A stretch of 64,000 nt of DNA. It comes from Pristiophorus japonicus. Taxonomy: Eukaryota. The translations under genes and the position numbers were made by a program. Under the pieces are notes generated by a model. The model was not told where the DNA came from, ran no database searches, and saw only the letters and a list, made by a program, of their open reading frames with translations. Positions 1 to 64,000 of this stretch are shown here, one piece after another. The DNA lies in contig NC_091990.1 of NCBI RefSeq assembly GCF_044704955.1, positions 184,574,001-184,638,000 of the forward strand, given 5' to 3'. Within the stretch, counting starts at the first letter, position 1; every line of letters begins with the position of its first letter.

Positions 1-3000
1 TTTCTATGTCACTATGTTTCTATGTCTCTATGTCTCTATGTCTCTATGTCTCTATGTCTCTATGTTTCTATGTCTCTATATCTCTATGTCTCTATGTTTC
101 TATGTCACTATGTTTCTATGTCTCTATGTCGCTATGTCGCTATGTTTCTATGTCTCTATGTCTCTATGTCTCTATGTCTCTATGTTTCTATGTCTCTATA
201 TCTCTATGTCTCTATGTTTCTATGTCACTATGTTTCTATGTCTCTATGTCTCTATGTTTCTATGTCTCTATATCTCTATGTCTCTATGTTTCTATGTCAC
301 TATGTTTCTATGTCTCTATGTCTCTATGTCTCTATGTTTCTATGTCTCTATGTCTCTATGTCTCTATGTCTCTATGTCTCTATGTCTCTATGTCTCTATG
401 TCTCTATGTTTCTATGTCTCTATGTCTCTATATCTCTATGTCTCTATGTTTCTATGTCTCTATATCTCTATATCTCTATGTTTCTATGTCTCTATGTCTC
501 TATGTCTCTATGTCTCTATGTCTCTATGTCTCTATGTCTCTATGTTTCTATGTCTCTATGTCTCTATGTTTCTATGTCTCTATGTCTCTATATCTCTATG
601 TTTCTATGTCTCTATGTTTCTATGTCTCTATGTCTCTATATCTCTATGTCTCTATATCTCTATGTCTCTATGTCTCTATGTCTCTATGTCTCTATGTCTC
701 TATGTCTCTATGTCTCTATGTTTCTATGTCTCCATGTCTCTATGTTTCTATGTCTCTATATCTCTATGTTTCTATGTCTCTATGTCTCTATGTCTCTATG
801 TTTCTATGTCTCTATGTTTCTATGTCTCTATGTCTCTATGTCTCTATGTTTCTATGTTTCTATGTCTCTATGTCTCTATGTCTCTATGTTTCTATGTCTC
901 TATGTTTCTATGTTTCTATGTCTCTATGTCTCTATGTCTCTATGTTTCTATGTTTCTATGTCTCTATGTCTCTATGTCTCTATGTCTCTATGTTTCTATA
1001 TCTCTATGTCTCTATGTTTCTATGTCTCTATGTTTCTATATCTCTATGTTTCTATGTCTCTATGTCTCTATGTCTCTATGTTTCTATGTCTCTATGTTTC
1101 TATGTCTCTATGTCTCTATGTCTCTATGTTTCTATGTTTCTATGTCTCTATGTCTCTATGTCTCTATATCTCTATGTCTCTATGTTTCTATGTTTCTATG
1201 TCTCTATGTCTCTATATCTCTATGTTTCTATGTCTCTATGTCTCTATGTCTCTATGTTTCTATGTCTCTATGTTTCTATGTCTCTATGTTTCTATGTCTC
1301 TCTGTCTCTATGTCTCTATGTTTCTATGTCTCTATGTTTCTATGTTTCTATGTCTCTATGTCTCTATGTTTCTATGTCTCTATGTCTCTATGTCTCTATA
1401 TCTCTATGTTTCTATGTTTCTATGTCTCTATGTCTCTATGTTTCTATGTTTCTATGTCTCTATGTCTCTATGTCTCTATGTCTCTATGTCTCTATGTCTC
1501 TATGTTTCTATATCTCTATGTCTCTCTGTTTCTATGTCTCTATGTTTCTATATCTCTATGTCTCTATGTTTCTATGTCTCTATGTTTCTATATCTCTATA
1601 TCTCTATGTTTCTATGTCTCTATGTCTCTATGTCTCTATGTCTCTATGTTTCTATGTCTCTATGTCTCTATGTCTCTATGTTTCTATGTTTCTATGTCTC
1701 TATGTCTCTATGTTTCTATATCTCTATGTCTCTATGTCTCTATGTCTCTATGTCTGTATGTCTCTATGTCTCTATGTTTCTCTGTCTCTATGTTTCTATG
1801 TCTCTATGTCTCTATGTTTCTATGTCTCTATATCTCTATGTCTCTATGTCTCTATGTCTCTATGTCTCTATGTCTCTATGTTTCTATGTCTCTATGTCTC
1901 TATGTCTCTATGTTCCTATATCTCTATGTCTCTATGTCTCTATGTCTCTATGTTTCTATGTCTCTATGTTTCTATGTCTCTATGTCTCTATGTTTCTATG
2001 TTTCTATGTCTCTATGTCTCTATGTCTCTATGTCTCTATGTCTCTATGTCTCTATGTTTCTATATCTCTATATCTCTATGTCTCTATGTCTCTATGTCTC
2101 TATGTTTCTATGTCTCTATGTTTCTATATCTCTATGTCTCTATGTTTCTATGTTTCTATGTCTCTATGTCTATGTCTCTATGTCTCTATGTCTCTATGTC
2201 TCTATGTCTCTATGTCTCTATGTTTCTATGTCTCTATGTCTCTATGTCTCTATGTCTCTATGTCTCTATGTTTCTATGTCTCTATGTCTCTATGTCTCTA
2301 TGTCTCTATGTCTCTATGTCTCTATATCTCTATGTCTCTATGTCTCTATGTCTCTATGTCTCTATGTCGCTATGTCTCTATGTCGCTATGTCGCTATGTT
2401 TCTATGTTTCTATGTCTCTATATCTCTATGTCTCTATGTTTCTATGTCTCTATGTCTCTATGTCGCTATGTTTCTATGTCTCTATGTTTCTATGTCTCTA
2501 TGTTTCTATGTCTCTATGTCTCTATGTCTCTATGTCTCTATGTCTCTATGTCTCTATGTTTCTATGTCTCTATGTCTCTATGTCTCTATGTCTCTATGTC
2601 TCTATGTTTCTATGTCTCTATGTCTCTATGTTTCTATGTCTCTATGTCTCTATATCTCTATGTCTCTATATCTCTATGTCTCTATGTCTCTATGTCTCTA
2701 TGTCTCTATGTTTCTATGTCTCTATGTCTCTATATCTCTTTGTCTCTATATCTCTATGTCTCTATATCTCTATGTCTCTATGTCTCTATGTCTCTATGTC
2801 TCTATATCTCTATGTCTCTATGTTTCTATGTCTCTATGTTTCTATGTCTCTATATCTCTATATCTCTATGTCTCTATATCTCTATGTCTCTATGTTTCTA
2901 TGTCTCTATGTTTCTATGTCTCTATGTCTCTATGTCTCTATGTCTCTATGTCTCTATGTTTCTATGTCTCTATGTCTCTATGTCTCTATGTCTCTATATC

Positions 3001-6000
3001 TCTATGTCTCTATGTCTCTATGTCTCTATGTTTCTATGTTTCTATGTCTCTATGTCTCTATGTTTCTATGTCTCTATGTTTCTATGTTTCTATGTCTCTA
3101 TGTTTCTATATCTCTATGTCTCTATGTTTCTATGTCTCTATGTTTCTATGTCTCTATGTCTCTATGTCTCTATATCTCTATGTCTCTATGTCTCTATGTT
3201 TCTATATCTCTATGTCTCTATATCTCGATGTCTCTATGTCTCTATATCTCTATGTTTCTATGTTTCTATGTCTCTATGTCTCTATGTCTCTATGTTTCTA
3301 TGTCTCTATATCTCTATGTCTCTATGTCTCTATGTTTCTATGTTTCTATGTCTCTATGTCTCTATGTCTCTATGTCTCTATGTTTCTATGTCTCTATGTC
3401 TCTATGTCTCTATGTCTCTATGTTTCTATGTCTCTATATCTCTATATCTCTATGTCTCTATGTCTCTATGTTTCTATGTTTCTATGTCTCTATGTCTCTA
3501 TGTCTCTATGTCTCTATGTCTCTATGTCTCTATGTCTCTATGTCTCTATGTCTCTATGTCTCTATGTCTCTATGTCGCTATGTCGCTATGTTTCTATGTT
3601 TCTATGTCTCTATATCTCTATGTCTCTATGTCTCTATGTCTCTATGTTTCTATGTCTCTATGTCTCTATGTCGCTATGTTTCTATGTCTCTATGTCTCTA
3701 TGTTTCTATGTTTCTATGTCTCTATGTCTCTATGTCTCTATGTTTCTATGTCTCTATGTCTCTATGTCTCTATATCTCTATGTCTCTATGTCTCTATGTC
3801 TCTATATCTCTATGTCTCTATGTCTCTATGTCTCTATGTCTCTATGTCTCTATGTCTCTATGTCTCTATGTCTCTATGTCTCTATATCTCTATTTCTCTA
3901 TGTCTCTATGTCTCTATATCTCTATGTCTCTATGTCTCTATGTCTCTATGTCTCTATGTCTCTATGTCTCTATATCTCTATATTTCTATGTCTCTATGTC
4001 TCTATGTTTCTATGTCTCTATGTCTCTATGTCTCTATGTTTCTATGTTTCTATGTCTCTATGTTTCTATATCTCTATGTCTCTATGTCTCTATGTCTCTA
4101 TGTCTCTATGTCTCTATGTCTCTATGTCTCTATGTCTCTATGTTTCTATGTCTCTATGTCTCTATGTTTCTATATCTCTATGTCTCTATATCTCTATGTT
4201 TCTATGTCTCTATGTTTCTATATCTCTATATCTCTATGTCTCTATGTCTCTATATCTCTATGTCTCTATGTTTCTATGTCTCTATGTCTCTATGTTTCTA
4301 TGTCTCTATGTCTCTATGTTTCTATATCTCTATGTTTCTATGTTTCTATGTCTCTATGTTTCTATATCTCTATGTTTCTATGTCTCTATGTCTCTATGTC
4401 TCTATGTTTCTATGTCTCTATGTTTCTATGTCTCTATGTCTCTATGTTTCTATGTCTCTATGTTTCTATGTCTCTATGTCTCTATGTCTCTATGTCTCTA
4501 TGTCTCTATGTCTCTATTTCTCTATGTTTCTATATCTCTATGTTTCTATGTCTCTATGTCTCTATGTCTCTATGTCTCTATATCTCTATGTCTCTATATC
4601 TCTATGTCTCTATGTTTCTATGTCTCTATGTCTCTATGTTTCTATGTCTCTATGTCTCTATATCTCTATGTCTCTATGTCTCTATGTCTCTATGTCTCTA
4701 TGTCTCTATATCTCTATGTCTCTATGTTTCTATGTCTCTATGTCTCTATGTCTCTATATCTCTATGTCTCTATGTCTCTATGTCTCTATGTTTCTATGTT
4801 TCTATGTCTCTATGTCTCTATGTTTCTATGTCTCTATGTTTCTATGTTTCTATGTCTCTATGTTTCTATATCTCTATGTCTCTATGTTTCTATGTCTCTA
4901 TGTCTCTATGTCTCTATGTCTCTATGTCTCTATGTCTCTATGTCTCTATATCTCTATGTTTCTATATCTCTATGTTTCTATGTCTCTATGTCTCTATGTC
5001 TCTATGTCTCTATGTCTCTATATCTCTATGTCTCTATGTTTCTATGTCTCTATGTCTCTATGTTTCTATGTCTCTATGTCTCTATATCTCTATGTCTCTA
5101 TGTCTCTATGTCTCTATGTCTCTATGTCTCTATGTCTCTATGTTTCTATATCTCTATGTCTCTATGTCTCTATGTCTCTATGTTTCTATGTCTCTATGTC
5201 TCTATGTTTCTATGTCTCTATGTTTCTATGTTTCTATGTCTCTATGTTTCTATATCTCTATGTCTCTATGTTTCTATGTCTCTATGTCTCTATGTCTCTA
5301 TGTCTCTATGTCTCTATGTCTCTATGTCTCTATATCTCTATGTTTCTATATCTCTATGTTTCTATGTCTCTATGTCTCTATGTCTCTATGTCTCTATGTC
5401 TCTATGTCTCTATATCTCTATGTCTCTATGTTTCTATGTCTCTATGTCTCTATGTTTCTATGTCTCTATGTCTCTATATCTCTATGTCTCTATGTCTCTA
5501 TGTCTCTATGTCTCTATGTCTCTATGTCTCTATGTTTCTATGTTTCTATGTCTCTATGTCTCTATGTCTCTATATCTCTATGTCTCTATGTCTCTATGTC
5601 TCTATGTTTCTATGTCTCTATGTCTCTATGTTTCTATGTCTCTATGTTTCTATGTTTCTATGTCTCTATGTTTCTATATCTCTATGTCTCTATGTCTCTA
5701 TGTCAGTATGTCTCTATGTCTCTATGTCTCTATGTCTCTATGTCTCTATGTCTCTATGTTTCTATGTCTCTATATCTCTATATCTCTATGTCTCTATGTC
5801 TCTATGTCTCTATATCTCTATATCTCTATGTCTCTATGTCTCTATGTTTCTATGTCTCTATATCTCTATATCTCTATGTCTCTATGTCTCTATGTCTCTA
5901 TGTCTCTATGTCTCTATGTTTCTATGTCTCTATGTCTCTATGTCTCTATGTCTCTATGTCTCTATGTCTCTATGTCTCTATGTCTCTATGTTTCTATGTC

Positions 6001-6286
6001 TCTATATCTCTATATCTCTATGTCTCTATGTCTCTATGTTTCTATGTCTCTATGTCTCTATGTCTCTATGTCTCTATGTCTCTATGTCTCTATGTCTCTA
6101 TATCTCTCTGTTTCTATGTCTCTATGTCTCTATGTTTCTATGTCTCTATGTCTCTATGTCTCTATGTCTCTATGTTTCTATGTCTCTATATCTCTATATC
6201 TCTATGTCTCTATGTCTCTATGTCTCTATGTCTCTATGTTTCTATGTTTCTATGTCTCTATATCTCTATATCTCTTTGTTTCTATG
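1..6286 (+). repeat. 8-bp tandem satellite (TCTATGTC)n with TCTATGTT and TCTATATC variants; runs off the left edge of the window
   Basis: About 785 uninterrupted octamers, one 6-nt unit near 2165-2175, rare CAC/CGC variants. The TCTATGTT variant is identical to the CR1 tails at 42229-42247, 56729-56757 and 63603-63624. Confidence 0.98.
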
Positions 6287-6675
6287 ACACTTCTACAAAC
6301 TCTGCAACATCTGATAGAAATCAATTAACAACTAACCTGTCAGTCGGTGATGATCCTTTTAAACATCGCTGGTGGGGGATTCTTCCTGCTGCTGAACACG
6401 TTCAGCTGTGCGAGGGTAAGAGAGGGCGTTAGCTCCGTCTAAACTGGCAGCGCTGGCGTCAAATCAGCTTTGCACATTGATTGACGTCACGATCTGCCTA
6501 CTCTGTATACTTACAGCGTACGCTCCCAGCGCTGATTCTAATGCCCTCAGCAAAATGGTGTCCATCATGGTCCACATCAGAAGTGCGCGTGTTCGCTATT
6601 CAGACGTCATTTTCGAGCCAATTTGACACTCGTAGTGCCCAAAAAATGGGCGCAACGCAACTGAATTTTTATCCC
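6287..6675. mobile_element. Harbinger-type terminal remnant (region upstream of transposase plus putative TIR)
   Basis: 6330-6435 (ACAACTAACCTG...GCTGGTGGGGG...CTGCTGAACAC...TTCAGCTGTGC...AGAGAGGGCGTTAGCT) aligns with 22619-22725, which lies upstream of a Harbinger transposase. Ends in the TIR-like GAATTTTTATCCC. Confidence 0.65.
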
Positions 6676-7194
6676 ATCAACTCTTTAATCTCTCGTCCAA
6701 GGCCTGAGCGGCAGCAGTCTGAGCAGCCATGGAGAAAGCTGTGCCTGCTCCTAGAATCTCTGTGGTTGGGCATCTGCTGCAGTTCAGCCTGCTGGTAGCC
6801 AATGCTCCAAGGTGGCCAATAATGCTGCAGAGCCATCCATCATCCTGGAGCACATGTTGGTTCTGAACTTCTCCAGCTAGCTTGACAGCTTGACATATTC
6901 GGAGACACTGTCCCTGTTGTCATTATATAGATACTAAGTTCTGCAATTATCTTTCCCGTAAAAGCAGGTCCAGTCAGATTGGTGTCCTTAGGCTCCTCAG
7001 CCTGGAGAAGGCATTTACTGACCCTTGGCACAGAAGAATGTGCCTCCTAATCTTGTACCCCTGGTTCCTCTTGCCTGCATCACCCTGTACACTATCCTCT
7101 CACTCACTTCCTAATGTGCCTCCGGTGTATGTCTCTGGGCTGATGCTTGGCAGGGAAAGGGTGAATGGGGGCATGTGTGATACTGGTTCACAGG

Positions 7195-7400
7195 TGTTGT
7201 GTATGTAAACTTTACCAATGTGTAAGACTTGCCACCAGGGGGCGTACCTGTGGGAGACCGAAGGGTCACCTGCTCACCCTGGACAAGCAGGTATAACAGG
7301 CAGTCTACTATGCTGCTTCCTCACTCTGGAGTTACATTGAAGAGACCAAGGTCACAACAGTTTGAGCATACAGTCTTATGGAGTTATTCTGAACATAACA
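7195..7400 (+). mobile_element. Solo LTR (Gypsy-type), 206 bp
   Basis: TGTTGT...ATAACA termini; perfect 5-bp TSD ACAGG at 7190-7194 and 7401-7405; CCACCAGGGG motif and TATAA as in the Gypsy LTR at 46601. Confidence 0.85.
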
Positions 7401-7724
7401 ACAGGGCTGCATGCAAAGGGTCCTTCAACATCGACTTCTTCCTTCTCTACACCTTCTTGATCAATTATGCTTCGAGCAGGGGTGAACCAGAGATTAGATT
7501 GCGATGCAGAGGAGTCATGTTCTCTTGAGAACTGCAGCAAGAAAACGCAACTGAAGTTTAATCATGATTGAAGAACTCAAGTGATGTATAGCCCTATGGC
7601 ATGAATTGGAATAGATCCTCAAGAATGGCAAAATAAACCTGCAGCTGCTTTCCCTACATATTTTTGGGAATTTACTCCTGTCTTTGAAGAATAAGTCTGC
7701 TAGGATGTTTGGCAGTAGCATATT

Positions 7725-9698
7725 GGCCGCAGAAATCCCGGTTTCTCCTTCCCGCGGGTGTTCGAATGGATTTTAGAAAAATGATGCCCACCTACCCGAA
7801 GCTGCTGCGGCCCACGCGAGATCCCGGTCCTGAGGCCCCCCTGACTGCGCGTCGCAGCGCATGCACGTCGGGACATGCGCAGGCCTGGAACTGGAATCAC
7901 ATGGCTCTGGGCAGCCAATCAGCTGTAGTATATTCTCATTCATAATAATGGGAACTCCGTAAGTTGGAGTTCCCATTATTATAAGAACATAACATAAGAA
8001 TTAGGAACAGGAGTAGGCCATCTAGCCCCTCGAGCCTGCTCCGCCATTCAACAAGATCATGGCTGATCTGGCCGTGGACTCAGCTCCACTTACCCGCCCG
8101 CTCCCCATAACCCTTAATTCCCTTATTGGTTAAAAATCTATCTATCTGTGACTTGAATACATTCAATGAGCTAGCCTTAACTGCTTCCTTGGGCAGAGAA
8201 TTCCACAGATTCACAACCCTCTGGGAGAAGAAATTCCTTCTCAACTCGGTTTTAAATTGGCTCCCCCGTATTTTGAGGCTGTGCCCCCTAGTTCTAGTCT
8301 CCCCGACCATGGAAACAACCTCTCTGCCTCTACCTTGTCTATCCCTTTCATTATTTTAAATGTTTCTATAAGATCACCCCTCATCCTTCTGAACTCCAAC
8401 GAGTAAAGACCCAGTCTACTCAATCTATCATCATAAGGTAACCCCCTCATCTCCGGAATTAGCCTAGTGAATCATCTCTGTACCCCCTCCAAAGCCAGTA
8501 TATCCTTCCTTAAGTAAGGTGACCAAAACTGCATGCAGTACTCCAGGCGCGGCCTCACCAATACCCTATATAGTTGCAGCAGGACCTTCCTGCTTTTGTA
8601 CTCCATCCCTCTCGCAATGAAGGCCAACATTCCACTCACCTTCCTGATTACCTGCTGCACCTGCAAACTAACTTTTTGGGATTCATGCACAAGGAACCCC
8701 AGGTCCCTCTGCACCGCAGCATGTTGTAATTTCTCCCCATTCAAATAATATTCCCTTTTACTGTTTTTTTTCCCAAGGTGGATTACCTCACACTTTCCGA
8801 CATTGTATTCCATCTGCCAAACCTTAGCCCATTCGCTTAACCTATCCAAATCTCTTTGCAGCCTCTCTGTGTCCTCTACACAACCCGCTTTCCCACTAAT
8901 CTTTGTGTCATCTGCCAATTTTGTTACACTACACTCTGTCCCCTCTTCCAGGTCATCTATGTATATTGTAAACAGTTGTGGTCCCAGCACCGATCCCTGT
9001 GGCACACCACTAACCACTGATTTCCAACCCGAAAAGGACCCATTTATCCCGACTCTCTGCTTTCTGTTCGCCAGCCAATTCTCTATCCATGCTAATACAT
9101 TTCCTCTGACTCCGCGTACCTCTATCTTCTGCAGTAACCTTTTGTGTGGCACCTTATCGAATGCCTTTTGGAAATCTAAATACACCATGAATGAGAACCC
9201 CCGCCAAACACTAATAATCAATAATAAAAGATAGAAAAAATGCACAACATATTTTTATTAATTTAAATTTAAGTTATTTATGTATTTAAACATATATATT
9301 TTTACGATTTAAAAAAAAGTTTTTTTAATTATGGTTTAAAATAAACTTACCGTGGTGGGGAGGGTTTTTTAACAATAACATGTGTTTTTAAAAATTTATT
9401 TTACAATGTTTCTGTGTGTTTTAAAACTCTTACGCCTGTAAAAGTAGACAATGTGCCTGCTTTTATCAGGCGCAAGAGCTTTGAGGACATTTGCTGGGCA
9501 AGATATGGGTAAATCCCACAACCTTGCCCTTGCAAATGTCCTCGCTCCCGATATGCGCGAGATCTGTCAGGCCAGAAACTTGACAGATCGGAAAAGCCAG
9601 TTTTCAGCGCATGCGCATTGTGTATTGAAGCTTTTCCAATGCCTTCCCAGGTCCGTAGAAACTCGGTACAGACCCGGGAAGACCGGGATTTCCAGGCC
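7725..9698. mobile_element. Harbinger-type MITE interrupted by a CR1
   Basis: TIRs GGCCGCAGAAATCCCGGT / ACCGGGATTTCCAGGCC; 3-bp TSD ATT at 7722-7724 and 9699-9701; non-coding interior with an internal palindrome. Confidence 0.75.
7981..9186 (-). mobile_element. 5'-truncated CR1 LINE, (TTCTTATG)n-tail subfamily
   Basis: RT motifs YLDFQKAFDKVPH, GVPQGSVLGP, LADDTK; C-terminal FFSQRVVNLWNSLP; 3' UTR and tail at 7981-8000; frameshifted. Confidence 0.95.
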
Positions 9699-9808
9699 AT
9701 TATCTCCCCCACAATGAAGTGGAAAATTCAATGGGTCAGCTCCAACTTCATGGGATGGACAGAAGTCACATGATGCGCCTGGAGCTGGCTTCCCAATGAA
9801 AAGAACTG

Positions 9809-11385
9809 GGGCCCGAAATTCAGCCCCGCTGTAAAGCTGCTGCTTCCCCACCTTTTTGTAGCCATTAGCGTCGAAATGTTTTCGTGGCTGGGGCCACCCC
9901 ACATTCAGCTCCAAAAGTGAACAAATGGGTTCCAGCGCTAATGAACCCTTCCAAAGTGGATTTTTCAGCGGTGTGCCTGTCTTAATTTGAACGTTATCAC
10001 CACTGAGAAATTCAGCATGCAGGTAAGGGTTTCTCATGAGCCAGCTGCTCTTTGGTCTTTTTAAAGGCCAGGGTTTGCAGCAAGGCCCTGAGGGGGGAAG
10101 GAGGTTGGAAGGATGGTTGGTGTAAGAGGTGCAAGGAGAGCCAACAGGTTCACTGATATGGAGCTGGAGACGCTGATGGACGGTGTGGAGGACAGAAGAA
10201 GAAGGGTGCTGGCCAGTCTGCACCCGGCCCTTCCAGGGTGGGGATCGATCGACGCCACCTAGCTCTGGGGCGACGGGGATCCTCCTTCTCTTCCTGCGCC
10301 TCCTCCTCCTCCTCCTCAGGTGGTACTGCTGGCTCGAGCTCCAGCGACTGTCCCCTCAGGATGGCCAGGTTGTGCAGCATGCAGCAGAACACGATGATTA
10401 TGGAGACCCGTTGAGGAGAGTACTGCAAGGTGCCACCAGAGTGGTCCATGCACCGGAACCTCTGCTTAAGGATGCCTATGCACTGCTCCATGATGCACCT
10501 GGTGGTACAATGAGCGTCATTGTAGGCATGCTCTGGCACTGCCCTAGGGTTCCGCAGAGGAGTGAGAGCCATAAGGGATATCCCTTGTGCCCAAGCAGCC
10601 AACCGCAATCCTGATTCGGGCCGGTCAAGACGGCGGGCACACTGGTCTGGCGCAGAATGAACGAATCATGGCTGCTGCCTCCCTTGCCCGCTGCCTGTCT
10701 GCACGGTGCTGATGGCGATGCCTTCTCCTGCGTGCTGCCCTGTCTCTGCCCAGGTGTACCAGGTGTCACCCTCCCAACACTCCTCCCATCCTCAGGCAGG
10801 TCTCTGCAGCCCACACGCCTCCACTAAAGAGTCAGACCTGAAAGTTGTACAAAAGTACCGGGGTATGTGCAAACCCCTGAGCAGCACTCAGCAGGTTGAA
10901 TGGAGCCGAAACAATTAATAAACTATATGAAAAGCTAAATACTGCGGTCCGTGGAAAATGAAATAAAAACACTAATAACTAATAAAACTTTTTCAAAAGA
11001 TAAATACTACACATGCTGGAAAATGAAATAAAAACAATAATAAGTAATAAAATGTTTTACCTACCAAGGGGCCCCAGTGGTGTCGTGTTCGAGCACCACA
11101 TTGAAAACCTCGCGGGGGCACGACCGGGAAAAGTCCTACCTTTTCCTCGGTGAATTTCGCTGTGGTAGTCCCTTTCCAGTGCCCTGCCGCTGCATCCCTC
11201 TCCGCTGGAAACCTTCCTTTACAGCAGCTCCACAGTGGAAGTGAACCTCGCTGAACTCCTCCCCGAGCTGAATCTGGCTCCGGGGGGGAAAAGTACCCGA
11301 CTGCGGCGGCTGAGCGATTTTTTTTTCAATCGACCGCCCAAACTCCGCGGTAACTATCCCTTCGGGGACGGAGAATTTCGGGCCC
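9809..11385. mobile_element. Internally deleted PIF/Harbinger DNA transposon, 1577 bp
   Basis: Perfect 13-bp TIRs GGGCCCGAAATTC / GAATTTCGGGCCC; TSD CTG at 9806-9808 and 11386-11388; Myb/SANT gene start on + (ATG 10113, MVGVRGARRANRFTDMELETLMDGV); transposase remnant on -. Confidence 0.92.
10213..10690 (-). pseudogene. Harbinger DDE transposase C-terminal fragment
   Basis: [47 protein letters not shown] motifs typical of the DDE_Tnp_4 family; frameshifted. Confidence 0.88.
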
Positions 11386-12399
11386 CTGGACTCTGTAAAG
11401 TTGCACTGAACACCCCATAACTACATTTATTTTTACATTTAAAATATCTCGAATCCTTTCAGGATAGGTTGATTTTAGGTTGAAAGATAGAATTGCAGTA
11501 GGTTCCAAGGTGCTGAATGTTACACCAAATTAAATATCAAAAAATTGATGCGGTGGGTGGGGGGGGGTTTATAACAGAAAATAAATCTCTTTCCCTTTTA
11601 CCTTCCTTTAGTACTGCTGAAAACTGAGCGTTTAGTTTATTTTATTTCCCCTTCAGCAAAAGTGATTGAATGTTGAAGTATATTTTCTGGTTGCTGTGAC
11701 CAATGGTGTAGGAGTGGAACACGCACTATGTAGTGAAAAATCTGGCTCAGATCCATACAGCCACAGCTGCTCTGAGCATAATCTTCCAGTGGGCCTTTTA
11801 GACCAATCTAAAGTGGTGTCACCAAAATGAGATGTAGCTTTATTTAAATATCAAAATACAATTAAAATGAAAACACAACACAATTTTTTCATCTACTTAG
11901 GAAGGGTTGCAATGTGCGTACCATTTGCACATCTGGACTGGGCCTAAACAAAGCCTCATGTGAGATGGAGTTCTTAAAGGGTCTGAGGTTTTTAGCCACT
12001 TTTACAGTTCCAGTTTTATTATTTATTTATGGAAAACTTTATTTCTATCATAGATCTTTTGTAACCTCGTAGTACATACTATTTATGTGGAAGCTAAAAC
12101 GACTGAATATTCTCTGTCAATTCTGACTGTAATTGAGGTCTTTACAAGTAGAAAAGAAAGAACTAAAAAAAAAATAAGGGATATGAAAAAGCTCTTATAA
12201 TATAAATTTCCATAGAGTTCAGGTGGCAATGTTGCATGTATGTGAAGAAATCCATTGTAGTTGACAAGTCAAATTAAAATTAATGATATGGGTTGGTGTT
12301 CATGGTCGAAAGGATACAAAATGAAAGAATGCATTCTCAGAAAGCTATCAGCAGGCACTAGAGCAGACTGCACCCCCTCCCCTCCCCACCCACTCACCT

Positions 12400-12710
12400 T
12401 GTGCCATCAACCATATCTGTAGACCCCTACACACCTTCCTTGTAGTAACCATAGGGTCAGCAGAGTCAGTTGCAGAATTGTGCCATCAGCTGCAAGGACT
12501 CCAGCAGCCAACCTGTGATATGTGGATGGTCACCTCCTCCCTCAAGTTCATTGCCACCGTCTTCTTACAGGTCAGGAAAGAGATTAATGCAGTATCAGCC
12601 AACGTGCTGCCCACATATGTTTCAAAGATACAGATAGCACTTTCATTTTCCTTCCCCACTTAGTAGCAACAGCCGGATGACATGGCTGTCCAATGTTGCT
12701 GCATTGCTAC
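12400..12710 (+). pseudogene. Highly decayed Harbinger transposase N-terminal fragment
   Basis: ELCHQLQ...VTSSLKFIAT...ISQ-like segment resembling the transposase at 21834-22200. Confidence 0.45.
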
Positions 12711-12766
12711 ATTTGCCACATAAAAGGTTACTGCCCAAGATAAAAGTTCACAGGGTTGGGGGTAAT

Positions 12767-13955
12767 AACATAAGAACATAAGAGCAGGCAAGAACATAAG
12801 AACATAAGAACATAAGGAATAGGAGCAGGAGTAGACCACTCAAGTCTGCTCCGCAATTCAATATGATCATGGCTGATCTGATCATGGACTCAGGTCCACC
12901 TCCCTGCCTGCTCCCCATAACCCCTTATTCCCTTATCGTTTAAGAAACTGTCTATTTCTGTCCTAAGTGTATTCAATGTCCCAGCTTCCACAGCTCTCTG
13001 AGACAGCGAATTCCACAGATTTACAACCCTCTGAGAGAAGAAATTTCTCCTCATCTGTTTTAAATGGGCGGCCCCTTATTCTAAGATCATGCCCTCTAGT
13101 TCTAGTCTCCCCTATCAGTGGAAACATCCTCTCTGCATCCACCTTGTCAAGCCCCCTCATAATCTTATACGTTTCAATAAGATCACCTCTCAGTCTTCTG
13201 AATTCCGATGAGTAGAGGCCCAATCTACTCAACCTTTCCTCATAAGACAACCTCCTCATCTCCAGAATCAACCTGGTGAACATTCTCTGAACTGCCTCCA
13301 AAGCAAGTATATCCTTTTGTAAATATGGAAACCAAAACTGCATGCAGTATTCCAGGTGTGGCCTCACCAATACCCAATACAACTGTAGCAAGACTTCCCT
13401 GCTTTTATACTCTATCCCCTTTGCGATAAAGGCCAAGATTCCATTGGCCTTCCTGATCACTTGCTGTACCTGCATACTAACCTTTTGTGTTTGTTGCAGA
13501 AATACCCCCAGGTCCTGCTGTACTGCAGCACTTTGCAATCTCTCTCCATTTAAATAATAACTTGCTCTTTGATTTTCTTTATGCTAAAGTGCATGACCTC
13601 ACACTTTCCAACATTATACTCCATCTGCCAAATTCTTGCCCACTCACTTGGCCTGTCTATATATTTTTGCAGATTTTTTGTGTCCTCATCACACATTGCT
13701 TTTCCTCCCATCTTTGTATCATCAGCAAACTTGGCTACATTACACTCGGTCCCTTCTTCCAAGTCGTTAATATAGATTGTAAATAGTTGGGGTCCCAGCA
13801 CTGATCCCTGTGGCACCCCACTAATTACTGATTGCCAACCCGAGAATGTGTTTTCTGTTTGTTAGCCAATCCTCTATCCACGCTAATATATTACCCCCAA
13901 CCCCGTGAACTTTTATCTTGTGCAGTAACCTTTTATGTGGCAACTTGTCAAATGC
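12767..13955 (-). mobile_element. 5'-truncated CR1 LINE, (TTCTTATG)n-tail subfamily
   Basis: PQGSVLGPQLF, FADDTK, RPHLEYCMQFW; tail AAGAACAT repeats at about 12767-12815. Confidence 0.93.
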
Positions 13956-13959
13956 CACA

Positions 13960-14085
13960 TGAAAGTGGACCTGAGTCCATGATCGGATCAGCCAAGATCG
14001 TATTAACTAGCGGAGCAGGCTCGAGGGCCCGTATGGCCTACTCCTGCTCCTATTTCTTATGTTCTTATGGTCTTATGTTCTTAGA
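13960..14085 (+). mobile_element. CR1 3' UTR and tail stub
   Basis: GGAGCAGGCTCGAGGGCCCGTATGGCCTACTCCTGCTCC followed by TTCTTATG repeats. Confidence 0.9.
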
Positions 14086-14787
14086 AGGGTCATTGATAGC
14101 AGTCATATAGTCATACTGTAGCCCTTCCTGCATATGACCATGAACTATGCAACTAGTATTATTACAATGATTTAATGTGCGTAGCGTCTTTGAGGATGTG
14201 TAGGTCAAGGGTGTCAGTAGTAAGTTCCAACTTGCTGGAGTTTGGACATGCATGATCTGAAATAACATTTTGAGGCTATGTGAGGCCTTGGTATGGGCCA
14301 GAAAAAATTAGGTATATTGACATGCAACATTTTCTGACATGCATACCTGATAAATAGTACTGTTGGATATTCTCACCGTGGCAGCTTCCTCAAGGTGTGC
14401 CTTCTTATTCCACATCTGGTCCCATGTTATATGGTCCTGTACAAGTGCGGACTCTGGCTGCTAGACCTGCTTACAATACAGCTCTCTGGGAAGGGTGCCC
14501 CTGGAGTGCAAACAAGGGCAGTCATGGTCAGACCCATGTCACACACCATCACTTCCACTTCTCCAATGACTACTTGTCAACAGATCCTGTTTCCTGCCTC
14601 CGCTATTATTCTGCCTTCCCCTGTGTTTTGCTAGTCACTTCTTCTGCCCCAAACAGACCTGCTAGGCCACATTCCGTTAAATTTTAGGTGAAGCCCTTCA
14701 AATTTCTGCTCTCCAACTCTGGTGAGCTCCCAGTCCTTGGTCGAATATGGAATGGGTGATCATCATGAGTAAATAATTAGATTTGGC

Positions 14788-15160
14788 TTCCAATAGTGAA
14801 TCCTCCCTTGTTGGGCTTTTTACATATTGGGTTAGAAAGAAGTCCTGTACACATTGTAGGAACTCCATTCCCTTATACTCTTTACCTACCTCTTCTGTCC
14901 AATTAATAACAGGGTAGTTGAAATCCCTCATGATTATTATTCTATGTTTTGTACTCATTGCCCTCATTTGTCTCCATATTTCTTCCTCCACCTCCCTTCC
15001 ACTTAGGTGGTCTGTAGACTATACCTATTAGTGTGATTGATCCTTTATTATCTTTTATCTCTATCCAGATGGATTCTATTTTTGTCTTGCTGATAGCTGC
15101 CTCAATTGTTCTACTGCCATTATGTTATCCCTAATAGGTACAGCTATTCCACCTCCCCTT
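14788..15160 (-). mobile_element. Old CR1 ORF2 endonuclease fragment, part 1
   Basis: KGGGIAV..., IIMRDFNYPVINW, FLTQYVKSPTREDSLL. Confidence 0.8.
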
Positions 15161-15316
15161 GCTCAGCTTTTGTCAGTTCTCTTGGTAGGCATGAATGTTT
15201 CACGGCTGGATTAAGAACAGTACAGTACCAGGGATCGTGTTTTACTGATTACGTACTTAATGTATGCCTCTTTCCTTACCCTCTGACATCCCTTCTGGCT
15301 TTATTCATCCATGGAG

Positions 15317-15520
15317 TCTCATTAATGGGGAATGAGTCAGAGCAGATAAGAGAAGTAAAAGTAGGGGAACATATAGGCAATAGTGACCATAATATAATAC
15401 GCTTTAAAATGATAATTGAGAAGGACATAAGTATGATGAAAACCAGGGTAATAGATTGGAGAATAGTTGATTTTGAAGGGCTGAGAATAGAACTTGGGAA
15501 AATAAAATGGGAAACAATAT
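15317..15520 (+). mobile_element. Old CR1 ORF2 endonuclease fragment, part 2 (opposite strand)
   Basis: LMGNESEQIREVKVGEHIGNSDHNIIRF, containing the APE-type SDH motif; continues part 1. Confidence 0.8.
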
Positions 15521-16049
15521 TGTTGCAGCCATTTCAATAATATATTGTTTCATTTCTGCTGTCAATTAAAATTCCCTTTGGAGCTAGAATGGACTTTCTG
15601 GGCCCAGTTTGCCGATTAAGAAACCAGGGGTTAAAAATTAATCTCCTCAGTGCCACACGTTGACACCAAGCCAGCCACTGCTTTTTCAGCAGCTGGTGGC
15701 AGGTCTTGTGACTGGCCCCGTTTTTCACCCTCCCTTGGTGCTGCCGGTAACCGGAGAAAAACATGGCGGCGTGGTGACATCAATCGGCGTGCAACGGTGA
15801 CTTAACGTCACCAATCCGAATGTCAATTCTCGCACTGAATTCAGTGCTGGGTCCTAAGGCTGACAGTGGTGATGTCAGCAGCTCTTAAAGGGCATACACA
15901 CATCATTCAGGTAAGTTTGGATTTAAGCGTTTGGACTTTTATTTTTGATTTTATTGAAGTAGTGGCTTGCTGCAATAGATATTAAACGTGTTCAAGTGTG
16001 TGCTGGATGCTGGCAAGGTATTGGATAGTAATGGAAGGCCTCTCAGAAG

Positions 16050-16190
16050 ACAGAATATTCCGCAAATACGCAACAGGTCAGGCAGCATCCGTGGAAAATG
16101 AAACAGAGTTCACATGCCAGGTCGAGATTCTACCTGAGCTGCTGAATATTTTCAGCATTTTACGCTGGCATTTCAGATATACAGCATCTG
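16050..16190. mobile_element. Short Penelope-derived inverted-repeat relic
   Basis: CAGGTCAGGCAGCATCCGTGGA...GAAACAGAGTT and CCTGAGCTGCTGAATATTTTCAGCATTTT...TTTCAGAT..CAGCATCTGC match both ends of the Penelope element at 24550-24620 and 26125-26195. Confidence 0.65.
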
Positions 16191-16339
16191 CTCACAGAGG
16201 GAAGAGAAAGACACATAAAAGGAAAAAGCAGAAGTGGTCCTACATCGTTCTTTATAGAGGGTCCCCTGGTCTCTGCAGGTAGAGGATCTCGCTTGCAAAC
16301 CCCCTGCACAAAGCTGGAGTGCTGCTTGCAAGATGCTGG

Positions 16340-17010
16340 GTCACCATCTTGCTGTCCGGAGGGGCGGGGGTCCCCAATGGAGTGCTCTCTCTATGCGGGA
16401 GTCCTCCCTCTATTTATTGGGGACTTGGCCTGGAGGGTGTTGCATGGGGCAGTCCCGTGCAATCGGTTTTTAAGTCGGTTCACGTACTTCCAGGCCACCT
16501 GCAATTTCTGTGGCGTGGAAGAGTCCATGTTCCATGTTTATGTGGAATGTGTCAGGTTGCAGACCCTGTTCCATTATTTGTGGGGGGCTGCTCCTCAAAT
16601 TCTGGCTGCACTTCAGTCCCACACTCCTGATCTTTGGGCACCCTGTGCGGAGGGAGCGGGCAGGTCAGTAGGCCTCCTCGTAGGACTGCTCCTGGGCCTG
16701 GCCAAGGGGGCCATCGACTGGTTCAGGCAGCGGGCGGTCGAGGGGGAAGTTCAGCCCGACTGCCTGCCTCTCTTCCGCGGTTACATCCGAGCCACGGTGT
16801 CCCTGGAGATGGAGCACGCGGTGTCCACCGGGACGCTCGCGGCCTTCCGCGAGAGGTGGGCGCCAGAGGGACTGGAGTGCATCATCACCCCCGGCAACCA
16901 AATTTTAATTTGATTTGTTTAACGTCCAAAGTTTAATTTGTGAATTTGTTGGATTTAGTGCCCCCTTTTAAGGGGGAGGCACTTGATTTATAGTTTTACT
17001 TAAAATAGTT
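16340..17010 (+). mobile_element. Tx1-clade (L1 group) non-LTR retrotransposon 3' end
   Basis: GDLAWRVLHGAVPCN...CNFCG..ESMFHVYVEC (zf-RVT-like), VSLEMEHAVSTGTLAAFRERWAP; stop at 16913 then T-rich 3' UTR. Confidence 0.82.
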
Positions 17011-18278
17011 GCAAGACCCTAGGTGCCCCTTCGCTGGCTTGCTGAGTCATTTGTGTTAGGGCTGAAGCATTTCTACATTTTTTTAGGTGTGGAAGCCAAT
17101 TCAGCTTCAAGAGCTGAAGACTGCCATTTGGGAATTATTTTTAATGTTTATGTTTATTTTGAAAGTCAGTAAGAGCTGAAATGCATTTTTTCACTTGATT
17201 TAAATTTTTTATTCATTTTGTTTGCATTGCTCCTTTAATCTGTAGTCCCTTTAATTGGCCACAATCCCGCTCAAACTCCACAGCCTCGCTCCCAGAGACT
17301 GTAAGGAGCAGCAACGCCGACTGTGGACGGGAATTTAGGGTCGGAGGCCTCCACTAAGGCCCCCAGGAGGGCGTTGCACGACAAGTTGGCGCTGTGCTCC
17401 ACATCACCAACCTCCAGAGCCATTTATTTTAATGTTAGCGCTGAGGCCATTTACGGCACCCGTTAACTCGAGTTGATGGTGACAGCAGCAATTCTGTTGC
17501 CGCGCATAATATTTTCCCTCCGCAATATTAGTCACTGAAAGATTTCATGGCGGACAATTTTCGGCGGCGTGTTCAGGTGCTAATGATCCTCTGAGGTGGG
17601 CAAGATGTCATGTTATTTTGCCCAAAGGGTGAAAACAGGTGCTAAATGGGTGCTGTGCTAATATTACATGCCTGTTTGAAAGTCTGGATTTAGCACACAA
17701 TTTTGGTCCTATTTGTGATTAGCATCATTTGAACTTGTCTGGAGGTGCTAAACCAGAAACCTGCAGGTTTAGCACTCAAGTGCTGATTCGATGCAATTTT
17801 CATGGAGCAGTGTGTGTGTCTCTTCTAAACTTAAATGGATCTTGGAGCTGGAGTACAAGGCTAAACATTTACCTCGTATTCCCATGGCTTCTTTGTTCGG
17901 GCCACCTGAAGTATTAGGTCGAAAGTCTTATAAAAATGGATATTTGCCACACTAAATTAACTACTTTGTTCAAATGTCGGCATGGGGGCTAAATACCATA
18001 GCCCCCGAGAACGGGCGCGGGCATGGCGATGCACGATTAGCCTGTGCCCGTTGAGGCCAATGCAGGGAGCATGCCTGCTAATTAAAACGACAGTAGTGTG
18101 CCAGCCCAGAGCTGAATGCAATGTTGAGTGGCTGCACGCTTCAGCAGGGGGCCCAAGTTTGTGCGAGGCTAGCACCATTAAAGCCAGCCTACACCTCTTA
18201 AAGGGGAGGTGCATTTGGGCTGGAGCAGGTGCTGGAAGAGACTGGCAATGACATTCTGAGCAGAAAGAATACATACTA

Positions 18279-21050
18279 ATGGCAGAACAGGGGAGAGCGC
18301 GGGCTCCAAGATTTTCCAACGCAGCATTGGAGACCTTGGTGCAGGGGGTAGACAGGTGGACAGCCGTCTTCTATCCTTAGAGGGGCAGGAGGCACTCCAG
18401 ACAAACTCTCAGAAGGCAATGGGAGCAGATAGCCTTGCGGTCAATGCTAACAGTGTAATCCTGAGAAGCTGAATGCATTGCCGCAAGAAGTTTAATGAGC
18501 TCACATGAGTGAATTCATCTCCAAATGCCACATCCTTATATCTGAACCACTAGACTCAGCCATTGCTCAATTCACCACACCCCCATCACTCACATACCAG
18601 CAATTTCTATCAATCAGGACTCATACTTCACCCTCACACACCTAGGACTGCTGCAAGCCTAATGTTTCATAGCTTACACACACTACCGGCTATTCAACCA
18701 TGACAGGCACATCACCCATACACATTGTACCCCACTCACTGACACACTTCCCTCTCTCTTACAGGACAAGGTGGCTCATAATCAGAAGTAGCAGGGGCTA
18801 CCCGCAGGGAGATAGGAGCACTTGCATGACCTAATCTCCATCAAGGAGACAGTGCTGGAGATTATTGGAGCGGCCATCGAAGAGCCTGTGGCCAGCGGTG
18901 GGGCTGAAACCACCGAAGGTGACGGTATCCTCATATCTAATTTTCTCACATTCCACTTCCCTCTAAATCCCACAATTTCTTCTGATTTACAAGCTGCAGA
19001 CGGTGTAAGCATTGACCACTTGCTTCCCTCCCCACTCCCCCGCATCCACTTCCCCCCTCACCGCAACCCTATCTTTCTGCCTTTCTCCTTTCAGATAGCC
19101 AAGAACTGCAACCTGGCTTGGCAATGGTGGGGGAGCAAGAACTGGGAGAGGAAGAAGGCAGTGATGTTGAAGACACAGCACCGTCACTCGATTTCCCACT
19201 TGCAGCCACCAGCTCAGATACTGACACCCTGCGTAATTTCGAGGTTAGGTTAGACGCGGGATCTGCACGTAGTGGGTCACAGGGCACGAGTGACCAAAGC
19301 CAGGGCAGGGGGCAAGGCTAACGCAGGTGCCAGCTGCCCAGAGGGCGAGTTCCTGCACAAGTTCTGCTGCAGAGGACTTCCATCAGTCGGCCTATATTGG
19401 TATGCACAATGAAGTGCTTGGTGCATTGGCAGGCCTGCCAGAAAGCTTGCGTGCAATGATAAGGAGCACAGAGGACTCCGGCACCAACCTTGGCACAAGG
19501 TTTTGATCAGAGCTTCGAGCCTATCCTTTCCAGCAGGGAAGTGATGGCCAACTCCATCAGTGCACTTGTGGACCCAGCCAGGATGTAGTGTCTGATGGCC
19601 GATGTCTCAGCTTCCATTGCAGCACCAGCAGAAGCCACCCCACGTCTTGATGCTGCAGTGGAAGCTGAGACCTCTGTCATGCAAGTGCTGCTTGCTGCCA
19701 CGCAAGCTCAGACCGGTTCCATCATGCTGCAGTTACCAGTGTCGAAATGGACTTGCAGGGTGTCATAGAAACATAGAAACATAGAAAATAGGTGCAGGAG
19801 TAGGCCATTCGGCCCTTCAAGCCTGCACCACCATTCAATATGATCATGGCTGATCATGCAACTTCAGTACCCCATTCCTGCTTTCTCTCCATACCCCTTG
19901 ATTCCTTTAGCCATAAGGGCCACATCTAACTCCCTTTTGAATATATCTCAACATATATGGCCTTAACAACTTTCTGTGGTAGAGAATTCCACATGCCCAC
20001 AACTCTCTGGGTGAAGAGGTTTTTCCTCATCTCGGTCCTAAATGGCTTACCCCTTATCCTTAGACTGTGACCCCTGGGGTTCTGGAGTTCCCCAACATCG
20101 GGAACATTCTTCCTGCATCTAACCTGTCCAATCCCGTCAGAATTTTATATGTTTCTATGAGATCCCCTCTCATTCTTCTAAATTCCAGTGAATATAAGCC
20201 CAGTCGATCCAGTCTTTCTTCATATGTCAATCCTGCCATCCTGAGAATCAATCTGGTGAACCTTCGCTGCACTCCCTCAATAGCAAGAATGTCCTTCCTC
20301 AGATTAGGAGATCAAAACTGTACACAATACTCCAGGTGAGGCCTCACCAAGGCCCTGTACAACTGCAGTAAGACCTCCCTGCTCCTATACTCAAATCCCC
20401 TAGCTATGAAGGCCAACATGCCATTTGCCTTCTTCATCGCCTGCTGTACCTGCATGCCAACTTTCAATGACTGATGTACCATGACACCCAGGTCTCGTTG
20501 CACCTCCCCTTTTCCTAATCTGTCACCATTCAGATAATATTCTGCCTTCCTGTTTTTGTCACCAAAGTGGATAACCTCACATTTATCTACATTATACTGC
20601 ATCTGCCATGCATTTGCCCACTCAACTAACCTATCCAAATAACCTTGTCACAGCAGTTCAGCTATCTATTCTCCAATAGATTACTAGGATTGTAGAGGCA
20701 CCACTCCAGGGGAATGGCAGGGGCTCCATGGTGCAAAAAACCTGCTGTCCTCTCTCAGGACGACACCATTCATCCTCCCATCCCTGCCACTCCACCAGTG
20801 CCCCTGCTGTTGTCTGTCAGCCCAGACAGTTGCCGCCCATGCCGAGATGGTACAGTCCAAAGCCGGGTCGACTAGGCCCAGAGCTGCTCGAGGTCATCCT
20901 CCAAGGTCATCTGCAGTCTGCTCCACTGAAAGTCAGCAGCCTTCCACTATCCGTGCTGCAGCCACTGGGGTAGCACTGCGTAGGAGCACGATGACAGGCA
21001 AACGCATACGGACGACAGTTTCTATGGGAATGCACAACGGTGATTAATTG
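18279..21050 (+). pseudogene. Harbinger Myb/SANT DNA-binding protein gene, spliced, disrupted
   Basis: ATG 18279 MAEQGRARAPRFSNAALETLVQGV..W..IA..CRKKFNEL; acceptors TCTCTCTTACAG (exon from 18765) and TTCTCCTTTCAG (exon from 19095); in-frame stops and a CR1 insertion. 3' end approximate. Confidence 0.78.
19766..20645 (-). mobile_element. 5'-truncated CR1 LINE, (TTCTATGT)n-tail subfamily
   Basis: WQMQYNVDKCEVIHFG, RPHLEYCVQF; tail at 19766-19790; TGTCA duplicated at 19761-19765 and 20646-20650. Confidence 0.95.
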
Positions 21051-21216
21051 ACTTTAGTATGTAATATTGGATGGTTTGATTTATAAATTGGGTTTGGAAT
21101 GTTTGTTTCGTGGTGGCTTTTATTGTAACATTGTGGCCAAGAGGACGCTGTGATGGTCAGTAACAGGGGGCAGGTAAAGTGTGAGACTTTGGGCGAATGG
21201 GGAATTGGGGTTGCAT

Positions 21217-22322
21217 TCACTGGTACCACAGTTGGATGAATCGATCACATACAGCCTGGCCAGAAAGGGGCTGCGTTGGTTGCCTCCTCCCTTCCACTTG
21301 CCCCTCCTCCTCTTCCTCCTCCTCATCCTCAGCTCTTCGCCGCATACCTGGTGGCAAGGGCTGTGTCCTAATGATGGCGAGGTTGTGAAGCATGCAGCAG
21401 ACCAGAACGCAGCTTGAGGTGCACTCTGGTAAGCAGTGCCGAGCTCCTCCAGAGTGGTTCAGGCAGCGGAAATGTTGTTTAAGGACGCCCATCATCTGCT
21501 CCATCACATTCCATGGGGCAACATGGCTTTCGTTATATGCATGCTGCCCACATGCGTTTGGATTGCACACCAGGTGTTATGAGCCAGGTGGTCAGTGGAT
21601 AACTCTTATTGCCCAGTAACCACCCTCTGGTTTGTCATGCTAGCTCAAATGCTGATGGTACAGCGGACTGCTGCAGAATCAAGGCATCATGGCAGCCATG
21701 ATACCAAGCATTGACTTGCATGATGCGCTGAGTATTGTCACACACCAGCTGGACATTGAGGGAGCTGAACCACTTCCGGTCACGGTACATCTCCGAATTG
21801 AGATGCGGTGCCCGCAAAGCAACATGTGTGCAGTTATTGGCACCCTGCACCATGGGGCAGCCTGCTGTCCTGGCGAGCCACAAACTCGCTCAGCCTGCTT
21901 CTCTCTGGCAAGAGAGAATGAAATGTATTCACATCCCTTTGCATACAGAGACAGTGCACAGCAAACTGGGAGATGTTGGAAATATTGCCTGCTCCAGCCT
22001 GGAAGGAGCCAGCTGCATGAAAATGCATGGTCCCACTCACCTTTACAGCCACTGGAAGTATTGTCCTCGCACGGAACAGGTGGCAGGTTTCAGTGACCAT
22101 CTCCTTAGTGAAGCAAAGACATCGCATACATTGTTCCTCGGTGAGGTGGAGGTTGGAGAATTGCTCTCTAAAGACCATGGGTGGATATGGCCTTCTGCTG
22201 AAAGCCCCTTCTCCTCTCCTCCTCCTTCTCCCTCTTTGAGCAGCTTGTTCTGCTCTGTGTCGCCTCTGTTCATTTTCTCTGTCATGCTGCAGTCCAAGGA
22301 GGATTCAAACTACTGCACCCAT
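21217..22322 (-). pseudogene. Harbinger DDE transposase, frameshifted
   Basis: VFREQFSNLHLTEEQC, VQGANNCTHVALRAP, SLNVQLVCD, GCHDALIL, YNESHVA..VMEQMMGVLKQHFRCL, CCMLHNLA. Confidence 0.9.
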
Positions 22323-22500
22323 TTTTTCTTAATTCATTCATGGGATGTGGGCATCAGTGGCAAGGCCAGCATTTATTGTCCATCCCTAATCGCCCTTGAG
22401 AAGGTGGTGGTGAACCGTCTTCTTAAACCTCTGCAGTTCATGTGGTGAAGGTACTCTCACAGTGCTGTTAGGGAGGGAATTCCAGGATTTTGACCCAGAG
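22323..22500 (-). mobile_element. 3' tail stub of a second CR1-group LINE family
   Basis: Reverse complement of ...AATTCCCTCCCTAACAGCACTGTG...AAGGGCGATTAGGGATGGACAATAAATGCTGGCC...CCCACATCCC; same tail as 60368-60511. Confidence 0.75.
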
Positions 22501-24547
22501 ACCTATGTATGGGAGCAACTGGTCTGAGCAGAAGCCTTCTCTGGAGACTTCAGCAACTTTAAATATGATAGCAAACCACAAAACTTTTCTGCAAACTCAG
22601 AGCCAGTGGAAATCATTCACAACTAACCTGAGAGCAGTTAGTAATCCCTTTAAAAGTGCTGGTGGGGGTCGTTCCCACTGCTGAACACACATTCAGCTGT
22701 GCATGTTTTAGAGAGGGCGTTAGCTGGTGTGTTGAAGGTTAAAAATGGTAGCGCTCAGCTAGAAGTGTGTGTACACGGTGTGAGTGCCATTTTAGACACA
22801 AAACGGCACCTGTAGCACCGAAAAAACCATGCGTTACAAAACCTAAATGTGTGGCCTCAATATCTCACCCATGTGAACGAGTCTTAATGAGGTTTTGGGT
22901 CAATATAAATAAAAGTTACATTCTTACTATGTTGAAGGTAATTAGAGGATGTTACAGAAATGGTAATGCTAATTATTAACATGATCTGTGCATGGAATGC
23001 TATTAACAGCTATATCTTGAAGTAGCATCGGTGAGTCCTGTGTGTTATGTTTCAGCGTTCAGCCTGGAGTTATCCAAATAAATGAAAGTTCACAGAATTA
23101 AAACACCATACACATGTTTATTGTAAATAGTTACTAAACCCTACAGTAAAATAAAATGCAGTGTCCATTTGATTTAACTCTCCAATCTTGTTTTGAAAGT
23201 TTATAAAATTCCAGTGTAGTAATCTATTTCCTGCTGCTATTACTCTTGAACCAGCTGTGAGCACAGAAATAATGATCTGGTTACACAAACAAAGAAAACA
23301 GAAAAAGATTGGTTGAAAAACCATCGTGTTGCATTAATAACAAGCAAGACAAGAATGACTGGATCCAAATGCTGCATTGGATACCTCTAGTATTGAACTT
23401 TCCACCGACCCAAACCTGACAATTGCATTCATTTATTGGTGGGTGTCAAAAAGCAGCCTCTCATTGTCAGCTTATCTGTCAAAAATCATCATCCCTACGC
23501 ATACACAGTAGTCCACACACTGGAGAAATGTTCTCTCAACCCTACAACTTCAAAGTAATGTGCTGCTCTTAGAGTAGAGTCAAACTGTACACATGGAACA
23601 TACAACAGGGAGATGTGGATTCTCAACAGCACTAAGGAAATCTAATTTTTCACTTCATAGAACTTATTTCAGAATTTACCATGCCAACTGAAGTTCACGT
23701 TCCTTTTGCTGAATTTTAACATGGATTTTGTTGAATTCAAGTGCAAATGTTTCAGAGACCCAATATGCACATGCCTGATCCAGGTTAGATTCTGATTCAG
23801 ACAGTCATGATAGTTTCTCTCCAAATGAAATATGTACGAATCAAGATCAATTTGTAACAATGAACAGTGAGTGGTGTAGTGCCTTCAACTCTATGGGTAC
23901 TGACAATGCTAAATGTTTGTTCCAGTGACCATAATCCACATGCACTTACCTGGATCATTCCACTGAAGACAAACCTTCTCACAAGCCTGCTTTACAAATG
24001 AATAAATTGTTGACATATTGACAAACTACGGGACTTTCAGTGGTTTTAGGATGCTGTTAAATTTCTACAGTACGTTGATGTTATGAAGTATAAATTTATA
24101 CACTTCTGTTGGTGTGGGTGTCAGTAATTGTATAATATAATTGCAGTAATAAACTCACAATAAGTGTTCTCTTGAGATTTGGTGTATAATGTCCACTGGA
24201 ATGAATTAATTTGTTTTTGCTTCATTAATAGAATCTTTATTAGGGAGAAAGCTATCAAATTCTATTGACATTTGTGGGTGTAGAAACATATTGTTATGAG
24301 CATGATTGCTTGAAGACTGTTCTAATTAAATGATACTGAATTAATTTTTATACACTAAATATAGAAACTGCAAAGATGGAAACTCTGATGTATCTCAATG
24401 AGAACCTCATCAGCATGGTAAAATACTAATTAAAATGATAAAGTTTAATCCTACAAAGTTTAGCACCATGTTAGGTAATTGTGATTGTATGAAAAATATG
24501 ATCAAACAAGACAAATTTTAAATAATGGCATGACATCAAATAATTAT

Positions 24548-26207
24548 ATAAAAACAGAAAATGTTGGAAATAATTAGCAGGTCAAGCAGCATCTGTGGAG
24601 AGAGAAACAGCGTAAATGTTTCAAAACTATTAATCAGAACTGGAAAAAGTTAGAGATGTGGCAGATTTTTAAGCAAGTGTATGGGCAGGGAAAGGTGAGA
24701 GGGGAGAAAAGATCAAAAGAGAAGGTCTGTGATAGGGTGGAAGGCAGAAGAGATTAAGAGACAAAAGAGATGAAGATGCAAGACAAAAGGAGATGGTAAT
24801 GGGGCAAGTTAAGAAACAAAAAATGACGAGATAGGGTGTAAATGGGAAAAATGGGGAAAACAATGAAACAAATTTCATTCATCTTGCATCCAATTTACAC
24901 CCTACTCTCACCTTCACACGGTCCATCTCCGACTCTTCCCTTCCTCGACTTCTCTGTCTCCATTTCTGGGGATAGGCTATTGACAAACAATCACTATAAG
25001 CCCACTGACTCCCACAGCTACCTGGAGTACACTTCCTCCCACCCCACTTCCTGTAAGGACTCCATTCCATTCTCCCAGTTTCTTCGTCACACCTGTTCTG
25101 ACAACACTACCTTCCATATTAGCACTTCCGATATGTCTTCCTTTTTACTAAACCGTGGATTCCCTACCGTGGTTGACATGGCCCTCAACCATGCCTGTTC
25201 TATTTCACGCACTTCTGCTCTCACCTTTTCCCCTCTCTCCCAGGACCACGATAGGGTTCCCCTTGTCCTCACCTTTCACCCCATCAGCCTTCACCTTCAA
25301 CAGATCATCCTCCGCTATTTCCGCCACCTCCAGCGTGATCCCACCACCAATCACATCTTCCCCTCCCCTTTCAGCATTCTAAAGTGACTGTTCCCTCTGG
25401 GACACCCTGGTCCACTCCTCAATCACCCCCAGCTCCCCTTCCCGTTCCCACGGCACCTTCCCATGCAAGCGCAGGAGATGCAAAACCTGCCCTTTTACCT
25501 CCTTCCTTCCCACTGTTCAGGGCCCCAAACACGCTTTCCAGGTGAAACAGCGATTTACTTGTACTTCTTTCAATTTAGTATACTGTATTCGCTGCTCACG
25601 ATGTGGTCTCCTCTACATTGGGTGACTCTTTGCAGAACACCTTTGTTCACTCTGTAAGCATGACCCTGAGCTTCCAGTCACCTGTCACTTTAATTCTCCA
25701 CTCCGCTCCCACTCCGATCTCTTTGCCTTTGGCCTCTTACACTGTTCCAATGAAGCTCAACACAAACTTAAAGGACTAGCACCTTACCTTTCGTTTAGGC
25801 ACTTTACAGCCTTCTGGACTCAACATAGAGTTTTTCTTTTTTTCTGTTTTTTTCTCTTTCCCACAGCAGCTGTTGATAATTCTGCCATCCCCATTTACAC
25901 CTCCTCTAGACTCATCTTTTATTTCTTAACTTGTCCCATTACCATCTCCTTCTGCCTTGTACCATCATCCCTCTGTCTCTTAATCTCTTCTGCCTTCCCC
26001 CCTATCACTGACCTCCCCCTTTCCCTGCCCTTACACTTGCTTAAAAATCTGTTACATCTCTAACTTCCTCCAATTCCGATGAAGGGTCATTGACCTGAAA
26101 CATTAACTCTGTTTCGCTCTTCACAGATGCTGCCTGACCTGCTGAGTATTTCCAGTATTTCCTATTTTTATTTCAGATTCCAGCATCTGCAGTATTTTTC
26201 TTTTGTA
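24548..26207 (+). mobile_element. Penelope-like retroelement, 5'-truncated, with inverted 5' pseudo-LTR
   Basis: RT C-terminus LPFLDFSV..HYKPTDSHSYL, VPLVLTFHP; GIY-YIG region CKRRRCKTCP / FTCTSFNLVYCIRCSRCGLLYIG; 24550-24850 is an inverted copy of about 25885-26170. Confidence 0.88.
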
Positions 26208-27399
26208 TCCAAAGAATTATTTTGTATAGATAGTATTTTAGAAGCCTCCTATTCTGCAATATTAGAGTGTGCACTGACGACTGTTTCATATTTCAGCCTA
26301 TCCCAATCATACAATTTTGAAGGATTAGTATTTCAACTGAAAGATTGTGAAAAAAAATGATTTCAAAGATCTGGCAAATGATATCACATAGAGAATTGGA
26401 TTATGACATTATCCTTAAGGTTGAGCACTAAAGTACTTTTGAAACATGGGCTACCTGAGGTTTGACCATTTGTGTAAAATGAGCTAAATCCAAGCTTTTG
26501 CTAACCCAGTTTACATTTTTCGAAAGGGTGCCCTATTAAGGTCCTGGTGCCCTCTGTAATTTTTAACAGGAAATATATTTTTGTTTCCGGCGAAAATAAT
26601 GGGCAAAATCACTAGATAGCAATCATCTGGGTTCTTGTGCTTAAATCACATGGGGACCTGCATTCAGGTAATAAAGAGGCAGTTTGTGACTGGTGCCTAG
26701 AAGCAGAGTCTAACCGAGGAGACTTGCCCTGGTCTGGACACAACTTCCAGTGAGACAATGCTAACAGCAGGTTCAAAAATGACAGACACTTTAATGAGTA
26801 ATAAATACTTTGTTTTAGCGCTTGCTGCTTGTTACATATTTGTCGGCTGTGATTGCCCTATATTTTATTGCATAACATGGAAAAAATAATTTATCTGCTC
26901 AACTGAGAGATTTTGAGGAGAAAGAGGCCGGTGCTCGGGAAGGGCTATAGCCTTGCTTCAGTTGAACTTGATTGATTGAGGTGGAGTGAGTGTGAATGTA
27001 TTAGTCTCATCAACAACAAATATTGATTAGTGATTTTTAATCTTTTAATGAAATTAGTCCAACAGTAATTTGTAGCTATAAGCCCTGCCAACAGAAAAAG
27101 TGCACTCATTTTAATTTCAAGAAAGTTGAGAGCCTACCGCAGTATAATGGTGTATCGCCTAAAGTATGAACATTTTATTCACAATAATAATCACACTGTC
27201 TTATCAGCAGAGTGCCTTTGCTAGTTCCATTCACACACAGCAATTTGTCTGGTAATATTGCCTGCATAAAAGGTGGCCAAGCTGCCCGGATTGCCTGGGA
27301 GTCTCGCGGAATGGGGCTTACGATTTCAGATACCGACAATTGCAAATGATGTCAACCAACAAACCGGTAAATTAACAAAAACTTTTCAAGGAACCTTAA

Positions 27400-27530
27400 T
27401 AAGTCAAATTAAACTGTTGTTCTTGGATGTAATGATGCACCTCAGTCCCTCCGGAGCCCAGCAGTCGTGGAAGGACTCGAGCGTGCTGGCAGACACCGTG
27501 TGCTCCATCTCCAGAGACACCGGAGTGAGG
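27400..27530 (-). mobile_element. Tx1-clade 3' stub
   Basis: Minus strand reads VSLEMEHTVSASTLESFHDCWAPEGLRCII, homologous to 16795-16890. Confidence 0.75.
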
Positions 27531-28512
27531 CAGGATTTGCCCGGGCACTGCTGCTAACACAGGAATACTTTGAATTTCAAACCACAGCAGTGGCCCCCTT
27601 CCCCCCCCCCCACACTCCCCCCCCCCCGCTCCATGACATCACCGGCTACCGCCACAGAGAATCCTCCGGCTCAGTGACATTACCTCCTCCCCCCACCTCC
27701 GGCCCCTTCTAGGGGTGACCGGAACCAGAACCGGCTGATGCAGAAACAGCCGGGAGTCTGGAGAGGGAAGGGAGAGAGACGGCGCAGGTCTCGGGTGAAC
27801 AGGGACTAGGGGGAGGGGATTGGGGCGCAGGGTGGGGGCGAGAGAGTAACAGAGACTGCGAGTCGGTGAGAGGAAGACGGGGCTCGGAAGTTTGAGGGAT
27901 TGGGGCTCGGGGTGGTGGGGAGAGAGGGGGACTGCGGAATGGGGGTCAGGAGGTTGAGGCTCGGGTGGCCGATAGCGGGTGACCTAGGGTCAAGGGGATT
28001 GCGACTCTGGTGGGGGAAGGAGAGGGGTGGGAGAGAAGGAGACTTGGGTAGCTGTGGGACCCAGAATTTCTGGCCGAGCCGGGAGCAGCAGCAGCAACAT
28101 GGTGATTGGGAGTGGCACCGAGAGAGGAGCAGCCAGGCAAAGGGTGAGTGAAACCTCAGCAGTGGTGGGGGTGAATTTGACTCTAGTGCCTGACCTTTCA
28201 CCCCTATTAGTGTTCTTTTGTACAAAATATGGCATCCGCGCTGCACAGCATCTTGGTGAGGGCGGCAGGTCGAGGGTGAGCAGCGTGCACCAGAAGTATG
28301 CATTGTGCGCAGGTCGTAAGGTCAATCAGCGCGCACCGCTGATTGGGTGCCAGTGCTCGAGCTAATGGCCGATGGTAACCTCATTCAGAATCAGCAAGGA
28401 CCCCCCCCCGCCCCCGCCCCACCTGTGACATTTAAAGGGATCAGCAACCACTCTAAGGTTAGTTTCAGGTTGATTTCTACTGGCTTTGTGGGACTGTTTG
28501 GAGCTTACTGCA

Positions 28513-29095
28513 GTTGTACAGGGCCTTGGTGAGGCCTCACCTGGAATATTGTGTTCAGTTTTGGTCTCCTAATCTGAGGAAGGATATTCTTGCTATTGAG
28601 GGAGTACAGCGAAGGTTCACCAGACTGATTCCCGGGATGGCGGGATTGACATATGAGGAGAGACTGGATCGACTGAGCCTGTATTCACTGGAGTCTAGAA
28701 GAATGAGAGGGGATCTCATAGAAACATCTAAAATTCTGACGGGCCTGTTGGTTAGATGCAGGAAGAATGTTCCCGATGTTGGGGAAGTCCAGAACCAGGG
28801 GTTAGAGTCTAAGGATAAGGGGTAAGCCATTTAGGACTGAGATGAGGAGAAACTTCTTCACCCAGAGAGTGGTGAACCTGTGGAATTCTCTACCACAGAG
28901 AGTTGTTGATGTCAGTTCATTGGACATATTCAAGAGGGAGTTAGATATGGCCCTTACGGCTAAAGGGATCAAGGGGTATGGAGAGAAAGCAGGAAAGGGG
29001 TACTGAGGTGAATGATCAGCCATGATCTTATGGAATGGTGGTGCAGGCTCGAAGGGCCGAATGGCCTACTCCTGCACCTATTGTCTATGTTTCTA
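28513..29095 (+). mobile_element. CR1 3' fragment
   Basis: YRALVRPHLEYCVQFWSP to 3' UTR and TCTATGTTTCTA tail. Confidence 0.95.
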
Positions 29096-29436
29096 GGTTT
29101 ATCGAGTTGTTGTGGTGACAGGGATTGCTGCTGCAAGTGGAAAAGGCCTCCGAGTGCACGCACGTGGCTGTGCGGGCTCTGCATCTAAATGCCAAGATGT
29201 ATCATGAAGAATGCAACCTTCATTCCCCATTCACCAATAGTCCCACACCTTACCTTCCCTCTGATAATGACTATCACAGCGTCCTCTTAGCCACAGTGCT
29301 GAAATGAAAGCCACCATAAAACAAACATTCCAGTTCAACTTTATACATCAATCCATCCAATATTACATATAAAAGTCAACCTATCACCCTTGTGCATCCC
29401 TTTAGTGCCTGTCTTCAGTGTGTCTATGTGCTCCTA

Positions 29437-30386
29437 TTCAGAGACTGAACTCCGTCATAGTCAACATCTTCACTGAGGTGTACGAAAGCATGGGACTTAC
29501 ACTAAACATCCATAAGACAAAGATGCTCCACCAACCTGACCCCCCTAAACACCACTGCCCCCCAGTCATCAAGATCTACAGTGCAGCCCTGGACCACTTT
29601 CCATACCTCGGGAGCCTATTATCAGCGAAGGCAGACATTGACGATGAGATTCAACACCGCCTCCAGTGCGGCAGTGCAGCCTTCGGTCACCTGAAGAAGA
29701 GAGTATTCGAAGATCAGGCCCTCAAATCTGCCACCAAGCTCATGGCCTACAGGGCTGTAGTATTACCCGCCCCCCTGTATGGCTCAGAGACATGGACCAT
29801 GTACAGTAGACACATCAAGTCACTGGAGAAATACCATCAACGATGTCTCCGCAAGATCTTACAAATCCCCTGGGAGGACAGATGCACCAACGTTAGCGTC
29901 CTCGACCAGGCCAACATCCCCAGCATCGAAGCACTGACCACACTCGACCAGCTCCGGGCCACGTTGTTTGCATGCCTGACACAAGACTCCCAAAGCAAGC
30001 GCTCTACTCGCAACTCCCACATGCCCAGGTGGGCAGAGGGAACGTTTCAAGGACACCCTCAAAGCTTCCTCAATAAAATCCAACATTCCCACCGACACCT
30101 GGGAGTCCCTGGCCAAAGACCGCCCTAAATGGAGGAAGAACATCCGGGAGGGCGCTGAGCACCTCGAGTCTCGTCGCCGAGAGTATGCAGAAAGCAAACG
30201 CAGGCAGCGGAAGGAGCGTGCGTCAAACCAAATTCCCCACCCAGCCTTTCCCTCAACGACTGTCTGTCCCACCTTTGACAGAGACTGTAATTCCCGTATT
30301 GGACTGTTCAGTCACCTGAGAACTCACTTTTAGAGTGGAAGCAAGTCTTCCTCGATTTTGAGGGACAGCCTATGATGATGATAATG
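29437..30386 (+). mobile_element. RTE-clade (BovB-like) LINE 3' portion
   Basis: GLTLNIHKTK, FPYLGSLLS, LYGSETWT, HQRCLRKILQIPWED; C-terminal CxxC..H motif; (GAT)n tail at 30371-30386. Confidence 0.92.
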
Positions 30387-30425
30387 ACGTGCTACCCCAG
30401 TGGCTGCACCATGGCTAATGGGAGG

Positions 30426-31615
30426 TGTGGTGTATGTAGCACACAAATCACTGACTCCACACGGTCTGGTGTTGATATAACTGCTGTGACCTTAGTCCTT
30501 TATTGTGTAACTCCAGAGTGCCTCTCAGGTGTGGTGGGCAGCCTTTTATACTGCCTCTTGCAGGTACTTTCAGGTCTCCCACCACAGCGCCCTCTGTGGT
30601 GCACCATTGTACTTATACATTTAATGTACCTGGACAATACATAACATCTCACTACCCCCCCAGTTCCAAAAGCCATTGCCGGTGACCTCGGCCTTGTTGG
30701 TCCTGGCTGATTTGTGGGTGTGAGTCCCTGACCATCCACTTCCCTCTTCGCCCCCATGTGCAAGCATGTGGTATTTGCAGTCCTTGCATGGGTGATAAGG
30801 TACACGAGCATAACCTCCAACAGAAAGCAGGTATACGTAGGTGGTACATTTGTATGGTACATATAATATGTGGTACAGATGTTATGTCAAAAGGTTGCAA
30901 GTACACTGAACAATTATTTAATCCCAGCTTCTCTGGGTAAGGTATGGGGCATGGATACATATCCCTTTTACAAGAACCTCGTGGTATTAACTCTTTCCGT
31001 AACTCATATCCATAATTTTAAACACAGTGACCATTCAGCATTAAAATATTAACTCTTATCATAAATCCGTCAGCCTACATTCACATAGCTCATTTAGACT
31101 CGCTCTTGCCTGACAAAAGTCTTTATGTGGGGACCGCCAATGGTGTAAGGCCCTTCTAAGACTCCCGGGTGCATTTCCCTTTTAAGACGCCATCTTGTGG
31201 CTCCCACGAGGCTTCCCTTGGGCGCCGCCATCTTAGGTGCTCTGCTGGCCTTTGTCTGCAGAGCTCCGTTGCCAGGCGGCTCACACCATCTTGAGCTCAC
31301 TGGCGAAAAAAGGACAGAAGGGACAAGGAAGAAAGGAAGGGAAAAAAGCGGCCCACAGCAACCCATCTTGGCAGAAGTGGCTCCCTGGACTTGATCAGTC
31401 ACAGTCCCTGTGAGTCCCTCCGTGCTTGCTGCTGCATCCGCCGCTCTATCTCGCGTTCTCCCGAGTCACGCCAGCCGCCGCCACAGCCTCCGCTCCCACC
31501 GTTGTCTCCGCACTTGCCGCCTCTCCTGTGGCCGCCGTGGCCGCCACCATCGCAGTCGCTACCGCCGCCCGACTTTTCCTCTGCGTTATTCCCCCGGATC
31601 CGCCGGCCATCAATG
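30426..31615 (-). mobile_element. Truncated Gypsy element: 3' LTR (30426-30646), PPT and adjacent internal sequence
   Basis: LTR with TG..CA termini, TATAAAA and AATAAA on the minus strand; PPT GGGGGGGTAGTGAGA at 30647-30661; no 5' LTR. Internal boundary approximate. Confidence 0.7.
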
Positions 31616-34282
31616 GACCTCCCTCTCATCGCCCTGCTAGCTCTGATTGTGTGCCACCCTTATTCTGCAAAAGAAAGGGAAGTGTGTCAATGAGTGCCAG
31701 TCAATGTGTTTGGGTGATATGCCTATCATGGTTGAATAGCTGATAGTGTGTGCAAGCTGTGAAATGTGGGTGTGAGTCTTGCAGCAGTGGTAAGTGTGTG
31801 ATGATGAGGTGAAGCTATGAATATGAGGTATGAGTCATGTTTGGTAGAGAGTGTTGGTAGGTGAGTGATGGGGCTGTGGTGCATTGAGCAGTGTGTGAGG
31901 CTAGTGGTGCAGATGGTGGGATATGGCATTTGAAATTAATTCACTGACCTATATCACTCCTGTGATGTCATTATAGTTCTTCCTGCACTGCAGCTAGGCC
32001 CTCGGGGCGACACAGCTGCAATTTACAACTATGACTACCTGTTCCCATTGCCGTTTTTGATTTTGCCTGGAGGACATCCTGGCCCCTTGTAGAAATAAGA
32101 CCTCTCTCCTCCTTTCCACCTCCAGCACCAAGGCCTCCAGTGCTGCATCAGAGAACCTTGGTGCACACTCTCTCCCATGTTGTGTCTATCTCCCTCAGCC
32201 AGTTGCATCAGTTGCTGCAGGAAGACTGCACTTCCCCTTTAAGAGGTGCAGGCTGCCTTTAAGGCTAGCTTTCATTGGTGCTGGCCTGACATGAACTTGG
32301 GCCCCCTGCTGAACATTCAGCCACTCAGCAGCGTGTTCATCGCTCGGCTGAATGCTATAATCATTATAATTAGCAGGCAGCACGAAGGTCGCCCGTTTTC
32401 AGCCCGGGGACTTTACTGTGGGTAAATCATGAAAGATTGCTACCACTAGTGGGCGAATGAGAACAAGGGCTTGGAGACCAAGTGTCGTCCCAGCCATGTT
32501 AATGACCAGGGACAGGAACGTCTGGTGCACTTGAGCCTCTGTTTGTCTAGTGCTGGAGCGAAGAGAAGAATGGGCAGAAAAAACAGGAGGTGAAACTGGA
32601 CATGAGCCAACCCTATTGTGCAAGTAACTGAGCAACCAGTTGGAGGCTAATATTATCAGGATTGTCGTGGCTTTTTTTATAACTTTTGGCAGAATAATAT
32701 GCATCCATTTTGAACCAATCAAGATTACATTTGACATTCAGTGCAGAACTCTGTTATTTTGCATGCGGTGGCAATCTAATCTTCATGCACAATACTTGGA
32801 CAGCTCACCAGCAAGCCTGCATTGTGAGGTAACTGCACTGGTCTGCAGGGTGACTACAGTCACTGTGATATTTCTGTACCTGGGTGCTGATACTCATTAA
32901 TTAGGTCAGCAACATGCTCCATTATTCTTTTTGTTTGAACAATGCCAGAATGAATAAAGAATCAGTCAGACTTTTAAGTTCTGCTGATGAATCAGTTGAA
33001 TCTGCATCAACGACTTCCTGCATCGAATGGCTCACCTTGTAAGGATACCTGACCAGATACACGGGAATATTGATTCACCTCATGCACCCTTTCACTGCTT
33101 CTGTTGGATGCAATTGTTGGATTTATATGGGTAGGTTTTGCGAGTCATCGACATGGCGAGATACCTGGTGAGCTGCGAGCTGTGGTTTTGGGCCGTGTAC
33201 CCATTGATTCGATTTTCTGTGTGGTGCTCGCAGTAGGCATGGTGCCTTGCCCCAGTTGAGAAATCTGAACATCTTCCCAATAGAGAACATGGACATTAAT
33301 GATTACCTTGATGTGCACACACCCACACCGGGACCTTTCCCCACAACCAAACCAAAACCAGGCGGATTCCTGCTTCTTTCACCTTTTGAATTCAGTCATA
33401 AAATGAAAGACATTACTGCGCTGTGATGGCTGTAAGCATCCAATCCAATTCCTAGCGGACAGCAGATCCACAAAACAGGAACAAACTGTAACATGCCCCA
33501 GATTTGCATTAAACTGACAATCTTGTTCAGGGAAGCTACAAGGATAGATGATTTGGAAAAGTGAATATCTCTTAAGAGGATGGGCTGAAGTATGAGGTAG
33601 TGTAGAGGGAGCTCTTTATTAGATTTGACCAATGCAATATCTGACCGAGGACTTTCTATCCTCTGTTCTAACATCCTTTTTCTCGCTGAACACACACACA
33701 TACACAAAATTAACGCACCTAGGTTTGACACATCTGGCAATTTCTGATATACAGCAGGACCTGCAATACTAATATATCCCTGCAGACTTCAAAATGGCTG
33801 TTTTTGATCTGCTTGAACAAGATGATTTATATGTCATTTCCACTTCACTGTGGGATAAAAATCTCCAGCTGTTGCCATTAAACATATGAAATTATTCACT
33901 CATCATAGCACTCCTAAAAAGTACTCTGTCTCTGGTCTGGTTCAAGGTCACTTGTCGTACATATTCTTGACTTGAGGCACATATTGGAAGCAAAAGTGCC
34001 CCACAAATTGTTACAAAACATGGGGAGATTTTCGATATGGGTATTTTCTCTACTTTCTCCAACCGGAAACAAGAGCATTTGTTATGACCCAATCTGCAGG
34101 TTACTCTGTGTGAAATCTTCTCTAAACCCCCCATTTCCCAAGGCTCAAATGCCAGATTAGAGCTTTGTCAACGGCAGGCATGGGTTTGAAAGCCTGACCC
34201 TGACCTTGCCTATCCAGTTTACATTAGGGCAAGTTTTCAAAGATTGATATTTCGCCTCATTTAAATATTTTAACTACAATAG

Positions 34283-34910
34283 CAACAACAACTTGCATTT
34301 GTATAGCACCTTTAATGTAGTACAATGTCCAGGGTGCTTCACAGGAGTGTTATCAAACAAAATTTGACACCGAACCACATAAGGGAATATTAGGGCAGAT
34401 ACGTTTTAAGGAGTGTCTTGCATGAGGAAGGAGAGTTGGAGAGGCGGAGAGGTTTAGGGAGGGAATTCCAGAGATTAGGGCCCAGGCTGCTGAGGGCACG
34501 GCTGCCAATGGAAGAGTGATTAAAATAGGGGATACATAAGAGGCCAGAATTGGAGGAGTGCAGATATCTCGGTGGATTGTGGGGCTGGAGGAGGTTACAG
34601 AGATTGGGAAGGGCGAGGCCATAGAGGGATTTGAAAACAAGGAAGAGAATTTTAAAATCGGGGCATTGCTTAACTGGGAGCCAATGTAGGTCAGAGGGTT
34701 AATGGGTGAACGGGACTTGGTGCAAGTTAAGGCATGGGCAGTCGAATTTTGGATGAGCTTAAATTTATGGAGGTTGGAAATGGGAGGCTGGCCAGGAGTG
34801 TTTTGGAATCGTCAAGTCTAGAGATAACAAAGGCATGGATGAGCTGAGGCAGGGGTGGAGGCGGGTGATGTTACGGAGGTGGAAATAGATGGTCTAGTGA
34901 TGGCACGGAT
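34283..34910 (-). mobile_element. L2-clade LINE 3' fragment
   Basis: Minus strand reads FKILFLVFKSLYGLALPNLCNLLQP...LGPNLWNSLP; 3' end GGTGCTATACAAATGCAAGTTGTTGTTG. Confidence 0.8.
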
Positions 34911-35510
34911 AAAACAGGTTCCCTGCTGAGACTTTCAATTTCAGGCACGGCTTTGACTAATGTCACCCATTTAAGTTGGGCGCCTGGAAATCCTGGGACT
35001 TGTAAAAGGGAGATGGCAGTAAAGGCAGGATTTCACTTTTTGGGGCAGAGTAACGGTGGGTCAGGACTCCCACGTGCGTTTCTGATCTTGCCATAACCCC
35101 AGCTCATTTTGTTGACGCAGGGTTACTTAGGCATGCACGACAGGCTTGGGTAGGAACACCAGAAGACCTCTTCCACTGCACTTAAAGAGAAACAAGAGCC
35201 CCGAAGATGGACGTGGGCACAGTTTTTCTAGGTATCAGGAGAGACTGAGGCCTAAAAGCTTAGGGCTCAGTTCCATTTGGAGGGAGAGGATTTCCCTACC
35301 AGGCCCTCTCCCTTAATCAGAAGACTTCAGGGTTATTACTACTGCTACGCCAGCCTGTTACCACCTCCCAGCAGGCAGTGTGGGCAGGGGCGATAACAAG
35401 GGCAGGCAGAGGAAGAAATTGGCCAGGATGCTGGTCCCACCATCCCTCTGGCAGCCCACAGTGAGGGCAAGGGGAATTAAATCCAGGTCAGTGTGAGGAG
35501 GCAGTGGTAG

Positions 35511-35936
35511 GTCTACCCAGCTGGGTTATCTCTAGTCTACCCAGGTAGGTTATCTCTAGTCTACCCAGGTGGGTTATCTCTAGTCTACCCAGCTGGGTTA
35601 TCTCTAGTCTACCCAGGTGGGTTATCTCTAGTCTACCCAGGTGGGTTATCTCTAGTCTACCCAGCTGGGTTATCTCTAGTCTACCCAGCTGGGTTATCTC
35701 TAGTCTACCCAGCTGGGTTATCTCTAGTCTACCCAGCTGGGTTATCTCTAGTCTACCCAGCTGGGTTATCTCTAGTCTACCCAGGTGGGTTATCTCTAGT
35801 CTACCCAGCTGGGTTATCTCTAGTCTACCCAGCTGGGTTATCTCTAGTCTACCCAGGTGGGTTATCTCTAGTCTACCCAGCTGGGTTATCTCTAGTCTAC
35901 CCAGCTGGGTTATCTCTAGTCTACCCAGCTGGGTTA
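35511..35936. repeat. 24-bp minisatellite (GTCTACCCAGCTGGGTTATCTCTA) x about 18
   Basis: Near-perfect tandem copies; main variant CAGCTG/CAGGTG, one CAGGTA; internal palindrome ACCCAGCTGGGT. Confidence 0.97.
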
Positions 35937-36277
35937 GCAGAGGAAATTCCAGCTTTAAAAGTCCCACGGTCTGCCACCAGATGTGTGCCAGGGCGGAGCG
36001 GGATTTAAGTGCGCCCATTGCCAAGAAAGCTGGCCTTGTTAAAAATTCTTCTATCAGCTCATTTAATAATGTTGAGCAGAAATTTGTTGGGAATCCGATG
36101 ACCAGTACGACAGAAATGGCTATGGAGACCTGGAAATTCTAGGGGTTGGGGGGGAAGGGAGCATAATTTAAAGGTAGCCTACACTTAAAGGTGAGTGTCC
36201 TCATACCAGATATGGACCAGGAGAAGCAAATGGGAGGAAGAGAAGTGCAGCTAGTTTTATAGACAGAACAAGAAAAT

Positions 36278-38300
36278 GGCCTAGAAATTCAGCACCTGAT
36301 TTTTTTGGCACTATGGGTGCCATTTTGAGTCCAAAATGGTGTCTGTGCTGCACACGCACAATTCTGGAGCGGGCTGCGCCAGACGCCATTTTGGTAAGGA
36401 CCAAACGGGTGGTATTGTTTACCCATGTCTGAAGCAGGTATTAGGCCATTAACATTATCAAATAAGGGGCCACTGTCTGCTTCTGCTCCCACTTTTCAAA
36501 TTTAGTTTGCATCTGAGTCAGCCAGTGTCAGTGCTGTTTGCCCCAGGGAAAAACAATGCAAAACAGCACAGAATTAAAAAATGGTAAGTATTTACCATTA
36601 TCACCCCCACTCCTGGTCCCAAGATCTCCGATCACACTCCCGACTTCGACCCCCCGATCTTCCCCCAACCCCAACCCGACCCTCTAGCCCCCGCCCCCGC
36701 CGACACCCCCCCCAACAATATTGCAGGCCCCCGATCTTCTTACACGACCCCCGAACAGCTCTCCAATCACAGACTCTGAGGCCCACCTTTTCCACGCTAT
36801 GCAACCCAATCACTTACCTGGAAATTGGAGCTTCAAGCTGTGCAGGCTCTGACCACACTGCCATCGACATAATAATGAGATCCGGGGAACAACATCTGAT
36901 GCTCCTCCAAACTCCACATTTGAGCACAGGCTGCTAACACTCTAAAGGTAAAAATGGACACTACTGAATTGCCTTGCTCACATCTTTTAAGTTAGATAAG
37001 GCTGAGGTGGGATTCACAAGCAGCAGGAAGGAGATAATCTTCCCCAGCAACAGGAAGAAGATACCTGCTGCTGTCACCAGGAGGGATCGGTTGGCCATAG
37101 CTGAGAAGGTCAGGAGTATTTTGCCCTGTCCCTTAATCCAGTCCAGAATCATAGGGCCCGAACTCAGTCGAAGCCAAGACCCTCCCAAGTGCCGTCCAAA
37201 GGACTGCCAATGGCCGGCGAGAGACCGGGCGGTACTTTGTCAGGAAGATTCCTCTAAAAGAGGTGGCAATACCGCCCAGCGGCTAAGCAATGGCTTACTC
37301 CAGCAATCTGGGCGGCAGCGGGCGGCAGCTCTCAATCTCAGCGGCAAATGCACTTCCTGTCCAAGTGCCGCCGAGAATGGAGTCGGGCCCAAGGAGGGTG
37401 GAAGACCTGCAAATAAAAATAATAGCAAAAAAAAGCACATCAACACCTTCAGGGGACCTCATCCAGGTAAAAAATGTTTTAAAAATATGTTCACCAACCT
37501 TTTTTTTCCATTCTTCGCACTTGCCGTCGGGGTTAGACCTGCCTCTATGCACTGGTCCTGCCCCCTGCTGGTGCTGACTCCCGCCTGCACCAATCTGGCA
37601 GCTCAGTGGACGGGAGGCCACTTACGCTACTTGGCCACCAGAGGACGTCAGCGGGTCGTTCCCGGCAGTACACCACTCCCACCCACTCCAGCCCAAGTGG
37701 AAAATAGCAAAGAGGGGAGACCGGCAGCAAAACCCGGCGGCAGTGGGCTGTAAGGCCACCGATATGGGGGCCATAGAATCATAGAATGGTTACAGCATGG
37801 AAGAAAGCCATTCGGCCCGCCGAGCGCGAGCCCGTGCTGGAAGCAGTTTAATGACCTTACCAGATCAGGAAAGCTGAGGACAGTTGCAGAATCACCTACA
37901 TCCAGAAGTGCCCAACCTGCCCCTCACTCTGTCTTGTCAAGTGTACACCATTACATCACTCTTCACAACCACTTAAGTTTGAAGAACACTCATTTATGCA
38001 CTTCCTCACCTTCTCATTTATCCATCCAGTACTGCCACTCACCGCAGTCCTTATGCAATGTGATGCATCTGCCCGATAGCCACCCTCACTGAATGCAATG
38101 CCTCGATTGGGTGGACACAAGCCCTTATGGACATCTTAGATGTTCCCTCTTGCAGGACAAGTGAGCACAAAATACAAGGGAGAGGTGAGGAAGTGGAGGT
38201 GGCCCGCTACAGATAGTGCAGCTGACATCAGCATAGGAAGAGGCCATGGAGATCAGTGTCCCTGACTATCGGAGATAGAGAGACTGGGACTTCACAGGAT
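36278..38300 (+). mobile_element. Harbinger left arm with Myb/SANT pseudogene of a second family
   Basis: TIR-like GGCCTAGAAATTC at 36278; RKEIIFPSNRKKIPAAVTRRDRLAIAEKV (37020-37115), KQFNDLTRSGK (37840-37872), downstream exon with GGGP motif from 38157. Confidence 0.6.
37154..37772. mobile_element. Probable Harbinger-type MITE inserted in the Myb pseudogene
   Basis: Degenerate TIRs GGGCCCGAACTC / GATATGGGGGCC flanked by ATA on both sides; splits the Myb reading frame. Confidence 0.5.
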
Positions 38301-39018
38301 TAAATATCTCATACAAAACTCAGTGATGGTGGCTGGAGTTTGGCACTGAGTGAAATATGATCATCATAGTTATTTTAAGTAGCAACATTTTTACACTGCC
38401 ATTACTAATTCATATCCGTCTCTTCCATCCTCTGGGCCCTTCACGCAACTTGGCGGGGAACTTGGAGGTGATGGTGTATCATGCACCTGCTGCCCTTGTC
38501 CTTCCAGTTGGTAGATATTGCAGGTTTGGGAGATGCTGTCAAAGATGCCTTGGCAAGTTGCAACAGTACATTTTGTAGATCGTACACATTGCAGCCACGG
38601 TGCGCTGATGGTGGAGGAAGTGACTGTTTATGATGTTGGATGGGCAATAAAGCGGGCTGCTTTGTCCGGGATGGTGTGGAGCTTTTTGAGTGTGGTTGGA
38701 GCTGCACTCGTCCAGGCAAGTGGAGAGTATTCTTTCACACTCCTGACGGGTGCCTTGTAGATGGTGGAAAGGCTTTGGGGAGTCAGGAGGTGAGGCACTC
38801 GCTGCAGAATATCCAACCTCTGACTCGCTCTTGTTACCACAGTATTTACGTGGCTGGTCCAGTTAAGTTTCTGGTCAATGGTAACCCCCCGCCCAGGATG
38901 TTGACGGTGGGGGATTTGTCGATGGTAATTGTCATGTATCTCACACTACTATATATAACTGTATCTTACCATGCTATACATGACTGTAACTAGATATGAC
39001 CTGTAACCACAAGCATAC

Positions 39019-42000
39019 GTGGCTTGAGCAGTGGTGCAAGAGGGAGGGATTCAAATTCCTGGGACATTGGAACCAGTTCTGGGGGAAGTGGGACCTATAC
39101 AAAAGGGACGGTCTGCACTTGGGTAGGACTGGAACTGATGTCCTGGGGGTAACATTTGCTAATGCAGTTCGGGAGTGTTTAAACTAATATGGCAGGGGGA
39201 TGGGAACCTATGCAGCGAGATAGGGCGAAGTTATATGGAGTCAGAAACAGATGGTAGAAAGGTAAAAAGCAATAGTGGAAGGCCGAGTAAACAAAGGTAA
39301 GAAACAAAAAGGGCCACACTACATCATAATTCTAAAAGGACAAAGGGTGTTAAAAAAACAAGCCTGAAGGCTTTGTGGTTTAATGCAAGGAGTATCCGTA
39401 ATAAGGTGGATGAATTAACTGTGCAAATAGATGTTAACGGATATGATGTGATTGGGATTACAGAGACGTGGTTCCAGGATGATCAGGGCTGGGAACTCAA
39501 CATCCATGGGTATTCAACATTCAGGAAGGATAGAATGAAAGGAAAAGGAGGCGGGGTAGCATTGCTGGTTAAAGAGGAGATTAATGCAATAGTTAGGAAG
39601 GACATTAGCTTGGATGATGTGGAATCTATATGGGTAGAGCTGCAGAACACCAAAGGGCAAAAAACGTTAGTGGGAGTTGTGTACAGACCTCCAAACAGTA
39701 GTAGTGATGTTGGGGAGGGCATCAAACAGAAAATTAGGGGTGCATGCAATAAAGGTGCAGCAGTTTTCATGGGTGACTTTAATATGCATATAGAGTGGGC
39801 TAACCAAACTGGAAGCAATACGGTGGAGGAGGATTTCCTGGAGTGCATAAGGGATGGTTTTCTAGACCAATATGTCGAGGAACCAACGAGGGGGGAGGCC
39901 ATCTTAGACTGGGTGCTGGGTAATGAGAGAGGATTAATTAGTAATCTCGTAGTGCGAAGCCCCTTGGGGCAGAGTGACCATAATATGGTGGAATTCGACA
40001 TTAGGATGGAGAATGAAACAGTTAATTCAGAGACCATGGTCCAGAACTTAAAGAAGGGTAACTTTGAAGGTATGAGGCGTGAATTGGCTAGGATAGATTG
40101 GCGAATGAGACTTAAGGGGTTGACTGTGGATGGGCAATGGCAGACATTTAGAGACCGCATGGATGAATTACAACAATTGTACATCCCTGTCTGGCATAAA
40201 AAATTAAAAAGGGAAGGTGGCTCAACCGTGGCTATCAAGGGGAATCAGGGATAGTATTAAAGCCAAGGAAGTGGCATACAAATTGGCCAGAAATAGCAGT
40301 GAACCTGGGGACTGGGAGAAATTTAGAACTCAGCAGAGGAGGACAAAGGGTTTGATTAGGGCAGGGAAAATAGAGTACGAGAGGAAGCTTGCAGGGAACA
40401 TTAAGACGGACTGCAAAAGTTTCTATAGATATGTAAAGAGAAAAAGGTTAGTAAAGACAAACGTAGGTCCCCTGCAGTCAGAATCAGCGGAAGTCATAAC
40501 GGGGAACAAAGAAATGGCAGACCAATTGAACAAGTACTTTGGTTCGGTATTCACTAAGGAGGACACAAACAACCTTCCGGATATAAAAGGGGCCAGAGGA
40601 TCTAGTAAGAAGGAGGAACTGAGGGAAATCCTTATTAGTCGGGAAATTGTGTTGGGGAAATTGATGGGATTGAAGGCCGATAAATCCCCAGGACTTGATG
40701 GACTGCATCCCAAAGTACTTAAGGAGGTGGCCTTGGAAATAGCGGATGCATTGACAGTCATTTTCCAACATTCCATAGACTCTGGATCAGTTCCTATCGA
40801 TTGGAGGGTAGCCAATATAACCCCACTTTTTAAAAAAGGAGGGAGAGAGAAAACAGGGAATTATAGACCGGTCAGCCTGACATCAGTAGTGGGTAAAATG
40901 ATGGAATCAATTATTAAGGATGTCATAGCAGCGCATTTGGAAAGAGGTGACATGATAGGTCCAAGTCAGCATGGATTTGTGAAAGGGAAATCATGCTTGA
41001 CAAATCTTCTGGAATTTTTTGAGGATGTTTCCAGTTGATGTGGTGTATTTGGACTTTCAGAAGGCTTTCGACAAGGTCCCACACAAGAGATTAATGTGCA
41101 AAGTTAAAGCACATGGGATTGGGGGTAGTGTGCTGACATGGATTGAGAACTGGTTGTCAGACAGGAAGCAAAGAGTAGGAGTAAATGGGTACTTTTCAGA
41201 AATGGCAGGCAGTGACTAGTGGGCTACCGCAAGGTTCTGTGCTGGGGCTCCAGCTGTTTACATTGTACATTAATGATTTGGACGAGGGGATTAAATGTAG
41301 TATCTCCAAATTTGCGGATGACACTAAGTTGGGTGGCAGTGTGAGCTGTGAGGAGGATGCTATGAGGCTGCAGAGTGACTTGGATAGGTTAGGTGAGTGG
41401 GCAAATGCATGGCAGATGAAGTATAATGTGGATACATGTGAGGTTATCCACTTTGGTGGTAAAAACAGAGAGACAGACTATTATCTGAATGGTGACAGAT
41501 TAGGAAAAGGGGAGGTGCAACGAGACCTGGGTGTCATGGTACATCAGTCATTGAAGATTGGCATGCAGGTACAGCAGGCGGTTAAGAAAGCAAATGGCAT
41601 GTTGGCCTTCATAGCGAGTGGATTTGAGTACAGGGGCAGGGAGGCATTGCTACAGTTGTACAGGGCCTTGGTGAGGCCACACCTGGAGTATTGTGTACAG
41701 TTTTGGTCTCCTAACTTGAGGAAGGACATTCTTGCTATTGAGGGAGTGCAGCGAAGGTTCACCAGACTGATTCCCGGGATGGCGGGACTGACCTATCAAG
41801 AAAGACTGCATCAACTAGGCTTGTATTCACTGGAGTTCAGAAGAATGAGAGGGAATCTCATAGAAACGTTTAAAATTCTGATGGGTTTAGACAGGTTAGA
41901 TGCAGGAAGAATGTTCCCAATGTTGGGGAAGTCCAGAACCAGGGGTCACAGTCTAAGAATAAGGGGTAAGTCATTTAGGACCGAGATGAGGAGAAACTTC

Positions 42001-42247
42001 TTCACCCAGAGAGTGGTGAACCTGTGGAATTCTCTACCACAGAAAGTTGTTGAGGCCAATTCACTAAATATATTCAAAAAGGAGTTAGATATAGTCCTTA
42101 CTACTCGGGGGATCAAGGGGTATGGCGAGAAAGCAGGAATGGGGTACTGAGGTTGGATGTTCAGCCATGAACTCATTGAATGGCGGTGCAGGCTCGAAGG
42201 GCCGAATGGCCTACTCCTGCACCTATTTTCTATGCTTCTATGTTTCT
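39019..42247 (+). mobile_element. CR1 LINE (ORF1 C-terminus plus complete but disrupted ORF2) inside the Gypsy 5' LTR
   Basis: APE endonuclease (GITETW, GDFN, SDH) and RT (PQGSVLG, FADD); stop near 39298 and frameshifts near 40200, 41035 and 41200; TSD ATAC at 39015-39018 and 42248-42251. Confidence 0.97.
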
Positions 42248-42431
42248 ATACTTTACCACCAGGGGTGCACTTGCAGGAGACACTGCATACCTTTTCCACA
42301 CAGATATATAAAGGCAGGTCTCAGGCAAGTGTGGCACTCGAGAGCTGTGAAATAAAGGTGCAGGTCCTGAGTGACCTTGACTTCAGCATGTGCCTCATGT
42401 GAGTCTGTACTGCAGGGTCAGGACTTTACAG

Positions 42432-42450
42432 TGGCGACGAGGTACGGGAT
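42432..42450 (+). other. Primer-binding site, probably for tRNA-Ser(GCT)
   Basis: TGGCGACGAGG one base after the 5' LTR; complementary to ...CCTCGTCG-CCA, the 3' end recalled for vertebrate tRNA-Ser(GCT). Confidence 0.7.
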
Positions 42451-42465
42451 CACAGAATCCACAGA

Positions 42466-45400
42466 ATGGCTACCAAAGGCTCAGATGAGAAATACAATGC
42501 TGGAGATAGTTGGGAAGATTTTATAGAAAGGCTCCAGCAAAGCTTTGTAACCAAAGACTGGTTGGGCGATGACAAGGCAGACAAGAGAAGAGCCCATCTC
42601 TTGACCAGCTGTGGCTCGAAAACATATGCCTTAATGAAGGACCTGCTGGCACCCGAGAAACTAGCAAGCAAGTCGTTTGAAGAGTTGAGCACACTGGTGA
42701 GAGACCACCTGAAGCCAGCGAGCAGCCTACACATGGCCCGACATAGGTTCTACAACTACAGACGCTGTGTGGGCCAGAGCATACCCGACTTTGTGGCGGA
42801 ACTTCAGAGGCTGGCTATTTTATGTGAGTTCCCCGATGAACTAAGGAGAGAAGTACTGAGAGACTTTTTTATTGAAGGAATAGGCCACGCAGGCATATTC
42901 CGAAAACTTATAGAGACCAAGAACTTGACCCTGGAGGCAGCAGCACTGGTTGCACAGACATTCTTGGCAGGAGAAGAAGAAACGAGGTTGATCTACACTG
43001 CGGGTACGACAACTAACGAAACATCAGAACAAGGGGTTCACAGCGTGAAACAAGCCGCTACCCCCACACACAGACAAAGGCAGGAGAGCAGGCCCTCAAC
43101 AGCAGGCAGTGGCGCCAGAAGCCATCAAGGGTCACATGAACGGTCGTTCACACCTCACCAACCCACAATGCGAGCAATCAACTACAGACTGAGAGAAGCT
43201 CAAGAGAGATCAGCCAGACGCAGCTCATCCTTCGGAAACAATGGAAGCGGTCTGTGCTGGAGATGTGGGGGAAGGCACTCATCAAGTGAGTGTCGATTTC
43301 AGCATGCCATTTGCAGAAACTGCAACTATGCAGGGCACCTGGCCTGCATGTGCAGAAAAACAGCAGCTCGGCTGGTATGCGAATTGGAAGGGTCAGAAGG
43401 CGGTGGGGACAGTGCCCAGGACACCGAGGTACAGCGGGTCAACACGATCAATGTCCACTGTTCTTACAACAAGACACCTCCAATAATGATGAGGGTCCGA
43501 CTCAACGGGATACCCGTCAACATGGAACTGGACGCGGGAGCGAGTCAATCTCTCATGGGCGTCCAACAATTTGAACAGCTGTGGCCGCACAAAAGCAACA
43601 GACCAAAACTCACAAGGGTCGACACCAAACTAAGGACCTATACCAAAGAAATCGTCCCAGTCCTTGGCAGCGCCATGCTCTCAGTCACACACAAAGGGAC
43701 AGCGAACCGACTTCCCCTGTGGATTGTCCCCGGAGATCTCCCAGCACTCTTGGGGAGAAGCTGGCTGGCAAAACTAACTTGGAAATGGGATGATGTTCAC
43801 GCCATGTCGTCAGAGGAACGGACCTCCTGCTCAACAGTTCCAAGTCGATTTGAACATCTCTTTCAGCCAGGTGTAGGCACCTTCAAAGGGGCTAAAGTTA
43901 AAATCTACATCACACAGGATGCTAGACCGGTCCATCACAAGGCTAGAGCTGTACCCTATGTGATGAGGGAAAAGATTGAACATAAACTGGACCGGCTTCT
44001 GCGGGAAGGCATTATCTCACCCGTGGAACTTAGCGACTGGGCAAGTCCCATCGTCCCCGTCATGAAGCCTGATAGATCCGTGCGAATCTGTGGGGATTAC
44101 AAATCTACTATAAACAGAGTCTCCCTACAGGACCAATACCCGCTGCCCAGAGCGGAGGATCTATTTGCCACATTGGCTGGAGGAAAACTTTTCTCGAAAC
44201 TAGATCGCACATCTGCGTATATGATGCAAGAACTGACCGAAGAGTCTAAGCTACTCACCACCATCAACACACATCGAGGCCTTTTTATGTACAATCGATG
44301 CCCATTCGGCATCAGGTCGGCAGCTGCCATATTCCAGCGCAACATGGAGAGTCTGCTCAAGTCCATCCCAGGGACGGTTGTATTTCAAGACGACATACTC
44401 ATCACGGGCAGGGACACCGACTCCCATCTCCGCAATTTGGAGGAAGTACTAAAGCGGTTGGATCGGGTAGGCCTCCGAGTCAAGAAATCAAGAAATCTGT
44501 TTCTCGCGCCTGAGGTTGAATTTTTGGGCAGAAGGATTGCCGCTGATGGAATCCGCCCAACAGAGTCCAAAACAGAAGCAATTCGCCTTGCACCCAGGCC
44601 TCGGAATGTCTCGGAACTGCGCGCCTTTCTCGGGCTACTCAATTACTTTGGGAACTTTATGCAGAACTTGAGCACGCTGCTGGAGCCTCTCCATGTGCTA
44701 CTCAGAAAGGGGTGCGATTGGTTTTGGGGGGACGCCCAAGAACGCGCCTTCAATAAGGCACGCAACCTTCTATGTTCCAACAGTTTTTTGACTTTTTTTG
44801 ACCTAGGTAAAAAGCTAGTTCTTACGTGTGATGCATCAGCGTACGGGGTCGGGTGCGATTTACAGCATGTCAATGATGCGGGTAAATTACAGCCTCCAGG
44901 TCACTTTCGCGGGCGGAGCGCGGGTACGGTATGGTGGAGAAGGTGGCGCTCGTGTGCGTGTACAGTGTCAAAAAGATGCACCAATACCTTTTCGGGGCCA
45001 AGTTCGTGTTAGAAATAGACCACGAACCCCTCACGTCCCTGCTATCCGAGAGCAAGGCAATAAACGCCAACGCCTCGGCGCGCATTCAACGGTGGGCACT
45101 CATGCTGGAGTCTTACGGCTACACAATAAGGCACAGACAACTGTGCCGACGCGCTTAGCAGGCTACCCCTGGCGACCACGGAAGGGTCCGACGAACAGGA
45201 CTGTGAGATGGTCATGGTAATCAATGCCTTTGAGTCCACAGGTTCGCCCATGATGGCTCGCCAAATCAGAGCCTGGACGACCAGCGACCCCACGTTATCC
45301 TTAGTAAAAAGATGTGTTTTAACTGGTGACTGGGCAGAGGCTCGCGATGCCTGCCCCGAGGAGATTAAACCTTTCCATAGGCACATGCAGGAACTATCAC

Positions 45401-46573
45401 TACAGGCAAACTGCCTGATGTGGGGCAGCTGAGTAGTCATGCCTTTGCGAGGCAGGGAGCCGTTTGTCCGGGAGCTCCACCGCGAGCACCCGGGGATCGT
45501 TCTCATGAAGGCCATAGCCAGATCCCACGTCTGGTGGCCTGGCATTGATGCAGACTTGGAGCTCTGCGTCCGAAGGTGCACCATTTGTGCCCAACTCAGT
45601 AATGCCCCCAGGGAGGCCCCCCTGAGCCCCTGGCCCACCAAACCGTAGTCGTGAGTGCACATAGACTATGCGGGCCCATTCATGGGCAAAATGTTTCTCG
45701 TAGTCGTCGATGCTTTTTCAAAGTGGATCGAATGCACCATTTTAAACTCGAGCACAACCTCTACCACTGTGGAGAACCTTAGTGATAATCAGTGATAATG
45801 GTCTGTGCTTCACCAGCGCAGAATTTCACGATTTTATAGTTAACCACGGCATAAATCACGCTAAGACGGCACCGTTCAAGCCGGCCTCCAACGGCCAGGC
45901 GGAGTGAGCAGTGCAAATCATTAAACAATGCATGCTTAAAATCCAAGGTCCCACGCTGCAGGGCTGCCTGTCGCGACTGCTGCTGGCATACAGACCTCGT
46001 CTGCATTTGTTGACTGGGGTTCCCCCCGCGCAACTATTGATGAAACGGACCTTAAAGACTAGGTTCTCGTTAATCCTCCCAGACATGCATGAAACTGTTG
46101 AGGCAAAGCTAACTGAGTACCATGACCGAAATTCGAGGGGGAGGTGGAATGAGATAGGGGACAAAGTTTTTGTGCTAAACTATGGCAGGGTTCCCAAATG
46201 GCTTGCAGGGGCAGTAACAGGCAAAGAGGGAAACAGACTATTGGTAGTACAAATAGACAATGGCCAAACCTGCCGGAGGCATGTAGACCAAGTAAAAAGT
46301 AGATTCACCAACAACACTGCAGAACCAGAGGCAGACTACAATGTGGAACTCACACCACACCTGGTGGACAGACAGAGGGAACAACCTGAGAAAAGGGCAA
46401 TCTCAACAGACAGCCCAGGCGAGACACCAACAATCATACTGAACGAAACAGACAGCCCAGGCGAGATACCAGCAATCACACCAAAAGAAAAACAGGCACC
46501 ATGGCAAACAACCGAAACACAACTAAGACACTCCACGCGAGAGCGTAGACCACCTGAGAGACTGAATCTATAA
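42466..46573 (+). pseudogene. Gypsy gag-pol polyprotein; open through RT and early RNase H, then frameshifts and stops
   Basis: Two Zn knuckles (CWRCGGRHSSSEC, CRNCNYAGHLACMC); protease LDAGAS; RT CPFGI and FQDDILI; RNase H LTCDASAYGVG; integrase LHREHPG..CTIC, HIDYAGP, SDNG. Confidence 0.95.
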
Positions 46574-47552
46574 AGACAATAAGACCTTGGGGAAGGGTGA
46601 TGTCATGTATCTCACACTACTGTACATAACTGTATCTTACCATGCTATACATGACTGTAACTAGATATGACCTGTAACCACAAGCATACTTTACCACCAG
46701 GGGTGCACTTGCAGGAGACAATGCATACCTGTTCCACACAGGTATATAAAGGCAGGTCTCAGGCAAGTGTGGCACTCGAGAGCTGTGAAATAAAGGTGCA
46801 GGTCCTGAGTGACCTTGACTTCAGCATGTGCCTCGTGTAAGTCTGTACTGCAGGGACAGGACTTTACAGTAATGCCGTTGAACGTCAAGGAGTTGCAGGT
46901 AGACTCTCGCTTGTTGGAGATAGTCATTACGTAGCACTTGTGTGGCACGAATGTTACTTGCCACTTATCAGCCCAAGCCTGAATATCGTCCAGGTCTTGC
47001 TGCATGTGGGAATGGACTGCTTCTTTATCTGACGAGTTGCAAATGGAACTGAACACTATGTAATCATCAGCGAACATCCCCACTTCTGACCTTAGAGGGA
47101 AGATGAAGCAGCTGAAGTTGGTTGGGCAAGGACACTGCCCTGAGGAATTCCTGCAGCGATGTCCTGGGGCTGTGATGATGGAGCCATACCCAACAACCTT
47201 TGTGTTAGGTATGGCTCCAGCCAGTGGAGAGTTTCCCCCCTGATTCCCATTGACTTCAGTTTTAATAAGGCTCCATGATGCCACACTCGGTCAAATGCTG
47301 CCTTGATGTCAAAGGCAGTCACTCTCACCTCACTTCTGGGATTCAGCTCTTTTGTCATAAATGACCAAGGTTGTAATGAGGTCTGAAGTCGAGTGGTCCC
47401 GGCGGAACCCAAATTGAGCATTGGTGAGCAGGTTATTGGTGAATAAGTGCCACTTGATAGCACTGTCGACGACACCTTACATCACTTTGCTGATGATTGA
47501 GAGTAGACTGATGGGGGGGTAATTGGCCGGATTGGATTTGTCCTGCATTTGT

Positions 47553-48510
47553 CTATGATTATTGCAATACCTTTCTTACAAGCATCCACTATTTCTTGAT
47601 TTATACTTCGTCCAACAGTACAGCTACTGTTAGGGGGTCTGTCGATTACGTCCACCAGTGATTTCTTGCCCTTATTATTTCTTATCTCCACCTAAACTGA
47701 TTCTATATATTGACCTTCTGAGCCAATATCATTTCTCACTACTGCACTGATCTCATCCTTTATTAACAGAGCTACCCCACCTCCTTTTCCTTTCTGTCTG
47801 TCCTTCTGAATTGTCAAATACCTCTGAATATTCAGTTCCCAGCCTTGGTCACCTTGCAACCATGTCTCTGTAATGGCTATCAGATCATACCTATTTATTT
47901 CCAATTGTGCCATCAACTCATCTATCTTGTTATGAATGCTGCGTGCATTCAGATAAAGAGCTTTTAAATTTGTTTTTTTTACCATTTTTCGCTGCTTTGA
48001 CCCCACTTTCTGATACACTCTTATATTTATACATTCTGTCCCTTCCTGTCACGCTCTGGTTATCATTTCCCCCACTGCTACCCCACTCTATTGCCTTCTC
48101 CTTGCTATTTGACTTTTTAAATTTCCTCTCACCTGAATCCTCCCCCCCACCACTGTTCCCCCTCCCCCCACTATTTAGTTTAAAGCCCTCTCTACAGCCC
48201 TAGTTATTTGATTCGCCAGGACCCTAGTCCCAGCATGATGCCAGTGCCCCATGAACCGACATCCATTTCTCCCACACCAGTCTTTAAGCCACGTGTTCAT
48301 CTCTATGATCTTATTTACCCTATGCAAATTTGCTCGTGGCTTGGGTAGTAATCCAGAGATTATTACCTTTGTGGTTCTGCTTTTTAATTTAGTCCCTAGC
48401 TGCTCATGATCCCTCAGCAGAACCTCTTTCTTTGTTCTACCTATATCATTGGTACCTACGTGGACCACGACAACTGGATCTTCCCCCTCCCACTCCAAGT
48501 TCCTCTCCTG
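47553..48510 (-). mobile_element. CR1 fragment: ORF1 esterase C-terminus and ORF2 endonuclease N-terminus
   Basis: VVVHVGTNDIG (SGNH block III); LYLNARSI, AITETWL, KGGGVALL. Confidence 0.9.
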
Positions 48511-48519
48511 CCCTGAGGA

Positions 48520-48990
48520 GGTGTAGTGCTCTGGAACGAACCAGAGGCAAAGCGTGAAGGGTGGTGGTGACTTTCACAGTCATTGGCAATGCGTGGCCAC
48601 CAAGTCCAGCAGGGGGAAGGGCTTTTTCTGGGACTCTGCAGATGCCTGCGACCATCTGAAGTGACAATCTCAGTCTTCAGAAGCACTGCTCCTCCGAGAG
48701 CTCAAGGAAACTGAGCCTTTGTCTGTAGACCCTAGTGGGTAGTGCCCCCTGCGAACTTGATCCCTCTGTTGCTCTGCTGTTTATGTTCCCTCCTCTGTTG
48801 TCCACCTCTCTGCTGGCCACCTGGAGCAACGTCCACAACACGCTCTTGCTACTGCTGACAGTTTTTCTGACTGGAGTCCAATCTAAAGCAACCACAGTGC
48901 CACCCATCCTGATGTTATCTGTATGACGATCTCCAAACTCTACAAGTAAGTCTCTGACAACAAGTACTCTCACCAAACTGTTTCCTAGAG
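48520..48990 (-). pseudogene. Harbinger transposase N-terminal fragment
   Basis: RVYRQRLSFLELSEEQC, GGHALPMTVKVTTTL, FASGSFQ. Confidence 0.75.
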
Positions 48991-51900
48991 GGAACTGAGA
49001 AAGCAGCTGTGAGCACCGATGCTTTATTAATCTCGGGACTCCTGACCTTTGACTAGCCCCATGAAGTGCCTCTCAATCTCGCCTCCATATCAGTGTCGAG
49101 TTTCCCCAACCCCACGAAACCAATGCAGGCATTACGTTCAAATTGTGGTGAAAATCGCATTCAATCACCGTGATTTAAATATTAAAATCACTAACCCGCC
49201 TCTCCAGAGGGAGTTACTTCCTCACATCCAAACCTGCCACGATTAAACTCAAAATACGATTGTTAACACTCTGTTACTTAACCCCACCACCCCCTCAACC
49301 CACTCCTGCCCAGCATGGGGGGAGGGGCAGGGGCGGGGTGGTGTGGTGGTGAGGGGTTTACAATTCCCCCCAGTAAGTTTGTTCTGTTCACTGAAAACCA
49401 GCTCAGTAAAATATTGCTCATTGTTGCTCCGTAAAAAGTAACATTTTGGCCCCTATTTTCACCACGATTGTGCACTGATTTTTGGTGTCCAAATGTTTTT
49501 TTGTGGTGAAATACTCACTTTCCAACTTTCGCCAATGTTTGGACGTTGGCACCGACCCGAGTCAAAACGGGATCCGCCGCTGTTTTTGTGCATGTCATCA
49601 ATTTTGGCCGACGATTATTTTTTTCAGTACAGTGCACACTGTCCAAAACCCCACAAAAAAAACCATATGTTAACTTAAGGAATCAGCGCAGCACACACGA
49701 GGACAGGAGTGAGGCAATAAGAATACGCGATAAAGTACCTTTTTTTCCACAGAGACCTCTTTTTGGAGCAAGGGAAGAAGATTTCCGGGCCGAAAGGACT
49801 GCTCCCATCGGATGGACCTGCTGCAATCCCGGGCCGAATTGCTCCTTGCCCTCTCTGCGAGTTAAAGTTCGGGAGCAGGAGGGCCTCGGCCTGGGTTTGC
49901 AGTGGGTCCAGCCGGGAGGGCGGGAGGGGCGGTGTAAGATTCCTAAATCTCTGGCATTAAATTTGACAGTGGGACAATTCTTCTAAAACAATTGGAACAG
50001 TTTATTAAAAAAATACATGGACATGCAAGGGTAACTTTGAAGGTATGAGGCGTGAATTGGCTAGGATAGATTGGCGAATGATACTTAAGGGGTTGACTGT
50101 GGATGGGCAATGGCAGACATTTAGAGACCGCATGGATGAACTACAACAATTGTACATTCCTGTCTGGCGTAAAAATAAAAAAGGGAAGGTGGCTCAACCG
50201 TGGCTATCAAGGGAAATCAGGGATAGTATTAAAGCCAGGAAGTGGCATACAAATTGGCCAGAAATAGCAGCGAACCCGGGGACTGGGAGAAATTTAGAAC
50301 TCAGCAGAGGAGGACAAAGGGTTTGATTAGGGCAGGGAAAATGGAGTACGAGAAGAAGCTTGCAGGGAACATTAAGACGGATTGCAAAAGTTTCTATAGA
50401 TATGTAAAGAGAAAAAGGTTAGTAAAGACAAACGTAGGTCCCCTGCAGTCAGAATCAGGGGAAGTCATAACGGGGAACAAAGAAATGGCAGACCAATTGA
50501 ACAAGTACTTTGATTCGGTATTCACTGAGGAGGACACAAACAACCTTCCGGATATAAAAGGGGTCAGAGGGTCTAGTAAGGAGGAGGAACTGAGGGAAAT
50601 CCTTATTAGTCGGGAAATTGATGGGATTGAAGGCCGATAAATCCCCAGGGCCTGATGGACTGCATCCCAGAGTACTTAAGGAGGTGGCCTTGGAAATAGT
50701 GGATGCATTGACAGTCATTTTCCAACATTCCATTGACTCTGGATCAGTTCCTATGGAGTGGAGGGTAACCAATGTAACCCCACTTTTTAAAAAAGGAGGG
50801 AGAGAGCTAACAGGGAATTATAGACCGGTCAGCCTGACATCGGTAGTGGGTAAAATGATGGAATCAATTATTAAGGATGTCATAGCAGTGCATTTGGAAA
50901 GAGGTGACATGATAGGTCCAAGTCAGCATGGATTTGTGAAAGGGAAATAATACTTGACAAATCTTCTGTAATTTATGAGGATGTTTCCAGTAGAGTGGAC
51001 AAGGGAGAACCAGTTGATGTGGTATATTTGGACTTTCAGAAGGCTTTTGACAACATAGAAACATAGAAACATAGAAAATAGGTGCAGGAGTAGGCCATTC
51101 GGCCCTTCTAGCATGCACCACCATTCAATGAGTTCATGGCTGAACATGCAACTTCAGTACCCCATTCCTGCTTTCTCACCATACCCCTTGATCCCCCTAG
51201 TAGTAAGGACTTCATCTAACTCCTTTTTGAATATATTTAGTTAATTGGCCTCAACTGTGGTAGAGAATTCCACAGGTTCACCACTCTCTGGGTGAAGAAG
51301 TTTCTCCTTATCTCGGTCCTAAATGGCTTACCCCTTACCCTGAGACTGTGTCCCCTGGTTCTGGACTTCCCCAACATTGGGAACATTCTTCCTGCATCGA
51401 ACCTGTCTAACCCCGTCAGAATTTTAAACATTTCTATGAGGTCCCCTCTCATTCTTCTGAACTCCAGTGAATACAAGCCCAGTTGATCCAGTCTTTCTTG
51501 ATAGGTCAGTCCCACCATCCCGGGAATCAGTCTGGTGAATCTTCGCTGCACTCCCTCAATAGCAAGAATGTCCTTCCTCAGGCTAAGAGACCAAAACTGT
51601 ACACAATACTCCAGGTGTGGCCTCACCAAGGCCCTGTACAACTGTAGCAACACCTCCCTGCCCCTGTACTCAAATCCCCTCGCCATGAAGGCCAACATGC
51701 CATTTGCTTTCTTAACCGCCTGCTGTACCTGCATGCCAACCTTCAATGACTGATGTACCATGACACCCAGGTCTCTTTGCACCTCCCCTTTTCCTAATCT
51801 GTCACCATTCAGATAATAGTCTGTCTCTCTGTTTTTACCACCAAAGTGGATAACCTCACATGTATCCACATTATACTTCATCTGCCATGCATTTGCCCAC

Positions 51901-53247
51901 TCACCTAACCTATCCAAGTCGCTCTGCAGCCTCATAGCATCCTCCTCGCAGCTCACACTGCCACCCAACTTAGTGTCATCCGCAAATTTGGAGATACTAC
52001 ATTTAATCCCCTCGTCTAAATTATTAATGTACAATGTACACAGCTGGGGCCCCAGCACAGAACCTTGCGGTACCCCACTAGTCACTGCCTGCCATTCTGA
52101 AAAGTCCCCATTTACTCCTACTCTTTGCTTCCTGTCTGACAACCAGTTCTCAATCCATGTCAGCACACTACCCCCAATCCCATGTGCTTTAACTTTGCAC
52201 ATTTATCTCTTGTGTGGGACCTTGTCGAAAGCCTTCTGAAAGTCCAAATATACCACATCAACTGGTTCTCCCTTGTCCACTCTACTGGAAACATCCTCAA
52301 AAAATTCCAGAAGATTTGTCAAGCATGATTTCCCTTTCACAAATCCATGCTGACTTGGACCTATCATATCACCTCTTTCTAAATGAACTGCTATGACATC
52401 CTTAATAATTGATTCCATCATTTTACCCACTACCGATGTCAGACTGACCGGTCTATAATTCTCTGTTATCTCTCTCCCTCCTTTTTTAAAAAGTGGGGTT
52501 ACATTGGCTAACCTCCACTCGATAGGAACTGATCCAGAGTCAATGGAATGTTGGAAAATGACTGTCAATGCATCCACTATTTCCAAGGCCACCTCCTTAA
52601 GTACTCTGGGATGCAGTCCATCAGGCCCTGGGGATTTATCGGCCTTCAATCCCATCAATTTCCCCAACACAATTTCATGACTAATAAGGATTTCCCTCAG
52701 TTCCTCCTCCTTACTAGACCCTCCGACCCCTCTTATATCCGAAAGGTTGTTTGTGTCCTCCTTATTGAATACCGAACCAAAGTACTTGTTCAATTGGTCC
52801 GCCATTTCTTTGTTCCCCGTTATGACTTCCCCTGATTCTGACCGCAGGGGATTTACATTTGTCTTTACTAACCTTTTTCTCTTTACATATCTATAGAAAC
52901 TTTTGCAATCCGTCTTAATGTTCCCTGCAAGCTTCTTCTCGTACTCCATTTTCCCTGCCCTAATCAAACCCTTTGTCCTCCTCTGCTGAGTTCTAAATTT
53001 CTCCCAGTCCCCGGGTTCTCTGCTATTTCTGGCCAATTTGTATGCCACTTCCTTGGCTTTAATACTGTCCCTTATTTCCCTTGATAGCCACGGTTGAGCC
53101 ACCTTCCCTTTTTTATTTTTACACCAGACAGGAATGTACAATTGTTGTAGTTCATCCATGCGGTCTCTAAATGTCTGCCATTGCCCATCCACAGTCAACC
53201 CCTTCAGTATCATTCGACAATCTATCCTAGCCAATTCACGCCTCATA

Positions 53248-53416
53248 GAAACATAGAAACATAGAAAATAGGTGCAGGAGCAGGCCATTCAGCCCTTCTA
53301 GCCTGCACCGCCATTCAATGAGTTCATGGCTGAACATGAAACTTCAGTACCCCCTTCCTGCTTTCTCGCCATAACCCTTGATCCCCCGAGTAGTAAGGAC
53401 TATAGAAACATAGAAA
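53248..53416 (-). mobile_element. CR1 3' stub nested in ORF2 of the full-length CR1
   Basis: Interrupts CCTCATA|CCTTC (intact at 40067-40078 and 50038-50049 on +); ATA duplicated at 53245-53247 and 53417-53419. Confidence 0.93.
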
Positions 53417-54303
53417 ATACCTTCAAAGTTACCCTTCTTTAAGTTCTGGACCATGATCTCTGAATTAACTGTTTCATTCTCCATCCTAATGCAGAATTCC
53501 ACCATATTACGGTCACTCTTCCCCAAGGGGCCTCGCACAACGAGATTGCTAATTAATCCTCTCTCATTACACAACACCCAATCTTAGATGGCCTCCCCCC
53601 TAGTTGGTTCCTCGACAAATTGGTCTAAAAAACCATCCCTTATGCACTCCTGGAAATCCTCCTCCACCGTATTGCTTCCAGTTTGGTTAGCCCAATCTAT
53701 GTGCATATTAAAGTCACCCAATATAACTGCTGCACCTTTATTGCACGCACCCCTAATTTCATGTTTGATGCCCTTCCCAACATCACTACTACTATTTGGA
53801 GGTCTTTACACAACTCCCACTAACGTTTTTTGCCCTTTGGTGTTCTGCAGCTATACCCATATAGATTCCACATCATCCAAGCTAATGTCCTTCCGAACTA
53901 TTGCCTTAATCTCCTCCTTAACCAGCAATGCTACCCCACCTCCTTTTTCTTTTATTCTATCTTTCCTGAATGTTGAATACCCCTGGATGTTGAGTTCCCA
54001 GCCCTGATCATCCTGGAGCCACGTCTCCGTAATCCCAATCACATCATATTTGTTAACCTCTATTTGCACAGTTAATTCATCCACCTTATTACGGATACTC
54101 CTTGCATTAAGACACAAAGCCTTCAGGCTTGTTTTTTTTAACACCCTTTGTCCTTTTAGAATTTTGCTGTACAATGGCCCTTTTTGTTCTTTGCCTTGGG
54201 TTTCTCTGCCCTCCACTTTTCCTCATCTCCTTTCTGTCTTTTGCTTTTGCCTCCTTTTTGTTTCCCTCTATCTCCCTGCATTGGTTCCCATCCCCCTGCC
54301 ATA

Positions 54304-55251
54304 TTAGTTTAACTCCTCCCCAACAGCACTAGCAAACACTCCCCCTAGGACATTGGTTCCGGTCCTGCCCAGGTGCAGACCGTCCGGTTTGTACTGGTCC
54401 CACCTCCCCCAGAACCGGTTCCAATGCCCCAGGAATTTGAATCCCTCCCTTCTGCACCACTGCTCAAGCCATGTATTCATCTACGTTATCTTGCGATTCC
54501 TACTCTGACTATCACGTGGCACTGGTAGCAATCCCGAGATTACTACTTTTGAGGTCCTACTTTTTAATTTAGCTCCTAGCTCCTTAAATTCGTTTCGTAG
54601 GACCTCATCCCTTTTTTTCCCTATGTCGTTGGTACCAATGTGCACCACGACAACTAGCTGATCTCCCTCCCTTTTTAGAATGTCCTGCACCCGCTCCGAG
54701 ACATCCTTTACCCTTGCACCAGGGAGGCAACATACCATCCTGGAGTCTCGGTTGCGGCCGCAGAAACGCCTATCTATTCCCCTTACAATTGAATCCCCAA
54801 TCACTATCGCTCTCCCACTCTTTTTCCTGCCATCCTGTGCAACAGAGCCAGCCACGGTGCCATGAACTTGTCTGCAGCTGCCCTCCCCTGATGAGTCATC
54901 CCCCTCAACAGTACCCAAAGCAGTGTATCTGTTTTGCAGGGGGATGACCGCAGGGGACCCCTGCACTACCTTCCTTGCACTGCTCTTCCTGTTGGTCTTC
55001 CATTCCCTATCTGGCTGTGGACCATTTCCCTGCGGTACGGCCAACTCGCTACATGTTCTACTCACGTCATTCTCAGCATCATGGATGCTCCAGAGTGAAT
55101 CCACCCTCAGCTCCAATTCCGCAACGCGGTCCGTCAGGAGCTGGAGGCGGATACACTTCCCGCACACATAGTCGTCAGGGACACTGGAGTCGTCCCTGAG
55201 TTCCCACATGGTACAGGAGGAGCATATCATGTGACCGAGCTCTCCTGCCAT
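54304..55251 (-). pseudogene. CR1 ORF1: zinc finger, leucine zipper and SGNH/GDSL esterase; one premature stop at 54481
   Basis: CSSC..CGKC, LLTDRVAELELRVDSL, IVIGDSIVRG, CLPGA, VHIGTND; same frame continues to TAA at 54304-54306. Confidence 0.92.
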
Positions 55252-55570
55252 GACTTAACCCTGAGATACACTTAAATTGGCAACAACAATGCTAAAGTTT
55301 AGTCACTGTTATAGAAGAGAAAAAAGAAAAACTACTCACCAATCACCAGCCAATCACTTACCCCCTTGGCTGTGACGTCACCTTTCTGTTTCTTTCTACT
55401 TCTTTTTTGCCTTCTCTCCCCGCTGCAGCTGCACAAGTCTCTCACTGCCGCTGGGCCTTTATAGGCCTCACCAACCACGAACTCCCGCCTCTCGGACTGC
55501 CGCCGCCTCTCGCTGCCGCTGGGCCTTTATAGGCCTCACCAACCACGCACTCCCGCCTCTCGGACTGCCC
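55252..55570 (-). promoter_or_regulatory. CR1 5' UTR with putative internal promoter
   Basis: Two copies of an approximately 69-bp GC-rich repeat each with TATAAAG (55441-55570); CRE TGACGTCA at 55373-55380; CCAAT at 55339 and 55350. Confidence 0.6.
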
Positions 55571-58177
55571 TGACAAGGTCCCACACAAGAGATAAATGTG
55601 CAAAGTTAAAGCACATGGGATTGGGGGTAGTGTGCTGACGTGGATTGAGAACTGGTTGTCAGACAGGAAGCAAAGAGTAGGAATAAATGGGGACTTTTCA
55701 GAATGGCAGGCAGTGACTAGTGGGGTACCGCAAGGTTCTGTGCTGGGGCCCCAGCTGTTTACATTGTACATTAATGATTTAGACGAGGGGATTAAATGTA
55801 GTATCTCCAAATTTGCGGATGACACTAAGTTGGGTGGCAGTGTGAGCTGCGAGGAGGATGCTATTAGGCTGCAGAGTGATTGGATTGGTTAGGTGAGTGG
55901 GCAAATGCATGGCAGATGAAGTATAATGTGGATAAATGTGAGGTTATCCACTTTGGTGGTAAAAACAGAGAGACAGACTATTATCTGAATGGTGACAGAT
56001 TAGGAAAAGGGGAGGTGCAAAGAGACCTGGGTGTCATGGTACATCAGTCATTGAAGGTTGGCATGCAGGTACAGCAGGCGGTTAAGAAAGCAAATGGCAT
56101 GTTGGCCTTCATAGCGAGGGGATTTGAGTACAGGGGCAGGGAGGTGTTGCTACAGTTGTACAGGGCCTTGGTGAGGTCACACCTGGAGTATTGTGTACAG
56201 TTTTGGTCTCCTAACTTGAGGAAGGACAGTCTTGCTATTGAGGGAGTGCAGCAAAGGTTCACCAGACTGATTCCCGGGATGGCGGGACTGACCTATCAAG
56301 AAAGACTGGATCAACTGGGCTTGTATTCACTGGAGTTCAGAAGAATGAGAGGAGACCTCATAGAAACGTTTAAAATTCTGACGGGGTTAGACAGGTTAGA
56401 TGCAGGAAGAATGTTCCCAATGTTGGGGAAGTCCAGAACCAGGGGACACAGTCTAAGGATAAGGGGTAAGCCATTTAGGACCGAGATGAGGAGGAATTTC
56501 TTCACCCAGAGAGTGGTGAACCTGTGGAATTCTCTACCACAGAAAGTTGTTGAGGCCAATTCACTAAATATATTCAAAAAGGAGTTAGATGAAGTCCTTA
56601 CTACTAGGGGGATCAAGGGGTATGGCGAGAAAGCAGGAATGGGGTAATGAAGTTGCATGTTCAGCCATGAACTCATTGAATGGCGGTGCAGGCTAGAAGG
56701 GCCGAATGGCCTACTCCTGCACCTATTTTCTATGTTTCTATGTTTTCTATGTTTCTATCCACCTTAGTTACAACAGATACAATGAGGTTATAATAAAGAG
56801 TGATATACGTTACTTCCCTTTGGCTGGCTAGTTCAGGAGAGAGAGAGAAAAGTCTTTGACTGAGTTCTTTTAAACCTCTCAAAGCCATTGTCCCTCTGAA
56901 TGCCCCACGATTGGACCTTGGTTCCAGGGCAGTTCCTTATTGGCTCTCCTCACACATGTGGCTGTCTGGCCTGGCTCAGCCATCTCTTGATTAAATTAAA
57001 TGCGTCTCCAATACACAAAACCCACCCGGCAGCTCTGTGGGCTTCCATTTTGTTTCTTATAAAACTCAGCCCTTTCGTATAATCTACACTTTTAACATTT
57101 ATACATACACAGAATCAATTTTGATCATTAATAAACACTTTTATTCTTACAGGGAGAGTGTGGAGCAGTGACAGTGGATCAAGCGGGGGAAGAGGTCCTT
57201 TGTGACCCTTTCGGCAGCGGTGGGGGAGCAGTCCTTTTGGGGGAGCGGTCTTCAGCTTGCTTCAGCATCTCTGGTTGGCCTGGCAACGTTAGCTTTTCAC
57301 GTGTGCCCAGAGAGCTTTTAGCTGAGATTTGAAGCTCCGCCCCCCCACCCCTCCCCCAGACTAACTTCGGAGAGCACAGCGCCAAATTCAAATATTTCTT
57401 TGGCGAAACTCCCGATTTTTTTTCTGCCGCAAATGTGCACAAAAAAATCGTACTTTAACATGCGCCAAAAATCCAGCAAGCGGAAAATAGGAGCCACTGT
57501 TCCCAAATATTAGTTTATATTATTAATTATAATCATCTTTTTGAAAATCACAATCACTATTTTTCAAAACAAAATATTGAAAAATGCAATTGTGATAGTA
57601 ATGATTTTCTCTTGATTTTTCATTCATTGAAATCTCGTGTGTGGTTACATGCCATACGATGTATGCACAGCTGGTCCCCACATTTCCCAAATGCTCATTT
57701 TGGTAGCGTGCCTTATCAATAGAAAAATCAAACCTGTCAGTATTTAGCTGAGGTCTCGTTGAGTCAGTAGGCTGAAAATATAATTTATTTGAGTAATAAT
57801 GGACGAGTATCTTTGTTTGTCTGAAGGGACTCTCTTGGCATGAGCTGCTCCTTTGTGTGCTGAGACATATAAAAAGTGCACATCTTTCAGTTCATTGTTG
57901 CCATTAGTGTTTTGGTAAATATATATCTTTAAAATACCTTGTCTGAATTTATTTTCTGCTTTGGACTCCAGAGCTACAGTATCTCATATGCAGAGAAATT
58001 AAATGTTCAGTACCAAATTGGAACTGTGTACCTATTGTGCATGTTACAATGAATCGAACCAACCAGAATCGTTCTTCTTCATTATCTATTATAAAAAGAA
58101 TAAGTAATACTTGGGAGCATGTTACAATGCAGCAGAATATTTGGAGAATCAAGGTGATACAGTGAACTATAAGGGTA

Positions 58178-58731
58178 AGAACATAAGAACATAAGAAATA
58201 GGAGCAGGAGTAGGCCATACGGCCCCTCGAGCCTGTTCCACCATTTAATACGATCATGGCTGATCCGATCATGAACTTAGCTCCACTTCCCTACCCGCTC
58301 CCTATAACCCCTTAATCCCTTATCGATTAAGAAGCTGTCTATCTCTGTTTTAAATTTATTCAATGTCCCAGCTTCCACAGCTCTCTGAGGCAGCGAATTC
58401 CACAGATTTACAACCCTCTGAGAGCAGAAATTCCTCTTCATCTCAGTTTTAAATGGGCGGCCCCTTATTCTAAGATCATGCCCTCTAGTTCTAGTCTCCC
58501 CCACCAGTGGAAACATCCTCTTTGCATCCACCTTGTCAAGCCCCCTCATAATCTTATACATTTCGATAAGGTCACACCTCATTCTTCTGAATTCCAATGA
58601 GTAGAGGCCCAACCTCCTCAACCTTTCCTCATAAGTCAACCCCCTCATCTCCGGAATCAACCGAGTGAACCTTCTCTGAACTGCCTCCAAAGCAAGTATA
58701 TTCTTTTGTAAATATGGAAACCAAAACTGTG
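58178..58731 (-). mobile_element. CR1 3' fragment, (TTCTTATG)n-tail subfamily
   Basis: QFWFPYLQKNILALEAVQRRFTRLIP...WNSLP; AAGAACAT tail repeats. Confidence 0.95.
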
Positions 58732-59016
58732 CTTCATCTAAATTAGTCAAGTCCAAGAGTACACTCCTAACTTGAACAATCTCTCACACTGGGGGTACTT
58801 TAACCTTTATCACCCAGCGAAATACCAACCCCGATGGAAAAAGCCCCTCACTATTTATCTTCTCAAACATTTCATAATGTTGAAAACCTCATTTATATCC
58901 CTCCTTAACCTTCTCAGTTCCATTGTTTTTCTTCATAGCTATAATCTCTCATTTGCAGTATTATTCTAGTGAATCTTCACTTTATCCATTACATGGTTCT
59001 ATATTTTTCCTATAAT

Positions 59017-59490
59017 TATAGGCGGTCGCTCAAATGAGGATGATTTGCTTCCACACCAAAGAGGATGAGTTCGCAGATGTTTCAATGAAGGACCCGATGT
59101 TCCAGTCCTGAACTCCAGGGGTGGAAGATGCCTGTGCGTGGATTTTTTAACGTGTGGTGACTGTTACACATCAGCCACCACACGGGCTTGACAGAGCTAG
59201 CCCATTATCTAGTGGCAAGGATTAACCAGGACGACTGGAGACCTGCTCTGCTGCACGGACCTAGTGCGCTCACATATCGCAGTGTGGGCTGGTCCGTGCT
59301 GCCCCTGGGCCCTCGGCTCTTCTGGGCCCCGTACCCTCATTTGCCGCACCTCCGCCACGATCTCTCACTGCACCTCCGCACCAAACATTTGCCGCACCTC
59401 CGCCATGATCACTCGCGAATCTCAGCCATGATCCCTCACCACTCCTCCGCACCGATCATCCGCCACATTGCTGCCTCGATCTCTCGCGAT
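59017..59490 (-). mobile_element. RTE-related short non-autonomous element (SINE-like)
   Basis: 3' end GTGGAAGCAAATCATCCTC...GACCGCCTAT matches the RTE 3' end at 30335-30373; TSD CTATAAT at 59010-59016 and 59491-59497; sits within a decayed CR1 (about 58870-59670). Confidence 0.75.
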
Positions 59491-59720
59491 CTATAATGGG
59501 GTAGCCAGGACTGTGTGCAATACGTCATCTATGGCCTAACCAATGCTCTGTACAAATTCAATATTACTTCCTTGCTTTTATATTCAATGCCCCTATATAT
59601 AACACCCAGAAACTCCCATTTTCTGTTTTTCTGGCCTTTTCTGACTGCATTCCCATCTTCAAAAATCTATATAATTGCACCCTAAGAACTCCTTCTTACT
59701 CAACTTTATTAAGAGACTTA

Positions 59721-61928
59721 GGGGTGAAACTGGGTTCCTTTGCACCTCCCATCAGCACCCACAGGGGCCGCTAAAACGACCGGGCGCTGTTAACGACTCC
59801 TACCATATTGGGCAGGAGTTTAGCGGTGATCCCATTAGCGCCCCGGCCAGAAATTGGCTTTTGCCTCCTGCAGCAGCACTGGTCGTAAACACCAACAGTT
59901 GCAGGGGACATGTGTTGGGATGTGTTGGGTGGCCGGCCGACACCAGGATGAAAGTTAAAGGTGAGGTGGCCAAGTGAAAAATAAACTTACCTTTTTGTTG
60001 CCGTTCCAGATGCAGTTTCTTCGTGGGGTCATGCCGGCGATCACTCAGCACGCCACTCTGCTTGAGTGATGGTCCGGGAGACAAGAGTTCAAATCCCACC
60101 ACGGCAGCTGGGGAATTTAACTTCAGTTAATTAAATAAATCTGAAATTTTTTTAAAAAGCTAGTATCAGTGATGGTGACCATGAAACTACTAGATTGTTG
60201 TTAAAACCCATCTGCTTCACTAATGTCAATTAGGGAAGGACATTTGCCGTCCTTACCCGGTCTGGCCTGTGTGTGACTCCAGATCCACAGCAATGTGGTT
60301 GACTCTTAACTGACCCCTGAAATGGCCCAGCGAGACACTCGGTTGTCCTAAACCACTACGACAAAGTCAGCACTGTGGGAGTACCTTCACCACACGGATT
60401 GCAGCTGTTCAAATAGGTGGCTCAGCACCACCTTCTCAAGGGCAATTAGGGATGGGCAATAAATGCTGGCCTTGCCAGCAATGCCCACATCCTGTGAACA
60501 AATAAAAAAAAGCTTCTTAAGTGGGCAAGTGCATGGTGGCTGCAACAGCTGCTGGGAGTCGTTCAGCAATGAATCTGACCCGCGAAAGTGAGATCAATGA
60601 CTGACCATGGCAGAAAGTGGACCCCAGGTTTTCGGTCGCTGGACTGGAGGTCTTGGTGGAGGAGGTGGAATGGAGGAGAGATGTCCTGTACCCTCAGGGG
60701 GGCAGGAGGCCCTCCAGACATATGATAGGAAGGCAGTGGGAGCAGATCGCCACAGAGGTCAATGCCAGGAGTTTAGCCCCAAGAACCTGGATGCAGTGCC
60801 ACAAGAAGTTTAATGATCTCACACGTGGTCAGGGTCAGTGAATGCACCTTCAAATATCATATCCCACCAAGTGCACCACCAGCCTCAGCCGCTGCTCAAA
60901 TCGCCACACCCCCATCACTCACCTATCAACAATCTCTGTCAATCAGGACTCATACCTAACATTCATATGCTTTACCTGACCCTCACACATGTGGCACTGT
61001 TGCAAGCCTCACAGCCACATCTCACAGCTTGCACACACTGGCAGCTATTCAACTATGACAGCCACAATATCCAAACATACCGCACGACACTCACTGACAC
61101 TCTTACAGGAGAAGGTGGTGCACAATGAGGCCACAGGAACTAACTGGCTGGCCATTATGGGAAGGGCCATTGCTGAGGCCGTGGCCACTGGTGGGGCTGA
61201 AGATGAGGGTATCCACATACCTAATCCTCCTTCTCTCATCCCACTGCTCCCTCATCCTCCACTCTGTTCTGACTGAGAAGCTGCTGATGGTGTAAGCATG
61301 CACTTCTTATTTTCTCCTCTTCCCTCACCACAATCTTTGTCCCTTTTTCCTTTCACCCAAGAACTGCAACCTGGCCGGGCAGTGGAGGAAGAGCAAGAAG
61401 ACAGTGATGATGAAGACACACCGTCACTCGATTTCACACTCGCAGCACCAACTCAGATCCCGACACTGCGTGTAATTTAGAGGATAGCATAGAGGCGGGA
61501 TTTTCACGTGCTGAGACACTGAGCTCATGTGTGCTGCAGCCAAGGCAGGGGGGAAAGGATAGCACAGATGCCAGCTTGTCGAAGGGGGAGGTCACACACT
61601 AGTTCTGCTGCAAAGGACTCAGATGATGACTTGAAAGGGCCAGGCTACAGAAGAAGGCAGTTGGGCATGCACACCAAAATGCTTGGTGCATTGGGAAGCC
61701 TGACGGAAAGTCTGTGTCCATTGTCAAGCTTTGCCCAGAGCTTGGAGCCCATCCTTTCCAGCATGGAATGGGTGGCCACCTCCATCAACATAACTGTGGA
61801 GCCAACCATGATGCAGCATCTGATGGTCAATGTCTCAGCTTCCATTACAACACATGCAGCTTCCACTCAATGTCTGAGGGCTACAGTGGAAGCTCACAAA
61901 ATGTCGCTATGGAGCCCAATTTCGCCCG
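59721..61928 (+). mobile_element. Harbinger deletion derivative retaining the Myb/SANT pseudogene (60607 to about 61895), lacking the transposase
   Basis: TIRs GGGGTGAAACTGGG / CCCAATTTCGCCCG flanked by TTA / CTA; PRFSVAGLEVLVEEV..WEQIATEVNA..RTWMQCHKKFNDL; later exons homologous to 18765 and 19095. Confidence 0.8.
60046..60511 (+). mobile_element. tRNA-derived SINE with LINE-derived 3' tail
   Basis: Pol III B-box GTTCAAATCC near 60087; 60368-60511 matches the LINE tail at 22323-22470; A-rich end. 5' boundary approximate. Confidence 0.72.
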
Positions 61929-62811
61929 CTAACATTTTCGGGTATTTTCCTTCACTTTTCATTTTCACAAAATCATTTATTTTGAGGAAGTCACAGAATG
62001 TACAGGTAAAGGGAAGACCATGCAAGTTGTTTATATGGATTTTCAGAAGTGCGATTTCACACTTCTCTCTATTGGACTACAGTTTATCTTTTCCTATCTG
62101 CTTACCCTGTAATGTTTTACATTTTCCCTCAGTTTGCCAAACCATCATTCTTCTTGTACCTATATCCAAACTATTTAAATAAATGTGAAGCAAAGAAGTC
62201 CACCACTATCAGTATCATGCTAATCTAAAAAATATCCATGTATGCCTACTCTTTGATTTCTGTCCCATAGTCGATCCTCTATTCACATAGCTGCTCCATT
62301 CCCTTTAATATCATGGCCCTTCATTTTTGTAGTAAGTCCTAAGTGGCACCTTTTCAAATGCTTACTGAAATCCATATTAACAAATTGCATGGTCTTCCCT
62401 TTACCTGTACATTCTGTGACGTCATCAAAATAAATGACCAGAGGCCAGAAGGTGGGGGCGCGGGGCCCGACTCTCCGGACGATCCAATACCTGGTGCTGA
62501 GGGGCTCCGATTCTCGCCCGTCACTCCGCTGGGTCTGTTCTCCACGGATGAGAGCGCTGTCTTCGAGGAACCTGCATTGCCATGCTCCAGAAGCCATCTA
62601 GTGGTCCTCCAGTCAATCCCTCCTCCACTCTGGAGGTACCAGCCCCAAGCACCTCGCCACAGGGCACCCATTTGTCCCCAGGATGGCGTCGACCCCGCGG
62701 AGGTCTCGTGGACGCGGCAGGTCTGTTCCACAAATGCCACATGACAGCGGAGAGATGGTACAGTTGTCTAGGAGGACTGTAGACATTAGTGTCCAGCTCA
62801 TCGAAGCTTTT

Positions 62812-63624
62812 GGTGAGGTTATCCACTTTGGTGGTAAAAACAGAGAGACAGACTATTATCTGAATGGTGACAGATTAGGAAAAGGGGAGGTGCAAAGAGA
62901 CCTGGGTGTCATGGTACATCAGTCATTGAAGGTTGGCATGCAGGTGCAGCAGGCGGTTAAGAAAGCAAATGGCATGTTGGCCTTCATAGCAAGGGGATTT
63001 GAGTACAGGGGCAGGGAGGTGTTACTACAGTTGTACAGGGCATTGGTGAGGCCACACCTGGAGTATTGTGTACAGTTTTGGTCTCCTAACCTGAGGAAGG
63101 ACATTCTTGCTATTGAGGGAGTGCAGCGAAGGTTCACCAGACTGATTCCCGGGATGGCGGGACTGACCTATCAAGAAAGACTGGATCAACTGGGCTTGTA
63201 TTCACTGGAGTTCAGAAGAATGAGAGGCGACCTCATAGAAACATTTAAAATTCTGACGGGGTTAGACAGGTTAGATGCAGGAAGAATGTTCCCAATGTTG
63301 GGGAAGTCCAGAACCAGAGGTCACAGTCTAAGGATAAGGGGTAAGCCATTTAGGACCGAGATGCGGAGGAACTTCTTCACCCAGAGAGTGGTGAACCTGT
63401 GGAATTCTCTACCACAGAAAGTTGTTGAGGCCAATTCACTAAATATATTCAAAAAGGAGTTAGATGAGGTCCTTACTACTAGGGGGATCAAGGGGTATGG
63501 CAAGAAAGCAGGAATGGGGTACTGAAGTTGAATGTTCAGCCATGAACTCATTGAATGGCGGTGCAGGCTAGAAGGGCCGAATGGCCTACTCCTGCACCTA
63601 TTTTCTATGTTTCTATGTTTCTAT
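62812..63624 (+). mobile_element. 5'-truncated CR1 LINE, young
   Basis: Open frame EVIHFGGKN to KAGMGY-stop (63525); 3' UTR and (TTCTATGT)n tail. Confidence 0.96.
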
Positions 63625-63714
63625 CCTGACAGCTGGCCACCATGACCGAGTACATTCCACGGATGGCGGAGGCCCTGGATGCGATAGCCAGGAACACTGC
63701 TGGCACAGGCCAGG

Positions 63715-63832
63715 TACTTACGGCTAAAGGGATCAAGGGGTACTGAGATGAATGATCAGCCATGATCTTATTGAATGGTGGTGCAAGCTCAAAGGGCCGA
63801 ATGGCCTACTCCTACACCTATTTTTTCTATGT
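63715..63832 (+). mobile_element. CR1 3' stub with internal deletion
   Basis: CTTACGGCTAAAGGGATCAAGGGGTACTGAG...GGCCGAATGGCCTACTCC...TTCTATGTT. Confidence 0.85.
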
Positions 63833-64000
63833 TACTCCATCTCCAAGTTCCGGAGCACCACTGCGAACGACAGATGAGAGCAAGGACCATGATCTTGCTT
63901 CTGCATCAGAGAATGTTACCCCCTCTGCACCCCCTGCTCCCGTACCCGTGCAACCACTGCATCTGCCTTCATCTCCCCTAATGAGGCACAGCCTGAGGAG

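Follow-up and report, generated by a model that had tools for sequence, protein, structure and literature searches.

How did the tail of a LINE, which ordinarily holds a handful of octamers, come to carry a satellite of several kilobases? The 64,000-nucleotide stretch of Pristiophorus japonicus DNA analysed here (the window; G000:C14:184574001-184638000) opens with such an array (1..6286, + strand), which takes the place of the tail in a CR1 insertion and extends 462 bp beyond the window's upstream edge. TRF called a single array at 3-6286 with 91% matches and 0% indels, and parsing of the assembly sequence into units gave 786 octamers in the window and 843 over 6,748 bp in the whole array, so that the multi-kilobase satellite proposed in the first-pass annotation is real in the assembly; the DNA upstream of the window holds no N. 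Also as annotated, the CR1 copies in the window end in 2-4 octamers (seven CR1 3' ends found by motif).

The array lies at the 3' end of a CR1 insertion

Upstream of the window lies a 5'-truncated CR1 of 2,716 bp (L001:6823-9538 = C14:184570823-184573538) with an endonuclease remnant, a reverse transcriptase (RT) and a 3' UTR. Its ORF2 carries endonuclease and RT (Pfam Exo_endo_phos_2, E 1e-8; RVT_1, E 7e-33), interrupted by one frameshift and one stop, and we call the element CR1 from the earlier label, these domains and the octamer tail. A + strand CR1 3' UTR leading straight into the array had been predicted and was found 462 bp before the window, the predicted 28-mer being present with 3 mismatches. 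CR1 LINEs are described in parts of two reports as having an octamer microsatellite behind the 3' UTR (PMC4316615, PMC8665684), and the close sisters of the focal element that have a 3' end carry 2-4 near-canonical units there in 28 of 28 cases, G>A being present in two of these tails.

The repeat to the right of the array (6287..6690, no strand assigned) resumes to the left of the CR1 (L001 ~6320-6822, outside the window), which is the other half that the annotation had expected; it was split by the insertion of CR1 and array with nothing lost. The insertion site shows a 0-1 bp overlap without a clear target-site duplication, and is empty in 12 of 12 host-repeat paralogs. A 5'-truncated CR1 thus went cleanly into an older repeat, and the array is everything from the 3' UTR to the host junction, sitting directly at the element's 3' end within the insertion as LINE-seeded microsatellites do. 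The description of the flank as a Harbinger remnant held as regards a split repeat, while its identity is a lead only: the host-repeat peptides had no Pfam match, and one 60-aa peptide led to DUF8040 (0.91) and Plant_tran (0.88) clusters in an Atlas feature search, families that we take to be linked to Harbinger. The host repeat was scanned for repeats half by half, so that the scan covered repeats within a half and not terminal ones. At the 3' end of the insertion (6271..6286, +) the last junction retains the canonical (Q-type) base, and an 84-nt contig covering 6250-6333 without any difference, present in two of four public runs of one sample, supports the array-host junction and not array length; the depth of the contigs carries no information on length or zygosity.

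A three-unit mosaic apparently younger than its CR1

Three units make up the mosaic of the focal array: P accounts for 63%, canonical Q for 22% and R for 11%. The dominant unit P is the canonical tail unit with one base changed (T>C), in agreement with the annotation, and R is two changes away from Q; with Q making up only 22% of the 843 units, the repeat is not built of the element's own tail motif. A first register with four freely assorting units was rejected, a shifted register giving three linked types with the fourth seen once against ~22 expected. QQ pairs are depleted (0.62 observed). In the coded unit string, a rare T>G unit, first clustered in the window at 129..144 (+), is seen again at 2367-2398, 2463, 3575-3590 and 3671 in similar unit context, and a block of 27-28 units at 4799..5014 (+) has an exact second copy at ~5183-5398 (lag 48 units), which is a local DNA-level duplication. 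Rare events amount to at most 15 substitutions and 3 indels, and transversions account for 11 of the 13 rare changes that fall on invariant positions, unlike in the CR1 body.

Base-matched counts gave 13 changes in 5,058 for the array versus 10 in 1,603 for the CR1 body (p 0.046), transitions 2/5058 versus 4/1603 (p 0.033), and over all bases the difference in changes had p 1e-6. The private changes of the body (5 synonymous, 18 non-synonymous, 1 stop) look neutral. The counts moderately support an array younger than its CR1, not one as old as the element body as template slippage in TPRT would have it, and later turnover could give the same signal. An array younger than the body implies growth mostly after insertion, bearing out the substantial post-insertion growth that the annotation had favoured; its other suggestion, telomerase-like copying at the element's own insertion as the main source, was not supported, in view of the age difference and the 2-4 units of all 28 sisters.

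In simulations the focal array was fitted only by ~200-800 short out-of-register copy steps, from seeds that by assumption already held P, Q and R, and the observed QQ depletion was not reproduced. Single-unit slippage, which predicts a 4-8 fold QQ enrichment, and growth by a few large duplications were both rejected for this array by simulation. The large arrays were enlarged through kb-scale DNA duplications.

The same mix at other LINE ends

Tails with at least two units number 155,623 in the genome. An ordinary tail has 1-5 canonical units, and how often long ones occur was judged from samples and from similarity searches with a capped number of candidates. A census covering 40 scored candidates of each P-rich similarity query, with pure-Q arrays outside its scope, revealed at least five P/Q/R arrays beyond the focal one, of 3.7-57.5 kb. 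At all six loci P (39-71%), Q (10-25%) and R (7-32%) are the three commonest units, all other units staying below 3% in each array and a parser indel class reaching 5% in C13, and the mix was recovered although two finding queries lacked R. Four of the five other arrays sit behind CR1s 96.8, 96.4, 86.4 and 71.2% identical to the focal CR1; the upstream end of the fifth does not align to it and is presumably another LINE. The mix fills at least five further LINE-end positions, and five of the six arrays lie behind an aligned CR1 3' end, where a homologous resident repeat would already have lain, as the Rsp-like model discussed below expects. At least six arrays with one mix behind different LINE ends mean that the focal array is possibly not its own tail amplified, so that the annotated expansion of one tail more than 200-fold stands as regards a CR1 tail position and perhaps not as regards that tail's own sequence.

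No derived changes are common to the focal CR1 and the C14b or C6 CR1, while the latter two have four in common and may be of one sub-lineage. Retrotransposition from a single long-tailed source was ruled out for the focal, C14b, C2735 and C13 arrays by comparing upstream elements and derived changes, and segmental duplication of one locus by 3' flanks that all differ. Matches on C17, C2527, C3073 and C3810 proved to be other repeats.

P is the first unit at the UTR in all six arrays (chance ~0.05), a Q-type last junction is kept in five (p ~0.001 at 18% Q), and QQ is depleted in all six. The exact pattern of UTR, two canonical units and P units had no match, since the first full unit of the focal array is P. 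In C6 the final 17 nt of the UTR are missing at the junction, and a 13 bp target-site duplication there is the sole clear case; a 10-bp candidate at C4187-C4203 is weak, chance matches of 9-12 bp occurring in the same scan. All four chromosome-placed arrays lie 1.6-8.4 Mb from an end (0.8-4.3% of chromosome length) on the same strand.

In comparisons that took up to 3,000 units from the start of each array, none of 15 pairs aligned clearly above a block-shuffle null, and near-identical tracts such as an interlocus conversion model expects were not seen; focal and C6 k-mers of 8-14 units were not over-represented in any of the other arrays (|z| < 1.7). Bigram and trigram rules vary from array to array, and recent small-scale scrambling in the big arrays runs at ~2 events per rare change (268:132).

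R reaches at least 7% in six of eight P-rich arrays, and C3942 and C9 lack it among their common units; the C3942 array, 4.6 kb long, has no CR1 body and is flanked by an apparent 7-bp duplication. Medium tails near the top of the UTR-plus-P query are canonical Q (3-13 units), and P-dominated tails of 5 to ~450 units were absent among the scored candidates of the P-rich queries. In a tail of 15 units, 0.78 Mb away from the R-rich array on C13, there are two R units and no P. Expansions of other variants at C28 (38.2 kb) and C15 (24 units) both open with three canonical units and have in common a T>A variant that arose at each. Arrays of 38.2 and 6.0 kb at C28 and C822, with flanks 98.2-99.4% identical, are probable alleles.

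Possible routes to a shared mix

Our preferred reading, which we consider evenly balanced, is that a tail-born satellite reached other LINE tails through repair synthesis running out of register, with kb-scale duplications following; we infer a single origin of the P/Q/R mix from a CR1 tail and then ectopic homology-directed copying to other tails. The mix would have been born once, in a CR1 tail; a break in a short canonical tail would lead to invasion of a P/Q/R array already present in a distal part of a chromosome, where synthesis slipping or re-invading every few units would write kilobases of near-random mosaic, keeping the donor's composition and losing its order. The new tract would rejoin the remaining canonical units, to be enlarged later by unequal exchange. 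Counted for this spread were the top three units shared despite differing upstream elements, an R that is not inevitable on a P background (C3942, C9), the P start and Q-type end, the lack of intermediate P tails, the distal positions, the UTR loss in C6, the tail with R but without P near C13, the simulated fit by many short out-of-register steps as against few rare events, and the age difference; counted against it were the missing donor (0/15 pairs, no k-mer excess) and the local expansion of tails with other variants (C28, C15). Scrambling at ~2 events per rare change is not fast enough to blur a plain copy, so the model would require the copying itself to switch often. That the arrays grew convergently is possible, if doubtful: tails with T>C (and G>A) in distal recombination-rich regions would turn unstable, each then growing on its own through allelic exchange of the minisatellite type, and the shared mix would reflect a bias in mutation or fixation. 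G>A changes are common, and T>C is possibly favoured by GC-biased conversion or by making a recombination-hot motif. Convergence suits arrays without shared blocks, the independent expansions at C28 and C15, the many chances that the genome's tails offer, the G>A of two sister tails and the length difference between C28 and C822. It accounts poorly for R being the recurrent addition in six of eight P-rich arrays while other variants stay below 3%, with the remaining two lacking R among common units, and for the absence of intermediate P-dominated tails among the scored candidates, and the QQ enrichment predicted by single-unit slippage runs opposite to the depletion in six of six arrays.

Writing of the mosaic by a CR1 RT that slips along a short RNA template with P, Q and R is, taken as a whole, unlikely. 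A common template would yield three shared units and no shared order, as observed, and Q retention at the 3' end with P at the 5' end would suit synthesis that starts from the 3' end of the RNA; eel UnaL2 offers a precedent for slippage of the template on the 3' repeats of a LINE, as related second-hand in a part of PMC3747384. The transversions at invariant positions and the body-less C3942 array with its duplication on both sides are also consistent with RT, but rare variants are found again, together with neighbouring units, at distances above 1 kb, a pattern that requires DNA copying, and the bigram and trigram rules are not uniform among arrays. As an event at insertion, the first-pass idea, it is very improbable, given an array younger than a body whose private changes look neutral, canonical sister tails, and upstream elements whose differences leave no single source. 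It is improbable, too, that RT acted telomerase-like on inserted, broken tails, where it would prime on leftover canonical units and recopy a shared P/Q/R RNA in trans, DNA duplication enlarging the product. An assembly artefact or inflated length is highly unlikely: the public data consist, as far as found, of contigs from four runs of a single sample and array length is assembly length, but both flanks come from one host copy, there is no N, the unit order is information-rich and common to no other array, and contigs of two runs contain the 3' junction.

Related systems and implications

Tail-seeded tandem repeats are of a known kind, of which the three-unit mosaic at six LINE ends is a new variant. 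In snakes, according to parts of PMC3157835 and PMC6050309, CR1 LINE tails seed microsatellites, with the tail motif at many loci; there too the CR1 3' tail repeat gives tandem repeats next to the element, whereas here a few tails extend to 4-57 kb with the canonical unit in a minority (10-25%). The human Alu tails at RFC1 and ATXN10 hold expanded pentanucleotide repeats (excerpts of PMC9099484). They share with our arrays a retroelement tail, a post-insertion change to a GC-richer motif and hundreds to thousands of units, but are mostly pure tracts at single loci, unlike a three-unit mosaic at six loci and in different LINE families. Mouse ESTRs are unstable, and the focal array resembles them in its unit below 10 bp, kilobase length and retroelement origin. 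A hint of length mutability comes from the other array type only, the probable alleles of 38.2 and 6.0 kb (C28/C822). The ESTRs Ms6-hm, Hm-2 and the B1-derived (GGCAGA)n family (Table 1 of PMC9659126) are likewise long short-unit arrays from retroelements, the B1 case being a multi-locus family, but stem from internal element sequence, not from a LINE tail. In Drosophila, the Rsp-like satellite described in a part of PMC7403614 invades 1.688 clusters: a rare satellite reaches loci of an abundant repeat via homology or microhomology and is then expanded by unequal exchange. The Drosophila repeats are very similar between loci and eccDNA was shown, whereas here the loci have no unit block in common and a LINE tail of 2-4 units serves as landing pad.

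Satellite birth and spread to new loci are usually inferred once the birthplace has been erased. Here the birthplace is fixed by the empty site and datable through the LINE body, the more than 155,000 tails that did not expand provide controls, and the six arrays, alike in unit mix and unlike in order, make interlocus copying, convergence and RT writing mutually testable. No function is implied for the arrays. The data point to a satellite that grows in LINE tails and may spread between them; if the tails are landing pads, each LINE copy of the CR1 family would be a potential site of satellite nucleation.

CR1 insertion and array

The first-pass annotation had described a multi-kilobase octamer array at the window start, and TRF recovered it at 3-6286 with 91% matches. 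Reading upstream through DNA free of N, we found a further 462 bp of array beyond the left edge of the window, which brings the total to 6,748 bp, or 843 units; the locus is on C14, a 187.7-Mb contig in a genome of 5.92 Gb, with 3.1 Mb separating the window from the contig end. As predicted, a + strand CR1 3' UTR leads directly into the array upstream of the window, and the structural reading of the array as occupying the CR1 tail position was right; the element is a 5'-truncated, + strand CR1 of 2,716 bp with endonuclease and RT domains. The other half of the interrupted host repeat was also where it had been expected: in 12/12 paralogs, fetched from the 40 listed for the right-hand repeat, DNA matching the left flank of the CR1 passes without interruption into DNA matching the right flank of the array, indicating that CR1 and array are one clean insertion. 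The junction at this empty site typically shows 0-1 bp of overlap, with a small deletion in one paralog. The host repeat is present on both sides of the insertion, its Harbinger identity being a lead only. By eye, the left part of the host repeat is immediately preceded by an LTR-retrotransposon-like element in minus-strand orientation (about 1430-6320 of the fetched upstream stretch L001).

Ordinary CR1 tails and age of the array

By a short pattern count, 155,623 CR1 ends carry two or more units (control pattern, 0). In a 314.5-kb sample of 20 stretches around such matches, some of them mutual duplicates, plus the neighbourhood of the focal locus, 73 UTR matches had tails of 0-5 units (TRF maximum 5.8); 61 had one unit or more, almost exclusively canonical, and the other 12 ended in different tail types. 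The 29 closest sisters of the focal CR1 are 96.5-98% identical, and each of the 28 with a 3' end has 2-4 units. Several sampled stretches from the first 2.6 Mb of C1 (L059-L078) share identical CR1 ends and flanks, which suggests segmental duplications; on C3919 (L136:4088 onward), a two-unit CR1 tail is followed by several kb of TC-rich low-complexity sequence. Short runs of a second octamer type at window 12763-12816 and 14054-14083 are apparently tails of another LINE family.

The CR1 body carries 25 private changes over about 2,340 columns, which look neutral (of the 24 in coding sequence, 18 are non-synonymous, 5 synonymous and 1 a stop). At the six invariant positions of the array, no more than 13 events are seen across 5,058 sites, where about 34 would be expected (Fisher p against the CR1 body, 0.046 with base matching, 0.033 on transitions, 1e-6 on all bases). 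Given this deficit the array is probably younger than the insertion, although turnover alone would leave the same signal. Telomerase-like copying at insertion, one of the routes proposed earlier, is disfavoured by the age test and by the short sister tails. In window 1-6286, transversions make up 11 of the 13 rare changes at invariant positions, in contrast to the CR1 body; error-prone synthesis and consensus errors are both possible.

Unit composition and growth

The focal array consists of unit P (TCTATGTC, 63%), the canonical unit Q (TCTATGTT, 22%) and unit R (TCTATATC, 11%), evenly distributed from end to end, with a fourth combination occurring once. Clusters of a rare T>G unit reappear at distances above 1 kb, and a block of 27-28 units has a second copy at lag 48, demonstrating that DNA-level copying has acted on the array. 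Single-unit slippage was rejected, as simulations enriched adjacent Q units (QQ) 4-8 fold vs 0.62 observed; large duplications were rejected, giving mean redundancy >0.75 vs a low observed self-redundancy (0.19 at 12 units, 0.08 at 16). The best fit came from a mixed seed, with all three units assumed present from the start, that underwent some 200-800 short copying steps out of register. Elsewhere in the window, at 35511-35936, lies a 24-bp minisatellite with two variants of its unit, at 17.8 copies and 97% matches.

A family of tail satellites

The focal locus is one of a few giant tail satellites that form a family. With pieces of the array as queries, similarity searches that scored 40 candidates each retrieved five further P/Q/R arrays: C14:186.08 Mb (37.5 kb), C2735 (24.2 kb) and C13:188.57 Mb (40.2 kb), behind CR1s 96.8%, 86% and 71% identical to the focal one; C6:264.23 Mb (3.7 kb; CR1 96% identical, UTR without its last 17 nt, 13-bp target duplication); and C4187 plus C4203 (19.0 + 38.5 kb), behind an end not alignable to the focal CR1 and counted as one array by orientation, contig ends and a weak 10-bp repeat. 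In two later searches the best 150 of 407 rows held these loci only and the best 150 of 384 one extra short tail, so among matches listed the collection of arrays with this mix appears almost complete. The four arrays placed on chromosomes all lie on the + strand, at distances of 1.6-8.4 Mb from the high-coordinate end. Within each of the four big arrays the two halves align strongly (scores 128-718 vs 22-27), and the C4203 array holds one CR1 insertion in three tandem copies. Four of four independent younger CR1 insertions (C2735, two in C13, C4203) are antisense to their arrays.

Other types occur. Arrays of Q with a T>A variant, each starting with three canonical units, were found at C28:25673115-25711311 (38.2 kb; L133-L135, L151), C822:530364-536392 (6.0 kb; L160, L161) and C15 (24 units); the first two follow the same CR1 insertion, with flanks 98.2-99.4% identical, and are probable alleles. 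On C3942 (L091:820-5416) and C9 (L158:4467-5081), P is combined with a T>C variant in arrays that have no CR1 UTR in front and adjoin another minisatellite, the former array being flanked on both sides by an apparent 7-bp duplication. A 15-unit CR1 tail at C13:187.79 Mb (L162:320-440), separated from the large C13 array by 0.78 Mb, is a mixture of canonical units, two R units and a T>C variant, without P. Further long arrays (L092, C17; L095, C3810; L093, C2527; L094, C3073) comprise two with an 8-bp period across the whole fetched 10 kb and two that are TC-rich.

Origin of the family

Published papers already describe CR1-tail seeding of tandem repeats (PMC3157835, PMC6050309), a 3' octamer microsatellite behind the CR1 3' UTR (PMC4316615, PMC8665684), template slippage on LINE 3' repeats in eel UnaL2 (PMC3747384), Alu-tail expansion with motif change (PMC9099484), mouse ESTRs (PMC9659126) and interlocus satellite spread (PMC7403614). 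Titles and abstract openings of the open-access literature, the scope of our search, yielded no description of multi-kilobase CR1-tail satellites.

The puzzle of the family is that composition is common to arrays at different LINE ends and unit order is not: alignment found sharing in 0/15 pairs and k-mer comparison found no excess. An assembly artefact is very unlikely, a contig having confirmed the 3' junction, though not the array length, in two runs. Writing of the mosaic by the RT would account for both common composition and unshared order; judged from sequence it is rather improbable, and its at-insertion form is contradicted by the age test and sister tails. Convergent local growth accounts for the absence of shared blocks but depends on a strong, hypothetical bias, and we regard it as possible yet doubtful.

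We favour, at about an even chance, the reading that the mix arose once and was copied ectopically with frequent switches of template. This reading is opposed by the failure to find a donor block among the P/Q/R arrays and by the low rate of recent scrambling in the big ones, about 2 events per rare change. It is favoured because R occurs wherever P and Q do, including in arrays retrieved by R-free queries, because P-rich arrays without R exist, and because intermediates were missing from searches scoring 40 candidates each; further support comes from the canonical 3' junction kept in 5/6 arrays, the P start in 6/6 and the C13 tail with R but no P. Under ectopic copying, a P/Q/R mix of one origin, shared by all six arrays, would have been carried to other LINE ends, with frequent switches of template during the copying.
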